A stretch of 62,681 nt of DNA, counting the filler, from Rhabdomonas costata (lineage: Eukaryota): the NCBI GenBank assembly GCA_019059605.1. It is 15 parts of 15 records of this genome, joined end to end, with 100 filler letters (N's around TTAATTAATTAA, not from the genome) between each part and the next. Parts side by side here need not be neighbours in the genome. Positions count along the whole stretch, not along the records: positions 37,721 to 41,803 come from JAHMHO010000373.1; 14 more parts are not named here. One strand, 5' to 3'. Below, piece after piece: positions 1-62,681 of the stretch; positions within the stretch are counted from its first letter, which is position 1; each line of letters starts with the position of its first letter. The notes beneath the pieces are model-generated. The model was given only the letters and a program-made list of their open reading frames with translations, was not told the DNA's origin and searched no databases. Both the position numbers and the translations under genes were made by a program.

Positions 1-678
1 GGTTGTTTACAGGGATCGGCACCAATCCTCGAGTTAGATGACAAGAAAAGACACGTAGCTGTACGGCTTGTCAGCGAATGTTGCGTGTGGGTGGTAAATA
101 TGCTGTGGCCACTTCGTATCACTCGCAGCCATCAGGCTACTCCATCACAGAGGATGGTGCGAACAATAATGCCTGCATCTGATTTTTTGTCTTCTGCTGG
201 ATCGCCCGTTGGGAGCCTACGCTCCCGTATATCTTGGATTTGGGAGACAGAGGGGTGAAAGTAGAGAAGCAGAAAGCGAGGACCGAAAGATGGATGCTCT
301 TTGTTGAAATGAGCTGAGCTTTGCTGGGCATACTAGCCCACGCTGCGCTTTTCCACTGAAAGTGAGTGTGTGGTGTGTGTACGTGTGTGTTTCCTCCGCT
401 GCCGGATTTTTAGTTGGGATAGCGCCTGTCTTGCAGTTTCTGCTCTCTTTTTGGTGTAAAAATTGGTGCCTTTTTTTGTACAGTCTGTTCACATTGCTGA
501 TCTGATTGGTATCAAAGGGCTGCCTCCGTCCCAATCTCGCGTTTTGGGCCAAGTCCCCTTGATGGCATTCGGAGGTTGCAGTGGCATTTGCCCCACCCCC
601 CTCCCAGGTGAACGTTGACCAGTGAAGTACTCACTCAGATGAAAATCACAGAAGCGCACTGCTTTCTTTCTCACGTAG

Positions 679-933
679 CCCCTCCAGCGCCGACCGTCAC
701 CCCGGCCTCGGGGACCTACTCCAAGGCCCTGAAGGACGTGAGGATCACCTGTGCCTTCCCCGCGGCCCGCTTGCTGTACACTCTGGACGGCTCCGAACCC
801 CGTTCCGGGGGCGACACCACATTCACTGTCACTCATCCCTTCCCGCTGGCCCCCGGGACGTGCATCGTCAAGGCCTTGGCGGAGGGCCTTGACGGGCAAC
901 TCTCCCCCATCACCATGGCGACCTATGAAATCG
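679..933 (+). CDS. Internal exon encoding an Fn3-associated / chitobiase-beta-hexosaminidase C-terminal-like domain
   Basis: Flanked by acceptor ttctcacgtag and donor gttgtg, phase 1-1. Reads PPAPTVTPASGTY...VRITC...RLLYTLDGSEP...PFPL..GTCIVKALA...SPITMATYEI, matching the P..P.sGtY / YTLDGseP / vkA.a pattern of this domain. Confidence 0.75.
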
Positions 934-1234
934 GTTGTGATGCTATTTTGGCTGGCACTCAAAGCGCCCCCGCGCGTGCACGCATTCACGCACCTCTCTT
1001 CAGCTTCTCCGTTGACGCACACCCTGTTGACAAGGCTGCGGAAGTACCGTCTTTCCCTTCCTTGCCCGTCATTTCAAACCATCTGGTGTTCTTTTTTTTT
1101 TCACGGCCTTCTTCGTTTGCAGATAGCTTCGTAGTAATTGTAGTAATTGGTGAACAGGTTTGGAGTGAACAATCGAAGAGCTGGTTTGTTTTTACTGATG
1201 CTGAGGATGAAATTTTGAAATAATGGTCAAATTC

Positions 1235-1488
1235 GCTTTGTTTTGGTGTTGTCGTGATCAGTGGGAAACAATGCCCACTGATTCATGGGGCATTCCAGGA
1301 AAGGGGCACCTTTGGGTGCCGTCTTGGTGGAGTGAGGAAACCTAGTTGGGTGTTGGTGCCAGCTTTGTTTTGGTGTTGTCGTGATCAGTGGGAAACAATG
1401 CCCACTGATTCATGGGGCATTCCAGGAAAGGGGCACCTTTGGGTGCCGTCTTGGTGGAGTGAGGAAACCTAGTTGGGTGTTGGTGCCA
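1235..1488 (+). repeat. Perfect 127-bp tandem duplication (2 copies)
   Basis: gctttgttttggtgttgtcgtgatcagtggg...gttgggtgttggtgcca at 1235-1361 and 1362-1488. Confidence 0.95.
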
Positions 1489-1500
1489 CGCTGGGAGTAG

Positions 1501-1970
1501 AATGGGCCTTGGATCTTTTCATGGCCAACCCTAATCAGGACCGCAATAACGTCTGGAGGGTCGCGAACGAGCTCCTTCGCGCGCGCAAGAGGGACGAGCT
1601 GCAGGATCTTCAGCTGGTTCCCTGGCTGCGCATCCTCCTGAAGGGTCTGCTGAAGCTCCCCGTGTGGCAGGGCAAGACCTACCGAGGCGTCTCAGTTCCC
1701 CTGGTGAAGATCTCGTCTAGCTACGTCCCCCAGAAGGAAGTGACCTGGACCGCGCTGAGCTCCACTACGGTGGACCGAGCGGGCACGATGAGTTCGGACA
1801 CGGTCACGGTGGGGGAACCTTTGTGCAGCTTGAGGTGACCGACGCCAGGGACATCAGCATGTTCTCCTGCTGTATGGAGAGTGAGCGACTGTAGCTGCCC
1901 AACTCCTCCACATTCACCGTGGTGCAGGCCCTCTCCTACCAGCAGGCCTTGGAGTTCTTCGAGCTCTCAG
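1501..1970 (+). pseudogene. Mono-ADP-ribosyltransferase (ART, R-S-E clade) domain, disrupted
   Basis: VWRVANELLRAR...LLKGLLKLP..QGKTYRGV (R motif) and VTWTALSSTT (S motif). After a frameshift near 1790 it reads GGGTFVQLEVTDARDISMFSCCMESERL*LPNSSTFTVV (ExE motif). In-frame TAG at 1892-1894. 3' end approximate. Confidence 0.8.
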
Positions 1971-2922
1971 AAACGGCCTCAATTGAGTTTTTGCTTAGGA
2001 AAGAAGGATGTGAGCAAGGGCGTTTTCCGGTAACAGCAAGATGCGTTTCAACGACCTTTGCCGTGGGGCGCCGTTTGTGCGGTGCTGGCATTGCCCTCTT
2101 TTCCCGTTGTGGCCTCATGGACCGATGAAGCATTTGTCAGCTGTTTTTCTCGGAAAGTTGTTTTGCATTCCTTGTGATGGTTCCTTAAGTGATCCCAGAG
2201 CGTAATGACCAGACTCGATGAATAGCAAGTCGAAAAGTGAGGAAAGCGAAGACATGAAACCATAAACCCAAGCGACAAAAAATGATAGGAGCAACATCCT
2301 AAGGCACATACCCAGATACGCAGAAACCGATAAGGCCTCAGGCAAGACGTGTGCAGATCTCCAAGGCCAAGGTGAATTTGTAATCCAACCACCCTACTTC
2401 GGCATACCCAATGGGTGACAATGCTGAGGCCAAGAAACACGCCATCACATTAGGCCCAACACCAGTACCAGAGACAGTCTATGCGTACCCCATGGTAGAA
2501 ATGCCCGATACCTAACTCGAGCTATGGTACAAAATCCAGAGAATGGTGACGTGTCTTACGGAATGCCTTTAGTGGTATGTGTCGCGAACCGGCGGCCCGC
2601 AGAGACACAACTCCAGAGGACCCAAAGATACCTTCACCTCGCACACTTCCGGAAGATTTGGAAAAACGGAAGCGGGGGGAATGTACCTATGCGGCGGTCA
2701 CGCCACCCGATCGCCGTCGTGTGACTGATTAGGACCTTGGCGGGTGACCTTGGCGGCGTGGCACCTCCGAGGATTAGGGGGCGGGGTGACCCCGAAGAAA
2801 AATTAACAATCAAAATATATAATTTGGTTTCAGCACGAAATCAACCGACACATGCGCACGCACACACACACACACACCTATTTAGAGCGCACAAAAGGTT
2901 AAAAGAAAACCCAATTTTCTTG

Positions 2923-2998
2923 GGGCTTTGCCCGTGGTTCCCCTTCTCTCAATTCTCTCAAGTTCATTGGGCTTTGCCCGTGGTTCCCCTTCTCTCAA
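2923..2998 (+). repeat. Short direct repeat (30 bp, 2 copies)
   Basis: gggctttgcccgtggttccccttctctcaa at 2923 and 2969. Confidence 0.85.
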
Positions 2999-4084
2999 GT
3001 TCATTTGCGCCCGGAAGGGCCTTGAGAAAGACGAAGTCAAAGGCAACAAAAGCAGTGACCACCAAAAGGGTGCACAGCGTACCAAAGAGCACGAATGCAA
3101 TCAACCAATCAGCCAAGGATCAAAAAGGAGCAGCTTTTTGACATTGAAATTGCCGCTCCGGTTCCACCATACCCCTTTGGGCCGGAGTCCTTTGCCCTTT
3201 GGCATTCCTTACACTGGGCACCTTGTGCCTCGTGGCAGCCCTTTTTGCTCTCAGGCGGCCGCCGAGAATGAAGAGCGGCTCCATCACAATGGCGCCGCCT
3301 TGGAGAATTTAATCCCAATCTCTTGCGGCGGATTGGCCAGAGCAGCGGTCGAAACATTCGTTCTTTTTTTCCGGGCAGTAGCTTTACGATGGCCGGATTT
3401 AAAAATCCAAAACCGGTTGTGTTGCTTATCCAGGGCAACCAAAGCGCGAGGCAATGCGCCGATACATTAGGGTCTTCCCACCATTCCTTTGCGCCCACTG
3501 AAGGGTGGTATCTTTGGTGAAGGACATGAAAAAGCACACAAGAAAACCACTTCCAACCTCGTTGCGTCCCTTTCATGGTATCACTTAGCGACTTCGCCCC
3601 CACTTTCCCCGCCGAAAGGGTAAAGGCATTTGCGGGTGGGTGGTACCAATCCCCTTCAAAGGTGGGGGCCCATTGGTACGGGAACATTAATCTTGTTCCT
3701 GGCCAAAAGCGGCTTTCTTGATGACACTTGACACTTGTCTTTGTTTTTGGTTTTGTGTGCCCTGTTGGTGGATGCGTTTTGGTTTTCTTTAATATGTCTT
3801 TCCTGACCGGGCCAACAATGCGCGAGATAAGACCGAAGCCACAAGAAAAGTGGATCTTGTTTTATTCTTTTGAGCGTTCTGATGGTGTCAGTGTGTGTTT
3901 GTGTGTGTGGTTGTGGTGGGGGGTCGAAAAACAAGCCACAGAAGCACAAAAGGCCCGAGGGAGAGAGGCTTCTAGGAAAGGCGCGTGGGTAAACAAAGAA
4001 AACAGGCCGGAGGCGAGGGGAACGGCATAACAGAGGGGCCGCAGGTCTAGCGAAGGCGCGATCGGCGAGAAAAGTCCAAACCCC

Positions 4085-4184
4085 NNNNNNNNNNNNNNNN
4101 NNNNNNNNNNNNNNNNNNNNNNNNNNNNTTAATTAATTAANNNNNNNNNNNNNNNNNNNNNNNNNNNNNNNNNNNNNNNNNNNN
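4085..4184. other. Artificial contig-concatenation linker (first of 14)
   Basis: N-run + TTAATTAATTAA + N-run. The same linker core starts at 4129, 8351, 12542, 16750, 20941, 25121, 29299, 33491, 37665, 41848, 46023, 50197, 54380 and 58552, spaced ~4.2 kb apart. The N-runs at 14973-15456 and 31467-31870 lack it and are scaffold gaps. Confidence 0.98.
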
Positions 4185-5592
4185 TTCGATCGCCACTACT
4201 GACTGCACCAGCGGCGGAAAGATCGCGGCGGAGACCAAGCAGCATGAAGCATGAATGGAGAACAGAGACGCAGACCCCCAAGGAATGAGTGTGGAGTGGC
4301 AGAGACTTGAGCATCAATGGAACAATGCATGTACCAGCTGTAAAAGAGCATCTGCTCTACATGGCTGAATGGAGGTTACAGATGTGGAACGTTCGGCGGT
4401 GAGCCGGTTCCAGTTCCCCACGGCACCGATCGCTCCAACGGCACATCCCGCGAGCACCCGTGGCCAACAGCGCGTGCTCCAGTCAGTACAGAGTGGTTAC
4501 CAACAACCAAGTAACCAGTAAACCATGCAACAACTACCGAGCAATGCGCTCTACACACACTAACATCGAAACGAGTAGGCGGTTTGGGTCCTGGAAATTG
4601 CAAGGCATGTCGTGTAGTAATCAGCGCAGGTAGAAGAAATGTGCGGTTTTGTCCATGTTTTTTGTATGCGGTGTTGGTAGGTTAAAGTTAGAGTGTTGTG
4701 TGTTTGGTGGTTTTTTGGATTTTGTTGGTTTGCTTTGTGTTTAGCGGGTTTTGTTGTGCCACTGGTCTCCATAGCTATGTGAACCGTTTTCGGCGGGAAC
4801 GTTCGACCATCCCACTGACAGCAGAGAAAATATTTTATCAGCACAGACCAGAAAAGACATTGCACGAACAACCTTGGTCCGATTCCTTTCGTTTAGGTTT
4901 GGGTCTCTTTGAAAAACAACGGCGGTCTGTTTAACTAGGTTTCGGAAATTTGGAGTGCAAAGCGCGGTCCATCCGCGCGCAGAAAGAAAAAGCCCGTCCC
5001 GAATTTCCAATTGGACAGCCCTCCACCAAGACCATCACGCCAGTGCAACTTAAGGGCGCGTTTCGAGACCACCCTCACGGAAAAAGCTTGTGTCTATTCT
5101 GCTTTCCTGATCTCGTTCGGTCCCCTTGTTTTTCTTGCTGTTTGTCCTGGTCTTGCAGAAAAAAAAGAAGCACATCAGACCTACTGACGTTGAAAAATGG
5201 CACCTTTTTGACCGCACTGTTTGCACCGTTGCCAGAGTCCGCCACAATTCCATCATCAAAGACCATTTTCCATCATAAACCCCGAAGCCAAGAACATCCT
5301 CCACGAGCAAGGCTGCCAGTTGGCCAACATCCTTGAGGTCAATGCACCACAGAATCGATAATTCCATGAAAGCTTACTTACATTGTTGCGTGATATCTCC
5401 TCCTTCACCCAACATAGGTGAAATGCACAACAGTTGGTGGATTTCTTGCTGCGTGTGACCCATCAAAGACCATAATTTTCACAAGTTGGACTGAAAGCGG
5501 AAGCGGTTGACATTGTTGGTTTTATTGCAGAACATTGAACAGATTTGGAGCGCCAATGACCTTAACAAATCTGCGGCTATCATATTTCCAGA

Positions 5593-6330
5593 TTGGCGCT
5601 TGGTGTCGGAGGATACGGCCACTTTGAGAGCAGGAATGTTGACACCTGGGGCCAGTTTGTCAAGATTCTGCGGGAGAGTTTCCTCCCGGCCAATTTTGAC
5701 ATCAAGCTTCTGGAAGAGGTGTACACTCTACAGATGCCAGGCAATGATCTGAACACATATTACGCCCAGGCCTCCAGTCAGTATCTGAATAGTGTAGACG
5801 ACCAAACACTGATCACCGCCTTTGCTCGAGGCATAATGACGACTTTGCGCACTCTGTTGCCACAGCTGAAACGCTTGAGGCAGCTTTTGAATTTTCGTGC
5901 TCATTTTTGACCAACCCCCATTCGAAGGACTACCTGGACAGAGCTGAGCTGCAGATTCTCTGAAAAGTAAACAACCAGCTGGAGATCTTCTCCCAAGAAG
6001 CGTAGCGCTACATCAATCAGCAGAGCTATCAGCTTCGCAATGCTTGTCAATCTGCCATGGTGACAGAGCAGATCGAAACAGATAAGAAAGTTTAAAATGG
6101 GTTTTTCGAATCCGAGACTCATTATCACAAAAGTGGTCGACTGTAAACATCCAGGTCTCGATCCACAGTGTCATTACCCCTCCTTTTGGTACTTCCAGCG
6201 TGAAAAAACAAAAGCGCTGGTCGAACCATAGCTGGAACAATTCAGGATTTTTTCCGATGAGGACGCCCCAATTTTCGAGGTCAAAGTCGAGGGGGCCAAG
6301 TGACCTCTGAGGAAAGGCCTCTGAAAAATT
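5593..6330 (+). mobile_element. Degenerate Ty3/gypsy-like LTR retrotransposon gag, possibly with a protease remnant
   Basis: DTWGQFVKILRESFLPANFDIKLLEEVYTLQMPGNDLNTYY...DDQTLITAFARGI fits the retrotransposon gag pattern (TW..F...L...F.P / L.Q....Y / F..G). A weak PIFEVKVEG protease-like stretch lies near 6270. Frames are broken. Confidence 0.6.
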
Positions 6331-8574
6331 CCCAATGATGGAGAGCGTCGTTAAGTGGACAACGTCAGATGGCATCGACCTGCTGGAACTAGTTATGGAC
6401 GTTCCTCCTCACATATGCCGCTCTTTTTGGAGGTCGTCTTTCACAAAAAAAAAGTAGTATGCTGGAATTGTAGTCATAGCAGCCACTGTGCGAGTGCCTG
6501 CCCAGATATTCGTTGATCACAACCCAGCGGAAGCGATGAGACCAGCCGAGCACCTCCACCAGCTCCCTCTCGTTCTCCAGCTCGCCCGACTTCTCCATCA
6601 CTACCGAGGCCACCCACAACCTTGACGTGGACGCAATGAGGTTTGGCTGCGCTTCCACTTCCAAAACCACGCACCCACCTCCGCACCCCCCCGCCACACC
6701 TCACCTCCCAACTCGTTCACTACCGCCATCGATTTACTCTTCTCCACTCCATCCCGCACATTTAACTGTAAACACCCATGTTTACATACGACCACCAACC
6801 ATCAGTTTTCTTGTTCCGTTTCACGTTCAACTATTGCCTTTACAACTATGTTGTGCGCAATTAATCCCCCGAAAGTCAAATTGTCCCAGTGTACCTCCAA
6901 ATTGAGCCCCTGGATCTCGTTTTATGGCGACAGCGAGTGAGTAAACTCAAGTTGACATCACCAATGTTGAGGCGGAAATTGTTCCAGACGTTTGTTTACC
7001 CAACGGCCAGAAGTTGTAGACAAACGGTCACAGGAAGACGCTATGAGTAAGGCCACAACCAGCCGGACAACTGGGCCAGCAAATTCTAAGGTGTGTGTGG
7101 AAGCACTGAAATTTGGAGGACACATAAGGACCCAATGCTGCAACCTTTGGCAACACCGTGCGTCCTCCAGACTGTGCCGTCCGACCCCGCTGTTTTTCAG
7201 AGCGAGCTGGCCGCACATGGGATAAATCTAACATGATGGATGCACCACCAGAAACACAGTCAGATGCATTCAAGCTCGCACCGCGGACGTTTGCAAGACG
7301 AGAGGAGACGACCCTCACGTCCCTCAGGCATCCAGAGCACGGAGAAGCAAACCATGTTGCCACGAGTAATGGAAGCAATCCGGAAGACCCACCAGAATCC
7401 ATTTTGTTTTTTGTTGTAAAAGAACACTACGACCCACACTGACAACCTCTTGCAATCAAAGCGAGCATTCTGTGGTGAGTACAGGCCAAACGCTGAGTTG
7501 ACATTTTCAATGCTGGGACAGCCCTCTTCACCACATCGAGCACCCAAGCAGACTGACATGCGTGTCCTCCAGTTCACCCGTATGTCATAGGAACTGTGTC
7601 AGGACATAGCGAAGAGCTCCTCTCGTCAAAATGACGTTTCCACCCAAACAAATATTAAAAAGAGTCCGAGAAGCGAGTGTTATCCTACATCCCTGATCAC
7701 TTGTCTGTCACAATTTACTCACCCACACCGTCAGACACCATCTTTTACCCATGCTGCACACAAAGGCCGGAGGAAGCAGTGCAACCCCAATAGAAGACGA
7801 CATACCTGTGCTTCAAGGCGTCATTCATCATTTCTTGTGGCGAGAACGAGGGCATTTTGGTTACATAATTTTCGCGTTCTTCTAGTTGTAGTTGACTGAA
7901 ACGTTTGCACGGTTTCCTTCCGCAATCCGGAAAATACCCATCACTTCCAAGGATTTTTCTACGGGTAACAGGCATTCGTCCCCAAGCCTTGTCGAAGCAA
8001 AAGCGGCAAATCACACTCCAGAAGTGACCCATCGGGAAGCCGCCACCACACCCTATGGACAACCAAAAGAGCGCTGGCATCGAAGGGCTACAGTGCTTTT
8101 CCCGATTGTGGAGCACGTGATTGCACCGCTTTGGTCAGAATCTGCAGCATACTGGAACCCCCACATGTGCACACCTCACTCTGTTCTTTGAGTTCCGACC
8201 CTGATAACCCGCACAACGGCAGTGTTGGACCCACGCGTCTCACACAACTCAGTTGAACTCTTGTTCTTCATCTGTGTGTCATGGAATGATCTCTCCCCCA
8301 CCCACANNNNNNNNNNNNNNNNNNNNNNNNNNNNNNNNNNNNNNNNNNNNTTAATTAATTAANNNNNNNNNNNNNNNNNNNNNNNNNNNNNNNNNNNNNN
8401 NNNNNNGTTGGTGGGTTCTTGTTTTGGGGTTGGAGGTCTTGGGGTTGAAGGCTACGTGGTGAAGTAAGGGTATGGATGTTACGCCTACTACCAGCGTTGA
8501 AAGAGTGAGCCTAATCCTGAGATCTCCAACCCCTTTATGCATTCCTAGGGGGAGTAAGAGAGTAAGGGTAAAGG

Positions 8575-9335
8575 CATTCCTACTCCGCTACGCTTCGTGA
8601 CCTCTACCTCCTTCTACGGGCATGCCTCCTGCGTCGACATGCCCTCCGATACCCTACAGATGGAATACCCGATGCATTCTAAATCCTCGACTTGGGGACA
8701 CGTAGGGTAAAGAAAGATGCCTTGGGTGTATTCTTCCTTCTACGCATGGCTCCTCCGCTGCGCTCAGGCCCATGCTTCGATACCCTGATGCATTTTAGGG
8801 GCTAAGGGGTAATTTGCGTTTATGCTGGTCGTCACTCCCTACGGTCGTTCCTCCCTAAGAATGATGGTTCACTCGTTCCCCGGTACCCGGTCCACTCGTT
8901 CACCTCTACTCCTACTCGCTACGCTCGTGTCTTTCTTGCCTCCATAATGGTCCATTCCTACGTCATGGCCCATCATGTAGGGGTATACGGGCTACGCCCG
9001 GACGGACTGACACGAACCGCCTTATGGCGGGGAGTGGAGAGGAGTGAAAGGTGGGGGGTTAAAGAGGAAAGGCACGAACTGATGTGAGTGCCGACAGTGG
9101 AGTACATTGCTGGTCGTGATGACTCAGTGCCTTCGTCATCACTCCCTAAATGTGATGGTTCGCTGCGCTCCCCGCTACGCGGTACGCTAGCTCACAGATA
9201 CAGAAGAATAGATAGAAGAAGTCTTGTCGGGATTCGCTACGCTGTATTCCCGCTACAGGGATGCGCCGGACCCTATGCGACAGAGTGGCGGAGGGCGCTA
9301 TCACAAATTTATACTAGGTGGCCCCCGGGGATTTA
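8575..9335 (-). other. Non-coding hairpin-dense island with repeated GCGNAGC mini-hairpins
   Basis: Top-strand GCTACGC at 8587, 8918, 8991, 9174, 9236 and GCTGCGC at 8757, 9162. Several perfect stems, e.g. CGGGC-TAC-GCCCG at 8988-9000 and GTGATGAC...GTCATCAC at 9116-9142. Confidence 0.75.
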
Positions 9336-11384
9336 AGATTTTTTTGGAATAACTTGTGCGGTGGTTGGGGTGTGGTGTTGGGTGGCCGCGGGTAGTACTC
9401 GATCATGGCTTCGTGTTATCCTTCCATTTGAGGATTTAACAAAACACCCGACCGTTTAGGATATGGCCTTTGGCCTTTTGCCGCAGGTGAATGGGCCCAA
9501 GCGCAGAAAATAGCGGGAATGGGGTCGGGTGCTGGGGCCCGCCCGCCTAACGCAGCCGTTTGGCCCCATCCCCGCGATGTGGACTTTGAGTTGCGCAAAG
9601 GGGGCAAAATAAAATCCGCAGTGTTGTTGGTACAGGCGCTCGTGCCCGGACTTTTTTGCCCCTCGGGCGGCAAAGGGTGCCGTAACATTGAAAAGGACAG
9701 AAGCTTCCATCATAGACAGAACTTTCAGAAAGTTTTGGTACCAGCGGATCCAGGGAAAACGTAGAAAGCATCAAAACCTGGGGGAAGAAGGCCCAGAGGA
9801 GCTCGACGAGGAAGGCACACAGGAGAAGCGAGGGGAATGGCTATCTGCGAGTCTCCGCCGTTAGCCCCTTATTTTCTGGTGACACGCAATAGTGTTGAAG
9901 GTTCGCTATCTTTTTCTCCTTTCCTTTTTAGTCATCATAGCCCTGCGCAATAACTCAAGAACAAATGCCACACCTCATTGAAACTGCGAAGGCCAGGGCA
10001 AAGGAGAAATAATCCCGGCACATCATTGCTGAACTGGCAAACAGGTTCAATGATCACTATGCTATGTTGGAATGAGGGGCACAACTGCCCCATCGCATCA
10101 ACACGACAAAAACAAAAACAACCAATTTTGTCTCACTCGCAGGTCAATGTCAACGTCGCCCTATATTTTTGAGATGCGCGAAGGCCTGCGAACACACAAA
10201 ACTGCTTTCTAAATCATTCGATTGTAATATTACTTGCTTTATCGACGAGAGTTCTTCCTGAGGCCCAAGCGAATGAACACAAGGAAAACGCGGTTCAAGC
10301 ACAGTATACAACGAACAATGGGGCATCTTACAAACGCCTACTTCGTAAAAAGCACGGCAACGGCACTGCATGTCCACAGGGCAGCTCTCCAACTCAAACG
10401 CCCAATGGGGCTTTGAGTTGGCCGTCACACTTCACACAGGGAACTGTGTGCGCCTCAGTGGCCAGACAACTTCTGCCCGATTCACTTCCCCTGCAAGGGA
10501 AGTCCTGGAAATTGAGGTTTTTCTCCGACGGGTGAGCAAAAAGGAGTGGCTTCTAGCTGAGGCTCACGACACTCTTCGCGCCCGCAGAGTCTTGCGACGA
10601 CAGACAAGTCAGCAGCTCCCGGTAAAAGGTGTGAAACTCCAGCGTCGGCCCAACAGTCCTGAGAAATGGAATTACGACTATTTCGATGGTTCACCCAGCA
10701 TAGCAAACCAGTGCTCATGACCACATATTCCGCGGAACTACTTCGTTACTTCGTGGTAGGCGCGTGGTAAATGTCCTTTACTCCCCCAAACAGCAGCCCT
10801 TTGATTTAGATTAATGTTTAAATTCCCATGATCCCATTCCACCGCATCCGCCACAAGCAAACCGCCAAAAGTTTGGACACCAGCTTTTCCCAGTGCTTAA
10901 GAAGGCGGGAAGGAAACTTTTGAGAATATATACCTGCGGACCTCCACAATGCACAGGCCCTCTTTCCCCGGGGGCGTGACGGTCACCGACAGCTTAACTT
11001 GATCACCCTGGAAGCGAATCAGAGCGGGCGATCATAGGCAAGGGGGGTCGAAAGCCACACATCATTCACCGTTTCGCTTGGTCACCTTCTGACACGCAGT
11101 CCTCGAAAACCTCTCAACCATCTCCCGCCACCATCACAATTGCACCATCCCCATCGACCGCAGGTTTGCGAGGTTTAGATTTAGGTGCGGTAACTAACTG
11201 CAGGAAGGAGCGACCCGCCGGACCAAACGGAACCAAACCTGCGTCCGCAGAGGGAGAGACTAAACGAAGGCCGATTTCGTTGGTTCGTGCCCTTCAAAGG
11301 CGGCAAGGTCACTCCCCTCTCCGTTTTGACATAAAAGCGATGCCGACCCACCACATCCCTCTCTCTTTTGCGGATGGCAGGTGT

Positions 11385-12226
11385 ACCCCGGCCACGAAGA
11401 GGCAGCCCTTGATGGTATTGAGGTCGGGCTTGGGCTGGGGGTGGCAGTTCAGGTCCGCCAGGGCAGAGCTCAGGTGTTGGAACACCTCCGACAGGGTGCC
11501 CGCCATGCCGAACCTCATGTTTGCCTTCTTCTGAGTGAACGAGGGGCTGACAAAGTTGGGGTTCTCCACCAGCTCCCGGGGGGTCTGAGCCCAGAGACAA
11601 ATGAGAGACGGAGTAAATCGGTGAATCAACGAATAAACGGAGGCCTCGAAAGACCCGACGAAGCAGAAGGGCAAAGAAAGCACAAAAAGGCAACCAAATC
11701 AGGCGAGCCCGCAAAAAAATGCTCAAAATGCTCACTATAACCATAATCCTGTAAATAATTTAAAAATACATGGTGGTAAATATTACGCCCCTTGATGCCA
11801 ATTGACGAATATCAATGATGCAAGCATACGGGAAATTTTGTATCGTTCTAAAACGCAAGAGAGACCCAACCCCCCAGTCCCCAGTCCTAAATATGCAGGC
11901 GGTTGTGCTTTTAGCAACACCTCCCGCGTCGCATAAAGCACACCTACACAGCACATGGCTGTGTAGTTTTCAACACCCAACGACTCTCACATAGTGTCTG
12001 TCTGCGTGTGTATGCAGGTGCAGAGTTTTCGCAGCCACAGAAAAGCACGAGCCTGCAGGTCATCCTCCGCCATGCGAATGGCTAGCTCGACCTCCACCGC
12101 GGTGGTGTTTACCGGGGGCACGGCGACAACCCCCTCCAGCTGAGTCGGCTGCATCTGCATCCTACGCAATGCCGGGGAGGCAGGGAGGGAGGTGGATACG
12201 ATTAACTTAACCTCCCTGGTCATCAC
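11385..12226 (-). CDS. Probable exons of an unidentified protein
   Basis: Two GC3-rich segments: ~12226-12055 (MMTREVKLIV...AIRMAEDDLQ) and ~11584-11385 (TPRELVENPNFVSP...KGCLFVAG), the latter after acceptor ctcag. No family recognised; boundaries uncertain. Confidence 0.35.
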
Positions 12227-12597
12227 ACCAGTGCACCAGGGATATAACGCTCCTTTTCGCCTGAAAAACTCCTCTCACTCGCCCCCCTCCCGGCCCCGCG
12301 ATGTCCTTTCCTTTTCCTTTCTTTTCCTTTCGCCACAGGGTCATCACTGGTTACTGGTTGTTGGATTGCGTCTAATGTGCTGAAGAATGTCCCAGCCAGA
12401 GCCTTTCACCACTGGCGCAGATCGTGAAGTGCTGGGCAGTCGCTCGGGGAATCGATGGCAAAAGGCATCCTCCCCCTCCCCCCAAACACACAACACANNN
12501 NNNNNNNNNNNNNNNNNNNNNNNNNNNNNNNNNNNNNNNNNTTAATTAATTAANNNNNNNNNNNNNNNNNNNNNNNNNNNNNNNNNNNNNNNNNNNN

Positions 12598-15500
12598 TTT
12601 TGTTGAGCGTTAAGGAAGGAATCATGCAAATCTCTGGGTTGAGGTCAAGACTTGCCGAATTCGGAAGAATAATGCCCAAAAAGCTGAACACAGGCTGTCC
12701 ACGGATAATCTGAACAGGCTCCCCCACCTCTGCTGGGCTGGGTTCCATGAAAACCTTGGCGAGCGAATCCTTCGCTTCAGGCGGACACAGAGACAAAATC
12801 TTTTCGATAAATTCGCCAACCTTCTCTGGGGACAGCCTGCCCGACGAGGAAGTCAAAAGGTCGAGAAAAAGGAACCGAACGCCCAGCAGAATCTGTTCGT
12901 GCATGGGATAGGAAGTGTGACTGGAAAGCGGACACGAAGGAAGCGGGTCCAAAACACCAGTTGAGTCACCGTAAGCGGTTCAAAAAGCTGAGCGTTGATC
13001 TCAGCGTATATCGCGAGCAGAAAGTCAGTCGTCTGCTTCGTATCGTAGCTCAATTTGCAATCAGGGACCTCCAGGCAGACCGACGTGTGCACTACCTGTT
13101 CCAGTTCCTGCGCATTGTAGAGCTTCACGTGGATCTCCGTTGTTCGGGAGGTGATCGGGGTGGCCATATCAGATAGGCTCGACTCACTGCTGCTTTGAAC
13201 TGTGCCCACGAAGCGAAACTCCATGGAAACGTTCACCTGAGGATTGCCGCCATCTGCCGTCATCTCGGGGTCCTCACTCAGCATAAAGATCGGATCGGTC
13301 TCAAGCACGCTGTTCATCCGCTCGGTCACCGCAGAGTCCGCCAGATTCATGTTGTCCAGAAGAAGTATTCCCCCACCGTGCACAGAGGTCACCACCGGCC
13401 CGAACCGAAAACGGTATATCTGAACAAAGGTATTTTTCGGAGGAAAGTTCTTCACAAGCTTCTCAATTGGTGGGAGAAGCAGCCCTTCCGGGATGCTGCA
13501 CAGATCAGACAACAGCTGTTTCTCCTGCTCCTCAATAAAAGCATCCACTTCAGAGGATGACTGAGCTTCGGCTGCCTCGTATGCCTCCTGGAGCGCACCA
13601 CACTTCCGGTTCAGATCCTTCGCAAGACGGCCCAGCGCTGGGGCTAGGGATCGGGCAGCGGCATCGCGGGCCATGGTCGCAGTGTACAGAAGCAGCCGTG
13701 GCCAAGTGAAGGGCTGAATCGCCCCCACCAGACTATCCGTCTCCGTCAGAGGGGAGACGGGCACCGACTTGTAGGCGAACTTCCACTCTTCAAAGGCAAT
13801 CTGGGCCAGTGTCTCAACAGCATGGCTCTTGTGGGAGGTGGGGCCAGTCAGCAGCACAGGCTCGGGGTGGCGAAGGGCCCGAGAGGTCCGGCCATGGCCT
13901 GCTTCCAGAGGTTTGGGGTACAGCGCAAACACCAACTTGATCAGGGTCCGCTGGAATCGCTTCGGCACGGGGGGCATGCCTGCCGAGAACAAGGGGCACC
14001 GCGACAGCAGCCCAGGCATGGTCCGCTCTAGGCCGTAAATGGTAAACTTCACTAAGGGAGCGTCCTCATGGCCCGGAACCTGCCCCACGGAAAGGTCTTC
14101 AGGAACACGATCCCCTTTGGGAAGGACCAGCTCCTGGCCCTCGTCGACGAACCCCGTGAACAAAATCGCTGCGTGCTTGCGTAAGATAATGGGCCACTCC
14201 ACCGGGTTTTCCCAACTTATATCGGCTCTGAGAGAAAATAATCGAGCACCACATCAGCAGGCAGGTCTGGCCCCTACAAACAAGATAAAAGTATTCAAAC
14301 CTGCTTCCATTCACCCCTACGAGTACATACATCATTCGTTGACACTGACCTGTTTTCACAGGCGAACGGAGGGACTCTACCATATCATTTACTCAAACAC
14401 TCAACCAGGATTCTTCATTACTCAAAAGTATGCGGTCACATACCAAGAACAAAAGAACTCCGAAATCCCCGCCAAGGCTAAATTGGAAGCATTAAATACT
14501 ACCTTGCTCGGTAGAACCAGCGAATAAGCTGTCTCAGCGTCACGCCAGAGTGCTCGTCCCAGCGCAGGATCGTGAGCATCTCCTGAGCCATAGCCTCAGC
14601 CATGGAAGGGGATCTTTCACTTTGTGCCCCGAGAAAGGCAGCGATCTTCCCCGCCAAGATCTTCACTACCTCCAGGGGCTCCAGCGGGGGGTACACAACC
14701 ACCAGACGCCGCGTCTACACACACTGCGGAAGGGCTTTGCGGCCAGCATACCCCGTGGGGTTTTGCGTGGCAAAGAACTGGAAGTTGGGGTGCGCATGCA
14801 GGACCTCGTTGGTCAGCGGCACGACCACCGTCTGGCGGCCCTCCAGGACAGCAACCAGGCAAGACATCACCTCCGACGAGGCCAGGTTCAGCTCGTCCGC
14901 AAGGAAGGCAAGCCCATGCTTCATTGCGAGGTACAGCGGCCCGGGCACGAACTCGCACGCGCCATCACTCTGNNNNNNNNNNNNNNNNNNNNNNNNNNNN
15001 NNNNNNNNNNNNNNNNNNNNNNNNNNNNNNNNNNNNNNNNNNNNNNNNNNNNNNNNNNNNNNNNNNNNNNNNNNNNNNNNNNNNNNNNNNNNNNNNNNNN
15101 NNNNNNNNNNNNNNNNNNNNNNNNNNNNNNNNNNNNNNNNNNNNNNNNNNNNNNNNNNNNNNNNNNNNNNNNNNNNNNNNNNNNNNNNNNNNNNNNNNNN
15201 NNNNNNNNNNNNNNNNNNNNNNNNNNNNNNNNNNNNNNNNNNNNNNNNNNNNNNNNNNNNNNNNNNNNNNNNNNNNNNNNNNNNNNNNNNNNNNNNNNNN
15301 NNNNNNNNNNNNNNNNNNNNNNNNNNNNNNNNNNNNNNNNNNNNNNNNNNNNNNNNNNNNNNNNNNNNNNNNNNNNNNNNNNNNNNNNNNNNNNNNNNNN
15401 NNNNNNNNNNNNNNNNNNNNNNNNNNNNNNNNNNNNNNNNNNNNNNNNNNNNNNNNTGTTTTGGGTCGCAGGACGAGCAGCTGCTGCAAATCAAACTTCG

Positions 15501-16705
15501 TCCCCGAACGCTCCAGCCGGGAGACGCACCGCAGGTACCGGACCTGCTGCGTGAACTCGCACGTCGGCTCGCCTTCCAAGGCGACCATCGCGGCCCCCAG
15601 GATCTTGTCCAAGCAGGATTGAGCAAAGAAAAGGGCCGCTCGGATGTCCTCCTCCGAAAAAAGCCGCAACACCGTGAATCGGTTCACAAGAGCAGGCGAG
15701 AGGGTATCCGCTTCATTCATGGTCGCAATGACCCAGAAGCCCTTTCCCAATTGTCGAGGAGCAGGTTCACGATTCTCCGTGACGTGGAGTGTGGGTGGAA
15801 CCTCGAGGATTGAGTTGCAACGCTCCGTGACCATCGCTGCGGCAACACTGATGTCATCCAAGAGAATGACCTTCCCTTCCGTGAAGGACCGAGTAACGGG
15901 ACCGTCTACCCACCCAAAGGAGCCTTTCTTCACCGGGGAAGGAAGAACGGCGCCCAGCAACTGATCCGTGTCCGTTTCTGGGGTGAGCGTGACACGTTCC
16001 ACGTCAGTGCAGGCATACCCACGCCACTCCAAGTACGCCAGGACGGCCTCAGACTTCCCGCACCCTGCAGGCCCAACAATCAGAACGGGCTCCCGTGTGC
16101 GCTCACATAGCTGCAGCTGCTCGAAAAGTTGCTCAATCCGGGGAGTGACGACGAAGCTGCGACGGCGTCCCCCAGAGAGAAGCTCCGCTCGCTCGACACT
16201 TTCGGGGAGATCGCTGACGCTGACAAAGACAAACTCTTCGGTTTGCCTTCGGTTGCCGAGGGTGAACGAGCTCGGCGGAGCTTGCACCATAGGGACCTGG
16301 ACCGGGCCTCCCTCCTCTCCCTCCTCTTCCGCGTCGGCCTCCGTCTGCTCCTTCACGGTGAACTTCTCCAGCTCACGCTGGATGAGCTCCTCCACCCTGG
16401 TGCGGTTGTGCGGCAGGCGGAACATCGACGGCAACACCGTCCTCGCAACCTGCAGCAGGTCCACCACGGCCATGCTGCGGGCCAGCCGGCAGACCTTGAA
16501 CAGGTCTCGGAGGCTAAACGGGACGTGTTCCTCCTGGAAGTCCATCTCCCGAAGCGCCACGAAGAGCCTCACCAGCACTCGTGTGGCCGCCGGGCTGGCC
16601 CCGGCGATCTCGGCCTGCAGAATGGCCCTTAACTCTCGCGGGGAGTACGGCTCCCACACCACCACCACAAACCGGCTCAGCAGCGACACGGAGTGCCGGA
16701 ACCGC
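12598..16705 (-). CDS. Midasin-like / dynein-related multi-AAA+ (AAA_5) ATPase, partial, with an in-frame stop and a frameshift (possible pseudogene)
   Basis: Parts of at least 4 AAA modules: (1) SRFVVV..FSLRDLFK; (2) VLIVGPAGCGKS / ILLDDIS / ERCNSILE / IATMN / LSPALVNRF; (3) FVPGPLYLAMKHG..LADELNLA / ATQNPTGYAGRKAL; (4) VLLTGPTSHKS / LLLDNMNLA / ERMNSVLE. GT-AG intron 14502-14228 joins in frame (RAR|ADISWENPVEWP). TAG at 14717-14715; frame change near 12930. Confidence 0.85.
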
Positions 16706-18879
16706 NNNNNNNNNNNNNNNNNNNNNNNNNNNNNNNNNNNNNNNNNNNNTTAATTAATTAANNNNNNNNNNNNNNNNNNNNNNNNNNNNNNNNNNNNNNN
16801 NNNNNTGTTTTTTTTGCCGTTTTCCTTGGCTTTTTACTTCCGGTGGACCTTTCCGGCGCCGACATGACGCAAAACTTTCCACTGTTGATCCCATGAAAGG
16901 AAAGACACACCATCGTGTAAGGTCTTGTATTATCCAAGAGCCTCCGCGGCCCAGGCGCTGTCTTACACACCAACGTGACTTTGGCCCGTCCAAACCAAGC
17001 AGTTTTCTAGCTTTGAGAGTACAAGGGGAAGGGCGCTTTTTTTCCTCGCATGCAAGGTCCTATATTCCGCAAGCGAGCCCCGAGGGGATGTGTGGGCATG
17101 GTCCGCCCTAAGGCTCTCATAGGAGTCAGTGGCTGGCAAATCCGAAGCACTGGAGGGTATCACTTGCGCCCGGTGGCGTTGGAACACAATCCGGCCATCC
17201 CGCGGCTTGTCGGGGGGGCAACGCCGGGTGAGCGCGATGCGCCCCTCGGCGCGGCGCTCCAAAAACATGCCGGAAAAAAGGCCTTGGTTCCCTCAGGCGG
17301 ATGGCCCGGGCACGGGCAAAACGGCGAAGGTGTGGGGTGTTGAAAAAAGAGTTGGCGGAAATGCAGGAGAACCTCCAAAACGGGCCCCGAAACAGGGAGA
17401 AAAAAGATGACATTCGGTAATGTCACAAACGCGCTCGCAGAACGTGCGGGCCAAAAAGACAGGAAGCGGGGTCGAAAGGAGCAAGGCAAGCATCCTGCAC
17501 AGGAAGGAGGGAGGTGGAGGTGGAGAGAACGGGAAAGAAGCACGCAAGAACACAACCGGAAATCCCAGACAAGAAACCAAGCACAAGCACGCCGAGAACA
17601 CGGAAACGAGCACAAGACATGAAGCAATGCACACAAAGCCCGAACTCCACACAAAGGTTGAACGGCAACAGTCTCTAGAAACAGGCAATGCGCCCGAAAC
17701 CGATTCTACGCACAAAGGGGCACAACAAAAGAAAGGAAAGGGGAGGAAGTGTGGCTTTGTGAATGGGAGTTCGTGCGTGCACTTGCTCGGAGACCGTGTT
17801 TCTAATTGTGCTGGTTTACGAAGGCGTGAGGGAACACCAAGCAAGGGAAGATTGTTAAAATTAGGGCTCAAAAAGGGAAAAACGCACGTCCCGCGCCAAG
17901 GCACGGGCAGCAGGAAAACAAAAACAGACACCCCGAGAGCCACAAAAGCAACAGGGAAAAGCTGGGCATAAACAACCTTTGGTTTTTGTTGACCGTCCAT
18001 TGTTTTACATGCCACACACCACCGCTTTGGTTGTATTACTTTTTTGCCTGCACACACACCCATATGCAAACAGTTGACTATTCCGCTGTGGTTAACCTTT
18101 TTCTACAACATTACCCCACCATTTTGCTGTAGATAGCAGGAAGTTTGCGGTAAGATGCAAATCCGGACCTGGTCAGAAATGGCAGTTAAATTTCTAAACG
18201 TGCTCAAATCCCATTCAGTCTAACAGCGGGGCTATACAGACCGCTACCAAGGCCATCCGCCGTGCTACTTGATGGTGCTCTGCTGTTGCTCGGGGGGAGG
18301 GGGGCACAAACCAAAGGGCAAAGTTATACACAGCACAGTTCTACGGTTCAAAAGCAAACAAAAGCGGAGAAATCTCCCACACTTGTTCGCTGGCATCGAA
18401 TGGATTTGCAGAAGGTCGAAGCGGGTGAGAACCCACAAGGGAGGAATGTGCACACGCCAGCACAAGAGAACAAATTACAAGCACAGGGTTGGCACTTGCG
18501 CGGGAGCTTCCCAATATTAATAAAAAGGCCAATTAAAAGGCCTGAATTGGCACGCAAGATTTTAGCCTATTAAAAATAATTTTGGACTCAACCGTAGTAA
18601 TTTGGTCAGACTTTTGTGATGGCGGTTTTGTTGACCAGGTTGACCATATATAAGACCAAGATTAGTCCCTTCTTCTGACACTGTTTTAGAAATATTTTTA
18701 GCACCATAGATCATCGTAATAATATTCCGGTAATCCAAATATTCAGCTTTACATGGGAAAGAACTTTGCTTGCAAAATGCTGTGAATCTAGCAGACATAA
18801 CTGCTTGACTACTTCAATTGCTGTCAGCACCACAGATGGGTTAGCTATCAATGCGGTATTGGTCTTATAAATAAACTTA

Positions 18880-19900
18880 ATCAAACCGCTATGGAGCACG
18901 TTGTGCACACGGGCAATGAGAGACGCGCTGCAGGCGTTTCGATGCATTCTTAAAATAATCCAGTGTACTTGCGAGTGGTTATGGGATTGTATAAAGTAGT
19001 ATACCACTCTGGCCATAGGTTCCGTGGACAATAATCCCAATGTGAACCGTAAACATGATAAACTGACAACAGTCTGTTGATTAATATTCAACCAGAAGCT
19101 GCAAATCAGCCTCTTATACGATACTATAGAAATTGTTTGTATACCGCTATCTTTTTTGTTGGAGAACTGGATCAGTGGAGCAACATTAATGATATGTAGA
19201 GAGTTATGACGTAGGCGGCAGTGTTGTGCCATTAACATGAAACTTTAAAGGCTTCTGGAATGTCAAAGGAGGGACTCTATACACTGCAGCGCATTGCCTG
19301 AAAAATATAACCAATATTCCACTTGTCTCTGAAGCACTATTTTGTTTTGGAAAGAAACGCAGTGCGTCCGTTGATTTGTTTATGCACAGTGACATCACTT
19401 CAGGAAAAGCAAATCGATGGCCAGGATGCAGAGTATCAAGTTCTTCGATGGTTTTTTGTCTGTAACTTACATTAGTCTAGTTTAATCAAGCAGCGCAGAG
19501 ACAGTGCAGTGAATGCTTCAGTACTGCGCAACGCTTTTCTGAAAACTTGCACACTCATCTATCATAGAACTAGTATGAAATTCCCAAGCCGCACTCGGAG
19601 TTTATGGTCTCATTCCTTGCCACTGGATGTTAATAGTCGCTTTTCCAGTTCTAGCGCTCGTAATTTGACTGCCGAGAGCCTCTGCGGCTTCATGTGGTGT
19701 AGCTGGTTCTTAAAAATGCCAAAAATATTGTCCTTTAGCTGGTGCATTTTGGGTGTCACAAGGGCCAAACATCATTGTATGCGGAAGAACTGGTGGAACG
19801 GAGACATTGTAGCGATGATGATTCTGAGAGTTGATGTCACATTCCAACACATGTTTTACATCCCACTTCTCACCGTGGTTTTGATCCCAAGAAAGATGAT
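18880..19900 (+). mobile_element. Possible highly decayed Mutator/MULE-type transposase
   Basis: AT-rich island with weak motif remnants in MULE/FAR1 order across broken frames: YTTLAIGSVDNN (~19000), YRYLFCWR (~19145), SMARMQSIKFFDGFL (~19415), SWIM-like TFQHMFYIP (~19840). No TIRs identified. Confidence 0.3.
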
Positions 19901-22439
19901 GGGATATGATGCAGCTGAACGTTGGTGGCACTAAAATGGCAACCGCCTTCACGCAGAAAAAATATCACCCGGCAGCTTTGGCACACAGACAGGCCGAAGG
20001 AAGCGTTAAAATCGCTCGGATCAGTGTAAATAGATTTTTGTCGGAGCCGGACGGAAAAGTTTGTATTTCATGAGTTACATTGTTGCATGGAGGTTTGCTC
20101 ATAAAGGTCCCTTACAAGAGCAACCATCTGAGCACATTTCCAGTGCCCAATGAATAAAGTGCTCGGTTTTCCCCCTGTACTGGTGGAACTGCTGGTCTTT
20201 TTCAGCAACGTGATGATGGTTTCAATTCGCTGAAGCAGCGCCAGCTGAGTCTGGAAATTGCGCGGCAAACTGCTCCTGAGCCTGCTGCGTCTCACTCTGC
20301 ATGTTATGCACATCATTTACTTGCCATATGGTCTCCGCCAGCACCTCCGGCGTCAGTTAAACTGACATTGGGGTGTTAGCTGTGGTACCGCTCATCTTAA
20401 CACGAATTAGCTAACCAATGGGGCTGCTAATTAGGGCAACGTTTACCACCTGTTCCTTAAAAAGATGTAAATGAAACTAACAAATAAGATGCAAGTGCGA
20501 TCATTCAGGTTAAACGTGTCGTGCGGGGCTCGTCTCGAGACATGTAAAAAGAATGATGTGGCAACAATTGGTGGACCATGGCAATTTTATCTTCATAATT
20601 ACCAAAACTGGTCACACCTCCAGAGTGTTGGAGAACGAATATTCTCCGGCAACCTCGGTTCAACCCTGGAGCGAGCTGAGCCTTGCATAGGCTAAAACTG
20701 TGGCTTCCTACAATTTTGCGACTTGGAGAACGACGCCTTGCCTTGGAATTGGGGAAAAACCAATCGCGCAACGGCAAAGTGCTACAAGATGTGACAAATG
20801 GTGACATCGGGGGTGATGTAAAAAAGAATTCCCAAACCATTAAGTTATAAAATTGAGATATCAACACTTGCACACACATAACTAGAAAACCCAACCNNNN
20901 NNNNNNNNNNNNNNNNNNNNNNNNNNNNNNNNNNNNNNNNTTAATTAATTAANNNNNNNNNNNNNNNNNNNNNNNNNNNNNNNNNNNNNNNNNNNNCAAA
21001 AACATTCCAGCCCACTCCGGTGCCAGCATGAAGCACTCCTGGGGTCTGCCCTTAGGAATGCTAAGGAGGCCCGGCCGAAAGCGTAGGCCCAGAATGCCCC
21101 TTGAAAAATTTCTAAGTCGAAAATGCCGTGAAAAGGGCCAAAATGGGACCTTGAGGGGCCATATCTCGGCGTAGAGAAGGAGTCTGAGGCCGGGAAGCGG
21201 CCAACCAACTCATCTCAGGACCATCAAATATGAGCCCCAACCCTACACTCCAGGTCGAGTTCTGAGATAAATTTAGGTCTCCAGCCCAGGGTAAGTCCAC
21301 CTGCATACCTATGGCGAACAGTCTGTCGTCTTCTCTGGTAACCGTCCTTCGGTCCAGCATTCCCACCCTTGAGGACGTTCCAATGGAAAGCGCGGACCCT
21401 CCAGTGTGTGGCCTCCTCCTTTCGATCAAGGTTGCCGCTGTCCTTGGCCCGTCTGTGGTGATAGATGTCCAGAAGACGACAGTGCTTACTATTATCACCT
21501 TTAAAAAAGATGAGTGACCAGAAAATGATAGTGTTTACTACCATCATTTTGCGCACTCTCGTCCTTTTCCCATCAATATCGTCACTCGATGATAATTACC
21601 TGTTCAAATACTGTTCCTTCGTTCATTCGCGAATGCCGCGCAACTCTCAGAGCCCAGCTCCCAAGTAGGCAGCTCGTTGCAGCGGGTTCGTAACGTGCGC
21701 TGGGCGGGGGGAGGAGTGAACTTTTCTTCGGAGAGTAGTGCTCCCTTCTGCCCGTTCTTCGTTTGCGGTTGCCGGACAAAGAGACCATCTTCGCACGGGT
21801 TTCCCATGTTAAAAAGCAGGCTGGCAGGAGGCGCTGCAGGCCGGTACCCTGCTCCCTGCACCCCCTTGCTCCCCCTTTGTGAATAGTGGGCGTGCTCGGC
21901 TGGGGTATTCTCTCCCCAAGCTCAGCACTGGAGCAAAAATAAAACAAAAGAAAAAATAATAAGCGACCCGGAGGGAGACGCGACCCCAATGATGGGTACG
22001 CTATTTTTATAAATTCACGAATCAATTTTTTAATGTATTTTTTAACGCGGGATTCTTTGTTTCTTCTGCCAAATACCGGACAGGGACAAGGTGGGAACCC
22101 TCCAGGGCGGTCCTTTGGAACGCTTGGAACAAGCAAGCAAGCCACAAACAAACCCCCTCAACCTGCAAACTTTACTACTACTGCCGTTCAACAAACACTG
22201 TCGTTCAACCTCTTTCTTTAAGGGGCTTTGCACAGCGGAAGCGTGATTAAGGTTTTTTTTTTAGCAAACTCGAGTTCTTTGAAGGGGCTTTGCTGGCGAC
22301 CGCTGCGAAAGTCAACCTTTGCGGAAGTCTGCCGGTCGTTTCACCCCTGGCCGGTCTGCATAATTTTTCTGATCTTTTCTTTTTCAAATTTCGTCACGAG
22401 GACACCATCTGACTTAGTGTGCTTCGCCGCTTCTGCTTT

Positions 22440-22830
22440 GTCGACAGCGGGTAACCCACTGGTGTGAAGGATTCAGGCGGTGCTGTTGGAGGTGGTATTC
22501 AACTTCCGGAGAACGCGAAGAGAAGTAAGCGGCAGTGTGGAAAGGGCTTAGGTGGCTGAACCCTCCGAGACGAATGGGAAGACAGCACTGCTTCCACGCG
22601 GCGTCCCGGAGACAGGTTCCCAGAATGCAATCTAGAGTGGACCGGAGGTCTTGCTCAGTCTCGTCCTCGTCAGCGAAAGCGCTGCAGGGGACCACAGCAC
22701 GCGCAGAAGGTTGATCTTCTGCGCCATTCCAGACCTGACTTCCCGAAGGCTGCCGGTTGCTTGCTGAATGGCAAGAGCAAAGAAAGCGGTCCCAACAGAT
22801 CCCCTTTCTGGGTGTCACACCCCTTGCCCT
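22440..22830 (-). mobile_element. CRE/SLACS-like (RLE-class) non-LTR retrotransposon fragment, region C-terminal to RT
   Basis: DLRSTLDCILGTCLRDAAWKQCCLPIRLGGF...TAAYFSS matches the w.qa.LP.r.GGlG...aA..aS signature. Confidence 0.7.
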
Positions 22831-23154
22831 TAAGCACTGCGAGGTTGGTCAAAATCTGTTAAAGCAATTTTTTGGTTGTTGCCCTGGGGTTGGTTGTGTT
22901 TTAAAGCTCCCCTTCAGCTTCTCAGATGGGCTGTCTAGGGGTTGAGCTCTGGCAACCGTTCTCTTTTGCATAACCCCCAAACGGTAAAGTTTTTGAACGG
23001 GGAGTCCGATGACGGTGAGTTTGCTGTCGTTGAAGTGCTGACAATGAGTTGCCCCAACAACAGCAGCATTCCTAAAGCGGGGTTCATGACGCATCACGGC
23101 GACCGCGAGACGCAGTGCTTCATCTTGTGATTTTCTAGATCTTTCCAACTAAAA

Positions 23155-24560
23155 ATGGATGTCGTAGCTGCTTTAAAAGAAGAGAGTCCTGCACTTCGGT
23201 CGTTTGCCCTGAAGCACATCAATACCAAAGTTGATGAGACATGGTCACAAGCTTCTCAGCTTCTCAGTACAATAGAGCAACTCCACGAGGATCCTGCGTT
23301 TCCTCACCGAGGTTTGTGTGTGTAACCACTGCTTACTCTGACGTTGCAAAAGAACCTCGCGGAATGGCCGGTCGCTTTGGCTTTTGTGTGCTTGGTGAGC
23401 TTCTGTTCGGGCTTGGGTTTGGAGCGTCGCATAATTGGACTGCAAGATAGGTCTTAAACTACTTGCAGCGAGGCACAGTGAGCGGTAATGGGGACAGAGA
23501 AAGGGTTTTGAAGGATTAGTCAAGAGTTCGTTCACTGAGCCTTGGTGCCACGTTGTTTTTAAAATGTTTTCTCAGAGCTTGCAGCGCTGGTCGCGTCCAA
23601 GATTTACTACCACCTGGCGGCGTACCATGACAGCCTTCACTTCGCCCTCCAAGCAGGCCCTCTCTTTGACGTCACCGTGCGCAGTGACTACGTCAACTGC
23701 ATTGTCGGCAAGGGCCTGGACCAGTACATCAAGCTCCGGCAGGCCGTTGAGTCACCCTCCTGCGCGCCGGGGTCCACCGGGGCCTCTTCCTCGGCCTCTG
23801 CTGCCCCCGCCGCCCCCAGCCCCGAGCTCGAGCGCCTCTTCGGAAACGTGCTCGAGGCCTGGATTGCGACCTCGAGCCCTGCTCGGCTCAGGGAGGTACG
23901 GCTTGCACGCCTTCCAATTGCAACGCTTGTTGAAATTTTGGCGGCACGAAGAAGTTATGTACACCTCACCGGCCTCTTAGAAGCCCCTGCAAACAGGGCG
24001 TCCCCAAAAAGGGAGAGGGCGCGTTCAACTGGCGCACCACTTTTTCTGGTCTGCTTTCAGCACACGGAAAATACAGATCACAACGAGTGAGAGAGACAGA
24101 AAACACAGTGAAGGCAGGAAGGCTGGAAGCGCATATCAGATGCCCGGAGTGGGCTCCATTTGGCTCCATTTGGGTCCATTTAGCTCCACTTAACCCCATT
24201 TTAACCAGAAAACTGACACCGCCCAAAGGGCGACTATTCCCTGGCGCCGTGATTTTCGAGGTGAGATAATTTTCTTGTCGATAAGATTTGCAGCAAGGCC
24301 TGTTCTTATACATACTTACCCCGTGATTGTCCCTCACTTTTCTGTGATTTTCACCGATCTGCAGAGAAGTTTGCGCTTTTTTCCGAATTTTTTTTCAGGT
24401 TATCGGCGTCACCATGGACGCGAGACGGTTGGACCTTCTCGAGCGTTGCCTGCAGAAGGTTGACGGAGAGGATGGCAAGGCCCTGCTGAAGTACTGGTTG
24501 GACATGGTGATTCAGCACATTTACAGTCGAGAATTCCGGCAAAGCGTGCTCAAGTTATTG
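23155..24560 (+). CDS. RPN2: 26S proteasome regulatory subunit RPN2/PSMD1, 5' part (exons 23155-23311, 23576-23895, 24399-24560)
   Basis: Spliced: MDVVAALKEESPALRSFALKHINTKVDETWSQ...IEQLHEDPAFPHRE|LAALVASKIYYHLAAYHDSLHFALQAGPLFDV..RSDYVNCIVGKGLDQYIK...|VIGVTMDARRLDLLE...SREFRQSVLKLL. All GT-AG junctions are frame-compatible. Confidence 0.93.
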
Positions 24561-25935
24561 GTATCGTCTTTTTGTTTTGGCATGTTTTCAGTTTGGGGAA
24601 ATTCGTTTGATTTAGAAATTCGCAACCCCCTTACACACAAATAATGCATGCCAGGAAAAAGGGGACAACAGGCACTGATTCAGGAAGCAGGGGCAACAGA
24701 ATTAGCGGGTGACGCGAGAATGGTGACCAGTTGGAAATTAATGTTAAAGACTTGGGGTTGACAGGAGCAGGGAAAAGAAAGATGGAATATCCGTTCTAAC
24801 CAAAACTTAAAGAACACAACTGCAACGAACGACAAGCCATTTGCCTGCGATTAACTTAAACATGGGAAATACCCATCTGCCGTCCTCCACTAAAGAGTAA
24901 GCCTGGCTCAGCTCTCGTGGAACACCTATGTTTCTGTGGAATAACGCTTGTTCGAAAAGGCTTTCTCAATCTGTTTTTTGCTCTTCTTCTGTCCATAATG
25001 ATGCTCCTTTGTGTCCCCAGTTCAGTGCCGTCGTCTCCACTGCCACCCAGCATTGCTGCCTTTCTTGCATCAAAAANNNNNNNNNNNNNNNNNNNNNNNN
25101 NNNNNNNNNNNNNNNNNNNNTTAATTAATTAANNNNNNNNNNNNNNNNNNNNNNNNNNNNNNNNNNNNNNNNNNNNGGGTGGGGTTGCGTCTGAGTCACA
25201 TGCACGGTTGGGAGTGTTTTGGGGAAAGGGAAAGGTCTGGAACAGTGTTGGTGGTGGATCTTGGACAATATATTTCTTGGCTGTGCTAAAAGCAGCACAG
25301 GAGCACCTTGCAACATAGCAAACGTATCTGGTACGTGCAAGAAGAGGGGAGGCATCAGATAGTGCAGTGGATAGCTCCTGACATCTTAGAGATGATGCGA
25401 AATGCAGAAGCATTCAGGAGTCCCGCGATTTCACACATCCAAACATTTGCACACAGATGCATGACTGCCGTTTACAATGTTGGATCAGGCTTCACGACAT
25501 CACCTGCACATTTTCGTTAGGCTAACTGTCGCTAATGCACTCTTTCTGAGGACGTAATGCCTCACCGTTGCTTCTTTGCAAGAACATTGGAATTGTTGGA
25601 TGAAGGAAAACAGGAGTTGAGCTTTGTGCCAAGAAAGGTTCAGGGTCGCGGTCAAGCGTGCTTTACCAGACATCGTTGCAAATGGCGTCTGTCATTCACC
25701 TGTTTGGTCCCCAGCGCTCTTAACAAGGCAAACAAAGAAGACTTATGCCAGCACTTCGTCAGAATAATGAACGGTGAACATCTGAGATGAAGGACTACAC
25801 AAACAGCATGCCGTACAACCACTGTTGCACGGTAACACAAACAGCTCTACGTCTTCTTGGTGTTTCAGGGTCCTCTCGGTTGAATTATCGTGCCTCCTCA
25901 ATAGGCCTCCTGACCCACACCGGGGACTCAACGAA

Positions 25936-26053
25936 ATGCGGTCGACTTCTACGTCACAGGTCCCTGTGTTTCCGCCATAACAGTATGGCACGTCATGCGG
26001 TCGACTTCTACGTCACAGGTCCTATGTTTCCGCCATAACAGTATGGCACGTCA
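25936..26053 (+). repeat. ~59-bp tandem duplication (2 near-identical copies)
   Basis: atgcggtcgacttctacgtcacaggtcc...cagtatggcacgtc at 25936 and 25995. Confidence 0.9.
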
Positions 26054-27588
26054 GAGTCCGTTATTTTCCTTCACACGAACGGGAACTCTTTCTGTTGGAG
26101 CTGCCGTGAATACCATTTCAGAGCTACTTTTGGGCATGCACCCACCTGGGTGAATGGCGAAACGTTAGCGTTTTTTATTTAGCCTTTGAATGCAAAGCTT
26201 GGAATTGGAATGTACAGCTCAATACAATACAGGTTGCGTGACCAAATTTGTGCGGACTCTGGCAGGCTTGGGTTTTCGCTAAATTTCGATGTATGCTGGC
26301 GTGAGGTGAGATTTTTTGGTGTGTGCTTTGGCATTGTCCAGAAAGTTCCTCCTGCTAACTTGCCATGTAGTGCAATTTTGAATTATCGACATGTAGGGGC
26401 AGGTCATGTGGGAAAAATTGACTCAGGCCTACCGCTGCATTTGCCTCTGAACTCTTCTGAAACGTGACGTTTGAACACGGTAACTGGAAGGAAGCAGACA
26501 ACGAGATACTCAGGCACAGAATAAAAATAAAGATATGAACAAACTGTTGGTCAAAAATTGCTTCACACACGAAGCGCGCAGAAATATGTACATTATCAGC
26601 TGCCCATGCTACTTGACAATGTCTTCTGCTGAAGGTACGACAACACTATCACCCAATCAGATCTACAAAAAGGATTTCACTTCATTTTTTCCGCTGGGTG
26701 TCCAGCTTCAAATATACTTGTCTTGTCGATGAACCTGGAAATGCAAGAGCTGAGCTTCGTGGCGTTTTCTGCGTAAATGCACCCTGTGCACCCACACATA
26801 CATCTGACAGAACTTCCTTTTCTTCTTCCATTACGGTCCAATGAATGTGTGAATGTGTTTCAGTTGCTTTTTTTTTCGAACAACCTCGAAAAATGAAGTC
26901 AACAATATCTTCCAAACGTCTGGCATCCGCTGGATTGTTGGGCGACCTGCAGGTGGAACAAGCACTGAGCTGCGGTCATTCAGGCACAATGCACTCTTTG
27001 AGGAGTTAATGTTGGCGAAAAGACGACGTGTAGAACACACCTGGAAATCCTGAATGTTGCAGGTACAACAGTCCAGAGAAAGCGTACCGCTGTCGTTGTG
27101 GAGGGCAAGGTGCAGCTACCTGTCATTCTTCCTGGCTGAAGCACTCTCGGGTGCTGTACACTGTGACCGGAGACCAAATCCGATCATCTTGTACGCTGTG
27201 CAGGGCGATGTAGATTTCAGGAGTTGCCGTTGTATTCGAAGTAGCCTCCATAAATGCTCTGGTAGGGAGTTGACCAGCTGTTGACCATGCCCTTCTGCAG
27301 TGGAGCACTTTCTTTGCTGCTCCCGTGTGAGGAGACATTTTGGAAAGAAGAAAGGCGGTGACCTCACTTGGCAGGCCGGAGCACGCGGAGTTGGCAGCTG
27401 CCCAGCACGGCCCCCGCCCGCACCTCCCGGTGCCCGCTCACCCGGGGAGCCCACTTCGCGCACAACGGCGCTTGGCCAGAAATCGCAAACATCCGCAGAG
27501 GCAAAGCCGCAGAGAGCAGTCGCTGCTTAGAAAAGGCACACCCACCGACACCTGCAACAGAGGGCGCAGGAAAGACAAAGCGCAGCAC

Positions 27589-27791
27589 CCGTCCAGGGTG
27601 TGCCCGTTGAGGGCACCGATGGCTTGCTGAGCTTCCTCGGGGCTACTGAAGTTCACCAGGCCCGCACCACCACCAGGCAAGAGTTTCACGGAGACGACAG
27701 TCCCGTACGTCCCGAAGAGAGAGTTCAGGTCTGCGTCGGTGAAGGTCGGGGGCAGGCTGCCCACCCAAAGGTTGGTGTTGCCCGAGGCCAT
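27589..27791 (-). CDS. RRM-domain RNA-binding protein, probable first coding exon
   Basis: MASGNTNLWVGSLP (RNP2) PTFTDADLNSLFGTYGTVVSVKLL..GAGLVNF (RNP1) SSPEEAQQAIGALNG, followed by a GT donor. Confidence 0.88.
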
Positions 27792-29689
27792 GCCGAGAGG
27801 ACAGAAAGAAACAAAAGGAGGGAACCTGAAGCCAAGCAGATTCAATTGACAATAAGGTACCGGAACAAAGGAGCGTCAAAAACAAGTTCCTTGCGCATAA
27901 CATCCAAGCCCATACGACTTCCACCATAGGTGCAGAGCAAAAAAAAATGGAAGCACCGCTCCTAGTGAACCAAAGTATCCACTTTCCAGAGGTGTTCAGC
28001 CGCATGAGTTAGGTGCCTCATATTGTCACCATTTCCAAATCAGAAGGGCTCCGGCCCAAAGCTATTATGGGGGGGTCAGGCCCATCCTTCCGAAAATCCA
28101 TTGAAGGTTGGGAGGTAATGCCAGTCACACAATACACCTTCCGACACAAAATGGAAGAGACCAGGTTCTCTCCCCTGAAGGCGCCGAAGGCGGGTTCTCA
28201 CCCACTGCCCGGCAGGGAGGAGGAATGCGTCCTGAATGTAGATATTCAGGTTTCATGGCCTCTGGTCAACGGATCATTCCTTATGTGAGTACCATCGGAA
28301 AGGAAATGCTACCGAGCTCAACCTGTGCCCAAAGCAATGAGCTCGTGCAACCCAAACCTTCCACTTGGTTTCCAGCGTTAGCAATGCGAGGTGCTGAACA
28401 CCGATATAGATGAACGTGCCCAGGTTCTGAGGGAGCAGGCTGCCGCCGCAGAAGCCCATTTGGAAAAAGATGAGAGAGGGTGGGAGAAAAAAGACTGGAG
28501 GCCCAGTGATGCACACAGAAGGTGAAGGAGAGGCGCCAGCAGTGGGAGCTGGTGTGCTGCAATGAACGGTCTCAAACGTGATTTACACAGGGAGAAGGGG
28601 TGGTGTTCTGTCCAAAATCAGAAGGTTCTCTCCCGATGTAAAATACCCCCGACAGCCCCAGTGGACGACCCCCATTTCTGCAACGTGTACGCACAAGAGA
28701 CTATGACGCAGGGGGAACCCGCTGCATGACGCGGGGCACCCTCCTGCCATTTTTGTGCTGCGAAAAATCAGAAGTGCAGTAGGGTGTGGCAGGAAGTTCC
28801 CACAACCTCCAAGCAAAACACACACTCGCGAGGACGACTGGATGACTGGTGTGCCTCAAACGGGCGGAATTGCACGAAGGGCTAAACTTCCGGTCAGAAA
28901 AAACTCTGATGATGAAGCACTCAAAGAAAAGCAATGCGGTGATGGGAGGGGACAAGGGCAAGTTGGAGGGGTTGCAGTGTTCTTTGTGGGAGGGAGGCTG
29001 CAGCGGAGCGGACGTGCTCTTCTTGATGAGGGGGGGGGTTGCGTTGGGAGGTTGAGAAAGAGTAAGAAGGAGAACGAGAAAGCATATGACACTGGCACAA
29101 TGTGTAAACACATAAGAGCAGGAGGGGGTCAGTATCTCCACAGGCGCCCTCGCGCCCGCAAGGGGGACGATCTGACCTGACCTGGCGAAATAACGAGGTA
29201 CAGGAGTATTGGGTGCATCACAGAAAAGTCTGGCCACCAAGATCTGAACGTGGCNNNNNNNNNNNNNNNNNNNNNNNNNNNNNNNNNNNNNNNNNNNNTT
29301 AATTAATTAANNNNNNNNNNNNNNNNNNNNNNNNNNNNNNNNNNNNNNNNNNNNTTTGTTGGGTAGTGAGCTGTGAAATTATCGTGAAGTCGGCTGTCCA
29401 AGAGGTAGAGTGGGCTACGGTGACTGTTTTTAGACCAACTGCGCTTGCTGAAGAAGAGATCTCTGGGATAAATAATATAGCGGCTCATTTAGTTTTGCTT
29501 GAATATGCTTGTCCGGAAAGATGTCTGGGATGATGGCTGTGTCATGTTGTGTCAGATAGGCTGTAAGCGCCTTCCGTAGCTTTTCCTCGTGCGCTGCGGC
29601 TTGGACTCCAAATTCTATTGTCTTTTTGGCCGTGTTCTCCGTGGTTATGAGGCGTGCATCTGGTCCGACAGTTGTGGGATCACGGAGCC

Positions 29690-31340
29690 AAATGCCTCAG
29701 CGGCAAAGAGGGAGTGTTTCATGTTGACAGGTTGCGTCGTCAAGGATGGAAGCTGCAGAATGGGTCATAGGGTCCGGCGTATTCCTGTGGCGCAGTGGAC
29801 CGCGAGGCCCTGCGAAAGTGGCCTGTGTTGAATGGCTTGGAGCTCCAATTCCACGCGGCAGGAACTTGCGCTGAGTCGAATTAGCTGCAGTGCTTGAGCA
29901 CAAACATCAATGTCCAATGTCGGCACCTTGTACAGGCGAGTTCGGATTCCAGCCAGAGATACTGGAGTCTTTTCCGCGATCGAAACCCGAGGTAGCACCA
30001 CTTGTCGTGGTCCGGGGATGTAGAATCATGACTTCAAGATGTGTGGCAGAGCTAGAGTCACCACAGAACTCCAGTTGCACAGGCGCGGTCCAAGAAAACG
30101 CATCTTGGTTGCTCGTGGCACCAGGAAGCCCGGGTTGTAAGCCCATGGGAGTGGTTATGGACACCTTGCATACAGCATGACAGGTGGATGGATTTGAAAG
30201 CGTTCTTAGTGTCCACCTTGACAATCACGTTGGGGATGTCATGGCTTAGGTCCGCTGCCCAGATTCTAACTGTAATATTGCTTCCTGCGACCATTGAAAT
30301 GTCGTCCAACACCCACCTGAGTGGCTGAAGTTTTTCGAGGCCGAAACCGTACTTCAAAAAGGTTGACTTGGCGATGAGTTATCGAAGCACCTCTCCAACC
30401 ACAACCGGCCGGATTCCACCGTACTTCTTCCGGACTGGCGCTAGTTGGCCACCGCTGAGGTAGGGCTGCAGGATGAGCGGTAGGCTGCCTGCCACGGCTC
30501 TGTTGGCGAGGGATGTAAGGGCGCCAGTAAGGTTGTCCTCGATGGACATCTTCTTTTCCTCAACGATGGCACGGGGTGCTCTGTGCGGAGCCCAGAAGAG
30601 CCGTGGGCAAGAGTGTCAAGCAACACCTTGTGCAGGGTCTTGGCATCGAGGTCCACGTCGGGGCAGCTGAGAAGAATGGAGGCTTGTGTCCAATCGCTGG
30701 GCAGGCGGGAAGAGTTTGTTAATACCACCACGTTCTCAACAGTGTGCTCTGCAATTCCATGAGAACTCAGCTTTGCATGTAAATGATGTCGCATACCGGA
30801 TAGCTCTGCAATTCGCTTGGATTCTCTTGGTATTAGTCAGACAGGCTGTTTTTGTTTATCGGGACGTTGGCGCTTGGGTTGGATTGAAGTTGTTCCGGCT
30901 TAACGAATTCCCAGAGCCCCGTAAATTGTGCAGAAATCCAGTCTCGGATGCGGGCCCGCATGTTTCGTCTGAATGCCTCTTGCCTAACGTGGCTGCCTCT
31001 TATAGGTGCCACTAGTAGTGCATTAGTTTCAATAAAAACGGCAGCCATGGAAGTCTCCGATGGAAAGAGCGATATGTTGGCTGGCGTTGTAATAATAATT
31101 TTCACTTGCAAAGGGCGGATTTCTGCCGGTACAACATGTATTGTGTGTCATGAGCTTCCTCAGCAAGTGAGGGGAAGAGCCTGTTGGCGAACTTTTCATT
31201 GCGGCTGACTCCAGAGACTGGCTCCAGCGTTCCTGATGCCCTAGGTAATTGTTGCGCTGTTGTTGCAGGCTCCTGATGAGGCTGGGTGATGCTGGAGGTA
31301 GATCCAGGGAAGGGGCTGTGGAAGTGGTCGGTTCCATATC
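29690..31340 (-). mobile_element. Degenerate CRE/SLACS-like non-LTR retrotransposon reverse transcriptase
   Basis: GSSGLRTEH; GQLAPVRKKYGGIRPVVVGEVLR*LIAK (~30450-30370); VIVKVDTKNAFKSI; WCHEQP; catalytic-like SILDDAT (~29740). Multiple stops and frameshifts. Confidence 0.85.
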
Positions 31341-32459
31341 TTCGCCATTTGCTGGGTCATTGGACGAGAGCTGCCGCTGAAGATAAGTACGTTCTGTCCA
31401 ATCAATGAGAATACGACCTTGAAGGAACCCCGATTGGCGCGTTTTAGAGATCTCTTTGTGGGTACCNNNNNNNNNNNNNNNNNNNNNNNNNNNNNNNNNN
31501 NNNNNNNNNNNNNNNNNNNNNNNNNNNNNNNNNNNNNNNNNNNNNNNNNNNNNNNNNNNNNNNNNNNNNNNNNNNNNNNNNNNNNNNNNNNNNNNNNNNN
31601 NNNNNNNNNNNNNNNNNNNNNNNNNNNNNNNNNNNNNNNNNNNNNNNNNNNNNNNNNNNNNNNNNNNNNNNNNNNNNNNNNNNNNNNNNNNNNNNNNNNN
31701 NNNNNNNNNNNNNNNNNNNNNNNNNNNNNNNNNNNNNNNNNNNNNNNNNNNNNNNNNNNNNNNNNNNNNNNNNNNNNNNNNNNNNNNNNNNNNNNNNNNN
31801 NNNNNNNNNNNNNNNNNNNNNNNNNNNNNNNNNNNNNNNNNNNNNNNNNNNNNNNNNNNNNNNNNNNNNNAAAGAGACTTCTCTGCCCCTCAAATGCCGT
31901 GGTGTGTGGTTTATATTACCGCACTCATTCTTGTCATTACTATCTTTGCACACGGGGACAGTGGCGGAGATGTCGTTTTAAGCATCTCACCTGACATGTG
32001 GTGAAGAAAGTTTCCAGACACATCAAGCGAAATGAGAAACAACTTTGCACCTGTGTTAAAGTCAAGCATCGCTTCGCTGGATATTGCGCAAACAGTGGGG
32101 GGAAAGCCGTGAACGGAAAGAAGGCAAAGACCTCCAAAAATCGACTTAGTCAGCCATCCGGACATGCGTGTAGCTTCCTGCGAATTGGAAGAGAGTGACA
32201 CCTTACACCCCCACCCCCTTTCCCGTTCAAAGTGTGGGAGTAACAATACACGGAGGCACTTCCAACCATCACCTTGCCCCACCGTGTACGAGACCCCGAA
32301 CAACATTATCAACGCGGGCTTCTTCAGATGCACAACAAGTGCTGTCAAGACATGACAGAAGTGGACAGAAAGGACGGAGAGAGAGCATCTTAAACACGTG
32401 CAACCTAACCCGGTGGAGAATGACTCAGACAAACCTATCACGCTGTTCCTAGGCATCAG

Positions 32460-33330
32460 ATCTTAACATGACATCCCTCACTCTGCCTCTGGGTTCACCG
32501 TGGCAGCGTGTTGCGCATCTTGGCCTCACGTGGCAAGGAGTGAATGACATCACGACATCCCCCGGTCGCTCGGTCCACCACAAGATGGCCCTTGCTCCTC
32601 AGACGACATCATGACCCTTATTACCGTGGCTCAGATGGTCCTTATCGTCACCTGGGCATGGACCAGGTGCTGCTACCACACCCAACGTCACCAGCAAAGC
32701 CAGACTGACAACACCGGGTGATGCATAGCCCCTTGCTGTGATGGCTGGGTCTGTCGTAGCTCCTTGGTCACTACACACAACCACCGTAGGAGTAGCGTAA
32801 CCCAACCCCTATGCGGCACATTGTGGGGGTTAGGTCACAACTACCACAATGGGTTGACGAGTAGCCCTTAACACACCTTGTGATGAGATGGCGTACTGTG
32901 TGGGGTTCGGCAGGGTCACCAGCATCACCATCAACCCCATCAACACAAGGGTAGCCATGACATGACACCATGACGAACCTTATGCCTACGGTGCTGAGGG
33001 TGAGGGTTGGGTTGGAGCGGCCCTGACCACCACCACACAGCCCATGACATCACCATACTGGGTAGAGCGCTAACCCTACACCTAACGCAGAGTGCCATAG
33101 GGATAGGCAGCCAATACACTACCCATACAGCCCATACACCAGGGTTGGGTTAGCCTCCACATCCAGTCCATAGCCCACCATGTGACGTATGACACTACTA
33201 CCATGGTAACCACGCCCATGGGTTGGTGTACATAGCCATCATGTTGCTATGGTGGTGTGTCCTACCACTGACTGAGGCCATAACGCAGTGTCCATCAAGG
33301 GTTACATCATGTTTCAGATGTTCACATACT
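32460..33330. repeat. Diverged low-complexity/satellite-like tract
   Basis: Recurrent catgacatc/catgacacc, cagcccat and taacccaaccct-like words with no coherent ORF. Confidence 0.45.
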
Positions 33331-33546
33331 CACACTCACACACTCACACCAGAGCCGCGGCGTTTGTTTCCCGCTGAAAAAGAAAAGAAAGCAAAAAGTC
33401 ATAGGAATCACACGTCATAGGAATGCACTGGTCTCGAACGAGAAGGNNNNNNNNNNNNNNNNNNNNNNNNNNNNNNNNNNNNNNNNNNNNTTAATTAATT
33501 AANNNNNNNNNNNNNNNNNNNNNNNNNNNNNNNNNNNNNNNNNNNN

Positions 33547-36500
33547 CGCTTAAAGTAGTTCTCAGAAACTAGACTATCCCCAGGCAGAGGTCCGACGCAC
33601 TGACGCCCAAAAAGACGAAACGTTCCCGCAGCGTAAAACTGTTTTGCGCTGGACACGTCTGCCAAGCTATCCAGAGACCAGAACAGCGGGGTCTCCCCGT
33701 CGCGGCTGAATGCCACGTCAACAAACTTCTCCATCTCAACCTCCTGCTCTTGTTCCTGCTCCTGAGCTTGCTCCTGCTCTTTCTCTTGGCTTTCCTCCTG
33801 CGCCAGGTTCTCGGCCATCTGGTGGTTACACGATTCTCCGGCTTCATGAAGAATGGCATCAATGCTTTCCGAACATTCAGTAGAAGTGAAATCTTTAAAA
33901 GCCTTCCGCTTCTCCAGGATCAACCCAGCCACTGTATGGGGTCGGGGAACATCGGTGGGGATGTCGAAGCACAGAGGCTCGAGGAAGACCTTTAGCATCT
34001 GCTCGGCCTCGCGAACAGCTGCCCCCATGCCTATCCCTTCTGGTTCTCTGGCCTCAAGCACGTACCTCCATGAGTCCAGTAGCTTCTGAAAAGCCAGCTT
34101 TCGCCACTCGTTGTTGGCGTTCTGAAGGTGCAGCTGAGCAACCTGAGTCTTCTCAGAGATGATCTGGTTGAGCACTAGCCACGCCACGATTTTGGGAGGA
34201 CCAAGCTCTTTCTGACCTTCCGCACAGCAGGATAATTCCTGACTCACCAGCTCGCTCAATTCCGGAATCACCAGCAGCTGGATGGTTTGCCCCTTTCCAA
34301 TGCCTCTCATTCGGTAAGCTCCTTGTGCAAAGTCCCGAAAGGTCATGTCCTTGCCCAACGTCAGGACTGCCACCGCTGTAGGGGGGTGGTGAATATCCAT
34401 CCCTGTGGTGTGAATCTGGTCATAGTATACAAAACGACGTTCCATAGGAACCCCGCATTCCTCCAGAGAGACCACCTTTCCCCCGCTTTTGAGTATGGCC
34501 ATCTTCTTGTCGTCTGTATCGAGATAAACTACGGCCTCCGCGTCAACACCTTCATTTAACAGCCACTCAGCCACTTCCCAGTTGGACAGGCCAGTGACTA
34601 AGGCCCCAGTATCAATTAGAGCTCGAATTGAAGGGTCTCTCGCCTTGGCAACCAATCGGAGAATTTTCTCCGGGTTCCAATCCATTTTCGAATCCCAAGG
34701 GAAGACCGTCACAATCTGAGAGTTGGTGAGGGTGCAAACCACCTCACCGTCCACCCCGCTTTCAAACCAATTCTTCGAGTCGTTCTCCTCATACAGGTCC
34801 CTGGGAACGAGATGGCTGGGCGTACCCGAAAAGCCGACCCTGCTGCCAAACAGGACCTTGCCGCCAACATCCTGTCCAGATGCGCTAAGCTTCTGCTCCT
34901 GGTAGAGCATAAATCTGGGGAAGATCTGAAATGAAGGGAAGTGGGCACATAAATGGAACAATTTGTGAGCACAAGCCACTCCAAAGTGTAAAGTCCTCCT
35001 GCTTATGCGTTTCTCTGTCAAAACCAGTTACACAGATGGATGCCCCTTTCTTTATCCTGGGTGTAAATGGACAAAAACGTCGCAATGGTCAACTTTACAA
35101 AAACGAATGTATGTGGCTCGAAAGGTGGTGTCTTTTGCTTATTATTAATTCGATTTAGCTTTTGGCCTGTCAAGAATCTCAGTTACCTTGACACAGCGAC
35201 AAAAAAGGGAGGGAAAACGGTATGCACCTTTTGGTCTAGGTACCACAAGATAACGCTGGCGTGCTTCTGGAAGAGGGCGAAAATTGCATCGTGGTGTTCA
35301 GGGTTGATGGGATCATACATCCAAAGGGGGACCACTCTTTCGAACGAAGCTTTCCGGTGCCCTTTATTCTTGGAAGGAAGCTCTACTGCATCAACTTCGG
35401 AATCCTGAAGGCTCCGCTCAACATGTTCACTCATTTCCTCCCCTGATATCGGTTGTGCTGGTTTCTGGGGTAAGCAGGCCCCTGCTTGGAGAACTTTGCA
35501 GCCCGCGGCAGCCACCCACGTTTCAAACACCACACAGGATGGCTTCTTGCTCGCCTGGCCCGCCCCACAGCTGAAGTTCTGCAGCAAGGCAGCCATTATG
35601 TCTCTGAAGTCCGACTCCCGAAGCCCATCGTAGCGGTACGACAAGACTGTCATCCCAATTACAATGTCAGGGTGCGCAAACTCTGACGCCGGTGAGGGAG
35701 TGTCCTTCCCGATAAAAGGGACAGCGAGAAATCTGCGGGTCTGTGGCATTCGAGGGTCTGCAGATAACGCCTTCCTGACATCTTGGGCGGACATCAGCCC
35801 AAAGGAGACTCGGTTGATGTTGGACAGTACATGGGGAAGGAAGGAGCACAACCAGCTCCGCGACAGGTTCACCAGCTTACGATGAATGGTTAGCGGTCCG
35901 AGGTCAGCAAGTGATGATTCCTTTGCATTCGTAATATATTTTTCAATTTCGTCCTCAGGAAGTCCATCGACGTCCTGCATCTTCACCCACATCATCACCC
36001 ATTTAGCGATGCAGGCCTTTAATTCGGAGTCGTAGAACATCTTCTTCAAAAGTATCAAGTGTGGTACACGTTGCAGGGAGCGGCTGGTCAGACCAGCGAT
36101 AAGCTTTTCGTGCAGAGCTTCCAGCAACGCCGCGGCAGAGCTGTGCTCCCCTTTCCTTGGCGTACATTTGCCGTCAAACGCACGGAGTAAGCCGTCGATA
36201 ATGTGAAAGGGAAGCCGCCAACGGGCTTCTTTGTAGTCCAACGGGGACTTCTCGCCGAGAGGGAAGTTCAGCTCGCTCCTTAGCGGGTGCAGGATCATGT
36301 CAACCTCGTCCATGAGGCATTTTCCCTCCCGAAAGAGCGTCAGGCAGCTTTGCAGATCGTCAACGTTCCACAAGGAACTTCCGTCAACGGAGCACTGATA
36401 GACGTCCTCCACAAATCGCAATTGCAGAGACTTCACCGCAGTCGGGGTAGTCAGGATAACCCCACCGCTATCCTTTACCCGGCGCAGCTTTTGTAAAAGC

Positions 36501-37620
36501 CTGGGGTCGTAGTCCGACGCCCTCTCAAAGGCAAACGTGCATACCGTTTTTTGCAGACATCCGGAAAATGTGACCTGCAGCTGACGCAGGGACATGTCCA
36601 TGAGGGCAGAAGGCACCACCAAAATCACTAAGTGCTTTCCTTGAGCCAGCTTCAGGCAGGAAAGGGGTGAAACCACAGCCGTCTTACCGGCGCCCATGAT
36701 CATTTGACGAATGGATGACTTCCCCCTGCCCAGAATCCCGACAATGTCGTCGATCAGTTCCACTTGTCGTGGCCTGAGGAAAATCGATCGCATGTACTCA
36801 AATACTAAGTACGTAGGATCGAAGATGAAAGATTGCCCAGAGAGGCGAACATAGGTTCGTTCTGAAGTCAAAACGGAGGCCAAAAGCTCTGCCTTCTGAG
36901 AAGCAGCAGCGGCAAAGGAAGCTACCAACTGCGGTGCTTTCTGCGCCACAGAATCTAAAATATCGACTGTGGTTGGGCCGTTTTGGTGGTCCCAATGAGG
37001 GCTTTTCCGGCACAGCGACAGAAGCTCCTCACAAAGAACAATGGCTCGGTTGGTGAGGTAAACTCTCACGGCGAAAAAAAGTGTTAGACAGCACAATTCC
37101 AATATTGCCCGACACTGCCGGTGACTGAGGAACTTGTTTATCTTTTCAAGTTCCCGCTGATGCTGAGAAGAAAGTAGAGCCGAAACCAGGTAGGGCCAAG
37201 TCAAGGTCAGCTCACCTCCGGACATTTGATCAAGCATGAATCGCTCTTTTTCGAGGTCCAACGGGTCCTGCCCGCTTTGGCTCAACAGCACAGTATTGGC
37301 ACCCATGGAACAAGTCTGGGTGCCAAATGTCGTCAGACGTAAATCTTCGTCTCGAAGCCGCACCAAGTCTGTCAAGAGCGCGCTGACGCCTTGGCACCGC
37401 ACTTCCATCTCGCTCCTGGAAGCAGCAACCAATGCCTGAGGCTGAAAGCCAGCAATGGTATATATGACCAGGTTTTCGCGTTTCCTCTGGTACGCATCAA
37501 CGTCCTCCTTGAGCCGCTTTATCAGCTCTTTAGCAGCAAACGACTGAGCTGATCGGTGAGCGGACAAGTCAAAAGGAAGCGGCTTTGCCGCGCCTCCCTG
37601 CAGGGGGACCAACACCACAC
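33547..37620 (-). CDS. Large DUF3638/DUF3645-containing protein with SF2 helicase-like P-loop motifs, partial (exons 37620-35228, 34925-33547)
   Basis: IRQMIMGAGKTAVVSPL (Walker A-like), LMDEVDMILHPLRSELNFPLG (Walker B-like), LAVPFIGKDTPSPASEFAHPD (DUF3645 signature), GFSGTP, ALIDTGAL, YYDQIHTTGMDI, DFAQGAYRMR (motif VI-like), EQEQEQEVE. GT-AG intron 35227-34926 joins in frame (DQK|IFPRFM). Confidence 0.88.
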
Positions 37621-38613
37621 NNNNNNNNNNNNNNNNNNNNNNNNNNNNNNNNNNNNNNNNNNNNTTAATTAATTAANNNNNNNNNNNNNNNNNNNNNNNN
37701 NNNNNNNNNNNNNNNNNNNNGGGGTTGGTGTTCATTCGCTACTCGCCGCTTGGCTTCCACCACGTTGCAAACATGGACGACCATTGGCTTTCCTTTTTGT
37801 GACAGTATCTCTCCGGGTATTACATCCTGCAGTCCGCGGCCTCCTTTCTGCCCGTGCTGGCTCTCGACCCCCAGGGTACCGTTTCTGCTCCTCCCTTTAC
37901 TCTAAGTTATTGACGCAGCGCGTGCTGTGCAGGTCCCTCTTGTGCAGGTTTTATACCACCTTCATTCCTTGGTTGTTGAAAAATGAATCCGAAAAACACG
38001 TGAAGTTGCTGCGTCACTGTGTGCTTTATTTCGACACCCTCTGGATCAATCACTTTTTGCCCGACCCCTGGTTAAGTTGGTTTAAGTAATCATATACCAT
38101 GTTCTTTCCGAGCTGAAGCAGCTGCTTTGCTGGAGATGGGTTGAGGGGACATGTTCCCATGGTCCACTTTTTCTCTTTGGATGTCATCTGCTCATAGGTT
38201 CCATACCTTTCTCTTTCCTTCTTTCTAAGTCCTTTTGTCACTCTTTTTCTGTGGTGGTTGCTCTTTCGTCTCACCGGAAACAAAGAGCAAAAGGGGACGT
38301 CTTCAGTAGAAACAAAACCCAAAAAATGATTACACTCAGTAGTGTATGAGTACACTCATGCATCTTCACCCCCGTAGTTTGGACTGTCTTTCTTTCAGAC
38401 GACAAAAGTGCCGAGGTTCGACCGTGACTACCCATTAGACCAGTCTCTACCACTGCTTCCAACTGCGGCTCTGGGTTAATGGAAATGCCTTTCGAAGCCC
38501 TTAACCAGCAACACTCTGATCACAGCAAAAATACCTGAGCTCTGCGCTCGCCTAAAAATGGCAGCGTGCAACATCATATCATATGTTATTGAGTTCCTGG
38601 GCTTCCGCTGCAG

Positions 38614-41291
38614 AGAACGAGACGATCATTGACCTGGCCGCCTCCCCGGGGGGAAAGACCTCGCACATCGCTCAGCTGATGAAGAACAGCGGGTTGGTGT
38701 ACGCCAACGACCTTAATACCGAGCGCATCCCCGCGCTGCAGGGCAACCTCCACCGGCTGGGAGTCAGCAACGCCGTGGTGACGGAGCTGGACGGCCGCGT
38801 CCTTCCCAAGCACATACGTCAGGCCCACCGGGTGCTGCTGGACGCCCCGTGCACCTGCTCCGGGGTGATCTCCAGGGACCCAAAAAAGAAGCTCACTAAG
38901 TCCAAGCAGGACTTGTTCACGTATGCACCCCCATTCCCGCACCTACACTTCCTTTTTTGTTATGTCACCAGGTCTGATCCGGAAGAAGAGAGAGAGCAGC
39001 TCTGCTTCGGTCGAGACCACTCTTGGATCCTCCCGTAAATTGCATGGAGCCGCTGAGAGTAGGAAGAAGTCTGCAGACGAATGCAACCTGAGACTGCCCG
39101 TGTGCCAGTTGGCCACTGGCGCGTTACGGAAGAGCCGTTCTCTCCTGATCACTTGCTCTTATATATAGCCATCATGTTCACTCGTGTACAACTGCGCGAC
39201 CTTGCAACTTGGATTGATAGGGTACATAATTTGCGGGCACAGGTGCTCTCGGCTGCAGAAGGAGCTTCTTCTGGCTGCGATCGATGCCTGCCGGTGCGGC
39301 CCAGGCAGCCCAGGGATCATCGTGTACAGTACGTGCTCTGTGCTGGTACAAGAGAACGAGGCCGTGGTGCAGTACGCGCTGCGGAAGCGGTTTGTGAAGG
39401 TCGTCGAATCAGGCCTGCCCTTCGGGGTGCCCGGCTTCACCGCCCTCCGGGCGTACCGCTTCGACCCCTCCATGAAGTTCGCCAGGAGGTTTTTGTGTGC
39501 GGGTTGGTACAGACCTGTGTAGTATGCACTGTTTTCATTGCCGGTCAATGTGACGCCGGTAGAGGACAAAGCCGAAGCAGGCCTGGGGTTTTGATAGACG
39601 CAAAAAGCCTCCCGAAACGCTGCGTTTGTACCCTCGGCCGGTCAGTGTGTTCGTTCACGGGTCCTTTTTATTCCCCCCCCCCCTGCCTTTTTTTTTGCCG
39701 CTTCATTCCCCTCCCTGCGGAGGGTTTGAGGACAGCATCCACAACAAAGAATTGCTCCATGCCGAACGGGGCCAAATGTCTAAAAATGAATTCCTAGTGA
39801 GGTATGTCATAATATAGTGGTTCACAGGAGTTAGGTGACCACAGTCGTTCCCAGATACCGAAGAATCCTGCGCCCATACACATCCTCAGAAAATCAGAAA
39901 GGGTTTTCACTCACACAGTAGGTAGCCCATCGAGTGGTGGAGCTGAGGAGGGTAAAACGTGCTTTTTCCTCCTCCGCAGGTTTTATCCTCATGTCCACAA
40001 CCTGGATGGCTTCTTCGTTGCTAAGCTGCAGAAGGTAAAGGACGGACCCCGGCACTCCACCAAAGCCGACGATGATCCCGAGGATACCCCTCTTCCCGCC
40101 AACCCCTTCGCTCGCACCGCCGAGGCTACCACTTCCTCCACGGCCAAGTCCAAGCCCAATTCCAAGCCCGTGATGCTCGGAGGGGGTGGTTACAATACTA
40201 ACTCAAAGTTCCAGGCCACCGCCATGGAACTGGCTCGCCCCATGCTCCTCGCCGCAGCCCAAGCTGTGCCCCTGTCAAAGGACCTATCTCGGCACTTTCA
40301 CATCGCCGAGTTTGGTTGCTCAGAGGGAAAGAACTCCATGGACCCTGTTCGGGCCATTTTGGGGGTTTTGGAGCAGCGCGTCTCTTCGACTGCGAAGCCC
40401 TCAGACAAGCTCGAAGTTCTTGTCACCCACGAAGACTTACCTGCCAACGACTTTGGAAGTCTCCTGAAGCTTCTTCAGGACCCGACGACCTCGTATATGT
40501 TCCCCGCAGAAAGCGGAGAAAAAACAGGGACGGAGACCCGGGGCTACCCACATCTGAATGTCTTCCATAGTTTGGTGGGACAGTCAATGTACAGCCGGAT
40601 CTTGCCTCGTGACACTGTCGACCTGGTTTTCGCTTACACCTGTCTTCACTGGATCTCGCGGAAGCCCTGCGCTATCCTCGACACAGTCCTGCCCTACCTG
40701 ACGAAGGACCCTGTAGCATATGAGGCCTTCTTCACCCAAGCCAGCTCGGATTTGCGGGGCTTTCTCCGCCTGCGAGCGGAAGAGGTGCGCACAGGAGGTG
40801 CACTGCTCTTTCACATGCCCTTGGACGACCGCGAGCGCACTCAGCTTCCCGTGAATCCCATCCTAGCTGCCTGGTCTGGCGCCGTAGATAGTTTGGTAAA
40901 AGATGGTCGCATTACCCCTGAGGTCCGAAGTGCAATGGCCAGCTGCGATTTTGTGTGCCGCCCAGCCGACATCCGCAGGATCATCGACGAAGTCACTGCC
41001 CCCGGCGCGGACTGGCGACTGGTGGAGTATAAGATGGAGGAGGTGAGCCATCCCGCGGGGAACGAGTACGTGGCCGGTCGCATCACCGCCGAGAAGCTTG
41101 GGGAATGGGTGGCAAACACCTGGAAAGCGGTGTTTGCGCACTCTTACCGACACGGCTTGCTCCAGAGCTTTAGTGAGAAGGAGGCCGATGAGGTGATTGA
41201 CGAGATAGTACGACGTTGCCGCGCTGGCATTGAGGCCAAACCGGGCCCCATGGAGATTACCTACGTGTTTGTGCACCTTGCGCGGAATTGA
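38614..41291 (+). CDS. NOP2: NOP2/NSUN1-type m5C rRNA methyltransferase, 3' part (exons 38614-38920, 39243-39488, 39980-41291), last exon continuing into a SABATH methyltransferase domain
   Basis: IIDLAASPGGKTSHIAQLMKNSG, GNLHRLGV, VLLDAPC (motif IV), LQKELLLAAID, IVYSTCSVLVQENEAVVQYALRKR (motif VI), RFYPHVHNLDGFFVAKLQK. All junctions are GT-AG and frame-compatible. Confidence 0.92.
40173..41291 (+). CDS. SABATH-family (Methyltransf_7) SAM-dependent carboxyl/N-methyltransferase domain, intronless
   Basis: MLGGGGYNTNSKFQ, IAEFGCSEGKNS, HEDLPANDFGSL, VGQSMYSRILP..VDLVFAYTCLHWISRKP, QASSDLRGFLRLRAEEVRTGG: all canonical SABATH motifs in order. Confidence 0.92.
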   Translation: MLGGGGYNTNSKFQATAMELARPMLLAAAQAVPLSKDLSRHFHIAEFGCSEGKNSMDPVRAILGVLEQRVSSTAKPSDKLEVLVTHEDLPANDFGSLLKLLQDPTTSYMFPAESGEKTGTETRGYPHLNVFHSLVGQSMYSRILPRDTVDLVFAYTCLHWISRKPCAILDTVLPYLTKDPVAYEAFFTQASSDLRGFLRLRAEEVRTGGALLFHMPLDDRERTQLPVNPILAAWSGAVDSLVKDGRITPEVRSAMASCDFVCRPADIRRIIDEVTAPGADWRLVEYKMEEVSHPAGNEYVAGRITAEKLGEWVANTWKAVFAHSYRHGLLQSFSEKEADEVIDEIVRRCRAGIEAKPGPMEITYVFVHLARN

Positions 41292-41903
41292 ACCAGACGT
41301 CTTGCGTTATATGCTCTCAGCCTTGCTGGGGGATATATGACGCTGCCGTTTTGATTCTGGATCGTGCCCTTCCTTCTGCAAACAAGCTTGGTTTCACCAC
41401 TAGACCACCAAGTTACAAGTTCATCAAAAGCCACGGCCTCGACTGGAAAGTGTCAGGCTCATCACCTCATAGGGTCGCCTTCTTGATTTGCGTTCTTCAC
41501 GGTGTCCGTTGCTCTCCTTCTCCGTATGTGACTTCTGGATTCTCCCACTCCGTTTGTGATTGACTTCTGGATTCAGATCTCTCTTCGAGCAGACTATTCG
41601 CCAGAGTCTACTCCCAGGATTTCTTCTTCCCCTTTTTGTTGCGGCTGGCGTCTCTTCCGTAAGGTTTCACTCCCGCTGGGCTTCGAGAAGTTGCGTCTGC
41701 GACAGCATTTATTGAATTTTTTGTTTTATATCAGACCACGTCCATCTTCACTCTTTGCTGGAAAAAGGCGAAGGTGGACGTGGTCTGATATAAAACAAAA
41801 AACNNNNNNNNNNNNNNNNNNNNNNNNNNNNNNNNNNNNNNNNNNNNTTAATTAATTAANNNNNNNNNNNNNNNNNNNNNNNNNNNNNNNNNNNNNNNNN
41901 NNN

Positions 41904-44900
41904 CCTGGACGGGCGCGCTGTGCGACCGTTGTCAGGCCGGGGTGTACGGGGGGTCCTGCACCCTGGGCTGTCCCGGAAGCGTGTCCAGCCCGTGCTACAA
42001 CCACGGCACCTGCTCTGACGGGATCAACGGCACCGGGGCGTGCACTTGCGAGGTGCCCCCCCGCCCTCGTGCCCTTCCCCTAAGCATGTCTGCTCTCCAT
42101 CAGCTCTTCTTCTAGCAGTGGGGTGTCACGAAGGTCTCAAGGGCCAATAACACAGCTACGTCTCATTGCAGCTGGCAGCGCTGTCACCAAGCCCAGCACA
42201 CACGACGAGACTGCCGTGCTGTCACCCCGACTTTTTGAGAAATATGACCTATGCAGAGGTGTCCGATGCGGGCAATCCCGAGTAGCAGTCCCACCCAACG
42301 GAACTCAGCTGCCCAATGCTTCTCAAACAGGAGTTCTTTGGGCTGGTGGTGCAAATGCTTGCTGGATAGCTCTTGCATGGGCGGAATGCGGGCTCATTTT
42401 CCTCCAGCGAAATGGCCGGAGATCGAGCTGTTGTGGTGCTCAAGGCTTGCAGCAGCAGTTTTGAAACACCGAGGGGCGCAAGAAGAGACGGCCAGAGATG
42501 CCATCTTGTGTCAAACCAAACACCAAGCACCAAACATCAAACACCAAACCCAGCCGCAAAGCAGCCTACACGGGACCGAATTGGAGTGCAGATGACGACT
42601 GGTGCTGAGAGTTGGCGGAAGGAGAACAACTGTGTGCTTAAACTGAAGTCTGGCCCTAACATTTGTGATAAAAAGTGGCGTTCAGTATTTGTATCCCTCT
42701 GTTTCTCCAGTCTGCGAGTTTGAATCTGAACGGTGAGCTCTGAAAAGCAGGGCTGCACATGCTGCTGCCAAGGAGTATGTATAACTGCCAAAATGGCCTT
42801 CTAGTCGGTTTCAACTCTGCTTGTGCAAATTTCCGGCGGCGGCGTTTTGCAGGCGAACTACCGCCTGAAGGACTGCTCAGTGGCATGCCCTCTGTCATCC
42901 TCTACGGGGTTGGTGTGCGGGGGCCATGGCACGTGCAACTCCGCGGGGCTGTGCGAGTGCTCTGGGCAGTACTCCGGTACAACTTGTGAGGTTTGTTTCT
43001 GCCCGCGCACCGCCTCCTGCGAGAGGAGGGCCTTTGTTTTGTCGTCTGTCGCTTTGCTGCAGCAGAAAAGATCCTCTTCCTTGTCACACGGAAGGCTTCC
43101 TTTCGGTTTGCACATGCGCCAGCGGGCCAATCGAAGGAGTAGGGGGCTGTTGTCTCAGCTCCCTACTCCGAGGACCATATACGCTCAGGAATTCAGCTTC
43201 TGCTCGCAGTGCTTTTGCGTTTGTAGGGCTGCTTTGCGGGATGGTATGGATCGGGCTGCGACCAGCAGTGCCAGGGTGGTGTGGCCAACCCTTGCTCCGG
43301 GCATGGAGTCTGCAACGGCGGCACCACAGGTATACTGTTCCCCTTCACTCCCTCCGTATGCGCTTTCTGCCTTTCAAAGGACTTTCTCGGTGCGGTGAGC
43401 TTCAGTGGCACACAGTTTATTGAATGAGCCCCCCCTCTCTCACTCTCTTTCACCACTCTGCTTCGGTGCAAAAGTCTTCCTGGGATGCGGGGGGGGGGTA
43501 CTGGTGGTTGTTTGTGTTGTCCTAATTAAAAGCAATGCGCAGCGCTACTAGAGACGAGTAGGAGAGATCGGCCTCCAGAAATTTTTGACGTTCAAATCGA
43601 ATCGGGCGGCCAGCTAGTCGTCTATCCAACGCACAGATATGCACAGTTTTCCCACTGCACAGTCCCTGTTTTCCCATGCATCCCTTCTGAACCTTTACAA
43701 TATTTTTTTTTTGCTCTTGGGGGGTTGGGGGGGGGTCCCAGGCTCACCCACCCGGCCTTCACCTCTGGGCCTATGAGGCGTGCAAGGCGTTTGGGCTCCC
43801 TTAAGAATGAGGAGGGGGGTACTTCATCGAAATTGATGCTTGAATGTCGCCAGTAAGACTGGGTTAACACATCCACGCGACCCCCTGGACCGGACTGCAG
43901 GAAGGGGTTGGTTGCATTGCTATTGACAGTGTTTTGAAATCCCCAAAGGGAATCTCTGAGCACGGCGGGACCGCCGCCTGCCCACCAGCGCTCAATCCTC
44001 GCTGAGAGGCACCCCCAATCCACCCACATACACTGAGACACGCACGTAGACGTTTGTGTGAATACAGAGAGATAGCCGTAGATGATGATTCAACACTCTC
44101 AGGCGACGGCACCTGCCAGTGCATCACCACCCCGGTGGCGTACGTCGGGAGTTCCTGCCAGTACCAGTGCACGTGCAGCAGCCACGGGACGTGTCAGGCC
44201 AATGGCACCTGCCTGTGCATGGCCTCCGACTCTACGGGCTACTGGACAGGTACTGCGCTGCGCCTGCCGTCCCGCGCCCTTCTCAGCATGCACTGGCTTT
44301 TGCAGACGCTTGTTGGAAGGACACAAATCCTGCTAAGCTGGATAAAGAATAAGGGAATGTTTTTGTTTGGAGGTGTCCAGCACTTGCAGGGTGGAGTTCT
44401 TGGGGCTTTTGCTCAGGTAAGAACTGTGACACCTGCCAACTGTTGTACTCCAACTCCAGCACCTGCGCGTTGGCCTGCCCCATGGTGGATGGCTCGATCT
44501 GCAACGGCAAGGGCACCTGCCACGAGGGGGCATGCAGGTTTGGGCGCACCTACGAGTCCAGGGGGACAGGATGTCTGGGGCTGGGGCCTCCCCACCACGG
44601 GAGTTGCTATTGGAATAGGTGCTGAGGGGGCGGCTTAGTGTCTCATTCATGTTGTTTATTTTTTTTGGTCGAGCAAAGGTCCCTTTACCCTGATCATATC
44701 ATTCTGGTCGTTGCCGGAACAGTGAATACCTCTCCCTTTCCCCCGTCCGTCCTTTGCCTGGGTCTCTGGGTTGATTAACATCCGCCTGCCAGCTGTGAAC
44801 GTGAGTGGCATGTTCAACTTTTCTCAGGAGTCCAATCACACCGCATTCCAGATGGTACCGTAGATGTTTCTCCAACTACTACACACATCTCTCTCGTTTG

Positions 44901-45664
44901 CGCAGCTGCCTCACCGTTGGAGGGGTGCAGTACTGCGGCACTGCCTGCGGCACCTCTGGCGCGGTGTGCGACGTCAACCGCTGCCCCTCTGCGGTGAGCT
45001 ACGGCCCGAACTGTGCCCTGACCTGCACGGGCACTGTGGTGGTGGGGGGCACCGCGGTGGCGTGCAGCGGGCACGGCACGTGCAGCAATGGGAAGGCCGG
45101 GGATGGCTCCTGTACTTGTGCCACGGGGTACGCTCTGGCGGACTGCAGCCTGGCCTGCGATGGGCTGGTCGCTTCCACGGGGCAGCCCTGCTCCGGCCGG
45201 GGCATCTGTGACACGAGCACAGGTTGGGCTCCGGTCCGCGGGAGCAAGTTGTAACCGGCTCTGATCCACACTCTTGCTTGGCAATTGGCAGAAGTTTTAT
45301 GAGAGAGAGAGAGTCAGCTTGATGAACATGACCATTATCTTCATTTATGTTTAGCTCTGAGCAAAGTGTGTAACGCAGCTCGGGATGTAGGACAGTATGA
45401 GGATGAGGGATGTGACTTGGGCTGCTGCTTTTCTGTCCTTCTCCTTCTCCCTCCTTCTCCCTCTCTCTGTGTATGATTGTGTTTTTGCCCTTGCAGGGAA
45501 ATGCACGTGCGCAACGGGGTACGCCGGTACGGGGTGTGTGCTGGTGTGCCCCACGGGCACCAACGGGCTGGTCTGCAGCGGGCTGGGCACGTGCAACGCG
45601 GCGGATGGGACCTGCTCTTGTGCGTACGGCTACGCCGGCACCACGTGCTCCATTGCTTGCCGAG
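41904..45664 (+). CDS. EGF/laminin-EGF repeat (tenascin-like) cysteine-rich protein, internal part (exons 41904-42052, 42853-42990, 43227-43329, 44103-44249, 44417-44537, 44906-45222, 45497-45664)
   Basis: Repeated C.ghG.C....G.C.C..g(Y/W).G..C units. Seven exons join in frame through GT-AG introns. Confidence 0.9.
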
Positions 45665-48149
45665 GTATGCGTGGTCGGCGCGGCGTGGGCTTGGGTGGAC
45701 GTCGCTGGCTGTCATGACACGGCATTGCTTTGAATTCGTAATGTGGTGCAATGCAATTCCGAGCAAATAAAACCGTAAGGGTCGAAAATAATTGGCAACT
45801 TTCGCTCTTCTTCGGATTGCGGATGCCTTTTGGCAATTAGGCTTGGCTTGCCCCCAAGTCAAGCATTTTTCCTTCTTGCATATCCCTTTTTGTTAAAGGT
45901 CACGTCCCTGCTTGCCTTAATTTCCTTCTAGAACCCCCGCTTGTTAATCTTCATCCAAGCCTTTTAGCCCCGAGTGATNNNNNNNNNNNNNNNNNNNNNN
46001 NNNNNNNNNNNNNNNNNNNNNNTTAATTAATTAANNNNNNNNNNNNNNNNNNNNNNNNNNNNNNNNNNNNNNNNNNNNGGGTTTGGGGCGGCTGCTTGGC
46101 CAGCAAAGTCGGCTTCTACAGGCCTCTGTGAAGAAGGAGGTATGGTGGGGTTGCTCCGCTTAGTGGGGAAGGATGGAAGGGCAAGATCGAGCTGGAGCTG
46201 CCTAGGCAAGTGTAATCGAACCACACGCTCGGAAAAATATGAACCTTTTTACCACCTTGAACATCACGTAGGCATCGCACTTGTTGGACTCTTTGGACTG
46301 GTTCAGATTGGAGCACCGGTACAAAGCAACTTGGAGAGCCATTCTACTTGTGTTAGGGAGGAAGAAGAGGAAGATGTATATACAAAAGTAGGCAGCCGTT
46401 GGGGGAGCGGAAGTCCGTGCTATGGGAAAAGGAAAACAATGCCGTCTTTCTCATTCAGTTTCAATTCATTTCAAAAGTGTTTAGTCAACTCACCTTCCCA
46501 GTCTTTGCAAAGTATTGCCCCGCACCGGAAGGACCTCATTTTTCCCTCGGACACCTGAACAACCGCCTGATTACGAGATGTCGTGCGAAACACGAGAGTG
46601 TGAGAGGACACTCCAAGATAATCTTTCCAGCTGGACATTACTGAGCACGGGGTCGGCTAGAAACCGAAAATGGTACAGAAAAAGTCTCCAGGACCTCACG
46701 CCATTTCAAACAATACCCATAGCTTCGGGTGCGGTGCCGGACTCCTCGTAATTGGAGAGCACGAGGTTTTGTTTGTACTGCACTACTTTTGCTTCGGTGC
46801 AAACGACTGATCCACCTTGAGTTTCGGCGATGAGAGGGGATTTGAAGTGACGTGTTGTTCTCAGATTCTCAGATTCTCTGATGGACGGAGCTTTGGTCTT
46901 GCGGTAAAGCTTTCCAAAATGGGGTGGCCAGTAAGGTGGGATGCTGAGGCGGAACGAAGGCCACCCGGGTTGTAACCTACCGGTATTATACGGTTTAACA
47001 TCCCCACAAAATTCCAGATCCAAATTCCGGTTACCCAAACCTAAAGACCTAAAAGCATCGAGAAAGCAACTCACTCAAATCGCAGTGCTCAAGCAAACAA
47101 CAAAAAAAAAAAGAGCAGACAGAGAGAGGGCGCATCCCTTCTCACGGAAAGCCAAAACCACCCTGGTTTTTGCAGCAGCCTTAAATAGCACACAGTGGGT
47201 AGCCAAGTAGCCAACACCCACAGAACAAAAGAAGGCGAGGTTGTTGTGTCAAAGACACTCACTCGACTGCAGGACTGCACCATCGAAAACACAACGCAGA
47301 AGCGATCCAAAAATGCACGGCTTTCTTCTTCGACCCACGCCCATCTTCATTTCTCTTGAGGTTCCTTCGATTCTTTCTCTGTGAAAAATACAACGGATTT
47401 GCGGAGCGGGAAAACCATCAGTCGTTGCATGACCGGTCGAAGAACAACGAGGCTTCCTCTTCGCAGACCTTTGGGCGTTGCAGGGGCTTGGTCCTGCGGC
47501 TTCCCTGGGGTGGACGCAGGGCGGTTCTTTTTTCTCAAAAACGCAAAGGCCGCGTCCACAGCGGCCCACGATTCTGGGTCCAACTGGGAATGGATAAGGA
47601 CAGGAAGGAACGTAACGGAAAATATGACTGAAATATGACTCCCCCCAAAGCCACAAACCCCCGGCCTCATTGGTGAGAAGTGCCGTCCATGCACAGCAGT
47701 TAACGGGTGATGCCAGCTTCATAGTCGGGTTTTTTGTGAACTCTGAGTTGGCTTTCACCCATCGTTGATACATTGGAAAAGTGTTTGTGGAGAAAAGCGA
47801 GCAGCCGCAACTTTTTGTACAATTTAAACAATCTTTTTGCAATTTCGCTGACGAATTTCGGATTTGTGCCCATATAAGCCTGCCTTGAAAAAGAACTGAC
47901 ATATTTGGTATAAAAGCGGTACCAAATTTATGACGTCATTCTTCTTGTGGCCCTGGGTGGGTGTTCCCACCCTGTGGGAGGGTCTCAGAAACCCCTTGCG
48001 TCACCAGCCAAGACCTTGAGAGTCTACCAGCCGGTACCTCCCACAAATGGTGCCCCTGATAACGCGCGGGATTTGTCTCTGGGCGGGTCCCGCATTTTTT
48101 TTTAATTATTAAAAAGGCCCCCTCTGAAAGGTAGCGAAGCATTGTTCAC

Positions 48150-48281
48150 CGTGTACAGTCCTCGCAGCTCACTGGGGTCGTCGAAGTACTCCATGTCGCG
48201 GAGGACGGGTCGAAGCATCATGTACACACGAGGGTCAGAAATCCCGTACAGGGCCATAACCTCAGGAATCGGGGAGCACAT
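48150..48281 (-). CDS. Probable first exon of an unidentified gene
   Basis: MCSPIPEVMALYGISDPRVYMMLRPVLRDMEYFDDPSELRGLYT followed by donor gtgaac. GC3-rich codons; no family recognised. Confidence 0.4.
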
Positions 48282-49062
48282 TTTTCCCAAGAAGGAGGGA
48301 CGGTGGCGAGCAAGAAGACAAGCTGCCCAATTAGGAACAACCAAGGACAAGGAGCAAACTGCACACTGCAGACTGCAATTGGTAAGTTGGCAGCTATCAA
48401 ACTAACCAGGTCGGATTAGGTAAAAAAGGACTCGCATTACGGGAAACTTGATTTTGAGAAGACGAGCGCCCCACATAGCTTCGTTGAAAACTATAAAACC
48501 CCGTGTATGCGATATTTGAGATTATTCGACTCCCGTGACGGCGTGACAAGACCATCCCATTCCAATGCAACAGAGAATTTGCCACTGAACCAAGCGGCCG
48601 GAGATGAATGCACAAACACTTCGAATCGAAGTGTCCCCTGGTTCAGGCTTAGCAGCAATGAGGAGGACTGTTCTTACATAGCATTTCCGCACAGCATTTC
48701 CACACATTTAGTGCGGCCAGAAAACCCAGAAATCCTCGGATCGAACAGAGGACCGGTTTGAACCAGCTCATGAAATTGCTGCTCTTCTACGGAGAGAGGC
48801 TCTTCTCGAAAAATAAGAACTGTCGGGAAAAGCCGGCACAACAGACCGGGCGTTAAGCCAGATGGTATTAACTTCCAATCGTTCCGCTACCCAGACCATA
48901 AAAAGCCCGAGCAGGCAACGGGAAAAGTGAAGCGGTGCTTCAGCCAGTGAGTCGTTGCCCCCGAGGGCTCAGCCCAGTGCCCGGTGCCACAACACCTCAG
49001 TACTCCACTCCTCGGAAGCGGACGCTGCCCTTCCCCAAGGCCCACCACACGGAACCCAGAAA

Positions 49063-49911
49063 CTAGACGTGCTGCAGCAGCAGCTGGCTCCCAAACACCA
49101 TGAACACAGTGACGTAGACGTTCAGCATAGCCCGCACTGGAGCGCCGCGGGTGAAGCCCCTCCACCCGCTCCGGCGGTAGATCTCCGCGGCGACTCCGCG
49201 CATGCTGAGCGGCGGGTTGGGGGCTGGGGAGACAGCGCTGCCTCGCAGACTCTGCATCTCCACCATGACCACTTCCACGGGGTGGTTCACCATCGCGGAG
49301 AGCCCGCCCAGCACGCTGCACAGCAGCTTCTGGCCCTGGTGCACGCCCCCCCACTCCGCAGAATGCAAGGAAAGACGAGACTCATGCTCTCTTAAAATGT
49401 TTTTCACCTGAATGTTTCTGCCCAAGATTCACAAGAAAATTTCTTGTTTTTTTAATTTCATTTTTCCCATTTTGAGAGACACGTCAGATTCCAAACATAC
49501 CTTGAAAGGGCAACCACTGAGGTGGACCCTCAGTTTTTCCAACATACAAAATACGTTTCAGGAACGAATTTTCTGCAAAAGAGGCGGGGACCGTTGCCTG
49601 GCGGGTAGAATTCGGTCCTACGTGGCGATGCACGTCAAGGCGAAGCATGCACACTGGTAAAAAGGGGGGCTATAACTCCGTAATACCATTTAACGATCCC
49701 CAAAGACCAAAGACCAAATAAATGAAACCCTGCCACACAGTCAGCTAATCGAAGCCGCGGGGGCCCTCCACACCTGAGAAAGCTCCGCGCACCCCATGGT
49801 GGACCTCAGGCCGGACTGGTACAGCGCTGTGAACCCAAACCGGCACCCCCAGCTACTGACCTGCCGCGCGCACAGCGGCACGGCGCCCTGGAACAGCGCC
49901 GCCACTCCGCC
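49063..49911 (-). CDS. YHM2: Mitochondrial carrier, YHM2-like (citrate/oxoglutarate carrier), 3' exons 49911-49774 and 49335-49063
   Basis: GGVAALFQG..LCARQVSSWGCRFG|GQKLLCSVLGGLSAMVNHPVEVVMVEMQS...GWRGFTRGAPVR..VTVFMVFG*. Resembles the yeast Yhm2 motifs RQ.tNWGsRFG and GGLSAwNqPiEViRVEMQS, recalled from memory. Confidence 0.75.
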
Positions 49912-52379
49912 CTACACAGCAAACGCCAAAAGAACACACACGTACCCACGTGACACTAAATACGGACACATAGATGGGCTTTCAGAAGCGGAAGCACAAA
50001 CAAAGACAACAAACCCCACACCGGCCACACAAGGGGGTAACGGTGCATGGCATAGTAGGTGCCATTGTCTGTGGAACTTGCCGCCCAGAGTCTGACAGCC
50101 AAGTGTCAAAACAACAGTATTCCGGAAAGGGAAGGGAAGAAGCAAAGCACTGNNNNNNNNNNNNNNNNNNNNNNNNNNNNNNNNNNNNNNNNNNNNTTAA
50201 TTAATTAANNNNNNNNNNNNNNNNNNNNNNNNNNNNNNNNNNNNNNNNNNNNTGTGGTGCTCCTTGGTGGGGGTTGCCTTCGGATCTATCCGGCCATGGC
50301 CCCCCTTCAACATTTACCCCAATCCTACCTCACGGCGGATGCGCCCCGAAGAGGGACACAAACCCACAAATCCGAACCCAGAATGCCCCCCGGTTCCCAA
50401 ACCATGGGTCTCACGCCGTTCCTGTCTTTCTCCGTGTCTTCGCCTTAATGTCGTATTCGCCGGCATTCACCGTTTTCCCTCATTTCGTTGCGGGAACCTG
50501 GAAACGTGGTGCCAGGGCGAAAAAAAAAAGGTGTTTCCCGGCTGGCTTCAAGGACGATAATGGATCCTTCGGATCAGAATAGATAAACGGAAGATCAGCG
50601 CCTGCGCCCGGATATGGTGAGAAGTCCGAAGAAATACCGAACAACTGGAGTTGCTCAGAAGTCCAAGCTAAAGGAGATAAAGGAAATCCTCAATTCACAT
50701 GTGCATTTGAGTTTGTTGAGTTTTTGCCCAGCAAGTATCGACGGGATGAGGATCCTGCAAATTGGAAAAATTTGACAACGAGGAGATGGAGAATTAAAAT
50801 GGAAACAAATCGGTGTTTTTCAAAGCCTATTTCAAGAAAAAAATAAAGAGATCCCGAAAACGTTCTGGAATCCGTCGTCTGACGTTGGGTAATTTTTGGC
50901 TGAGTTTATTTGGGTATGCTTTGGTTTTCGTGGTGTTTTTTGGTTGCGAATTGAAAACTGTTTACCTCTTTTACAGGTCATAGATAAAAAGCTCAGCGGA
51001 TCGAGGCTAAAAGCGAGGTAGATGCAAGTGAGGGCTAAAAAGGTTGAGAGCTGAATCTTCTTACTTTCACTGTGCTGTGCTTTTGTGCTAAATCTTCTTG
51101 TTTGCCTTGTTTTTGTGTGGGAAAGGCGTAAGAGGACGGCTGGGTAGAGGCAAGACCTCCAGAACCCCACATCCCAGCGGAACCCTAGAAAGCAAAACCC
51201 TCTAAAACGAGCAGCCAGCAGAAGCCACAGCAAGAGAAGTCAGGCTAAACTACTCCCTTTACCGCCCCCATCTGGAGCAAACAAGCGCGGAGCCGGAGAG
51301 TCAGACGCCACCCAATCCATAAACCAAAGATATTGACGGCGCGGCTTCGACAGGCCGCAGCGCACAAATAGATGAATCCAGACCGTGATCATGAAAAACT
51401 CAGCTTCGTACTGAGTGTTTGCACCAAGGCAAACCGCGGCAGCGCCCACTTAGTGAAAGCTAAGTCTGGATACAGGCTGTCAGAAGCGGAGCCAGAGCCA
51501 CTGCCACCAGCAAGAGGTAGGAGGCACGTAAGAGACTCGGCGGATAGACATAGTGTGACACATAGTGTTTGGGTGGCGTGGCACCACCTCAGTTGTGGCA
51601 GGACAGTTGGGCCCTATGTGGGCATAGTTTCTGGGTCGAGTCTTGAGATGGAGCGTGTTGCCCACATCGCGGTTACCCACTTGTGGGCTTAGCTCATTGT
51701 TTTGGTAACTAGCTGTAAATCTGAGAATTTACCGTGCACATTTTGTGTGTGCCGATACTCCTGCAAATGGCTGGTACAAAGGTTAACTCCAACACAAATG
51801 AGTTAAATTTGAGCCTCTAATCCAGCATGGTGGTTGGTGTAAATACGCCAGCACGCTCCGTAGACACGGAGTTACTAATAACTAACAAAGAGGCCGCCAT
51901 TTCAACAGCACATCCTCAAGAAGTTCTTTCACCACATCACACACAGGTCAGACGCCAAAGAGCCCACAGTGCAAAAGTACAGTCAGGGTGGCTGCCTGCA
52001 AGCCACCTCGGAAAACTCTCGGTTCGCTTGGTTAACCAACGACAAGACATTGCGGCACAAGCGATGGTTTTTCCAGGAATAACAAAACACCTAAACTAAA
52101 TCCTCTGATATAGACATCTCTACCGAAGGAGATTAACCTGGGTCTGGCGCGTCTTTTGGCTCTTCGGGTCCATGAATGCCACATTAGTCTTCACTCTCCT
52201 CTGGAAACATCCACAAGTAGTCTAAAACTCGCGTCTAGTAACGTATGAGGTCGCTTGAGTGGAACACTGGAAGTGCTCTACATCTCAGTTCCATGGGTAC
52301 ATCCAGAACAAAAGTTGTGTCAGTAATCTTTTTTCAATGGTAAACTGTCGCAAGGCTTTTGGCATCAATGGATGATCTC

Positions 52380-53760
52380 CAATCCTTTATCTATGGTGCT
52401 TCCTCTTGCTTACCAATACATCTTGTCCAACACAAAACTGGTAATACGCTGTCTTCCGATTCGAGTATTGGCAATCGGGGCTCTGTTTATCGCAATCTCT
52501 GTCATCACCACCAATTCCATCCACGTTGTACCTGTGTGCGCATACATCAACGTCCGAAGCACTTGTTTCCTCTTCTGATTGGTTCTTTCTGCCTTAGTAT
52601 GGTACGGCGACGACCTCTTCGACTGTGTATTCAGAAAAGCCATTGGCTCTTTCCAAAACAACTGCATGAAATCGGGTCTCTACCACTGACAATGCTCCTT
52701 GACAATCCATGATATCTGACTATTTCCTACGAGAAAAACTCCGCTATATCTAACGCATTCTGTTTGTCTTTTTGTGTGCATTTTTGTGGCGCAGCGCACA
52801 CCATCACCACAACGCCCGTCGTGTTGTCCAGCAAGAACAGCAGTACAGTGAACACGCCAAAAAACCAATAGGTGTGAAGAACAAGCATCAAAAGAACACG
52901 CCACAGCGCACAGCGCCAAGGTGCCCTGCGGACCACGTCTGTCTCCTCCAAATGCACACGTGGAAGCTCACAAAACCCGGCTCGCTAAGGTTTTTATCAC
53001 TCAGTGGCCACGTCCACAAATATACTAGCAGTGGTCTTTGCCTGCCGTCGCCATTGTTTCGAGAGGACTAGCAAGACACCTTATCCGGCTGCACCCAAGC
53101 CCACTTTCTAGCCACCTGCAAGGCATGTAACAAAGCGTGTAGTCAGGATTCCTGCCCAACACGCAGCACGGGCAAAGTAGCCCCGATGCATCGAGGACCG
53201 CTTCCACTTTAGGAGCTCTTTGGCAAGGAAGGCATGTTTCCCGAAGCCGGCGGCACCAGGATCCATGGACATGGGATTCCTGGCGGGATTGGATGAAAGG
53301 GCTTGGAAGCAGACGCTGGTACAAGCCCGGCATCTGGATAGTTCTTCAACTCCGAGACCAGGACCAGATCAACAATGGCATGAACTTCAAGGAATTTTCG
53401 GAGACTTGGAACAGTTTTGGACTGATTTGCGGATTTGTTCCATTTCCCCTCGTGTCGTTGGTACGTCTGGCAGACCATGCGGCGGATGTGAGAAATGGCG
53501 AGGGATCATCAGCGCAAGACCCTCAAGGACCTCCTGCACGTAGCGCTTGCAAACGAGTCATCGCCCTTCTCCTGCGCGGTTTTACCACTGGAGTTTATTC
53601 CCGAATAGCACTACATTGACGACCGCCAAGGATAATTTACGGCTGTTAGTCACACACTGGAGCGCTACTGAGTGGGTCTGCTGAACAGCATGTGGCCACA
53701 GGGTTTCAACTCGGCCTACCCTGGAAGCCTGTATCCGCCTGGGTGCGTCGGCAACGGCAT
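52380..53760 (-). mobile_element. Degenerate Ty3/gypsy-like pol (RNase H to integrase) remnant
   Basis: FWKEPMAFLNTQSKRSSPYHTKAERTNQKRKQVLRTL...TTWMELVVMTEIAINRAP is an integrase-core ss.yHp...ER.N...LR / W...E.A.N pattern. Upstream lies a zinc-finger-like ETCLPCQ. Many frameshifts. Confidence 0.75.
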
Positions 53761-55516
53761 CTTCCAGAGCCGGACCGCATGACGCTGACACTCGAAGCGC
53801 AAGATGCCGTACATCAGTGAGTCTACCGTCTACATGAAGGATATGGAACGCTTGGAGAAGGATACTCTCCTTGATACGCTGGACTGGATCAAGCAGAATG
53901 TCCCAGCGAGGGAACGGCGACCCAATTTAATTGCGAAATATACCGCCTTGATCGACGCGTTGATGGAGAAGCCTTTCACCTGCAGCTCCATCACGTGCTT
54001 CGATACCCGCAAGTTTACAGCATGCACCCTGAGCCTGAGGCAGCAGCAGCAATCATGATAGTGAACAAGTTCCAGTCTCAGACTCTGCTGTGTAACTATG
54101 CAAAGGCGGATCCAAAATTGAAAGTGGACGACGCACTTCATGAAACGCCGAAGAATTGCGCGTGCAGTGGGATGCGATCTCGCCAACTGCAGCTGTGCTG
54201 TAAGTGGCAGATTAAGCTCGAGACGCGTCGCGCCCTGGAAGCGGACAGTGACGAAGAGGAAGAACCAGCATATTCTTTCCACCCTCCTCCTCACTGTCAG
54301 CAAGGTGGTCAGGCGTGCATTACACCCCCCACCCCNNNNNNNNNNNNNNNNNNNNNNNNNNNNNNNNNNNNNNNNNNNNTTAATTAATTAANNNNNNNNN
54401 NNNNNNNNNNNNNNNNNNNNNNNNNNNNNNNNNNNTTTTGTGTTTGTTTTTTTCTTTCTTTTTTCTTGCTTGCTTTTCGTTCGATCGTTCTTGCCACCAG
54501 CTTCTATCTGGCACGCGTATGTGCTTGCCTCTTTTGGGGCGCACACAGGCGTTCATGCCAACCGTAGTGCACACCCTCCCCAGCCAGTTTCCTTTCTTGC
54601 CGTTATGCTTCCCATGAGTCTTGGATCCCCCTGAACTGCCTGGGGTATGGGCGTCAGCGTTGGTAGGTGGTGGGTGGGTGTTTATTATTGTCCATGAGCT
54701 GGCATGGCAAGTCGGAAGTGTGGCACCCTGCCATTCTTCGGACCTTAGCCCGCCGCCCACCGGCTCTCCATCGCTCTTCCGTCGGAGGGTGTGGAAAAGA
54801 CGCTGCTGCGCGTCCACAGGTCGTCATCTGAGGGCTGCGCGCTTCGGGCTGTGTTATATTCCGTGGCGGCGTTTTTGGCGTGTGTCTTGTGGCGCATTGT
54901 GACGCTCACTGGTTTGTGTTGTGTTGCATTGTGTTCTGTTGTGCTGTGTTGCTTTGGGGGGTTTGTGGGTTCGGTCCGGACTCCATTCTTTCCAAACTTA
55001 TCGAGCGAAGAACGAAATCCAACCTTGTACTGCCAGGTGGCTCTTCTTCCGCCTGTTGCAGTGGGGGGGATGGTGGGGTCCACCCCCTCCACTGCAGGGC
55101 TATCTTGCCAAGGGTGGTCTACTTCACTGGGAGTAGGCCACCCTTGCGGTCCGTTGTCGCGAATCTGTCCGGTCGCTTTGCGTGGACCTGCGTGGGGGCG
55201 AGTGTTGATGGATGGATGGATGGGCGGGTGGATGGTTCTTGGGAGTGACGTAACTTCGTACTTTGTTTCCTCCCCTCTTTAGACGTTACGTTTCCCAACC
55301 ACAATCTTTTGCCGACTACGTTTATCTTAGGAGGGAGGGAGCGAGCGAGCCAGGGAGTCAGGGAGCAGCTGTTGGTGTCTGTTGGTGTCTCTGCTGCACA
55401 CTCCTCAGCAAGGTTTTCTTGCGAGCCGTGGGCTCAACGGCGGCTTCGTTCTTTTTTTCTGTTACGCTTTTATCACAGTTGGCTTCTGCTGGTGAGTGTT
55501 ACGAGAGAGACCTGCA

Positions 55517-55562
55517 GTGTGTGTGTGTGTGTGTGTGTGTGTCTGTGTGTGTGTGTGTGTGT
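55517..55562 (+). repeat. (GT)n microsatellite
   Basis: Dinucleotide run with one interruption. Confidence 0.95.
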
Positions 55563-56453
55563 TTGAGGGATAGAAGACTTCCTTCCTTCCTTCCTCTCCG
55601 TTTGACCTCCACAGCCTGGAGGTTCAGGGAGATTCGGGAGTACTGTCCTGGGTGGAGCAGGGGGAGAGGAGGGAGGCGAAGTCATGCTCAAACCTATGTA
55701 CACTTGGGAGCTTGGCAAGACGCGTGTTTGTAGCAGTGACGAAGTGACCAGATGCGATAACCAGAATCCAAAACCCAGGGGCGGCAGAAAAAACCGGTAA
55801 GAATGCCTGCTAGACCGAGGAAATTGTCATCGAATGAGGTTACTTCCTGATTTTTTTTGCGGGGCAGTAGTAAAAAAGGAAGCATTTTGAGCTGCGAAAA
55901 AGGTGGGAGTGGGGTGGGCGACCAAGGTTACACGCTCAAAAGAATGCTCACTGTGCATCTGGAACGAAGTGCGATGAACCAGGTTGGTGCAGCCCACTGG
56001 AGCTGCCCTTGGAGCGGTTGTTGTGCCCCCCTCGGCCTCTTATTGCACTCAGGCATTTAGCCCTTACTGGGATCTATGCATTTCTTTTGCGCATGCGCAC
56101 TTGAGCCACCCTTGCAAGAAGCTAAAACGGGACCGTCACCCGTTCTCGGCGGAGGACGGGGAGAGGTTGACAAACGCTGGCAAAGTGACTTAGTGGCTTT
56201 AGAAGCTTCCAGAAGGTGTTTGCAAAGATTTCTGATGCAAAGCGACTTTATACCCCACTTCCGCGAGTTCACCATCTACGGAAGCAGGGAAGCAGGGTAT
56301 GCTAGGTCGAAAGACAATGCGGTGGGCCTGGAAGGGGCTTTGCCTTCTGTAAGCTTCCGTCTGCATCCACCAGGTATGTCCGCAGTGGTCGTAACCCCTG
56401 GAGAGGATGTGGGACTCCTTATGTTTTGCAGTTGACCTTGGCGTGGCGAAAAA

Positions 56454-57795
56454 ATGACGGCCGTTTGCAGCAGTTGTATGGCACTGGGCTCGGCGTGCTC
56501 TTCGGGCTGTGCGGAGTACATAGACTCTCTGCTGCACAATTACAAGGCCCTGGAGGTTTGCGCGGATTGTGCGAATTTTTTCAGCACATCGGTGCTGTGT
56601 CCGGATGGGCAGGTGCATTGGTTTGCAATTGGCTCTTTGACAGGCACAGATAGCCTTGCTGTGCGTTTATGCCGTGCTCTCCCTCTCGCCGTGCGCCAAA
56701 CTGGGATACGCTTTCGGCGGCCGACACACATGATGGATTTTCTCTCTTCTTCTTCTCCCACGCTCTCCACTCCATTCTCTTGGGAGCAAAGGGGCTTGGG
56801 GTGGAGGGTCAGTCTGGACGGCATCCAACATTATTGTTATGGATGAAACAACCTGCCTCCTCCATGGTCAGATGAAAACCCCGGCAAGCTTGCTGGAATC
56901 AGTGAAGCTCCCCTCGTTTTTCGTTTACAGACGAAGTACCGACCGCTCTCGTCGTACATGCACAAGGTCCAGCATGAGGCCACTCCTCAGATGAGGGAGA
57001 TCCTGGTGAGCTGGCTGAGCGAAGGTCCTTCCCCCTCCCCCTCCCGAGTCACAGGTAGTTTTTTGACGCGCTGTGCCGCTGGTGCAGGACGGAGTGAGTC
57101 GGCCTTGCGCTTTGCAGTGAGTTGGTTGGTGTGGCGTGCATTTTTCAGTGGCGAAGGAGTTCCAGCTCAGCCTGAAGACCCTGTGCCTCACTGTGGACTT
57201 CATTGACCGGTACCTCTCCGTGGCTGAGGTTGCCCGGACCAGGCTGCAGCTCGTGGGGGTGACGTGCATGCTGATCGCCTCGTATGGCGGGGGGTGGGGC
57301 CCTCACCACCAACCAGTCCCCCGCCGCACCAGTGGACCACTTCCTCTCTCCCATAGTTTTCTTCTTCGTCATGTGGTTCCTTTCTTTCCCGCGTGCTTGG
57401 CGCCTTCCTTCGTTTTGTACGGCTGCTTCACCACTGTCTCTTCTGCTCGTGTACAGGAAGCACGAGGAGGTGAGGCCTCCTTGCGTGGATGATCTGGTGC
57501 ACATGACCGACTCCACGTACACTCCCGACGAGGTACGCTGCCCCGCACCCGCCAAAAAATACATGCTTGTTTTGGCCACCCGTTCTTGCTCATAAAAGGG
57601 GGAGGGTAGTGTAACCATTAGTGGATGTTTTGCTGTGGACGTTCTACCCCACGCGCGAAATCGTAGTTGCGCGACATGGAGGTTGAGGTGCTGAAGGCCC
57701 TTCGTTTTGCGTGCTCGGGGCCGACGGCGAAGGACTTTGCCGGGCTCTTCCTGGGGGCCGCCGAGGTGGGCGAGGAGGTTTCCCGGATGGTGGAC
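56454..57795 (+). CDS. A/B-type cyclin (cyclin A-like), partial (exons ~56454-56555, 56931-57024, 57149-57281, 57457-57532, 57667-57795)
   Basis: CAEYIDSLLHNYKALE|TKYRPLSSYMHKVQHEATPQMREILVSWLSE|VAKEFQLSLKTLCLTVDFIDRYLS...RLQLVGVTCMLIAS|KHEEVRPP..DDLVHMTDSTYTPDE|LRDMEVEVLKALRF is a cyclin box. Junctions are in frame; 5' boundary uncertain. Confidence 0.92.
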
Positions 57796-58991
57796 GTATG
57801 CCTCCCTGCTATCTTTGATGCACTTTGCCATAAGACATATAGATGCCACAATTTCAAGCCGCAGCGGTGTGGGGAGATCTCTTTGCACGCCCTGGCGTGA
57901 ACAAGTGAGGCTTTAGGTGACCAGGTTTCTGAAGGTGAAGTGAGAAGGTTGAACTGTCAGGTAGATGTGTAATTGGATTTCGTATTGCCTGTGGACCAAG
58001 AAACAGATACGCCCGTGCATGTCGCTTCTTTTCTTCATGTGCAGGCTGGTTTTCATCACTTACGATGATCTTTGTAAGTAAGAGGTCTTTGTTGAAGAGA
58101 CAGGCAAATGCTGGAACTGCAACTACCGCAACAAAAACCGCAAAGCAAAAATAGGACAACGACCAAAACCTCGTGTGCGCTTCACTGTGCATCACTGTGC
58201 ATCACTGGAACTTACTGTCGCTGCCTCACGGTGCCTCTCGTTTTTTATTCCTTGAGCTTAGCTCTGGAGCCATGCTGATGTGTTGATGTGTGAAAGAGCT
58301 GAAAAGGGCAACGTAAGAGGTAAGATTCCCGGGAAAAGAGAGCGGTGAAAATAGGCGCACCGGTTAAAACTGTTTTCGGAGGGGGGGCACCATGTGTGGG
58401 TCTTTGGAACGCACAGCGTGGAAAGGGGAGGTGCGGAAAGAGGTATGCCTTTCCACGTCACAGCGAGCCCGCTGCTCCCCTCATCACGCCGCCCCCCCAC
58501 CCCCACCNNNNNNNNNNNNNNNNNNNNNNNNNNNNNNNNNNNNNNNNNNNNTTAATTAATTAANNNNNNNNNNNNNNNNNNNNNNNNNNNNNNNNNNNNN
58601 NNNNNNNGGTGTTGACTGGCTTCCCCTTGAGCTGGTTTTTTCTACGACATTTTGAATTCGCGGTTGTCAGTGCTCTGGCGCAGGCTGCGGAGGTTGTTTT
58701 TATCCTGCCTCCCCTTTCAACAGTATATTGTTTTACCGGCCACTTGTGGTGGATAATCTTCACGGCTTTGGATGCAACCACTTACCTAAACTGGGAGGCA
58801 AGGCCGATCAAACGCAAATGGAAGACTGCGGGGCCTCGGTTTTGCGCAGGTCAGCATGCAGTGAACCAGGGCTCTTTTGTCTGCTCTCTGAGCTCATGGC
58901 AAACAGTTGGGGGTCGTTGAACGTCCCTCCCAATCTCTCCCAATCTGAAGGAAATCTCCCTCCTGCGCTGTGATATCGGAATACAGGGTGC

Positions 58992-59186
58992 AATGGAAGA
59001 TGGGGGGGTGGGGGTGAGTGGTAACGGTTACCAATGGTAACAATTTTTACTATGGGCGCATATTTTAGAAAGTTGTTAAATGCCCCCAGGTCACGTCCCC
59101 GCCCCAGCCGCCCGCTCCGGCCGCGGCGCGACTGTTACCAGTGGTAACCGTTATTACTGGTAACCGAACCCCCCCCAACTTCCATT
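58992..59186. mobile_element. MITE-like element with ~50-bp imperfect terminal inverted repeats
   Basis: The left arm aatggaagatggggggg...ggtaacggttaccaatggtaaca (58992-59042) matches the reverse complement of 59133-59186 (aatggaagttgggggggg...taacggttaccactggtaaca). Confidence 0.7.
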
Positions 59187-60069
59187 ATGCCGAATGCAGT
59201 ATTTGCCCGTGATACTTTTTTGTGTTTGAGGTGGAGATATCACGCCTTTTGAATTTTGAATAGGAGGTGGTCATCATTGACGTTCGAGAGCTTGGGGACT
59301 TTTTGAGGCTCCTGCCCATATTTCCGGAGGACACTTTGCACTACAGCGGTGTCACTTCAATACAGCAACTCCGAAGCCTTCCGGTGAGCACGACTCCGCA
59401 GTACTCTGGAGACCTCAGAATCCTCTTTAATATTATCAACACTCTTTCTGTTGGTATGCTTTGTAGTGCGTCGTGTTTTTTTTGCTCAATCGTAAGGGTG
59501 CTGCGGATTGGCGAGTCTGGTCGTAGTGATCAGTTCTCAACGCTCCCTGCGGTAGCTGTTAGCATTGGTATTAGTACAAACCAAAATACTCATAAATGGT
59601 CCGAAAGGTTCTAGCGCATATGCCGAAGTTTGTGTGTCTCAAATCTGAAGTTTGTGTGGGGTCTCAAAAGGAATAGTGTTTAGTGTGGCGGGTATGGTAA
59701 ACTGCGCCATTGCATGAATTGGGGGTTTCTTTTGGTATAGAGTGTTTATGTAGTGGTTGCTGAGGATGTGTTTTGGCTGACGGTTGGGAACACCTATAGT
59801 CTCGGGGCGGAGGCTGGCACGCAGCGGTGGAGTGGGACCAGGGATGCGTTCTCTTTTTTGCGTTCGACTGCGTACGGTCTACTTAGAATATCATCTACTT
59901 TGGTTACCGTTACCGCTGTTATGGTCGCCGCATCGCTTTCATCCGGCTGTATTTGTTACCATTGGTATCCGTTACTCTCGTCCCAAGGACATGGTACCTT
60001 TTCTTTTTCGGATCACGGACTATCTGCATAGCTGATTAACCTCTCTTTGCCTCATGTGCGTGTGTACAG

Positions 60070-61841
60070 CTAACATGAAGGTGGCTGCCCGCGATATAAT
60101 CGAGTGGCTCAACGCCGACGGACGCCAAGTGATGCTTTCTCTTGGGTACAACTTCACCAATGTGACGTCGCTGCGAGCCTCGGTGTGCGAGCAGCCCTGC
60201 GCCCATGGGCAGCCGTGTGCACTGGCGGCATCTTCGCAGTGCGTATGTGCTGCGCCGTGGTACGGTGGGCAGTGTGAGTTGAGCTGCGCCGCCTCTGTGA
60301 ACTGCTCGGGGCACGGCCGGTGCAACGGCACGGACGGCGCCTGTGTGTGCGACTTGGTGTGCAGCGTGCTTTGACATGCAAGAATTTTGAACCACAAGCG
60401 TGTCGGCACCGTGCCAATTGAGCCTTACCAGCCGGCCGTGACGCAAGAGGACATTTGGCGAGTACTCCTGAAATTCTTGTATTTTGAGACAACTTATTGT
60501 CCTCAACGCGCACCTGCTGACCTCCTTCGGAATTGCTGGCTGTATTGGAGCCAGAATTAAGTTCGTTATCACCCTTGTTCCCTGAGCGACACTAGTGTTG
60601 AACATAAAATGGGTTTCGATCGAAAAAGTTGTTTAGCATCCAATGTCTGTTCCAGTCTATACCCTTTTACGCTCATGTCAGTGAGTGAACTAGTCTGAAC
60701 TATGCTGCCCTGAAGCTGCCGGTATTCCTTCCCGCCGTATCGTTTTGCGGAGCTGTCTTTCTTCGGGTGGGCCTTTCTAGCCCCATTCTTTTTTTCTCAG
60801 GGCTATAACTCCACGCAATGTGACCACTGTGAGCCGGACTTTTACACCTACCCGCAGTGCTTCTTTTGTACTCGCGATTCCTCGTGCAGCAGCCACGGCG
60901 AGTGCAACGGCACCCTGGACTACTGCGCATGCGACGAGGGCTACTCCGGCCGGAACTGCAGCGAGTGCGCCCCAGCGTGGACGGGCTACCCCAACTGCCG
61001 GAAACACTACGTCGCGTATGCTGGCTGCCCTTCCTGTCCTGGTGAGTCGGGAGAGTTTGACTGTGTGGGTATGCTGCTCAGAAACGGGGACCCAGCCCTG
61101 ACAGTCTAATATACGCATACCTCAAAGCTTTTCATGATGAGACGCTAATCCCTTTCCTGCTGATCTCCAAGATTACGTTTTGATGATCAAGACCATGAAG
61201 CAAAAAGCAGATTTACGCCCGCCCTGCAAGGAACACTCAAGTTAGTGGATTTCGGCTCTATTTTTTTTTTGGTTTCACAACCGAAAACCGAGGAAAGATC
61301 TACTTCTACTTATTACTACAGATCGGGGACCGGTACCCCTCGGTCCCACCGCACCGTTCCCCGCAAAGGTGCCCCTACGGCCAACAACGCGCCGATAGCG
61401 GTCTGGCACCTGGCAGCTCCCGACACTGTCTGTTTTTCCGCGATTGATCATTGAAGTTGTTAGTCGAAGGGAGCCACTGCTTCTTTGCGCTGCGCAGGCC
61501 TTCATTGTTTCTTCTCGTTCAGGCCAAGTCAGCTGCGCTCTGCGCTCTGAAACGGCATTCATCACACCCTGACACACGCGCAGACTTCCATGCACTCCAT
61601 TTTTTTCGTTGTGTGCAGCTCTGTCAGCTTCCTGCCCTCGCAGCCCGTGGCAGGGCAGCCCTTCCAAGTATTCTTCCTGGGCAGAGACTTGCACGCAGGG
61701 GACACCTATAGCTTGGACCCGGCCAACCTGCAGGGGTGTGTGCTGGGCAGCCCCACCGCTGTGGGTGGCACTGTGGCCAGCTTTGACCCGTACATGGGGC
61801 CGACGGAGGGAAATGGCACCATCCAGCTCAATGATGACTCG
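60070..61841 (+). CDS. EGF/laminin-EGF domain extracellular protein, internal part (exons 60070-60356, 60801-61015, 61619-~61841)
   Basis: CVCAAPWYGGQCELSC..NCSGHGRCNGTDGACVCDL|GYNSTQCDHCEPDFYTYPQC...CSSHGECNG..CACDEGYSGRNCSECAPAWTGYPNC, then a beta-rich PSQPVAGQPFQVFFLG exon. Phases are compatible; 3' end uncertain. Confidence 0.82.
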
Positions 61842-62681
61842 GTATACGCGACCCGGTGGACCGCCCCTTTTTCCTGGGGTCATCCTCATTACTTTCTGTT
61901 TTTCTTTTGAAGGAGACAATTCACTCGTTGACTCTTGTGATTTAAGGTGTGTGAAGTGTGCTTTAACCAGCTGTGATACCCGGCAGGGGTTCTTTCCTGG
62001 GGTGTGAGGGCGATATAGGGGAGAGATTTGTATGATAAGTTCCACCGTAAACTAACACTTTCGGTAACATGGTCGGAACATCAGGTTCTCGGAAAAAATC
62101 TTGCGTCTGTACCATGTTCCCAATAGGATGTTGAGTGGGGCAAATGGCAACTTGTACGTCGAAAGCATTTGGCGCGCCTTCGACGCACTACCCCTTCCTT
62201 CTGCGACACATATTTGGTTTGCCAAACTACACCGCCAGCTGGTAGTTATGTACCTCTACTCAGAGACACCCATCCGATAGCAGCGGCGTCAAGATAGTGC
62301 AAAGAGACTTCAGATCGAAATGTCATAGATCTCTCAGTTTCTGGCTGGGGGTGGCCTTACTTTGATTGCGATTGACTATTCGAAAGCGGCGCATTCTGGA
62401 TCGAGGGGCGGGGGGCTGTTTTAGGTAATGGCGAGTTCTTGGAATATCTTCAGTTTCTTAGGAGTGTGGTTTGGCCCCAATGGTTTCCGGCGCCAGAACG
62501 TTTAGTCCTCGGGGACGCATTACCATTTTTTCCAATAAAGATACCAAGCATACACCTCTGCCCTTTCCCAGGTCACCATCCGGATCACCCTTCACGGCTC
62601 TGCCTACGGGGTGTGCTACACCCTGCTGACCTCACAGCCAACCTTTCTGGGCAACCACACAACCAAACACACCCACAACCC

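Follow-up and report, generated by a model that had tools for sequence, protein, structure and literature searches.

NOP2 is an essential and highly conserved enzyme of ribosome assembly that normally ends in a short, disordered C-terminal tail. The SABATH-type family of methyltransferases is known for the carboxyl methylation of small molecules, and its plant members are stand-alone cytosolic enzymes. Among Methyltransf_7 proteins there are several joined architectures, namely CMAS followed by Methyltransf_7 (P0148), Methyltransf_7 followed by an AMP-binding domain (P0101) and tandem repeats (P0005, P0006 and others). These are like the locus described here in that the domain tolerates joining at either end, including to an N-terminal SAM methyltransferase partner, and unlike it in that the domain is joined to enzymes acting on lipids or small molecules and in no case to an RNA methyltransferase.

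The window, that is the whole stretch of 62 681 nucleotides of Rhabdomonas costata DNA that was analysed, consists of 15 unrelated contigs of approximately 4.1 kb each, chained by artificial linkers of the form N50-TTAATTAATTAA-N50, and only the contig at positions 37721–41803 (4083 bp) is physically linked to the locus. On the plus strand of this contig, to which all coordinates below refer, a single exon, read in one frame, encodes the C-terminus of NOP2, followed by a linker of coding character and by the whole of a Methyltransf_7 domain.

Joining five exons at GT-AG sites gave a product of 658 codons that is interrupted by no stop before the terminal one. The first exon, truncated by the contig start and reading ...GLVFIRYSPLGFHH (37721–37763), was placed by its reading frame and by BLASTP, in which the spliced product aligns with NOP2 proteins from residue 3 on. 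It is followed by a 42 nt intron (37764–37805) that contains an in-frame TGA and whose removal makes the NOP2 alignment contiguous, and by a short exon encoding YLSGYYILQSAASFLPVLALDPQ plus one nucleotide (37806–37875), in which tblastn with two NOP2 proteins matched 24 amino acids at 37803–37874 with 67% identity. A 738 nt intron (37876–38613), with a GC content of about 0.5 and no coding signal, separates these from exon A (38614–38920), which carries the SAM-binding core with the motif LLDAPCTCSG. After an intron of 322 nt (38921–39242; negative coding score in all frames), exon B (39243–39488; 52–55% identity in tblastn) supplies VYSTCSV and the C-terminal subdomain, and the last intron (491 nt, 39489–39979) has a GC content of 0.50 and a coding score around zero or negative. 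The donors used in the gene read GTTGCA, GTACCG, GTATGC and GTTTTT. At the junction of exon B with the last exon AG and G combine to an arginine codon, followed by FYPHVHNLDGFFVAKLQKVKDGP.

The last exon (39980–41291) runs in a single frame from the NOP2 end (RFYPHVHNLDGFFVAKLQK) through a 46-codon linker into a Methyltransf_7 domain of 372 codons. Its first part (39980–40034) encodes the C-terminal motif of NOP2, (R)FYPHVHNLDGFFVAKLQK, recognized by tblastn with a NOP2 protein over 29 amino acids (39969–40055, 76% identity). The linker (40035–40172), VKDGPRHSTKADDDPEDTPLPANPFARTAEATTSSTAKSKPNSKPV, has neither a stop nor an ATG, and the intronless domain of the SABATH/FAMT type, delineated by profile, alignment, AlphaFold and Foldseek, occupies 40173–41291 including its TGA. 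There is no in-frame ATG from 39813 to 40173, and the first in-frame stop available to NOP2 is the TGA at 41289–41291. The original prediction, made from the DNA alone, was thus accurate on the acceptor cctccgcag (ending at 39979, with the last exon starting at 39980), on the common frame of the two halves (open from 39981 to the TGA at 41289–41291, with GTG 40170 in frame), on a stop-free linker of about 45 residues rich in P, S, T and K (46 codons, also rich in A) and on the presence of both cysteine motifs in the spliced translation. The start of NOP2 at 38614 had to be revised in view of the two further exons upstream, and the boundaries of exon A (end at 38920) and exon B were added. NOP2 cannot be called complete, with only about 240 of its residues on the contig; as the contig starts inside the gene, the N-terminal half of NOP2, where a full-length protein would have its RsmF_N/pre-PUA part and a basic nucleolar-targeting region, lies outside it.

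For the first half the comparisons pointed to NOP2. Residues 3–243 of the spliced product formed one BLASTP segment with NOP2 proteins (57–62% identity); all 120 of the 120 NOP2 proteins compared gave a hit, with a median alignment end at residue 243. Pfam profile searches detected PF01189 in exon A (38616–38918; E = 9.4e-32, 110.7 bits) and in exon B (E = 7.5e-12, 45.8 bits), both above the cut-off of 27, and exon A was up to 65% identical to NOP2 proteins. The top NCBIfam model was TIGR00446 (nop2p), for which the single exons scored 122 and 55 bits against a cut-off of 210 set for the whole protein. Among the matches listed, the best that bear a family name were NOP2-type proteins, and the names included ‘25S rRNA (cytosine2870-C5)-methyltransferase’ as well as ‘28S rRNA (cytosine(4447)-C(5))-methyltransferase’. 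The product resembles NOP2/Nop2p/NSUN1 in its RsmB/F domain (PF01189), in the LLDAPC and TCS motifs, whose Pro-Cys (motif IV) and Thr-Cys (motif VI) pairs hold the two catalytic cysteines, and in the C-terminal RFYPH..DGFFVAK. It differs from them in what follows, as well as in lacking the N-terminal half on this contig. Known NOP2 proteins stop 5–228 residues past GFFxAK (measured in 78 of the 120 examined, median 79), none of the 78 having a tail of more than 228 amino acids, whereas here 421 residues follow.

The second half was recognized at family level. The product of the last exon matched PF03492 (Methyltransf_7) with an E-value of 4.3e-34 and 118.6 bits (cut-off 29.8), over profile positions 7–316 of 335, and the domain aligned along its full length with P0004, a relative of 357 amino acids. 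In an alignment of 52 sequences the domain has its own matching residue at all eight invariant columns (G112, G116, N118, S119, D152, D157, R265 and E268), which bears out the earlier assertion that the SABATH motifs are intact, and M65, Y71 and Q78 fall in columns conserved to at least 90%. The AlphaFold model had a mean pLDDT of 87 and a pTM of 0.84, with values mostly above 90 in the Methyltransf_7 domain and below 50 in the linker. A search of the ESM Atlas returned the Methyltransf_7 family again and nothing further. A word-indexed protein search with the domain found one near match, P0003, with 29% identity.

The claim that this is a SABATH enzyme stood at the level of the Pfam family and not for the plant type, as both the sequence and the predicted fold place the domain closest to the mycobacterial fatty acid O-methyltransferase (FAMT; 5f2k, 5f2n and 5f2o) rather than to plant SABATHs. 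Among solved structures FAMT was the closest both in sequence (E = 3e-24, whereas the best plant entry, 8wwq, gave 1e-14 and SAMT 1e-13) and in fold when the predicted domain was searched with Foldseek (5f2k and 5f2n, TM 0.87–0.89 normalized to the target, rmsd 2.8 Å), the family fold being a Rossmann core with a helical cap. Both belong to the Methyltransf_7 family and align over the same SAM-binding stretches. They are unlike in that their identity is only 24–25%, in that FAMT is a stand-alone bacterial enzyme, and in that FAMT reads AIQWLS where the R. costata domain has CLHWIS, as in plant members. The plant enzymes (1m6e, SAMT; 3b5i, IAA; 2eg5 and 2efj, xanthosine/caffeine) have the Pfam family, the fold and the conserved N-terminal cap motif M-GG-YN-NS-Q in common with the domain, but are more distant from it than the bacterial enzyme, with E-values of 1e-13 to 7e-11 and model-based TM scores of 0.78–0.84 (0.80 for 1m6e at E = 1e-13). 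Literature searches found none tying SABATH to fatty acid O-methyltransferase, and nothing on point on the Mycobacterium marinum enzyme.

The pairing itself was sought in several ways. RsmB-F was absent from the ten longest (at least 524 amino acids) of 150 listed SABATH-type relatives, PF03492 from all 120 listed NOP2 relatives, and the second domain from longer proteins among 5742 candidates. None of seven metagenome loci of second-domain relatives (29–36% identical) carried NOP2, and no literature was found on SABATH or Methyltransf_7 joined to NOP2, NSUN or Methyltr_RsmB-F. The earlier statement that no NOP2-SABATH protein was known thus held for the proteins, metagenome loci and literature searched; since these databases have no close relative of the R. 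costata sequence, the absence elsewhere is weak evidence on conservation.

An open frame of 64 codons is by itself unremarkable, given that 17.7% of the 138 nt non-coding windows on the contig are free of stops and that, in the linker, the two remaining frames stay open over 41–44 codons. The features that go beyond chance are, jointly, how the linker uses codons in the fused frame and the fact that NOP2 meets no stop before 41289. The linker has a GC content of 0.64 and a GC3 of 0.74, values attained in none of the 3030 non-coding windows. Its codon score in the fused frame, under a model trained on unverified long open frames of other contigs in the window and with the intron at 37876–38613 taken as non-coding sequence, was 0.198 bits per codon as compared with −0.30 and −0.21 in the remaining two frames, a value reached in only five of the 3030 non-coding windows of the contig and in none of 832 out-of-frame coding windows, and corresponding to the 18th percentile among 419 in-frame coding windows. 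On these sequence data we consider it somewhat probable that the locus is a genuine gene fusion, in which a NOP2-type rRNA methyltransferase, a linker and a carboxyl methyltransferase form one multi-exon gene. The fusion originally proposed is thus upheld at the DNA level, by one exon, one frame and a coding-like linker.

The most serious alternative, to which we give a minor though appreciable chance, is that two separate proteins are made, the methyltransferase being translated from ATG 40173 on an mRNA of its own (by an internal promoter or 5′ processing) and the NOP2 mRNA ending otherwise, for instance with a donor at 40035 spliced to a last exon that lies past the second open reading frame or outside the contig; in that case the open linker would represent a former N-terminal extension or the 5′ region of the downstream gene. 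The linker indeed starts at a possible donor, AAG|GTAAAG (40035), which comes closer to the donor consensus than any other site on the contig. GTG 40170 and ATG 40173 lie in the fused frame, 63 and 64 codons past 39981, and the methionine at 40173 is the conserved internal methionine of the Methyltransf_7 family. Among 150 relatives examined the motif was found in 108, with a median of 10 residues preceding the methionine across the 108; it is internal in 89 of them and the start point of the predicted protein in the other 19, so that a separate product from ATG 40173 is possible. Valine, as here, is the commonest residue preceding the internal methionine (30 of 89), and PVM is common to the domain and its two nearest relatives; these agreements, like the internal position of the methionine in most of the 108 and the lack of an in-frame ATG upstream, speak for the fusion. 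The nearest, P0087, an 88-amino-acid fragment with 76% identity that is encoded on a metagenome contig of 1617 bp, has its own ATG eight codons upstream of the conserved methionine, which would fit a stand-alone gene in that case. A similarity of the second half of the linker to the N-terminal extensions of relatives, suggested by HMMER alignments reaching query residues 32–64, was rejected as low-complexity similarity; composition-adjusted BLASTP alignments began only at V64.

Two further features fit separate proteins: GC3 is unequal between the halves, being 0.86 in the upstream NOP2 exons (222 codons) and 0.67 in the second domain (372 codons; z = 5.5), and frame +1 of the linker closes at a TGA that overlaps ATG 40173. 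Against this alternative, however, the GC content and frame-0 codon usage of the linker are exon-like and differ from those of every intron and flanking stretch of the contig, and acceptors past 41291 open into sequence without coding signal. Skipping the second domain would need an intron of 1.26–1.7 kb containing an intact gene, when the observed introns measure 42–738 nt. Five of the six AG acceptors within the linker that could serve the GTAAAG donor are in frame with it, and most splicing of this kind would therefore leave the fusion intact; an internal start would leave the fused product in place.

An artefact of assembly or base calling, either an indel in the linker hiding the NOP2 stop or a chimeric join of two loci or two NOP2 copies, appears unlikely. 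The whole locus rests on one 4.1 kb contig of a very fragmented assembly with contigs of about that size, and the 3′ end of this contig is an odd hairpin with 40 nt arms (41717–41802), a feature that none of the 29 remaining contig ends of the window has. Moreover, the step in GC3 lies near the boundary of exon B and the last exon, and would fit two histories of the halves, a join of recent date, or a wrong join within the intron. The last exon by itself, however, contains clearly recognizable NOP2 sequence along with the linker and all of the second domain, so that a mis-join in the intron would leave the fusion standing. As to an indel, frame +1 is open over the entire linker, and a shift into it would lead to the stop at TGA 40171–40173, but codon usage backs frame 0 and disfavours frame +1 (−0.30), and two neighbouring genes whose stop and start overlap would be an oddity in a eukaryote. 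No repeat was found at the junctions of NOP2, linker and second domain, nor any 14-mer common to other contigs of the window. A direct repeat of 28 nt with 75% identity (D2, 37927–37954 and 39959–39986) was put down to chance.

It is improbable that the locus is a decaying or redundant NOP2 paralogue, accidentally fused and non-functional or being lost, with a normal NOP2 elsewhere, for although no other protein among those searched shows the fusion, its 658 codons have no stop or frameshift, its splice sites are intact, the NOP2 half keeps its two cysteine motifs and the second domain every invariant residue, and the NOP2 exons combine a very high GC3 (0.86) with 57–62% identity to NOP2 proteins. 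With tblastn no other NOP2 or Methyltransf_7 copy was found within the window, and Rfam gave zero matches over its whole length. A search for a dinoflagellate spliced-leader motif, with up to three mismatches allowed, did not find it and gave no hint on trans-splicing either way.

If the gene fusion is genuine, it may go back to a NOP2 gene and a methyltransferase gene downstream of it on the same strand, between which the stop, spacer and start were lost, the usual short disordered tail of NOP2 turning into the 46-residue linker that leads into a separately folding, SAM-dependent carboxyl O-methyltransferase. The protein would be made as a single chain, the NOP2 half would carry it to pre-60S particles and the second half would still turn a small carboxylic acid into its methyl ester, with possibly no more than the cofactor SAM in common between the halves. 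A coupled function, in which NOP2 would bring the carboxyl O-methyltransferase to nascent large subunits to esterify a ribosomal substrate instead of a free metabolite, is a long shot; candidate substrates, all of them speculative, are a carboxyl-bearing modified nucleoside, a side chain of a ribosomal protein or assembly factor, or a C-terminus. Were this coupled reading true, it would amount to a new modification of the ribosome by a SABATH-type enzyme.

Should the halves not cooperate, the locus would be a clean read-through fusion of neighbouring protist genes and a caution for gene callers; should they cooperate, it would point to a methyl-ester modification not known before and linked to ribosome biogenesis. 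In either case a real fusion would mean that the NOP2 tail tolerates a cargo of 40 kDa, a whole second SAM-dependent enzyme, and that a member of a family known for small-molecule carboxyl methylation has been placed on a nucleolar protein.

The gene under study, predicted to join an rRNA m5C methyltransferase (NOP2) in frame to a small-molecule methyltransferase, could be followed over five exons on one contig. Pfam analysis assigned the products of exon A (38614-38920; E 9.4e-32) and exon B (39243-39488; E 7.5e-12) to RsmB/F (PF01189), in agreement with the NOP2 identity originally proposed. Inspection of the last exon likewise bore out its predicted structure: the last base of the acceptor cctccgcag is 39979, the exon reads (R)FYPHVHNLDGFFVAKLQKVKDGP from 39980, its frame is open up to the TGA at 41289-41291, and ATG 40173 is located 64 codons past 39981. 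Two additional NOP2 exons were detected upstream of exon A, at 37806-37875 and 37721-37763, the latter truncated by the contig start, separated by a GT-AG intron of 42 nt (37764-37805) with an in-frame TGA inside. As this intron occurs beside introns of 322, 491 and 738 nt in the same gene, the organism has very short as well as ordinary introns. That the DNA is eukaryotic is indicated by its GT-AG introns, by a GC content of ∼0.50 beyond the exons and by the GC richness of third codon positions in the exons. Residues 3-243 of the spliced product form one BLASTP segment with NOP2 proteins (57-62% identity), and each of the 120 NOP2 proteins collected gave a match, with a median alignment end at residue 243; the contig carries only the C-terminal ∼240 residues of NOP2.

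The second domain (40173-41291; 372 codons plus TGA) is intact. The last-exon product was recognized as Methyltransf_7, as expected (PF03492; E 4.3e-34, 118.6 bits at a cut-off of 29.8), and the domain aligned end to end with stand-alone proteins of 350 residues, the best being the 357-residue P0004 (38% identity, E 2.3e-50). All eight listed invariant columns of a 52-sequence alignment hold the residue found in the second domain itself. An AlphaFold model had a mean pLDDT of 87 and a pTM of 0.84, with the domain mostly >90 and values <50 at residues 4-18 and 20-58, corresponding to the isolated C-terminal stretch of NOP2 and the linker; the latter values may hint at linker disorder, although they are expected where no alignment rows cover the linker. 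The label ‘SABATH’ given in the original prediction is right as a family name, but the nearest solved structures are mycobacterial fatty acid O-methyltransferases (FAMT; 5f2k, 5f2n and 5f2o; E 3e-24, TM 0.87-0.89), whereas plant SABATH enzymes such as 1m6e (E 1e-13, TM 0.80) rank after them. On both sequence and fold, ‘FAMT-like putative carboxyl methyltransferase’ is the more fitting description.

An open linker (46 codons, 40035-40172) is by itself unremarkable, as 17.7% of the 138-nt non-coding windows of the contig bearing the putative fusion (the fusion contig) are stop-free and the other two linker frames are likewise open over 41-44 codons. Two features nevertheless exceed chance, namely the lack of a NOP2 stop, the first in-frame stop past the last recognizable NOP2 motif being at 41289, and the translated-like character of the linker in the fused frame. 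Using a codon table of 3,218 codons from long open frames of other contigs in the window, frames not verified as genes, the linker scored +0.198 bits per codon in the fused frame, and −0.30 and −0.21 in the remaining two. This score was reached by only 5 of 3,030 windows of non-coding sequence, taken from introns and the 3′ flank on either strand, and by none of 832 out-of-frame coding windows, and lies at the 18th percentile of in-frame coding windows (n = 419). No non-coding window (0/3,030) matched the linker in GC (0.64) or GC3 (0.74). Despite the small sample of 46 codons and the unverified training frames, the linker clearly resembles translated sequence, and does so precisely in the frame of the fusion. 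Read in frame +1 (40039-40173), it is Pro-rich and open over 44 codons with a negative codon score, and the closing TGA shares its A with ATG 40173.

The most likely reading, in our estimate somewhat better than even, is a real read-through fusion, in which a NOP2 gene and a downstream methyltransferase gene on the same strand would have become joined through loss of the intervening stop, spacer and start. Separate products, arising by an unseen splice or an internal start, are rather unlikely. Between 39813 and 40173 the fused frame contains no ATG, and the Met at 40173 corresponds to the conserved Met of the family's N-terminal cap motif, a motif identifiable in 108 of the 150 top-ranking relatives. 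This Met is the first residue in 19 of the 108, which leaves room for initiation at 40173, and is internal in the other 89, with a median of 10 residues ahead of it (n = 108). Val most commonly precedes it (30/89), and Pro-Val is found in the window protein and its two nearest relatives, P0004 and P0087. The Met context favours translation from upstream, here possible only from NOP2, while being compatible with initiation at 40173. P0087, an 88-residue fragment encoded on a metagenome contig of 1,617 bp and 76% identical over 55 residues, is the sole close relative of the second domain among those listed; it has its own Met eight codons upstream of the conserved one, so that this relative may have a stand-alone gene. 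Past EFGCSEG, P0087 continues into unrelated sequence beginning with V (a GTx codon), as would be expected if an intron lay at this point, where the window's gene is uninterrupted. As for splicing, a donor-like site (AAG/GTAAAG) is present at 40035, but five of the six AG acceptors in the linker would give introns with a length multiple of three and hence keep the fusion, and the sixth an intron of 31 nt. Acceptors past 41291 would need an intron of 1.26-1.7 kb with an intact gene inside, and the downstream sequence lacks coding signal; no terminal exon candidate for a stand-alone NOP2 was found on the contig, which stops at 41803.

An assembly or base error appears still less probable. Artificial linkers (N50-TTAATTAATTAA-N50; 4085-4184, 8307-8406, ... 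58508-58607), in which TTAATTAATTAA occurs 14 times, regularly spaced between N runs, separate the 15 pieces, each 4,072-4,122 bp long, that make up the window; as these are apparently sorted by similar length, their adjacency is without biological meaning. The entire putative fusion locus lies within a single piece (37721-41803), and sequence outside it is not physically linked to the locus. The neighbouring contig (33547-37620) carries an 811-codon open frame running to its end (35186-37618, minus strand; DUF3638, E 1.8e-30; DUF3645, E 2.8e-14) with a P-loop-like GAGKT motif, and the contig after the fusion contig contains cysteine-rich open frames with EGF-like spacing (41904-43400; e.g. 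CDRCQAGVYGGSCTLGCPG...CTCE and GHGTCNSAGLCECSGQYSGTTCEVC). No repeat was found at the fusion junction, nor any 14-mer common to the fusion contig and other contigs. Two features call for caution. One is an inverted repeat at the 3′ end of the fusion contig (41717-41802; 40-nt arms, 90% complementary, 6-nt loop), which could have arisen during assembly or amplification or could represent a natural hairpin or the end of a transposon; a stem of >10 pairs is absent from the 29 remaining contig ends of the window. The other is GC3, which drops from 0.86 in the 222 NOP2 codons ahead of the last exon (37722-39488) to 0.67 across the second domain (372 codons; step against 39980-41288; z 5.5), near the exon B/C boundary and not in the linker, with values of 0.49 to 0.75 in long open frames of other contigs. 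A 5′-to-3′ gradient could underlie this step, as could the recent joining of genes of differing history or a mis-join in the intron; the last would still leave a fusion, because 18 clear NOP2 codons are joined to the second domain within the last exon. Least probable of all is a redundant, decaying NOP2 paralogue; the spliced contig product of 658 codons has a single stop, which is terminal.

The pairing was not encountered elsewhere. RsmB/F was absent from the 10 relatives of the second domain with at least 524 residues (150 listed of 1,304), which comprised tandem Methyltransf_7 repeats and fusions of CMAS with Methyltransf_7 and of Methyltransf_7 with AMP-binding, and PF03492 was absent from the 120 listed of 1,101 NOP2 relatives. 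Past the GFFxAK motif, other NOP2 proteins extend for at most 228 residues (78 with the motif found), in contrast to 421 here. A search of longer proteins for second-domain matches returned none, seven distant metagenome loci matching the second domain contained no NOP2, and a search at the level of literature listings revealed no relevant work on the pairing. However, the nearest listed full-length relative of the second domain shows only 38% identity and the nearest listed NOP2 at most 65%, so that the absence indicates unsampled kin of the organism rather than a unique fusion.

Read as a fusion, the gene would encode a single protein in which a flexible linker connects two independent catalytic domains, each binding SAM; such a chain, if expressed as one, could deliver the second domain to the nucleolus, and the two activities might be coupled. 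It is too early to speak of a discovery, but the fusion is an interesting candidate for a new domain combination of two well-known families.
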